Shown here piece by piece: positions 1 to 64,000 of a DNA stretch of 64,000 nt. A program made the translations under genes and the position numbers. Source of the stretch: Dipteris shenzhenensis (lineage: Eukaryota). A model generated the notes under the pieces. That model did not search any database and had not been told where the DNA came from. It saw only the letters and a program-made list of their open reading frames with translations. Location: assembly GCA_047967505.1 (NCBI GenBank), contig CM106538.1, one strand, 5' to 3'. The number at the start of each line of letters is the position of its first letter. The first letter of the stretch is position 1.

Positions 1-3000
1 TTAGTACACCAGTCGCAAAACTGATGTCCGGTCGTTTGTTGCAAAGGTACAAGCCTTCTGTACTTTGCTTCATCCATCAATGGTGATGAATCCTCGTTTG
101 AGAGCTTCGCGTCAACCTCCATAGGGGTACTAACTGTCTTGCACTCAGCCATGCCAAATGCCTTTAGTATCTCTCCAGAGCATACTTCAACTGTGAAATG
201 AAGATCTATTTCGGCTCCTACCAAACTTCAATCCCCAAACAGAAATGCATCAGTCCGAGGTCTATCATTTCAAACTCTCTTCCTAGCAAATGCTTTGTCT
301 GCGAGATCTTCTCTTCCCGATTCCTTGTTATGACAAGGTTGTCCACATAAAGGACCACGATCATACACCTGCCTCCTCTAAAGATATACAAGTTTGCATC
401 TGATGGGCTCCTCCTGAACCATTTTGCAGAAAGTAGGCATCAATTTGCTGGTACCACGCTCGTGGGGCTTGTTTTAGCCCGTAAAGTGCCTTCTTCAGTT
501 GCAAACTTTACCTTCTAAACCGGGAATCTCAAAACCTGGTGGTTGTTCCACGTATACCTCCTCCTTGAGATCTCCATTCAGAAAGGCAGATTTCACATCC
601 ATCTGAAACACGGGCCAACTTCCCTGGGTAGCTAAAGCCAAAACACTGTGAATTGTGGTTAGTTGAGCTGTGGGAGCAAAAGTATCTTGATAATCAAAAC
701 CATGTGCCTGTGCAAATCCTTTTGCCATGAGCCAAGACTTGTACTTATCCAACGTGCTGTCGAACTTGTACTTGGTCTTGTACACCCACTTGCTTCCAAT
801 TACCTTGCGTTTTGGTGGTCGATCCACAAGGTCCCAAGTGTTGTTCTTCATTATGGAGCCATACTCTGACTGCATAGCCTCCATCCACCTATCATCGCCC
901 TGTGCCTCTTCAAGACACTTGGGTTCATCAGCACGGATCACTTCTGTCATTAAAGCATAGTTGACCAAGTGTTCCTGCACCCTTCTTTACTCCTCTAATC
1001 TCTTGGACCAACGGTGTTCGGATGGTTTCTCCTCAATGGCTGGAGGTTCTGTGCCATCTAAAAGCTACTTTACCCACTTCGGGAATAGCCGTTGCTGTTG
1101 TGGTTCTACAGGCACTTCTTCATCTTCTTTGTCTTGAATCCTCCCAAGCACCGTTGGGAGAGTTCGGTTTGCTGTTGGTGGCGGTAGTGGATGGATATCC
1201 TACTGGTCTTGGTTGTCTTGGAAGGAAGCATCCTCCTCCAATTGATGCGGTTGTTTTGAGAAGACCACATCACGACTTACAATTACCTTCTTGGTAACAG
1301 GGTTATAGAGACGGTAACCCTTCGCCTCTTCACTGTAGCCCAAGAAAATATAGTTCCGGCTCTTTGGTTCCCATTTGGTCTTGGTAGCATCAGGGACGTA
1401 CAAAACAGTCACGTCCAAAAACTCTGAAATGTGCAACTGAAAGTTTCTTACCAGAAAAGGTCTGCAGTGGAGTCGTCCCATTCATAGCCTTCATGTAGCT
1501 ATGATTAAGAATGTAAACTACAGTGTTACATGCTTCAGCCCAAAAAGTCTTTGGCAAATCTTTCCCTTTCATCATACTCTAGCCCATTTCGCAGATGACA
1601 CGCATCTTGCGTTCTGCTACTCCATTTTGCTGTGATGTATGTGGCAGGGGTTTCTGCCTCTTGATTTCGTGACTTTTGCAGTAACTTTTGAATTCAGTTG
1701 ATGTGAACTCTCCACCTCTGTCTGATCTTAACTTCTTCACCTTCCTCCCCGTTTCTTTCTCGACCATTACATGCCATTCCTTGAACCTACTAAAAGCCTC
1801 GTCTTTAGTCTTTAGGAAGTATATCCATATCCTTTTACTGTAGTCGTTGATCAGCGTCATGAAGTAGTAGGAACCACCCAAAGCTTCCATCTCCATATTT
1901 CTATAGAGGTCTGTGTGAACGAGCTCTAGAGGAGCCTTTGCCCTGTTGGCCTCTTTAGGAAAGGACTACCGATGCTGCTTGCCCATCATGCAAGCTTCAC
2001 ATACATCGGGCAGATTTGAAATTTCTAGTAGGTTCGCAATCATTCCACTTTTATGCATCTCCTTCAAAGAACTAAGGTTTAGATGACCAAACCTCTCATG
2101 CCATAGCTTAGTGTTCTTCACATCTGCACGAGTACTAAAAGCTGAGAGTTCGTAAATGTTGCTGCACCGTGTACCTTTACCAACGACCTTCCCTTGAAGA
2201 TCCAAGATCTATGCACTGGTCATTCTTATCGAATTGAACTTTGAGGTCCCGATCCGTGATCACAGAAACAGAGAGGGTTACCAGAGTCCTTATCCTTACC
2301 TTTCTTTGATCCGGTCCAAAAAGCTGAATCTTCTCTAGTCCTCGTCTTTTGACGCATCTCCTCCTCCAGAAGCATCGCGCTGAAATCCTCAAAGTTGAGG
2401 GGTGGATTTCTGTTATGCGTATTCAGCGCTGTAACAAGACCGTCATACTTTGGTGGGAGAATCTGTATGCACCTTCGTGCTAGATTCTCATTGGTGATGG
2501 TGATCTGATCACGCAGATTCTTCACCCTGGTGATGAACTTCTCTGTCGCTTCAGACTCAGACAACTTCTCGTTCGCGAGTTGAGTCTCTAGATTTTGAAT
2601 TTGTGTATGATTCGTGGTCTCGTACTGATTTTTCAAGACCGTCCATGCCTCCTCCGCTGTGGTGACATGTTGAATTAACGCCATGATGGAATCACTAACA
2701 CTATAGATAATAGAACACAGCGCATCTACATTTCTTCTTGTCCATGCAAGAATCTCATCTGTAGTTGGTACTATCTGTTGTCCTGCATTGGTTGGATCCG
2801 GTCTCACAATCGGCCTCACATCCACCCTAGTAGCAGTGTCCCAAAGCTCCTATGCGCTTAGGATGGTCTTCATCTTGAACTTCCAAAGTGGATAGTTATA
2901 GCCGTCCAACTTTTCGCTTTCACCAAACGGTGAGATTCGCAGTCTTGTGGGCTGGGCCATCTCTCACAATCTGCTTGCAAACAGAAACACACTACCAAAT

Positions 3001-3018
3001 CTTCTTGCTAGAGTCCAA

Positions 3019-3030
3019 GCTCTGATACCA
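3019..3030 (-). promoter_or_regulatory. Primer-binding site, initiator tRNA-Met
   Basis: TGGTATCAGAGC on the minus strand directly after the LTR-terminal CA. Confidence 0.9.
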
Positions 3031-3750
3031 TGTAAGAAAATAATACAACATCTGTGCTCAACAGATAACAAGATCTTGTATGCAAGAGAGAAAACAAGAT
3101 AGTATGAAGAATCAAAACTTTGATTACTATAGAACTGATACAATAGATGGCGCTACCTCCCAACCATGCGCTCCTGTGAAAGAAGCTTCGATGGTGCACT
3201 AGAAACAGTAGAAGACGGAGGCTGGATGCTAAGGAATCAGGGTTGCTGTAGCCAGTGATGAAATGGGCTTCACAAGCTTGCTCTTATATAGCCACCAGTC
3301 GTAGTCGGTTAGGCTCAATTGGGTGGCCAACCCAATTCACCCAAAACGGTCGACTGGGAGTCGAAATAGGCCACTGACCATACGATAGAACCAATGTGCA
3401 AAATAGAGCAACTGACCTATGGTCACCGTTCAGCCCAGAGCCATCCGAGATCATCTGAGGCTCCAAACCGTAACCCGAGAGTAGGCTACCGTAGAAAATA
3501 CTCCATCTACCCTCAGTGCAGTCAGTCAAGGGATGCCTTCCAGCACTTGCATGTAGCCTAGTTAGTGGTGTGCCAACTCTATCTGAAGCCGTCCAGCCAT
3601 CAGGCCACACATGGCCCCCATTTAGTGTCCAAACTAGGACCTACCAGATAACCGAGCTACTCAAATGCCTTCTCCTCATATGGGGGGCCTACAAGTAGAG
3701 TTAGATGGTTCCCGCATAGTTACATGAGAGTGGAGCATTGATATCTAACA
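3031..3750 (-). repeat. 5' LTR of the copia element (about 720 bp)
   Basis: Minus strand reads TGTTAG...TTACA and is immediately followed by the PBS. TATATAAG is present. The 3' half recurs inverted at 18245-18599. Confidence 0.8.
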
Positions 3751-4356
3751 AAACCTTCAGCTACACATTTCAGAGTTTTTGGATGTGACTTTTGTGCATG
3801 TCCCTGATGCTAACAGGACCAAATGGGAACCGAAGAGCTGGAAGTGTATTTTCTTGGGCTACAGTGAAGACGCAAAGGGTTACCATCTATATAATCCTGT
3901 TACCAAGAAGGTAATAGTAAGTCGCAATGTGGTTTTCTTAGAATAGCTGCATCAATTGGAGGATGCTTCCTTCCCAGACAACCAGGACCAGGATATCCAT
4001 CTAGTATAACCACCAATAGCAGACCGAACTCCCCCAATGGTGCTTGGGAGGATTCAAGATAAAGAAGAGGAAGAAGAGCCTACAAAATCACAACGGCAAT
4101 GACTATTCCCGAAGTGGGTAAAGCAGCTTTTGGACGGTAGAGAACCTCCAGCCATTGAGGAGGAACCATTCGAACACCACCAGTCCAAGAGATTAGAGGA
4201 GAAAAGAAGGGCGCAGGAACACTTGGTCAACTACACTTTGATGATAGAGGTGATCCGTGCTGAAGAACCCAAGTGTCTTGAAGAAGCACAAGGTGATGAT
4301 AGGTGGATGGAGGCTATGCTGTCGGAGTATGGCCCCATAATGAAGAACAACACTTG

Positions 4357-4359
<3 letters not shown>
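3751..4359 (+). mobile_element. Fragment of the same copia family, opposite orientation (integrase C-terminus to RT start)
   Basis: Near-identical reverse complement of about 832-1446 (QEHLVNY.LM.EVIRA.EPKCLEEAQGDDRWMEAM). Ends abruptly at a (CT)n tract. Confidence 0.9.
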
Positions 4360-4400
<41 letters not shown>

Positions 4401-5199
4401 ATTAAAATTTAAACTCTATAAATATGTCATATGTCCTACAACCTTATCTAGAATCATTATAGAAGCTCTTTATGCCTCATTTTACTCTACCAAAATCTAC
4501 CTTAGACTACTTTTAATGAGATGTGCAATCCCAAAAAAAAATCTTATGATCATGCAGTAGAATGAACAGATCTTTACATCTATATCCTTGCTCATGGAAC
4601 TTACATAATATTTTTCAAAGAAAAAACTTCCATACTATATGATCTAATGGAATTCATTTATAAAACACAAGGAACACTATCGTCAATTAACACTTAACCT
4701 AGTAAACAGACCTAATCCAATGGCCATATTCTAATCATTTATGCATCCAATGGTCATAATCATTTTTAGTCGCTAATATAATGCATTTGAGGAAAGCTAT
4801 GACCAATTAATTGTTGCCCTATTGAAAGAGTTGCTTGGTTACCTAAGGAATATAAATTAAATTAAACAGGGCATAAAAATAATACAAATTAAATTCAAAG
4901 GGGATTCAAAGTAGACCATTTGCACCCCATTGTAATACTTAAAACCTAAACCCATGCATCAATTGGAATCTAAAACACTATGCAATACCTGCTTGAGATG
5001 GTACTCAAGAGCAAGAAGAAGATGATGGTGCTCCAAAATTTGCTAATCACAATGCGAAATTCTCATCCCACCCTAAACCTGCAACCATAAATCAAAAAAC
5101 AACAAGGCATTTAGAATACAATGAGACATTCAAAACCTTCTATCACCATCATTGCCATCTTCAATATCATCTATCCTAAAGCTACAATTCATGAGTCAC

Positions 5200-7330
5200 T
5201 ATCCTCGTCATGTTCATCATCAATGTCCTCATCTTCATACCCATGTGGAAGGAAAATATTATTTCCTTCTTCTTCATCCAATTCATCCTCCTAATCACTA
5301 TCCTTCTTAGATATTGTACCATTAGTCCCCTCCTCATCCCCTTTTTGAGGTTCTGGAATTTGCAATGATGGGACTACTTCAGGTTGGATAACATCAGGTG
5401 GGATATCATAGGTCCATTTTGGAACTTTCTCCTCACATTCCATAGCTCCACATGTTTCCAGCATTTTATGATTGGTTGGAAACATTTTATGATTGGCATA
5501 GATGTACACTAGCATCTCAGCCTGATCCTCTAGAAGGCTATTTTGTAAAGTACGATGATTGTACTTATAATGACTCTAGTTTCTTTCTGAGCCCAATTTT
5601 GAGTGTGTTTGAGAAAGAACCCTCATTACAATTGGGCGTAGAAGCTCACACATGCCGCCATTCATCATTCACCATTTCTAAGCAGATGTAGTTTTTCGCC
5701 AATGCTTGAACATCTCTCAATGGAAACAACCCCTCCTTTCATCTATCCTTGGCTAACTCATTACAAGACTTTGCAAACTCGTGGTTTTGGGGATAATATT
5801 GTTGCACCACCTTATGGAAGTCATGCATAACGATTGGGATTTCTTCGGACTTCATATTACACCACTTGGGGTTTAAAAGGTACCCAATACTATGCAAGGG
5901 ATTGTGACCTTCTCCCATTGAGATCTAAACAATTGCCAAATTTCCTTGCATTTTGTAGCATTAAATGGTATTCTCTCATTCACTTGGCCTAGGTGAGGAG
6001 GGGGATTCCTCACAATAAGAGCTTGGTCAATACTCCAAAAGTGCATCCATGCTTTTTCAATTGTTGGAGCCTTTGAGTCCCTAAGTGCATATAATATAGG
6101 TTTCATAACATTAGTAGCATCCTCAAACCGCCTCCATAATGTAGGGGATTCCAATGTTACTTTCAGGTCAAACATCTTCTCCTTTGTTGCCCTATCAGTC
6201 AACTCTGACATCCATCATTCAAATGCATCACACTGAAATGCCTTTCTAAGAAAACTCCTATTCTTCACCAAGGATTGCAAAGTGTAGAAATACGTGGCAA
6301 ATTTTGTGGTTGCTGGCAATTGCAACATGTTAGAACCATCATGAGACATAAAGATTGCTTCAAGATGTTGCTTTGATCCTATTAAATTTGCAATGTCTTG
6401 AGTAGCACGAGCAATCTCTTTGAACCATGGCACTTGTTTGTACCAATATTTCAATGCAGGATTTAAAGTATGCATACAACATGTAGATGCATATAGATTG
6501 TCATACTCCCTTTGCAATATTCTATCCGCCTTTTTACAACTCTTGGCATTGTGCATCAATTGACTTGTGGAAGGCCTCTCCATGTGGTGATATAACCATC
6601 ACATTCAATAGAGCATGGCATTTTATGCTTCTCCACCCATCTGAGACAATTATGTATCTAGTGTTATGCAATTGTTCAAAAATGTTGCGATTTATGTGAT
6701 CTTTCTCTTCGGAATATGCCTTATTTAACAATGTTGTACACAATGTGTGGTATGAAGGGGGCTTGAAGCCTGGTGTATAGTTAGCAATGGAATTCCATGC
6801 AGCTCTCATATCATCATTATCAACCATATCAGTGGATATCTTGACCACAAATTTGATCTGCCAAGAATATATCGTGCATTCTCCAAATCTTGAACCCAAA
6901 TGCTCTCAACTATCATGGGTTGCCTGACATTAGGAGTCACAGTTGCCGATCTAGCTTCACAAGCCATAATTGGATATTTATCTTGCATGTTAGTGTCCAC
7001 ACAAGGTATTATGGCATGAGAGCCTATAACACTTGTACTTCTATCACCGTGTATGTTGGCAGACTCTACTCCATTTACACCTTACCCTTTCCAAATTGAT
7101 CTTTTTTGAATTTTTCCAAAAGATTGAATCTTCTTTGTCAAGGTACGAACTACTACAGCAGCTTCTGGGGCTACATAATGCTAAATACTCTCTCTTAAGT
7201 CACCAAACAAGTGACCCCTTATATGAGGCACTCCCCTTGATTTTTGTATTCCACAACACTTGCATTTCCACTCAACATAGTCATGAACATTAATGACCAT
7301 CTGACTTGCGTTTCCCCCCCTATGCACGTG
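5200..7330 (-). mobile_element. hAT transposase pseudogene (BED finger, DUF659-like catalytic region, acidic tail)
   Basis: EWKCKCCG...HIRGHL near 7200-7280; FKPPSYHTL, IVSDGW, TCCMHTLN, TKFAT motifs in broken ORFs 5873-6899. Candidate terminus GGAAACTATG at 8075-8084 resembles the TIR of the hAT at 38326-50407, but no TSD was confirmed. Confidence 0.85.
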
Positions 7331-8094
7331 GAATACCTCTTTGAGAGGATTGCACCACCCGCATAAATCCTCTCCCTATATCTTGGTTAACAATCATGAG
7401 GTGGATCAAGCATTGGGGCATGGAGATCCTCTTTTATGAATCCTTGTTCAATCCCAAGATCATTATTAGGCATATGAATATTAGCTTGGGCATGACTCGA
7501 TGCATCAACATTTGTCTAGCCACAACTTGTCTTGAAGGTTGTGCATAAATGTTTCTAATTACAAGCATTTTTTGTTGTGCATTCATAGTCGCAACTTGGA
7601 ATCTATTTCTTCTCACATCATTGCTATCTCGCCTCCTCCTTCTCTCCATGCTTTACTAATAAATTAGAACAAAATCAAAATCTCACAACTCTACACCATA
7701 AATCCTTAATTGAAGACTCACTAACAATCACATTTAGAGGCACTCGTGATCATGGTCCACAAGTTTCCCAAAATGCAATGACTTGGAGTATAGATCACCC
7801 CCAAGAGCACACAACAAACACTCGCATTCACTAGCACTCATGTTTGTGGTATGCTATTTCTCCAAAGCGTAGGAAGTCGGAGTAGCGAACCACACCCACA
7901 AGTATAATAAATGTTGACTCACCCTCCCCCACTCAACCTTACTACTATGATCCAAATCATGGTTCAACTTTCTATCCCAACTTACCAAATGGTTTATTGG
8001 GATAAGCACCACAATCAGATCAAATGAAGAGCTTGTATTGTCCTTTCTACCAATATATAGCACCGAGTTGTGTAGGAAACTATGAATCCATAGC

Positions 8095-8275
8095 TAACAA
8101 CACCGACAGTACTATAGTTATTGCCGGTGGTACTAAGATGACAATCAATGGTGGTAAGATTGTATTACCGCCAGTTATAATATCGACGATAAATAATAAT
8201 CGCTGATAATTTTTAAATTACTGTCGGTAACGTAAATACTACTGCTGGGTATGTTAATGACACATGTAGTAGTCT
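8095..8275. repeat. Cluster of short direct/inverted ACCG(A/C)C(A/G)GT-like motifs, possible CACTA subterminal region
   Basis: accgacagta, tgccggtggta, taccgccagt, tactgtcggtaa. No intact CACTA terminus seen. Confidence 0.3.
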
Positions 8276-8619
8276 TACCCGGTTTCCTGAAGATTTTCAT
8301 GGTAATCAACATGATCACATTGATTTTATGCTACTTTAGAGCATAATTAATCAACAGTAATCACCCATTAACGCAAACATGAAAACGTGAATGTAATCCC
8401 AACCTTTGAGAATCTTCAAAGACAAGCATTGTGAAGAATTAGTCTTTTTAACACATGCCTTGGGTTCCAAATCCACCTTGGCTCCATTTCAAATCCTAAA
8501 GGATGTTGTTATGATAATAATGGCATGGACCAATAGTATGTATGCTTACACGGCTGCATGTGTACACACACACACACATACTATCCGCTTTTTCCTTTTG
8601 ACCATTCTGATTACTTTTT

Positions 8620-9700
8620 TCCCTTGAAAACCCTTTCCCAACTTATCCCCTCTCTCTAGCTCATTATATTCCCCCTAATTATTTCTTAATTTCTAGAGTT
8701 TTCCTCTAATTTTCCTTTTTTTCCTTTTCACTGCCTAGCTCAGTTACACTCCCTCTAATTTGGGCCTAATTATTTCTCCCTATTTTTTGCCTAATTTTTC
8801 TTAATTAATTTTAAATTTTCTCCTAAATTTTTTTGCTAACATTTTTTCCCTATTTTCCTTTATTTTTCTAATTCTCCTAATCTTCCCTAATCTTTTCCTA
8901 TTTCTTAACGTTTTTTCCTTAATTTGTTCTTATATTTTTTACATTTTCAATTGTTTATTTTCCTTATTTTTCTCCTATCTAGTTTTTTCCTTAAACTACC
9001 TCTCCCATCTCCCTCTCTCAAAATTTCCTTCTTTTTTCCTTCTTTCCTTTACTTTTATTCCAATTTTCCTTCTCATTCCCATAAGTTATCCTATTTTACC
9101 CCCTTCCCCCCTCTTTTTCAAAAATTTCATATTTTAGCCTTCTCTTTTTTTTTTCCTTCATTAAATTTTTTTCCTTGTTTATTTTTTCATTTCTCCTTAT
9201 TTTTCCATGAATTTTTTGCTCTCTTTTTGCTTATTTCTTACCTTCTAATGTCTTATTTTCCTTATTTTTATTGGCTCTACTTAATTAAGTTTTTTCATGT
9301 TATTTTCCTTTTAATTTCTTACCCCTTGCTTATAATTTTTCTTAATAAACCCCTTTTTTTTAATTACCACTTCTATCTCTATTGTTTACTAAACCTATAT
9401 TAATCTATTTACCCCCCTATTTTCTAAATTAACTTTACCCCACTTAACGTCAACCCTTCCCTAACCCAACCCAAACCAACCCCCTGACTAATCTCTTCCC
9501 CTCCCTTACTCTAATGACTCGATTACTCCTCCCTCGTCTTGTACACACCCCACACACGGCCCCAACATCTAACCTCCCTAGCTATCGTTGGCCCGACCCC
9601 CCTAACTGACCACACTCCTTAGCTATCTATTGGCCCTACCCCTCGACTGATCACACTCCCTTCTATTTAAATGGCCCTGCTTCCCACCTCTTTACCATCG
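8620..9700. repeat. Long pyrimidine-rich low-complexity tract
   Basis: Plus strand is strongly T/C-biased with very few G over about 1 kb. Shares motifs, inverted, with 25005-25650. Confidence 0.7.
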
Positions 9701-10499
9701 TCTCACTGTTAATGCCTTAGTCTACCTATCAGTTTTCCCTCCCGCCCATGTGAACTAACTTCTATCTCCCTACCTAGTACCTACCTCCACTCTAAAGCCC
9801 ATGTTGTGCTCATAGCAGCTCCTCACTGCAATGTTGTGAAGTTGTTCTCAAGCCATCCCACTACTCGCATACCTCTTGTGGCTGATTCTGATGAAGTCGC
9901 CACAAGCTTTCGTGGGCAAGGGTTGCACTTATTACCCTATGAGTTTGTTATCTAGTACTCTGGTGCTTCTACAAGGCTGACTGCAAGTCTATACCACAAT
10001 ATGACTGCGTATGCGCACCAAACCTACGGTTACGCACGATCCATAGTTCTATATCGAGTTGTTTAAGTTTGTGGTTAAGCTTCTAGTTTATTGTGACCTC
10101 GATAACAAGGGAGGGGAATTTATGACACCTATCTTCCCAACCAAAGTTAAGCTAGATCTTACCATGTTTTCTTGTTAGATGGTGGCATGTATGCAGATTC
10201 TCCTCTTTCGTAAATTAGATGCTTGTCAAGACTTCACTGGCTCTTACTTTCTTTTGCAAATATTTTTTTGCTTAAACATTATTAGCATTCCTTGCCAAAT
10301 AATCTCTTACATACTTTTTACACATGCTCGTAATTGGACCCTGACCTCGGAGCTTGGACTACCTAACGGATTCAACACTTTTAAACCAACTTTTGCTTTA
10401 TGGACACCCATATAATAAATAATTTTTATCCACCCTTATTTGAGCTTCGTGTGCCATGTTGTTAAAAGGTTTTATATTTAACACACACACACACACACA

Positions 10500-10657
10500 C
10501 ACATTGAATACACTAAGGATATGAGGTCATAATAACATTGGGACCAAAGATTGCAAAATTGTGACCATGCAAATCGATCCACATTGAATACTGAGAATAT
10601 GAGGTCATGACAACAATGGGACCAAATATTGCAAAACTTTGACCATACAAATCGACC
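10500..10657. repeat. Diverged tandem duplication, about 80 bp x2
   Basis: cacattgaata...atatgaggtcat...gggaccaaa..ttgcaaaa...gaccat..aaatcga occurs twice. Confidence 0.85.
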
Positions 10658-11221
10658 CAAGGTCCATTTGAAAACTTGAAAAATTAGAGAAGAGTAAAAT
10701 ATGTAAGTGCTAAACTTTATTATCATCACCATGGAGATTCATTTCTCGCAGCCATTGGCCAAAATTATGGGAGATTTCTAAAGAGCGTCATCGTCCATCA
10801 ATTCGATCTCACTAATATCTATAATGGTGGGATGTTATGTGCATTGCAAAGTGAGGAGAAGCATGCTAGTGACAAGAAGGGTGCTTAACAAGGGCAAGGT
10901 AGGAGTAGAATAGGTCCCCACGATGCTGGAAAAAAAGAATCAATATTAGTCGTCTCGCGAATAGAAAAAATTAACCCATTCATAAGCTGATTAATGGGGG
11001 CATAAGAGGTGATTAAGAAAATTAGTCGGCACATTCGAGTTGATTTTGTCAAGAACATTCCTCGCATGGTTTAGTGGAGGGAGGTAGGGGATGTGTTTGA
11101 TTTGTGGTGAGCAGGGAGAGAGAGACATAGAGGGAGAGGTGAAGGGAGGGAGAGGGGTGCGAAGGAGGGAGAGGCTAGAGAGAAAGCAAGAGGGGGAGAC
11201 ACATGCACTTGCACACACACA

Positions 11222-11940
11222 TTTTTGTGTAAAAGAACCTTTCATTAAGAAGGATGTATATTTATAGCTATCCAAAAGTGGAACAAGTACTACTCAAACT
11301 AGAAGAAGGTCGAAAAAAGCTTCTCCATTGAAGAGCAGCTTGTACTCCAAAACTACAAATAGTGGAACAATACTTCTAGCTAGGCCGGAGGAAAATCTCC
11401 CATGAAATGTGCATCATGGAGGGAGCGATGCGAGGGATGGAAGAAACGATAAATATCCATAGAGGAGTGTCCATACAACTAAGTGTTATAAACATGATAT
11501 AAAGACTGTAGTGCCCAATAACAACACCAACTGAAGAACTGAACATAGTTTGATGTAGAGGCATATCTCCCAAATAACTTAAACTACCACCAAAAGAGAT
11601 ACTAGGAAATCGATCATAAAGATAAGTTCCCAATTTGGGAAGAAAATCATGGGTGAATGAGCAAGTCCAAAGAAGATGTCGTATTGTCTCCCTAGGATGT
11701 AAAGAAGATGGGCAAGCTAAGGAAGCTATATGCCTAGAAGCTAAGAAAGAACCCACTAGTAGTATGCCCACCAAACAATGCTATAAGAAAGGCCTATGTC
11801 TGAGAGGGAGCTTATTATTCCAAATATAGCTAAGACAATCCTTCCACAAAGCAAGAGGTTTGTCAAGATGTTAAATAAAAGCCCACACTCATGAATCCAT
11901 GGCTAGGCGAGTAGAAGATGATAAGTTTTCTTGGCAGTAT
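11222..11940 (-). mobile_element. 5'-truncated L1-like LINE 3' end
   Basis: zf-RVT-like CPS..HPRETIRHLLWTC and RFPSISFG resemble the end of the LINE at 57122-63039 (ETMPNLFWLC, RFPTIPFG). Similar 3' end AAAGGTT...AAAAA. Flanked by (TG)n/(CA)n. Confidence 0.75.
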
Positions 11941-13400
11941 GCACACATGCGTGCACACACGTGCACACACACACATCTATGTGTATATGTATGTAGCATG
12001 CATCCACATGACACACTCATGCATGCATGTACACATGCACACACATAGACGCACATACATACAAAGTACGTTTGGTGTAAATTACGCATTTGTACAAAAG
12101 ATAAGATGAGAGAGAGAGAGAGAGGCGGGTGCCGGGGGGGGGGGGGGGTTGCATAAGTATGACATGTCTTGTTTGTTATGCCTCCATTGGTTATCTTATG
12201 CTGTTAAAGTAGATTGTTAAGTAATAAGGAATGACAATTGCCAAGCCTTTTAAAAAATGCAAATGGTACTACACTTTAAAGTCCCAAATTCCAAGATTAC
12301 ATGTCAATTAACACATCTGTGTTTAGATTTTGCATACATATGGGGTACCCACACTTAATCTCAAAGTAGACTCAGTTGAGATCGATTAGAGGCAAACTAC
12401 AAGGCTTGAAAATCATGAAGGACAAAGTATTATTGGTCTAATCTTTGAGCGTTTGTATAAAATATGATCATATCTTTTACTTGTGACAGTCACTATTCAT
12501 AGTAAAAGTTCCCTCCACAAAGTATAAGCAAATTAGTGCATCACTTTGAACAAAAAATGCTTAAACACTTGTTAATACATCTAATGAATGGCATAAAAAG
12601 TCAATTTAAAGTTGTTAAATACATAAAGCATGAAATAATCACTACAACATATTCCCCTAATCACTTGAAAGGCTTTTCTATGATAAACCAATTTGAATAC
12701 AATTTTTCATATTCATAATTTCATATATAAATAACTGACAATGCAAGTAGTCAAGGATTTGGTACTAAGGTACTCTTGCTTTAGAATTGGTTGATTATTA
12801 CACTCACATTTTCTTACCAATAGGTTAACTTGTCAAGCTCATCGATGGAATGCGTGATGTGAGTTTTTACCAACAATGGCAACAAAAGGGCTTACTTGGT
12901 GGCAATGCAATGTCATGAGAAAGAGTTTGTATCAAAAAGCACGAGGCAATGTAAGAAAGTATGTGCTAAATATTGTGGTGTGCTCTCTATGTGGTGAACT
13001 TTCCTTTTCTTTTTTTTTAAATATAGAGAAGATAGACAACAAGTGCTCTTTCAAGGCGAATTTGACATAAAGCATGACTGTGGTTACTAGGTAGGGAGGA
13101 TGGCCATTGTCAATTGTCGGTACGAGCGACCTGGGAACTTTAACTTTCCTCTGAATTATAAGAGAGGTGACCCATTTTGAGACTATCGAGGGGCACCCTG
13201 CCCTGGCTCTAGTCTGGAAGCAGGAATCGAAGCAAGGTCGGTGGCCAAGTAGGCAGGAAGCCCTACCACTCGCGGCTTCCGGAGCTAAAACCTACAATTG
13301 ATTTACTGTGCCCAAAGATAATGCTATTCCGTATTCTGACCGAAGTCTCTGTATTAACTACAGATTCTGAACATACATCGTATACCGTATACGGTATTAA

Positions 13401-40600: not shown

Positions 40601-43600
40601 GCTCACGTACTCGCAGAGCTTCAAATGAAGGGCCTTCCCACTCGCATCAAATGCGGCTGATGGTTCTCATGGTCTTCCTCCATTGGTTCGTCTTGGCCAC
40701 ATGAAAGGGAATGGCACACCATATGAACAATCGGGTGAGCTCCCTAGTTGCCTCTGCCATTGCCTGCTTTTGAAACCCCGATTGGATGTTGGCCCTTCGT
40801 ACAGAATTTCTAGGTAGTGGAGGAGTGGCTCGTGACACATCCTCTGGCAAAGGAGTCCTCTTTGCATGCATAGCCGACATAAAGGAATAGCCACTCTATG
40901 ACTCAGTATCTCTGCTCCTCTTTGTTGCCTCCGGTGCTTGACTTGAACTACCTTCCTCCTCGTCAGCTGGCTCCATAGAACTTGAATCTTTGGGAACACC
41001 CAAACGCTTTCGCCTCCATTCTTCAAGGCTCTCCTTAACATTGTTATGCTCTCGTCGAGTTAACATGACCTCAGAAGGGTCAGTCGACATTTTCCTTTAA
41101 AGGATCAATATTTGTATTATATTTGTTTGGGCTTCATGTAAATGATAAAAAGGGAATAAAGGTCAAGGTCCTTGGTGTGGGTGACATGGCACTAGACTAG
41201 GTGGATCTAAAGCTAAGGGACTTTAATGCATTAAATGTGCCTAGGGGCAAATGTTTTAAAGATATCCCAAGAGAGGGGTAAATAATGCATTAAGGAAGGA
41301 CCCTACATTTATGACATGTGGCATAATAGATTCATCTAGGGAGTTTTGGGGCTCATTGGGAATAAGCAAGCATGAGCTTTTATGTAATCAGACCATCTGG
41401 AAGCTCGCAACCAACGAGGTTGGTTGGGAGGAGAAACCAAGTGCCCGTTCCCGTGATTTGACGACAAGCAGGAAGAAATCAGATTAGACTGTAAAATTTG
41501 GTATCAGAGCGCAGAATATCTAGGTAGCGTGGATGAACGAGTTGCATACGAAGGGGTAACAAGCGGAATTGCTAGGAGTTGGAAATCTAGCCCTTCAGAT
41601 TTGCGTCACGTATTAGGAGCAGTGCAACGAGCGTGGAGGTTATAGATCATTGAGCTGTCAAGACGGAACTATAGGAGCCTAGAAGTATAGGCTGGTTTGA
41701 GGCGATCCTTTAACGTTTTCGATGCTGGTAAGGGTCTGACGTTATGACCGTATAGCATGTTCGTGATTATAAGGCAGGTCATAAATGCATGTGGGAGTGG
41801 CTTACGGGAACTAGTTGACCTCTTCATGCAGCAAAGATATACCAGGGGGCTTTCGACTCTTTATTCCCTCTATTTTATTTGGTTAAAATTCTAAAGTTTT
41901 GAGGTGTGTGAGTTGGATTGGGAACAAATTTATGCCTTTGGATTTAAGGGCTTGAGGTTCTTAGATTGCAGGAGTTTCCCTAGTATAGGGAAAAGCGGGT
42001 TTGGTTACAGTGTGATATATGTTTTGTCAGCTGTAAAGTTGGAAGTTGGACTTTCGATTTGTAATTACAGTTTCAAGTTTTTTTAAATAAACACCCATTG
42101 ACCTGAATGGAAATAAAAGAAGAAGCTTCCAGGATGGATCCCGTAGAGTCGGGAGTCCGGCCGACCCCGCAGGTATCGCGCCCAGCAGGCCATACATTGT
42201 CTGACAGAATTGCAATGTTAGAGGATGCCTTGCAACAGATTTTAGCGCAGCAGTTACAAACAAATGTGGGGCAGTCTGAACTCAGAAAAATGCTGCACAG
42301 TATGTCTGCCAGACCATCTCGTGAGGAGAAAGGTAAATCTCCGATGGAACCGGAGTCCAGTCTTCGTACGGTCGAGCCTAGGAAGACTAAGGTGCCTAAT
42401 ATTGCCAATTATAGGCCAAAAAAGTATTCTGGTCGGATGTCTGACCGTAGTTCCGATATCTTTGACACCTGGTTACACAAATGGGACGAGGCATTCGCCA
42501 TTTGTGAAATCAGGAATGATATCAAGAAAATCCGCAAGGCCACCCGTATGTTTAATGAGGCAGCGGATAGGTGGTGGATAAAACAGCAGAAAACACTTCC
42601 TACCTCCTGACGAAGCATCCCGAGCTTGGGATTAGTATCGAAACCTTCGTCAGAGAAATTTATCAGTGGCAGAATACACTGATAAGTTTAGAGAAAGTGT
42701 AATGAAGGTTGATGAACCCCTACCTCAGTCAATCCAAGTAAAAGATTTTATCTTTGAATTGAATGATCGGATAAAGATAAAAGTTCGGGCTAAGTATGCG
42801 AACACGCTAGATGAAGCAATTGCCATAGCCCTGAACTATGAAGATGCAAAAGGGAACAGACCAAGTGGGTTTGTGCAGGTTGGGACTCAGTATGGGTACC
42901 CGAAGAAAACTAGGTTTAAGAAGAAGTGGATTAGCAAAGGGGGTGCCTCACAGTCTAGTGGTCAAGCCAAGCAGGCGAAACCAGTTGAGACTCCTAAATC
43001 AAGTACCACCATTGGAATGAAAAGGAAAGTAACACCAATGGCAGCCCGGGCTTGGTCGAAGTCCTCTTTGAACCCAGAGCAAAGGGAAAAAGCGAGGAGA
43101 GAAGGCTTGTGTTTCAGTTGCCTTCAGCCTCATCAGTGGAAAGATTGTCCACGGAACAAAGATCGTCGGATGGCTGAGATGATGGTCTCAGAATGTGACG
43201 TGGAAATGGAGGAAAGTCCTAGAGCAGAACAAATGCAGATTCAGCTAGCGGGATCTTCTCAAAGGTCAGTACCTTTTTTGTTATGTGTATCTATTGCTAA
43301 GTTAGTAACTAGTGCACCTAATAATATCCTGTCAAAGCCCGCAGCAACGGGGTATACAACCTTTAATGATACGGAGTTGATTAAGATGAAAGGACAAGTA
43401 GCTAATCATCAGGTCATTGTGTTGTTTGACTCAGCGTCAACGTACAATGTAATTAACTCCAAGCTCGTAAAGAGGCTGAAACTAAAGACTAGCCCATCTG
43501 ACTATGCATATACAGTTTAGGATGGCAGATGGAAGTTCAACTGAAGTATGGGACCAAAGGGTTACCCAGTTGGAGCTTCGAATTCAGGACTATGCTGAGA

Positions 43601-45511
43601 AGCTTGATTTTGAAATGACTAAGCTTGCTCATGCAGACATAGCCCTGGGTAAGGCTTAGCATTGTAGGAAGAATCCAGCCATAGATTGGAAAAAGCACAT
43701 TTATCAATTCAAGATGAATGATGTGCTATATGTCTTACGAGGTAAAAGGAATATACCTCAAGGACCGTTGGTTTCCGTGATGGAAATTCAAAAAGCTCAA
43801 GAAGAGTTTTTGTTTCTTTGTACATCATCGGTAGAGCCGATTGATGATTCTTCCACTAGCACTGATGTTGCTCAAAATGGAGAGATGGCCAAGCTGGCTG
43901 ATCAAATAACAGAGGAGTTCTCTGATTGTTTTAGGGATGAGTTACCTTATGGGTTACCTCCAAAGCGAAATGTTCAGCATAAGATTGAACTAATTTCGTG
44001 GGCAGAACCTATAAATAGACCTCCCTATAGGTTGAGTTTTACTGAAGAGGCGGAGGTTTGAAGACAACTAGAAGAATACCTCAAGTTGGGGCAGATTCAA
44101 CCAAGTTTCTCACCTTTTGCTTCGCCAGTGATATTAAAGAAGAAGAAAGATGATACTTTTCGCCTCTATATAGATTACAGAGCATTGAATAATATCACTA
44201 TTAAGCACAGGTATCCGATGGCTCGGATCGATGATTTGCTAGATGCATTACATGGGGCCGTAATTTTCAATAAGATAGATCTTAAGTGTGGCTACCATCA
44301 GATCCGTATTAGAGCCGAGAATGTGCATAAAACCGCTTTTAGAAACAGGTTTGGACATTATGAGTTTTTGGTAATGCCCTTTGGACTTACCAATGCTCCA
44401 GCTACATTCGTCATGCTTATGAACGATTTACTACGTTCGTATATCGAAAACTTTGTAGTACACTTTATTGACAATATTCTGGTATTCAGTAAGAGTATTA
44501 CTGAGCATTATGAACACTTAAGAATAGTGTTCAATACTTTGAGGAAAGCCAGTCTTTATGTAAATAAAAAGAAAACTATACTGTGTATGGTAAGACTTAA
44601 ATATTTAGGATTCATAATTACTCCTGAAGGGGTAGAAATGGATCCAAAGAAAGTGGCTGCGATACTGACTTGGCCAATCCCTCAGAGTTTGATCACTTTG
44701 CAATCATTCTTGGGATTTGTCCAATTTTATCGAAGGCATATCAAAGGATATTCCGAAATAGTATTGCCATTGACTGATCTAACCCGTTTTTCCTTGAAAC
44801 CGATGCAAGTGGCATTGCGGTAGGAGCAGTTCTCCTCCAAGAGGGAAGGCCAGTAGCCTTTGAAAGCAAGAAGCTTTCTCCCTCTCAACGAAATTGGCCA
44901 ACTCATGAATTAGAGTTGTATGTTGTTGTCCATGCTTTGAAAACATGGAGACATTATTTGTATAGATCAGAGTTTTATGTGGATGTTGATCATGATACTC
45001 TGAAACATTTTTGTAAACAACCTGACTTGAGAGGCCGCCAAGCTAGGTGGGCAGAACTCATGCAGGAGTTTAATTTGACGATCCGGTACCGAAGAGGGAA
45101 GGATAATAAAGTTGCTGATGTGTTGTCACGCATTATGCATAACATGAGTTTCACGGTGTTAGAGAGTGCTCTAATGACCGAAATTAGAGAAACTCAAAAG
45201 GTGGACGAGTTCGTCCAGAGTCTTTGGCCTAAGGCTCATGTGTTAAAACCCGGGGAAAAGGATGACCTGGCATCCAGAAAAGGCCAAACTTATGCAAGAT
45301 ATGCCATGAGGGATGGTATGTTGAAAAGAAATGGCAAGGTAGTAGTACCTATATATATATATATACCTTTGTAAGACTAAAATAAGTCCAATCATACAAA
45401 TTTAGAATTTTTTGTTGTTCTAAAGATCAAAAATCTACAAAGAAAATAAAAGAGAAAATGAAAGAGAAGAAAAAAGCGGTAAACAAAAACTTTTATGAAA
45501 AGCAAAAGGAA

Positions 45512-45634
45512 GACATACTTAGCAAGCAAAGCAACACTTATGTCGTCATCAGTGCCCAAGCATAAGCAGCTATACTAGGTTTCTAAAGACCCGCGGAGTC
45601 TCTTGGGCAAACCCAGTGCTTGCTAAAATACGTC
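45512..45634 (-). ncRNA. Predicted structured RNA in the PLE 3' UTR (multi-stem with kissing/pseudoknot pairing, hammerhead-like core motifs)
   Basis: Hand-folded 17-bp closing stem, two internal hairpins and an 8-bp cross-pairing. Conserved in copy 2 (about 59354-59477). Function untested. Confidence 0.55.
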
Positions 45635-45873
45635 AAATAAACAAAAGAGAATGAAAACAAGAAATAAAGAAGAAACGAAGCAGGTGACTTAAGCAAAAAT
45701 AAACAAGCAAGTCAAGAAACAAAAACTTCCAAAAAACTAGAATCTCTCTCTCTCTCTCTCTCTCTTATTTAAAACATAAAAAGTTAAAAGGCACTTTACA
45801 CTTATGTCTCGTTTCTGCAAAGAGGCAAAAATACATTTCTAACTTAGAAAGCACAAGTATACTCAAACAAACT

Positions 45874-48081
45874 CTAAAAGAAAAACGGGCTATTCAGCTC
45901 CCCGCTTTTTGTTTTCAGCTTAAGTTCAATCATTCTAAACAAACCTAAGGCCGAAACACCATAGATAAAAGACTTCATATCTAAGAATGTGCGAACTTTT
46001 TTCATTATTTTCCTTGGATTATACCTCTTGTGTAATAGTAAAGTGATCAAATTACTACAATGAGTGATAAAAGACTCCTTAGTTGTACAAACGCGGGAAA
46101 ATCTATGGAATTGGGAAGAAATGACTCCATATTTTGCCAAATCAGAAATGTTTGAGTCAATGTGAGGCATTTTTATAATGTGTAAACCACTATATTCAGG
46201 TTGTTCACGTTTATCGTATATATCAACCTCTAATCCTATGGTAGATTGAGAAAGTCTAAGATCTAAGAAAACACAAGAATCCCCTTTTGAAGTGCAGTTC
46301 AGTTCACAAGAGTCACGAGGATAGATTCCTTCTCCAAAAGCTCTAGCGTCTTTGTACATAAAGTCTTGAAAGTTAGGAACATCTGGTACAAATAAATCAT
46401 CTATAAAACGCCTAACTTGACTAAGCTTATGTAAAATGATAGGGCAGGTATTGATAGAAATAAGACGTTGCATAAACTCAAATTCATAAGTGAAAAGATA
46501 AAAGTTTGCTAAAAAGACGGCACAATTAGTGCCCATGGGGATTCCTATAACTTGTTGAAACAAAGAATCACCTATTGTGACGTAAAGATTATCTAAAAGA
46601 AAATCTATCCAAGAGCAAACATCTTCTACACTTACTACCTTTGTGTATCTTTTCTTTTTAGAACCTATGTCATGATCTTTATTTTTTAGCCACAAAAAGT
46701 CAAAGCATAAGGCTGTTTTCTCAACTTTTAGCACTTTGCATCTATCTTTGTCAAATCTCAGCTTGAAAACTTCAGCCACTAGCTTTTTAATTCTAAACTT
46801 CAGGTCTTCCAGCTCAATCTTTGTGTAAAGCGTCGTAAAATCATAGGTTTGAAGGAGAATAGGAGACTCTTTTTCCTGAATGCTTCGAGAGGAATTAAAA
46901 AATTTTACAACAGGAATCACTCCTACAGAGTCATTTAAAATCCAGCTTGAGTTCGAGGGGACATCTGCCTCTTTTAATAAGTCCCTCCAAAGTTCATGGA
47001 CACTAGGCAACATGGCTTTGAAGCAGTAGCTTAGCCATTTAGAGATATTCGTCAAAGTAGTCTCACAAGCAGCTGCAATAAATCTTGGCTTTTTTGGAGT
47101 TTTGTGAAACTTCCAAGCAGCACAAAGAAAAGGTATGCTTGGATTGCAAACAAACCCAGAAGACTTGCAAAAACTCTGATGTTTTGAGATCAAATCTTTT
47201 TGAGAAACTAAGGCGGGGGCGTAAGTTTTGGCAGACGAGTTCACTTCTCTCAAAAGACATTCTAAGTAAAACTTTTTGCAAATAAAAACAAAGTTATTGG
47301 AACATTTGTCCACATAAGAAATGACAAAATTCCTATGGAATTTTCGAAGAAGAGTTTCATCTTCTTTCGAAAGAAGGTTACTTTTCTTTGAGCAAATAAC
47401 CGAAGGGACTTCTTCTAGTTTCAAAGCAACTTTCTTCAAAATCTTCCCCTTCCATTCTGATAAGATATTTTTAACTCCTAAACATTCTTCTAATTGCAAA
47501 ACAAACTTTGAGATTCCCTTATCGATAGCTTTTAAAAGGCAAGACTCTTTAAAAGAGTACAATCGAAATTTTGTGCCTTTCATGAAAAGGTCTCTTAGGT
47601 TACTAGAAAGCAAAATTGAGGTATCAGTTGTGACTACATGTCCTAAATCAGCATCAATAAAGCTTTGGAATCTCTTACTTTTACAACAACAAGGTTTTTT
47701 AAGGATAGAAGATTTTGAATGCTCTGAAAGCCTTTTACCTATCTCTCCATAGTTGAAAGCTTTTTGTCCTAAAGTTTTTACATACTTCCAAGCTACTACT
47801 GAATGCTTCCAAATTCTTCTCACAAAATGAGGGAGAGAATCCATTACTTCAGGAGACTTCAAAATGGAGTTTAAGCCTATCTTGTCAAGTGAGGGAGAAG
47901 TAAAAATACAAATCAAGAGTTCCTTATTTAGATAGACTTCTTTGCTTTGAAATGAAGCTTTTACTTTTAAGAAGCGATCCAACGAAGTTTTAAGTTGTAT
48001 GTAATGGAGCTTATTTAGATTCAAATCCTCAAAAGAGAAGTTTTCCAAGGTATTGAAGTTTAAAAAGAAGAAGTTTTCCAA
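45874..48081 (-). CDS. Penelope-like reverse transcriptase, uninterrupted 735 codons, N-terminally incomplete
   Basis: CxC linker PCCC..GHVVTTD..KGTKFR, DKCSNNFVFICK, KFHK..KPRFIA, YDFTTLYT, GIPMGTNCA, RFIDD, FLDL, IYDKR, YGVISSQFHRF. No C-terminal GIY-YIG. The frame is open through the 5' junction (track start is TTG). Confidence 0.88.
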   Translation of the reverse strand: MENFFFLNFNTLENFSFEDLNLNKLHYIQLKTSLDRFLKVKASFQSKEVYLNKELLICIFTSPSLDKIGLNSILKSPEVMDSLPHFVRRIWKHSVVAWKYVKTLGQKAFNYGEIGKRLSEHSKSSILKKPCCCKSKRFQSFIDADLGHVVTTDTSILLSSNLRDLFMKGTKFRLYSFKESCLLKAIDKGISKFVLQLEECLGVKNILSEWKGKILKKVALKLEEVPSVICSKKSNLLSKEDETLLRKFHRNFVISYVDKCSNNFVFICKKFYLECLLREVNSSAKTYAPALVSQKDLISKHQSFCKSSGFVCNPSIPFLCAAWKFHKTPKKPRFIAAACETTLTNISKWLSYCFKAMLPSVHELWRDLLKEADVPSNSSWILNDSVGVIPVVKFFNSSRSIQEKESPILLQTYDFTTLYTKIELEDLKFRIKKLVAEVFKLRFDKDRCKVLKVEKTALCFDFLWLKNKDHDIGSKKKRYTKVVSVEDVCSWIDFLLDNLYVTIGDSLFQQVIGIPMGTNCAVFLANFYLFTYEFEFMQRLISINTCPIILHKLSQVRRFIDDLFVPDVPNFQDFMYKDARAFGEGIYPRDSCELNCTSKGDSCVFLDLRLSQSTIGLEVDIYDKREQPEYSGLHIIKMPHIDSNISDLAKYGVISSQFHRFSRVCTTKESFITHCSNLITLLLHKRYNPRKIMKKVRTFLDMKSFIYGVSALGLFRMIELKLKTKSGELNSPFFF

Positions 48082-51000
48082 GGTGTATTGTAGTAGTACC
48101 TAATTAGAATGATCTCAGGCAGCGAGTCATTCGACAATGCCATGATAGCCCATGTGCGGGACATCCAAGAGTCGAGAAGACATATGATCTCGTAAAGCGA
48201 GATTTCTTTTGGCCAAAGATGAAAAAGCATATTCATGAATATGTGACACGTTGTTTTTCGTGTCAGGTAAGTAAGGCAGAACGGGTGAAGCCACTCGGAC
48301 TTTTACAGCCCCTGGAGATACCACTAAGTAAGTGGGAGAGCATTTCCATGGACTTTATTGTAAGGCTGCCTACGACACAAGGTGGATATGATTCTATCCT
48401 TGTGGTGGTTGATCGTCTTACCAAGATGGCTCACTTCATTCCAACTAGAGAGTCTGTTAGTGCCCCGCAAGTGGCGGATTTGTTTATTAGACGTATATTT
48501 CATTTGCATGGATTACCCAAATCCATAGTGTCAGACAGAGATGTCAAATTTACCGGTCATTTTTGGACTGCGGTATTTGAAACACTAAGGACTGAGTTAA
48601 GAATGAGTAGTGGGGATCATCCTGAAACGGATGGTCAGACGGAAAGAATCAACCAAATTTTAGAGGATATGCTGAGAGCATATGCGTCATTGAGGCAACA
48701 TACATGGGACAAGTGGTTGCCATTGTTAGAGTTTGCCTACAATGATAGAAAACATTCCTCTACAGGGTTCAGTCCGTTTGAGCTAAACTATGGTTATAGA
48801 CCAGCGAATCCAACTATACTTGGAATACCTCAGAAAGTGCCTAGTGCCACGAACTTTGTGGTTCAGATGCGGGAGATGCTAGCACTTGCGAGAGCTAACA
48901 TCCGCCAAGCTATGGATAGAGCCAAGGCGTATGCGGATGAAAATCGATCCGCTAGAGAATTTAAGGAAGGAGAAAAAGTTTTTCTCAAAGTTCCTTCGCA
49001 CTCTAAGTCTTTGACTGCAGGAGAGTGTGCTAAGTTATCACCTCGATATTGTGGGCCATGGTTAATTCTAAAAAGAATGGGAAAGGTGGCCTATAAATTA
49101 GAATTGCCACAGGGTTGTAAGGTGCACCCAGTGTTTCATGTTTCTCGTTTAAAGAAATTTTTGCATACAGGTGACTCACTAATCGAAGGTATTGTTTTAT
49201 TTCAGGAGATAGAGGATAATGCAAGACGCAAACCAACAGGAATCCTGGACCGAGGAACAATGCAAGTGCGCAATCGGAAGATACCCACGGTGTTGGTTGC
49301 ATGGCATGGTCTACCTCTATCAGAAGCTACCTGGAAATCCATATACCAGTTACGGTGAGTGTTCCCAAACTTTATCATCGAGGACGTTGATGCTGAAGAG
49401 GGAAGGAATGTTACGCTCTAGTCGAGGTAACATGACCTCAAAAGGGTCAGTCGACATTTTCCTTTAAAGGATCAATATTTGTATTATATTTGTTTGGGCT
49501 TCATGTAAATGATCAAAAAGGAATAAAGGTCAAGGTCCTTGGTGTGGGTGACATGGCACTAGACTAGGTGGATCTAAGGCTAAGGGACTTTAATGCATTG
49601 AATGTGCCTAGGGGCAAATGTTTTAAAAATATCCCAAGAGGGGTAAATTATGCATTAAGGAAGGATCCTACATTTATGACATGTGGCATACTAGATTCAT
49701 CTAGGGAGTTTTGGGGCTCGTTGGGAATAAGCAAGCATGAGCTTTTACGTAATCAGACCATCTGGAAGCTCGCAACCAACGAGGTTGGCTGGGAGGAGAA
49801 ACCAAGTGCCCGTGCCCGTGATTTGACGACAAGCAGGAAGAAATCAGATTAGACTGTAAAAAACATCTTGAGGAACATAGGGGCATGGCCCTACGTCTTT
49901 GCTTGGCACATGGGCAAGATGGTCCTTCACACGGGTGACACCCTCCGTTTTCTCCATTCCATAGAATTTGCATTTCCACTTCTTAGAACCACCAGACCCC
50001 TCATATCTCCCCAATTTCTCTACATGTTTCGAAAATGCATCCGGAGTCCAAGCCATGCTGAGGACTCAGGAGAGCAAGGAGAGGAGGGAAAGGGCTGAGG
50101 AGAACAAGGAGGAGAGGAGAGGCTGAGAGGAGATGGGCTGAGAGGAGAGGGCTGCGAGGGTGAGAGGGGGGGGAGAGGAGAGGCTGAGAGGGCTGAGACT
50201 CGAGAGGGTGAGAGGGCTGAGAGGGTGAGCTGAGAGGAGAGGTGAGGGAGCACGCAGGAGCAGGAAATGATGCCAGCAAAAACGATGCGGAAGCAGAAAA
50301 TTTGGGGCAAAAACTGCCCCCCCGGAAACGCCATTTCCGTTTTTGGAAACGGCATGGAAACACCGTTCCATTTCGGGGTCAGAAAAACGGCATTTCTGGA
50401 AACTATGTTCCCAAACTGTCCACGCCTTCTGGAACAGCTCCTTCCAAGGTTCTCCTTCTTCCTGTAGCAATAAGCAGCAACCTCCTGCTACCCATGCGCT
50501 CCATTGGTCCGAGGATTTGAACTTGTGCTTTGATACCATGTCAGAGTGCAACGGAATTTGTGTGAATGCAAAGAGAGCAGAATCGTGACTATAGAAAGAG
50601 AAGATTACTGCACAAGAATTGCAAGAGATGCTTCATGTTACTGCTAAGAAAATCTCCAAAAGAAATAAGAGTTGTACCCCCCCCCCCCCAAAGGTCTTTA
50701 TTGCAATATTGTACAACTGGCTCTTGAAAGAGCATAGAACTGAGTACAATTCGGAATGAATCTGGTTGATCTGGGGCATTTTTTTTTAAGACTTAGCTAG
50801 GGCCTTCTTTCTAAAAGTTAGTTTTACATAAAAGCCAAGCTTTCAGGCTTTTCTTCCTAAATTGGAGGCTTTAGGTGGCCTTTTTCGTCTTGTGGGCCCT
50901 CTTTTAAAGAGGTGCCCCCTTGTCCGTCCTTAAGAGCCTTGTGGGACCTGCTTTTTGTGCTTTTCTCCCCAATCTTGGGTCCTTTTTGCACTCTCTTGGG

Positions 51001-52526
51001 TCCTACACATTGCACAAACAAACTCCAACACGAAATGCATGCATTCCTAGTTCTAGTCCCTTGTTGGCGTCCCCACAGTTCTTCTAAAAGGACTGGACTA
51101 CCAGCACAAGAGGGTGAGCAGAAATCCCCTTGCTCATCTATAAAAGTGCCCACTTGGCCCCCTCCCTCTCTATTCCAATGAAGCCGCTGAAGGCATGCAG
51201 AGGAGAGGGGTCCATAGCAGATTAGGAGCAGTCACCGACACTTGAGTGTGCTCAGTTTTGCAGCCATGTGGGCTGTAGATAAACAAGCGGTTGGCTGCCT
51301 ACATGTGGAACACCTTTTGTACTTGATCAGTCCACGCATTGTGGCACATGATAATCACATTTTGCCTTGCCTATCTTGCTGTGTATATTCCAGAATCTGA
51401 GTGTAATCTTCATGAGTGAGATCCAGAGTCAGTGAGATACTTGGAACCACATATTTTGCTGTGGGGGTAGCTAGAGACATGCTTCCATGTTCTCTAATAG
51501 AGATAAACTACTTTGCTGCATGAAGACATGCTCATGTAGTACCACCACCTCTAACTACCTATAGATCAGAGCATAACCACTCATACAGGCTGTTGTGGAA
51601 TGTGAGTGATTGTTAGAGTTCAGTAATCCACCCTTTGGAAACCTAGTCGATTCACAGTGGAGGGCAACACCAAGTGCGCAGTTAAAGGAATAGATAGTTG
51701 TTACATCAATAATAGTGTGGCGTGACATTACCCTACCCTCCTCCCCCCCCTGCGGGGTGTCTTGGGTTAGGAAACTAGGAGACTAGGCATTGCTCACAAG
51801 CAGTGCCTAGCTAGTACTATATGTGCTTAGAGTCCTAAGTGGTAGCAGTCAATTAGTATGTGACCACTGGGATGGAGGTGATAGTGGATGCCTCTCGACA
51901 TTGCTAGTAGAGCAAGGTGGTATCATACGTGGGCATGAATACTGGTACGTGCGTCATATGGGGAAAAATTTTAAGATGGTGTACACCAAGTATGTCCCCT
52001 TTGTAAATTATTATTTTTTTCCCAGAGGGAGGGATGGATAGAGAGATAGAGAGGCATTGTCATGGGATAGAAGAACATCATTTTCTTTACAGGTGAAAAT
52101 TTATTATTATTGTTTAATTACTTCCTTTTTTCCTTATTGCATTAAGGAGTCACTATCCACCCCAATCGTAACTTTGGGGTGGAAATCTTGGAGTTGGTTA
52201 ACAGAGGCCCAACCCACAATACCATGGTTAGGTGACTTGTTCTGTTAAGGCAGGCCTACACTATTTGGGTTAGGACCTATGATGTCATTGGGATGATTGG
52301 CAGGTACCACTAGTACACACCTCCGCCTACACGTGTCTCCAACCGCCAAAACTCGGGGCTAGATAGCATACCCTGGTGCACCCAAATTGGGTATAGGTTT
52401 TGGTGGGTGTGCCAATATCTTGGAATTGACGGATAAATACCAACACAATCCACATGGTGGCAAGACTCGAGGTTACACGTCCTTTTAGGGGAAACCTCAA
52501 CAAGAATGTGCACTAATTGCACGTTT

Positions 52527-54362
52527 TGTAACACCTCCCAGTGCACATGAAAGTCAATTTAAACAAAGGACACTACGGGGAAGTTCTTAAGGAGCATTGA
52601 GTTCCAGATACCTGACAGGGACCAGTCGGCCAACTTGCTATTTCTGGCCAGTGGCCATTAAATGAAATAGCCAAGGTATTTGCACTAACCAGTCTTCCCC
52701 CTAGACATATGAAGAGGCATTAAGGCTACTCATGACTTGGGTGATGCATCAGAGCTCTTTAATTTACTCTAATATATTCTTAGTAAATAGAGTAAGGAAA
52801 TCAAGTTGGAGCATTTTGAAGATCAGGATACCATGACTAAGAGCTCCACTAGGCAAACATTTTATTCCAAAGAGGAGCAATTTCAAAATACCTTTTCTTT
52901 GAAATCAAAGGTTGGCAATCTCAAAGGCCCATGGGACATTGAAAGAACCTTACAAGAGAGGAGATTGGGGGAACTGCAACACAAGCCAAAAATTCGCCCA
53001 CACATGGGACAAGTGTTTGGCACCCTACCTCCACCTCAACTCACCTGCTCTCCTATAAAAGAACCCCCCCACAGCCCATCCTCTCAACACAGATCCTACA
53101 TCCCATTCCCGCTGCTGCACCTTGCTGCTCCCCTCTGCTTCCTCTTCATGCCCTGCTGGACACCTTCCACAACCCTGCTGCTGCAAATCATGGATTTCTG
53201 TGAAAATCAAGCTCTTTCTACACTGCTGCACACTGTCCAACACTCTGAAATCCAGCAGCCCATCAGATCGCAATCTAACTTGGAGGACAAGCTCTCTGCA
53301 CGCTGCTGCATATTGTCCAACGCTGCTCTGCAATCCAGCAGCCCATCAGATCGCAATCTACCTTGGAGGACAAGCCCTCTCTAAGCTGCTAGGTCTAGAC
53401 CACCGCAGAGAGTCAGCCAGTCTTGAAGTCCAGACGTGTGTCCCATACCACATGCCCTTTCCTCTAGCTGCTGCTCCCAGGATAAGCACATCAACGTCCA
53501 GAGGAAAGCACTCCTTCGACCCCTGATAATGAGGCCCTGGCCTATACTTAAAGACCAGCCTTCATGCCCCGGCTATCCTTAGCTGTGAGCCTATACTTTA
53601 GCATGCATGCGTAAAGTAAATTACTTTACCATGTGGCCATCCTTTGCCAAGTAAAGCTCAACCATGCCTTGCCTTTAGCCGGCTAGCTCTATTCACAGGG
53701 TCTAGACCTCACCTTTGCTAGCTCTAGTCTCAACCCTAGGTTAATTCCTAACCGTGGGTTTTAGTCAGGCCTAGGCTTTGATAAGCCTATACCCTAGTTA
53801 GTCCAGTCGTGGATGTAACATCCTTCTTCTCTTAAAATAAGATTTATGCTGACATAAATCGAGGTAGGAGAGATAAATCTGTGATTCTTAGACTATACTT
53901 CTCAATACGTCGAGCCACCCCAAAGCCTAAGGTCTAGACCACTGCAGAGAGCCAGCCAGCCTCGAAGTCCAGACATGCGTCTCATACCACATGCCCTTTC
54001 CTCTAGCTGCTGCTCCCAAGCCAGTAGGTCAATGTCCAGAGGATAGCACTCCTCCAACCCCTGACAATGATGCCCTAGCCTGTACTTATAGATCAGGCCC
54101 AGGCTATCTTTAGCTGTGAGCCTATACTTTAGCATGCATGTGTAAAGTAACTTTACTTTGTGGCCACCCTTTGCCAACTATAGCTCAGCCATGCCTTGCC
54201 TTCTCTATCCACAGGATCTAGACCTCACTTTTGCTAGCTTTGGTCTCAACCCTAGGTTATTCCTAGCTCCAGGTTAGACCACACTCTAACCTTAAATCTA
54301 ATTCTAGATCCCAGGTCAGGCCTAGGCTTTGATAAGGCTGTACCCTAGTCGTGGACATAACA
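52527..54362 (-). mobile_element. Pair of related LTR-like repeats (about 53390-53820 and 53928-54362) separated by a PPT-bearing spacer
   Basis: Both begin TGTTA on the minus strand; AAGAGAAGAAGGA precedes the left copy. Left boundary (52527) is tentative and no TSD was found. Confidence 0.6.
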
Positions 54363-55483
54363 CTACGCTCCCACATTTACGAGGCTGTTTGGAGAAGGCT
54401 GCTTGCTCACACAATGACTTCTACTCCCTGCGAAAAGCAGGCTGCCTGGAGCTAATCTACAGCATGTTGCTTTCAGAAACTCCATATCATGGCTGCTGTT
54501 GTCAGGGTAGGTGAGTTCATTTCCGTCTCTGTTTCTACTATGTAATTGTGTTGTCATTTTGAGGATGATTTCTTCCTTAAGCAAGGATGGCTTGTAACAT
54601 TAGTAGCTAATGGCATTCTAAATAGCTAGATCGTTTTCTGCAGATGGCTCTAGAGTTCTTACTTAAAGTAATTCTGAGCAAAGATATATGGCATTTGTTG
54701 GTGGTTATGTATATGTGCCATGTGGCATTGTCCCATATACAACTTACAGTTCTATAGTGAACAGCCACATGTCATGCATGTATTAATACCATAAACAAAC
54801 GAGTCCAGGTCCAATGCTATAATGGGAGGGGCTCATTTGCCACTCCATCTTGAAAATGGCATGCCGCTATTGCATTTTTCTGATATCACCAATCAAACTT
54901 CGATCTTTGTTTCTCTCTCTCCCTCTCCCCTCTACCCTCTAGCTGGCTGGCTGGGCTTTTGTTACGAAGGCACATCAAGAGGGGGAAGGGAAGCTCCAAA
55001 AGGATGCCAAGGCCCTCCCTCCTTTTATAGAGTTCTAGGAGAGGAATTGTCCCCCTAAGAAAAGGGCTGGCCTCTGGATAGAAAGTGGCCTGAATCATAG
55101 GCCCTTCTAGCCTGGGGAAACTTTCAGTGGGCTGTAAAACTTTCCCTTGGTTCTTGGTGGGCTGTGGAAATTTTCCCATGACCCCTATCCTGGCAATGAC
55201 AAGTTGATGCCATCTGCCAGCAAAAGCAATTACCGAGCAGGAGGATACATTTTGTGAAGACATGTGACACCTTAATACTTTCTTCATGCATACTACTTCA
55301 AAAGTAGCCTACTTTTCTTCACTCACTTATCTAAGCACATATCAGAAGGCTCAGAAACCAACAAAAAACATAGTCCAATGTCTTTCAGCAAATGTGAAGG
55401 ATGCAAAGAAACAAGCCTTACACGTACACAACATTTATAAAGTGGCAGCTATTGACCTTAAAGCATAGACATTTACAAATTCA

Positions 55484-55750
<267 letters not shown>

Positions 55751-55753
55751 TCA

Positions 55754-55978
<225 letters not shown>

Positions 55979-57087
55979 TCAGAAGGTTTAGACAGGTTAC
56001 TTATACTTCTTCCCTTCAGCAGCCAAAGTGTGCTAGCTTCTTGCAGAATTATAAAGTAAAATAGAAGCGAATGACATGAGGGTTCAACATAGTTCTCCCA
56101 TGCTTTATAGTTTTAACATGAATATTTACTTTCAGCATAACATTTCAAATGAATTTGAAATATCTACAAAGACAATCCTTAAGTCTTTCATTGCATTCTG
56201 CAATACTCTGGATTGAAAGGTGGGAATCAAACATTAAGAATGTAAAATGGCAACCACTCAGAATATCATCACACCATCAACACCGAATGCAAAGGTTAAA
56301 AAACCCAACTGTGGATCCTTGCAAGAATCATGAGCACTCTTTATGCTTTCCCTTGCAAACTGCAACATATGTGCAACCAATCAGCAGCAATGCCAACGTT
56401 GACATTCTATAAGCCCACTGTCCATGGGGGCTCTAGGCTTGCATCCGTACATCGAATGGACTGATTCGCGTGGTTGAATGCTATTGTAAGCAAACTCTGA
56501 CAGTTGAGGATACTCTCTGGGAGACATAAGCTCTCAGCATATCTTCAAGAGTCTACTGACCCTCAAAGGCATGAGCTGGAGGCTACTAGCGGTCTCCACT
56601 GCTTGCATGACTCACAAGCCATGCAGCAATGAAAAGCATGCCTACACAGCCTCTCCATTCCACGAAATCAAGATGACGAAGCAAGTCGCCGTACCAGTAT
56701 CCCAACGCCAGAACAGGTCAAGAAGACCTGCGCATAAGCTCAGCTAAAGCGTACCAGCAACACACAAGTTGCTGTGTTAGTCACACACAAACAAGACCAA
56801 GCACCTGTGAACAAATGTGAATCTGTTTTGCCAGCTCTGCCACCCAGACCTGAAATGTACAAGCATAGAAATCTTAGGTTTCTGCTCACAGTCACTCACA
56901 GCGTCAGCAAGGGAGTTTGCTTAGACGTATGCCTGCTATTCCAGCCTACACAGCCAGCCGACTAGGGGCATCACTAAACAGCCCGTAGCAGCCATATGTA
57001 TGTGTACAAAGGCACACAACACACACACAGGTACATACATATACACATACATGTGTATGTATGCATGTATGTGTGCATGCATCCGTG

Positions 57088-57118
<31 letters not shown>

Positions 57119-57121
57119 TGC

Positions 57122-59586
57122 TTGTGAAAGAGAGGAGGAGAGGAGTGGATCTCTGCCGTTCGTCGTCCTGCCAGCCTCCATACAGCCCTTTGCTGATTCT
57201 GTACAGGCCCACCTGCAGCTCCCAATGGCGGATTGTCCTTACGAGAAGACATTTCAGAAAGACAGATCAGTTCCAAATAAAAAACAAAAGCAGGTTATCG
57301 GTCAGGATGACCCCCTCCATGCCTCTACAGAGGCTCAGTTAGTCTATGCGTTGATGCATGAGGCCTTTGAAGACACTCAAAAGAGTTGGAAAGATCCGGT
57401 TCCCACCACGGGCATCATGGTTGAGGTGAATGACATTTTTGAAGGAATATGCCAAGCATGCCATCATTAATTCTTTTCCATGACGTATGCCTACTACTGC
57501 ATATGTTGGTAACTAGTTGACTAGAACCCTCGGTGGTTGCTATGTCAAAAAAGTTCATTATGCAGCAAGGGGCTTTTTTACAGTGATCATGGCAAAGAGC
57601 ACAGGCAGATTTTATTAGAGCACTCTCCTCTTTTCTATGGGCAGCAGATGGTTCATGTGTTGCCCTGGTCTCCTACCAGAGATTATCAGGCGTTGATCCA
57701 ACACAGATGCCCTATCTAGGTGGAAGTTGTGGACTATCCTCAATGTCTGGCCTCTCTTTTGCCAAAAATTACAGCCTCTTTTGCAAAGTGGTTTGTCCAC
57801 CACGGCCTAATGGCAATTCAAATAGATTTTGTGTTTTGTGGGACACATATAATCCAACCCCAGACTCTTATTCGGTTACAGTGAATAATGTTTCGATGGG
57901 CAGTGCCTTCTATAAACTGAAATGGAGTCTCTTTGCAGGTGCTTGCTTTGAATGCAAGAAGTTCGGGCATATGGCTTCGCAATGCCCTTCACGTAGTCCC
58001 AAAATGCAAGACTTCTACTGCCTCCTCTTTGATGAAGTTTAAGGGGGTGAAATAGTTTTTTGATGTCCAGGACAAAGGGAAAGCACCGGTTGCTTCCAAT
58101 GGTGATGCTCCTCCTTCTCTGCCTTCGGCCTCTCATCCTCAAGCAAAGGAAAAAACTTTGAATGAACCCCAAGAAAAGTCATCTCACCTAGGAGACCTTT
58201 GCCCTCCCGGACTTGGAATGGTGCTTCCTCTCAGGGAAAAACACCGGCTGAAAATTCTGTTATTGGTTTGACTTGGACTGCGGTGACTGCCAATCGTACC
58301 CTCTTTCTAGAAGAGGAAGTTACTGCCTTATTGTCTTCTCCTCAGGCTGAGTTTTCTTCTCAAGGCCGAGGCCCGAATACTGAGGTGGAAATGCAGACAT
58401 AGAAGGCATTTTTGCTGTTGTACATACCTGTCCTATATCTATAAATATGCTTGATCATCTCAAATGTGTCACTTTGAATGTACAGGGTTTTGTGTGATGG
58501 TTGAAAATGGAAACTGGTCTGGCTGTATATAAGCCAATTGCAGTCTGATATAGTGGCTTTACAAGAGCATAATCAGCATATGTATGCTGGTAAATCTAGA
58601 CATTTTGCTAGTTATGACATTTTCTATGCTGGAAAGCACTCTTTCTCTGGGTAGCCCTTTTGGTTAAGCATGATCTTCAGCCTATTGTGGCCTTCAATGA
58701 TCACCATGGTCAATGGATGATCATACAATGCCTTGTTTAAGGTGACGTCTTTGAATTTGCATCAGTATATGCTTCTCAATCTTCCGGGAATCGAGCTTTG
58801 ATTTGGGATGCTATGCACAAATATCCCTGGCAGCATTATGCTTTTATCTGTGGTGATCTCAATAATGCCCCACAACTGGGAGATAATACCTCAGGCCACA
58901 CTCACATGTTAGCTTTTGAAAAGCAAGCATGCTCTGATTTTTTGCTTCAGTTGTGTCTGGTTGATCTCTGGAAGGAATTGCAGCCCATGCTTCCGAGATA
59001 TACCTTTTAGCATAATGCTCAATCTTTATATCAGGCACGCTTGGACAGATGGTATCGGATTGATTCATAGCATTCTAAGATTGTGAAGCATGCCAAATAC
59101 ACTTGTCAAGAGTTTGACTGAACTCAGTCATCTTCGGCCTGTCTTCAGAAGAAAGCATGCTATTATGTCATACTAAATTCTGTCTCCAATCGAATGATCA
59201 AAGAAATATACCTTTGTAAGACTAGAATAAGTCCAATCATACAAATTTAGAATTTTTGTTGTTCTAAAGATCAAAAATCTACAAAGAAAATAAAAGAGAA
59301 AATGAAAGAGAAGAAAAAGAGGTAAACAATAACTTTTATGAAAAACAAAAGGAAGACATACTTAGCAAGCAAAGCAACACTTATGTCGTCATCAGTGCCC
59401 AAGCATAAGCAGCTATACTGGGTTTCTAAAGACCCGTGGAGTCTCTTGGGCAAACCCAGTGCTTACTAAAATACGTCAAATAAACAAAAGAGAATGAAAA
59501 CAAGAAATAAAGAAGAAACGAAGCAGGTGACTTAAGCAAAAATAAACAAGCAAGTCAAGAAACAAAAACTTCCAAAAAACTAGAAA

Positions 59587-59623
<37 letters not shown>

Positions 59624-62600
59624 TCTCTTATTTAAAACATGAAAAGCTAAATGGCCCTTTACACTTATGTCTCGTTTCTTCTACAAAGAGGCAAAAATAC
59701 ATTTCTAACTTAGAAAGCACAAGTATACTCAAACAAACTCTCTTTTGAAACTAAAAGAAAAACGGGCTATTCAGCGCCCCGCTTTTTGTTTTCAGCTTAT
59801 GTTCAATCATTCTAAACAAACCTAAGGCCGAAACACCATAGATAAAAGACTTCATATCTAAAAATGTGTGAACTTTTTTCATTATTTTCCTTGGATTATA
59901 TCTCTTTTGTAATAGTAAAGTGATCAAATTACTACATTGAGTGATAAAAGACTCCTTAGTTGTACAAAGGCGGGAAAATCTATGGAATTGGGAAGAAATG
60001 ACTCCATATTTTGCCAAATCAGAAATGTTTGAGTCAATGTGAGGCATTTTTATAATGTGTAAACCACTATATTCAAGTTGTTCACGTTTATCGTATATAT
60101 CAACCTCTAATCCTATGGTAGATTGAGAAAGTCTAAGATCTAAGAAAACACAAGAATCCCCTCTTGAAGTGCAGTTCAGTTCACAAGAATGATCAAAGAA
60201 AGCTTGCTAAATGGGAGACCCGATCTTGGCAAAGGGCTTTTTTCGATAAAGGTTGCTCTTCCAAGCAATTCTTTACAAGTTTGCATTACAAAAGACAAGC
60301 TGCCAATATTTGTCGGATCCGGATGCCTCATGGTTCTTGGTCCTCATCTCGCTCAAAGCTTGCTGCTTTTTGTGTGCAGCACTTTTCATCTCATTTTGGG
60401 CATGTGGACATTCTTTCTCCTCAGGTTGTGTCTGCCAGCCAGCTTCTTTTGCAACATGTCCATCCCATTCTCTCTTATGCTCAGACTTTGGAATTGGAAA
60501 TTCCTTTCAAATTCCTTTCACTGAAAGAGAATTGTCAAATGCTGTTCAATCCTGTGGCAGACGGAAATCTCCAAGATGGGATGGTCTCACTGTTGAATTT
60601 TTTCTTGCCTTCTGGGATATCCTCAAGCCTTCTTTGCTGCAAATGGTTAATTCAGCCTGGGAAAATCAGCAAAGGCCTGTGTCATGGAAAAAGGACTTGT
60701 TAAGCTCCTTCCAAAAAAGCAGCTATGTGATTCGCTCACTGATTTGAGACCAATAACGCTCATGCCAGTCATTTACAAAATCATAGCCAAAATGGTTGTT
60801 GATCGTATTAAAGGTTATTTGCATGATGGGTTGCATCCTTCGCAATATGGCTTCGTTCTCCATAGGCATATCACAAATAATATTGCCAATGCTTATATTG
60901 GGATTGAATATGCCAAATACACCCAACAGGATGTTCTACTCTTGCAGGTGGATATTACAAAAGCCATTGATACAGTTCAATGGGAATTCATCTCGCAAAC
61001 AATGCAAGCTTTGGGGTTTGGAACAAAAATGCAGTAGGTTCTTTACTGGCTTTACAGCTTGCATTCTTTCAAGAGATCTCTCTGATGAGTGCACTCTTCG
61101 TTGTTCGGTCCGTCAGGGATGTCCCCTTAGTGCTTTACCTTAGTGCTTTATTGTATGCCATTGCTACCCATCCTATGCTGCAATATATTGATCATCTCAT
61201 GGCTACAGGCTCCCTCCATGGTTTGGAATTAGATGCACATCGTAGCATAGTTGCTCAAGCCTATGCCGATGATTCTTTCTTTACCCCGAAGAATACGCAG
61301 AATGATCTTTTTGCTTTGATGCAGGCTCTCTGTGTTTATGGTTTGGCAGCTGGTCTTCATGTAAATTTTCAAAAGTCTAAGCTGCTCCCATTGCATTCTA
61401 AAGACTGGCATAGTCTTTTGTGGCCCGAGAAAATCATATCACCTACTCAGATTGTTCGTCATCTTGGTTACCCTTTGGGGTGGGGTCTCACTCGTCGTCA
61501 ACAAACTGATTGGGTGATGGTCAAGCTTCGGAAAAAGCTAGAGTATTGGAAATTGCCTTTGCATGTTCGGCTTCGGATAGTGCAATCCATCCTTGTGGCT
61601 TATATTCAATTTTATTTGCCTTTGATCATGTTCACCAAGGCAGATCTTGCTTCTTTCATGTCTGTCATTATGGAAATCTTCTGTCATTCCAAACATGGCA
61701 GAAAAAGTCTCAGGCTGCTTTTAGTGCATCAACTTTGTTCTCCTAAGATGCATAGTGGTTTGAACATCACGAATATCCACGTGCATATCCTTGCTCACAG
61801 GGGAAAAATGTTGCTGTAATTTCTGCAAGGTGATCAACCTTGGGCTCTTATGATTAGATCTCTGGTCACACTATCAGTGTTTCTGCCTTTGGTCACTGGC
61901 AAATCAATCTGCGATTTCTTATTTGGTTGCATCGATGGCACTTTGCCTGGCTGCCCTTTGGTCTCCAATTTGCTTCTTGATTGGAAGCACGTCCTCTCTC
62001 ATCTGGAATGGCATGGTCGACAATCTTTGCTGGGTAATTCTTTGCGAGCTGAAAGCATTTACTGGTTGACAGTTTTTCAGTCTCCACTGGCTTTATAAAA
62101 ACCTCGTTGTTCCTCCTTTGTTTCTTTTAAGGGCATCACTTCTGTTGCTAATGTTATTCATGATGATGGCTCTGTGCTACCTTTTCTCTGGCAGCTACAC
62201 GGTATGGCTTGGGCTCTCATTATCGTGCTTTGTGGCAACAAATTGCTTATATGCTTTCGCCTTTTGTTCTGATTCCTCCTTTGGAACTTTAGAACAGGTT
62301 GGAGGATTGAACTTTGACTTCCCCAGGGTCCTCTTCTCGCCCTTTGAGGCTATCTCAGATTACGATGCCTGTATTGTATAAAATCCTTTTGCCGCAACCT
62401 TGGGTTTCAGAAAAAGACAATTCTATTTGGCGAATGCATCGCCCATCCAAGTGGTGGAGAAAGAGATTATAGCAACTTTGGGCCTACAAAGATCCTCTTC
62501 AGCAACAGGTTTTCTTCTGTCGAGTGCTTCTTGGCATTTTTCCATCTCGATAGATGTTGGCTCATAGACACATTGCTCCTACTCATTGCCACGGATGTTT

Positions 62601-63039
62601 GATTTCTCAGGAGACTATGCCTAATTTATTCTGGTTATGTCCATGTTCTTGTGGGGTTCTTGTGAGTTCATTGATCTTCTTCGGCAACGCCTACGAGCAA
62701 GATTCCCGACTATTCCTTTTGGGAAGTCTTTCTGGCTCTTTGGTTTTCATCCACCCAGACCGGAGTTTCATCTTTTCTTTGTTTGGGTTCGCTATTGGGC
62801 ACTCTGGACTTTATGGACAGACAGGAACTGTAAAGTCTTTGGTGATCCTGTATTTTCCTTGTTTGGCTTTTTTAAGCGTTCTCTGCAGCAATCCTTCTTT
62901 GATTGCTTGCAGACACGCTGCATAGATCATGATGTATATCTAGCATACACTGAGATTTTCAGCTGATGTAATTTTGGATGCCTCGTTTGGAGGTCGCTAC
63001 TCTTGTAATATAATCAATCAAAGGTTTTCACTGAAAAAA
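57122..63039 (+). mobile_element. L1-clade LINE, near full length, degenerate (ORF1 + ORF2)
   Basis: ORF1 with CFECKKFGHMASQCP; APE endonuclease TLNVQG, ICGDLN; RT RPITL, RQGCPLS, AYADD; zf-RVT near 62560-62650; short A tail. Candidate TSD GTGTGTGC (57114-57121, 63040-63047). Confidence 0.93.
59207..60186 (-). mobile_element. Penelope-like retroelement, copy 2 (3' 1 kb only)
   Basis: Same 3' end and RT C-terminus as copy 1 (6 differences in the last 98 aa). 15-bp TSD GAATGATCAAAGAAA (59192-59206, 60187-60201). Inserted in LINE ORF2. Confidence 0.92.
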
Positions 63040-63087
63040 GTGTGTGCGCATGGTGCACACACACGTGTGCGCACACACACACGTGCA

Positions 63088-63263
63088 TACATACATATGT
63101 ATGTGTATATGTATAAGCACTCCACTACTGAATTCAATGTTGAATTCTCAGTTTTGGGAGATAGGTTAGATTTACTACATACATATGTATGTGTATATGT
63201 ATAAGCACTCCACTGCTGAATTCAATGTTGAATTCTCAGTTTTGGGAGATAGGTTAGATTTAC
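63088..63263. repeat. 88-bp tandem duplication
   Basis: Two near-identical units, each containing the near-palindrome gaattcaatgttgaattc. Confidence 0.92.
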
Positions 63264-63699
63264 TACTAGTTGGCCCCTATATACCTAGATGAATCCAGGA
63301 ACATTCCCACACTCATCCTCTAAAAATACAACATAGTGCAGTTTCAATCTCACGATAGTCACTCATAAGATTGAAAACCATAAACTCAATCACCCATAGC
63401 AGGAACTATGACATCCCCATTGACGTCATCAACGCCCAACAGTGGGTGTAGACCATAGTATAAAAATATGCTCTATTGAGTTTCTGTCAGCACTCCGAAG
63501 GTGAAGGGCAGACTCAGCCATGACGAAGGCTGGTTGGCCCCTACACTAGGGCTGGTCAGCCTGTTTTGAGAGAGGAGGCAGCCTGCCCCACTCTCTCTTA
63601 TACATAGTGGCTGTTTGCCACTCTTCTGAAACCTCCATACAAGGCATGCAGGAGAGGAAAATCACCATCATTTGTATGATTCCATTGCTTTAGTTTTCC

Positions 63700-63813
63700 A
63701 GACTGGTCAATGATTGTCGTATGATATCTAGGGTAGCAAAGATTACATTCTATTGTATTTGGGAGACAAGACTGGTCAATGATTGTCATATGATATCTAG
63801 GACAACAAAGATT
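63700..63813. repeat. Short direct repeat (about 45 bp x2)
   Basis: agactggtcaatgattgtc.tatgatatctagg...caaagatt at about 63700 and 63769. Confidence 0.85.
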
Positions 63814-64000
63814 TTACAATTACAAGAAAAAGTTTCATTTCTCAACTCCTAACTCTTCTACATTATATATACTATGACACGTCAATTGACTCACAAGGAT
63901 TAAGACTTAACTCTTACGGAGTCACACCTTTGTGTTAGAAAATAGACAGCTGCTTGCTTAAGCCAACTCCCCACAGCAGAAGACTTGTTCTAAGGTTCAC

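Follow-up and report, generated by a model that had tools for sequence, protein, structure and literature searches.

A 5′-Truncated, Probably Chlamys-Type Penelope-Like Element in Dipteris shenzhenensis with a Predicted Type-SGC Hammerhead in Its 3′ Untranslated Region

The window, a stretch of 64,000 nucleotides of contig CM106538.1 in the Dipteris shenzhenensis assembly GCA_047967505.1, contains two copies of a Penelope-like element (PLE) on the minus strand, the longer of which (copy 1) interrupts a Gypsy LTR element (Table 1). Copy 1 is surrounded by a perfect 13-bp target-site duplication, and the limits given for it in the original prediction proved exact, falling between the two repeats. 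The empty Gypsy site was found in contigs of other runs, with position 45338 joined to 48090 and the 13 letters fitting either side. The (TA)7 run lies within the duplications and is therefore part of the insert and not of the target; in other copies, found in public contigs, the flank changes at 45357–45363. A (TA)n microsatellite as target was rejected for both window copies.

Copy 2 is 97–98% identical to copy 1 and has a 15-bp duplication of its own, which bears out the proposal of two independent insertions. Both copies were inserted into the coding sequence of other elements, and the insertion bias to (CA)n or (C)n of many, but not all, Chlamys families is absent for both. Pseudo-LTR partial tandems were found in neither. 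A telomeric reading, of the kind known for the Athena/Coprina-like elements without endonuclease (EN), was rejected, the insertions being internal, with duplications and with flanks that are not telomeric. The description of every other element in the window as decayed is fair for the reading frames but not for the host Gypsy element, which is structurally whole with LTRs 96.0% alike.

Table 1. Position of the features described in the window.
Feature	Position	Strand	Basis or remark
Host Gypsy LTR element, with copy 1 lying between its RNase H and integrase	41042..49861	+	LTRs 41042-41496, 49409-49861
Copy 1, 5′-truncated Chlamys-type Penelope-like element, 2738 bp	45352..48089	-	13-bp duplication on both sides; empty site seen joined in four runs
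Target-site duplication of copy 1, 3′ side, 13 bp	45339..45351	.	Letters identical to 5′ side
Target-site duplication of copy 1, 5′ side, 13 bp	48090..48102	.	Letters identical to 3′ side
(TA)7 tail of copy 1	45352..45365	-	Inside duplications
3′ UTR of copy 1, about 510 nt	45366..45873	-	
Candidate type-SGC hammerhead	45536..45617	-	Descriptor search and shuffles; pair table against sister family; definition in PMC10085705
Block S: stem III strand, GUU triplet, stem I strand	45617-45602	-	
Predicted cut	between 45610 and 45609	-	In block S
Hammerhead linker hairpin	between blocks S and G	-	
Block G	45586-45574	-	GAAA at 45583-45580
Block C	45560-45543	-	CUGAUGA at 45552-45546
Helix joining stems I and II	45567-45561 with 45542-45536	-	
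True reading frame, 724 codons plus stop	45874..48048	-	Linker end, CxC, GxKF, DK, RT with finger insertion, thumb
CxC motif (C137, C139)	47683..47691	-	Near-invariant in 77-sequence alignment
RT motifs A (46845-46837), B (46545-46531), C (46407-46396)	46396..46845	-	
20-nt re-copy of 48037-48054 at 5′ junction of copy 1	48070..48089	-	Alignment with P0110 and P0035
Copy 2, 980 bp, 5′-truncated	59207..60186	-	Same hammerhead blocks (H17 at 59453); (TA)2 tail
15-bp duplication of copy 2	59192-59206 / 60187-60201		

A stop-to-stop frame of 741 codons (45874–48099, minus strand) was found in copy 1. The 735 uninterrupted codons with PLE reverse transcriptase (RT) motifs that had been predicted were correct as to the motifs, A, B and C being intact, but not as to length, since only 724 codons (48048–45877) are genuine. 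The first 17 codons of the long frame are an artefact made up of flank, the 20-nt re-copied piece and a stretch that is out of frame because it is 2 nt shorter than in the relatives; over 47628–48069 a public contig has 2 extra letters as compared with copy 1. The re-copied piece is likely to represent a template jump at the end of reverse transcription.

The CxC linker anticipated upstream of the RT is present, and the three catalytic aspartates, GxKF (G175) and DK are intact in the copy 1 protein, with DK followed by C (DKC) and not by A. The distance between motifs A and B, with the finger insertion, is 96 aa; counted by eye in Fig. S1 of PMC8557442, Chlamys-1_cAtm has 96 as well, Naiad-Amil 81 and Penelope about 58. 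The stop codon directly follows the RT thumb, in agreement with the predicted lack of a C-terminal endonuclease. The structure predicted for the window protein had a pLDDT of 91.9, and the top 17 Foldseek matches of this model were all telomerase RTs (E 1e-9 to 7e-5). A sequence search of the PDB returned no telomerase RT and nothing for the element; Pfam gave no match, and the family has for this reason probably been missed by fern repeat annotation.

The closest named PLE protein was one from Ceratopteris (63%). The sister family is metagenomic (L029 and L056), about 4.3 kb at full length, and its fuller copies have an N-terminal GIY-YIG lacking the CCHH. In an IQ-TREE analysis of 51 rows the window family and L029/L056 were found together (support 100/100) and 16 CCHH-type (Naiad) rows formed a separate clade (100/99), and FastTree on 131 rows agreed with the placement outside the Naiads; these trees were midpoint-rooted, held no canonical PLE, TERT, published Chlamys or PLE-X sequences, and took their clade labels from the EN type of unnamed proteins. 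The call of a PLE of the Naiad/Chlamys clade holds, and these trees, a more limited form of the RT phylogeny suggested as its check, place the element outside the Naiads as sister to a GIY-YIG family without CCHH. Motifs, telomerase-like fold and trees narrow the clade to the Chlamys type, and the assignment to Chlamys, and not to Naiad, is supported.

A GIY-YIG match upstream of the window-homologous part was detected in 21 of 74 loci, and the N-terminus of the profile matches the I-TevI GIY-YIG domain (E 1e-7). In L006, EN, linker, CxC and GTKF are in one frame. A CCHH cysteine pair is missing from the EN of L006, from that of L029 and from those of all EN-bearing rows (14/14) in a 26-row set including the window family. 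The alignment of the protein P0110, which is at 73% to that of the window, with L006 starts at the first residue of P0110, directly behind the EN, and both P0110 and P0035 have kept the linker of Chlamys as far as the border of the EN. No GIY-YIG was recovered in the fern family itself, in which the available proteins end just short of the EN; a protein search for a 5′ extension of P0110 gave P0110 only, and no relatives were found in the viral contigs and genome contigs searched. The proposal that 5′ truncation removed an N-terminal GIY-YIG from this copy is supported by the in-frame EN of the sister family, the only one of the two families in which the EN itself was seen.

Head-to-tail partial tandems occur in the sister family, with one junction shared at three independent sites, and a duplication of at least 11 bp (11–16 bp) was present in only 3 of the 13 sister-family windows tested. 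L058 sits in an intron-containing chromatin-remodeller gene. A flanking sugar-transporter exon had its best named identity in Adiantum (66%), with non-ferns at 58% or less, in line with a fern as the likely host.

In public contigs from four runs (three organism labels, three studies) depth was 3′-heavy and many distinct 3′ flanks were found, all joined to the single fixed 3′ end of the fern family, which indicates that the family is abundant, as had been thought possible. Over 144 codons, copies 1 and 2 are separated by 8 replacement changes and 2 silent ones, thus giving no sign of selection, and both may simply be dead. The family can be called young and recently active, a description whose support does not extend to present activity. 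No report of Chlamys elements in ferns was found in the open-access literature searched.

In the 3′ UTRs of both window copies all the hammerhead core blocks are present in the non-circular order S-G-C, and a type-SGC hammerhead with compensatory stems is predicted, self-cleavage being likewise a prediction. The sister family shows the same order, with the letters of GAAAC, CUGAUGA and GUH unchanged, and the UTRs of the two families otherwise share only low-complexity sequence. Pairs were tabulated by anchoring on the core motifs because MAFFT failed to align block S between the families. Among 21 pairs, 7 were changed on both sides, 3–4 on one side and none was broken; in stems I and III and the joining helix the corresponding figures were 6 of 19 changed on both sides and none broken, a covariation drawn from two lineages only and with the register of the joining helix chosen by the analyst. 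Stem II lies behind a C-A or A-A mismatch and has 2 bp, of which one is changed on both sides, and in most other fern copies the sole G-U of stem III is replaced by G-C.

A descriptor written after the motif had been seen, and not requiring stem II, matched twice over the two strands of the window (128 kb), each time in one of the two UTRs, and SGC was obtained in 5 of 5000 UTR shuffles. Canonical type I, II and III readings of the UTR were rejected, since the descriptor for all six orders matched only SGC. In the loci, 13 of the 14 SGC matches were at the homologous place, and 10 of the 23 descriptor matches in the 472 kb of loci were attributable to chance. An Rfam search gave no hammerhead, nor anything else for the element. 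The core was not shown in predicted folds, obtained with a folding method without pseudoknots, and the fern GUU/U can pair with the adenines of GAAA.

Of 21 distinct sister-family copies, 9 keep the core and all stems, 11 are defective and 1 is without block S; one deep contig of run X4 is 6 nt short in stem I and the joining helix. According to PMC10085705, all four stems are needed in type-SGC hammerheads. Two contigs end at 45608–45609, beside the predicted bond, which is a weak hint as they are found among many other truncation points. Inserted copies continue past the predicted cut site without a break for about another 250 nt, where they end. The open-access literature searched (including bioRxiv 10.64898/2026.07.22.740005 and PMC10288648) contained no SGC hammerhead in retroelements; the scrambled block order would explain the reported absence of a hammerhead in the Naiad/Chlamys group.

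With high probability, copy 1 is a 5′-truncated insertion of a multi-copy Chlamys-type element in a fern, with a predicted SGC hammerhead in its 3′ UTR. The insertion was probably made by target-primed reverse transcription. The full-length master, of the size seen in the sister family, would encode one EN-CxC-RT protein, the GIY-YIG of which would nick non-repetitive DNA; the RT would prime at the TA end of the element and append some TA units, with cutting of the second strand 11–16 nt away. Early arrest of synthesis would be usual, at times accompanied by a short template jump such as that of copy 1; this copy would have lost promoter and endonuclease at birth and so been dead on arrival. 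The role proposed for the hammerheads of canonical PLEs, processing of transcripts from tandems (pLTR-body-pLTR), is the most likely one here too. Since the copies are continuous past the cut site, the template would have been uncut there or re-ligated, as in a circle primed internally.

More tentatively, and as a possibility rather than an expectation, EN-bearing Chlamys elements may be residents of ferns and of one or more further plant groups and may have moved there recently, with a working knotted SGC hammerhead of minimal stem II cutting tandem transcripts into RNAs of unit length. These RNAs, possibly circular, would be primed from within at the TA end. If this were true, the pseudo-LTRs would be explained, and the Naiad/Chlamys group would have rewired its hammerhead instead of losing it.

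It is conceivable, though rather doubtful, that the element has been correctly identified but that the UTR motif is a non-cutting hammerhead remnant, now serving as a structured RT-binding or packaging signal. The continuity of every inserted copy through the predicted cut site would fit such a remnant, as would the 2-bp stem II, the possible mispairing of GUU/U with GAAA, and the published Chlamys ends of meVir and cAtm, which by eye are without such a motif. However, the conservation of CUGAUGA, GAAAC and GUH in two families with otherwise unalignable UTRs counts against a binding signal, because a binding site need not keep catalytic letters, and canonical PLE hammerheads (File S2) include both a C-A mismatch at the same position and U at the cut site.

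The missing fern-family protein with GIY-YIG could also mean that the family is fully without endonuclease, as are PLE-X of Selaginella and Chara, and uses a foreign nuclease or existing breaks; EN loss within Chlamys is described in PMC8557442. This is unlikely, given the linker of P0110 and P0035 up to the EN border, the in-frame EN of the sister family and the regular 13–15 bp duplications in unique DNA, which fit an own nickase; the N-termini of PLE-X look unrelated by eye. It is very improbable that the element is an animal-type Naiad horizontally transferred into ferns. Although Naiads typically carry (TA)n at their 3′ end and a word-indexed search gave mostly Naiad-type full-length proteins (25–29%), the better matches (30–55%) are all non-CCHH, both trees exclude the element from the CCHH clade, the TA run is tail and not target, DK is followed by C rather than A, and the finger insertion is Chlamys-sized.

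The preferred reading of a Chlamys-type element with a predicted SGC hammerhead touches on points raised in Craig et al. 2021 (PMC8557442), where the spread of Naiad/Chlamys without a hammerhead was left open and no EN-bearing land-plant Chlamys was known. A hammerhead of permuted order, preserved through compensatory changes in two plant families, would offer an answer to the former. The SGC topology, for which environmental RNA is the sole published source, would gain a cellular genome and a plausible job, and the clean duplications with a tail are rare unambiguous insertion junctions for this clade.

As described in PMC8557442, Chlamys in its minimal organisation (Chlamys-1_meVir, Chlamys-1_cAtm) shares with the window element the CxC linker, GxKF, DK without a fixed third residue, the long finger insertion, the lack of a C-terminal EN and frequent 5′ truncation, and the RT motifs of Chlamys-1_meVir are, by eye, very close to those of the window. 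With the sister family it shares the N-terminal GIY-YIG without CCHH, the length of about 4.3 kb and the partial tandems. The window element, whose host is likely a fern, differs in its clean duplications (11–16 bp when the sister family is included) in unique DNA instead of microsatellite targets, in its (TA)n tail, and in a permuted hammerhead where the canonical one was reported absent. From land plants the same source names no more than the PLE-X of spike mosses, which lack the EN, and a few BlastP matches in mosses. PLE-X of Selaginella and Chara resemble the window element as Chlamys-related land-plant PLEs with CxC and a hammerhead, but have no EN, another N-terminal extension and hammerheads of circular order; in spike mosses they target 28S rDNA. 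Naiads have in common with it the N-terminal EN clade, CxC, finger insertion and TA ends, but are animal elements with DKA and with CCHH and CX2-5CxxC fingers; remarks of "HHR core / half core" are attached to Naiads in File S1.

The type-SGC hammerheads (HRIMA-1 and variants; Eckert et al. 2023, PMC10085705) agree with the UTR motif in the S-G-C order, in CUGAUGA, GAAA and UH, in stems I and III and in the helix joining the block-C sides of stems I and II. The published RNAs have an S-G linker of about 3 nt and were not found in genomes of known organisms, whereas the UTR motif is in a plant retroelement, has a linker with a hairpin and a 2-bp stem II behind a mismatch, and its cleavage is predicted only. 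PAc, the Poseidon element of Anolis (Frangieh et al. 2024, PMC11167929), has a C-terminal EN and a canonical hammerhead, unlike the window element, but resembles the proposed system as a PLE with GIY-YIG and a telomerase-like RT, and it initiates reverse transcription internally, as a circular or tandem template would need here.

The limits originally predicted for the Penelope-like element (PLE) copy 1 matched the bounds set by its 13-bp duplications. Contigs from four public runs connected its flanks without the insert, one of them with exactly 13 letters assignable to either flank. Copy 1 lies within a Gypsy element, splitting RNase H from integrase; this host is structurally whole with broken gag-pol frames, a tRNA-Met-type primer site at about 41499-41510 and a 5-bp target duplication, and many relatives of it without the PLE insert were present in public contigs. 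Copy 2, 97-98% alike to copy 1 in ungapped blocks, was located in decayed LINE-like sequence (assigned by eye, Pfam giving no match), and no third PLE copy was found within the 64-kb window.

Coordinates of the PLE copies and other features of the window
Feature	Position	Strand	Remarks
Copy 1, PLE	45352-48089	minus	flanked by identical 13-bp duplications
Target duplication of copy 1	45339-45351 / 48090-48102		13 bp, identical
Hammerhead candidate	45536-45617		predicted cut 45610/45609
Copy 2	59207-60186		15-bp duplication
Gypsy element	41042-49861		LTRs (41042-41496, 49409-49861) match at 96.0% across 455 nt
Sugar transporter (STP family) exons	13401-14617	minus	closest named protein Adiantum (66%); non-ferns ≤58%
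Copia-type fragments	495-4362		inverted pairs 829-1201 / 3990-4362 and 1234-1446 / 3751-3963, complementarity 87-88%; may reflect nesting or an inverted insertion
Local repeats	17663-18202; 27483-27662; 63088-63263; 53243-54018		73/79-nt period array; perfect 90-bp and 99% 88-bp tandem duplications; 81-89 nt repeats

A 741-codon stop-to-stop frame (45874-48099, minus strand) was present in copy 1. Its first 17 codons combine flanking DNA with a 20-nt re-copied piece of 48037-48054 and a segment that in relatives is 2 nt longer, and the true frame has 724 codons without internal stop; the 735 codons of the original prediction were corrected accordingly, the long PLE frame with CxC and RT motifs being upheld. 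The protein contained CxC, GxKF and DK; its RT motifs A to C kept their aspartates, and A and B were 96 residues apart. These are all marks of the Naiad/Chlamys clade according to PMC8557442. The top 17 structure matches of its AlphaFold model (pLDDT 91.9) were telomerase RTs.

An exhaustive search with the window protein retrieved 6200 relatives; among those of full length, the top ones (30-34%) had an N-terminal GIY-YIG endonuclease (EN) without the CCHH cysteines that mark Naiad; the closest named PLE protein was from Ceratopteris (63%). FastTree analysis of 131 of 158 proteins, those spanning most of the RT region, placed 25/25 CCHH-type rows in one clade (0.998) with the window protein outside. 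IQ-TREE was run on 51 rows (49 hand-picked from the 131 plus the metagenomic loci L029 and L056, published sequences and outgroup being absent); the metagenomic family was sister of the window family (100/100), and 16 Naiad-type rows formed a separate clade (100/99). Motifs, telomerase-like fold and both trees agree with the predicted Naiad/Chlamys membership, the Naiad-type rows excluding the window protein. Copy 1 is a genuine PLE of Chlamys type, truncated and of recent origin, and its host is probably a fern, as indicated by the Ceratopteris protein and by a sugar-transporter exon that is closest to Adiantum.

When the N-terminal alignment was used to scan metagenome contigs, 74 loci of this one multi-copy sister family (protein ~40-55% alike, length ~4.3 kb) were obtained, several being the same insertion in overlapping assemblies. 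A GIY-YIG match lay upstream in 21 of the 74, and locus L006 held EN, linker, CxC and GTKF within a single frame. The alignment of P0110, a fern-type fragment (73% identical), to L006 starts just behind the EN, and searches for upstream protein extensions and for relatives in contigs did not recover an EN from the fern family; the predicted N-terminal GIY-YIG was seen in the sister family. Sister-family loci likewise terminated in a short TA sequence. Of 13 sister-family windows tested, 3 had duplications of 11-16 bp, and partial tandems arranged head to tail occurred at 3 independent sites. At one site common to L041 (71-475), L044 (4098-4503) and L057/L058 (4387-4798), the upstream (pseudo-LTR) unit came from a more diverged subfamily; its hammerhead was mismatched, that of the downstream unit being intact in L041, L057 and L058.

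Ten of 432 coding bases differed between copies 1 and 2 (8 replacement, 2 silent), which, with the perfect duplication and the stop-free frame, fits recent dead-on-arrival inserts; the Gypsy host, whose LTRs have 16 mismatches, is older than copy 1. The last 376 nt of the element were found in 43-171 contigs per run (4 runs, 3 organism labels) with many distinct flanks, and contig depth was far higher at the 3' than at the 5' end. These contigs point to a family that is dispersed and for the most part truncated, contig numbers not being equal to copy number. Recent insertion, as originally proposed, is in keeping with the likeness of the copies and the perfect duplication of copy 1; for the suggested abundance, the evidence consists of the many flanks and contig counts.

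The 3' UTR was searched with a hammerhead descriptor that allowed each of the six block orders and demanded 5 bp in stem I and 4 bp plus A-U in stem III, with no requirement for stem II. Two sites were obtained in the window, both in the non-circular order (SGC) and both in PLE 3' UTRs; among 5000 dinucleotide shuffles of the UTR, SGC occurred in 5 and any order in 36. Of 23 matches in sister-family loci, 13 had the SGC order and occupied the homologous position; the other 10 were scattered. The UTRs of the two families had only low-complexity sequence in common, and the families were compared by anchoring on the core motifs: of 21 pairs (stem III 7, stem I 5, stem II 2, joining helix 7), 7 were altered on both sides, 3-4 on one and none broken, this covariation being a comparison of two lineages only. 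A stem III pair was G-U in copy 1 and G-C in most other fern copies. Several findings speak against a ribozyme, as does the limit to two lineages: stem II has 2 bp, which lie behind a mismatch; GUU|U is able to mispair with GAAA, and nested-fold prediction lacked the hammerhead core. Also against it, an Rfam search gave no hammerhead in the element, inspection by eye of two published Chlamys ends did not show the SGC motif, an intact hammerhead occurred in only 9 of 21 distinct sister-family copies, and one deep contig had 6 nt of the motif deleted. Two contigs terminated at 45608-45609, adjoining the predicted bond, among many other truncation points. A permuted, SGC-order hammerhead is a well-supported sequence-based prediction for the 3' UTR. 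The whole candidate was surrounded in copy 1 by a 9-bp outer stem (45520-45528 with 45617-45625; 1 mismatch in copy 2). Additional conserved hairpins were observed between hammerhead and 3' end in L029 (7330-7543) and homologous loci, as was a second heptamer resembling CUGARGA.

Copies 1 and 2 share their 3' terminal sequence, followed by (TA)7 or (TA)2; the TA run is read as a tail because it falls inside the duplications of both copies. From the junctions and PMC8557442, the most likely mechanism would be target-primed reverse transcription in which a single EN-CxC-RT protein acts: the EN would nick DNA, priming would occur at the TA end with slippage, a second cut would be made 11-16 nt away, and synthesis would stop early, in copy 1 after a brief template jump. 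A short re-copied piece resembling the 20-nt one of copy 1 was also seen in L009 (828-845) between target duplication and 5' end. The role suggested for the hammerhead would be processing of tandem transcripts. Inserts continue past the predicted cut and end 248 nt further on in the window and 328 nt further on in L029, so the template would be uncut there or re-ligated; a circular template is put forward as a hypothesis. Internal priming has been shown for another PLE (PMC11167929).

The Naiad/Chlamys clade has itself been known since 2021 (PMC8557442), and neither Chlamys in ferns nor SGC hammerheads in retroelements were reported in the open-access literature searched. Canonical hammerheads were not found in most Chlamys (PMC8557442), and a search reported in PMC10085705 did not detect SGC RNA in genomes of known organisms. 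The predicted hammerhead agrees with the SGC topology described in PMC10085705, including the helix joining stems I and II.
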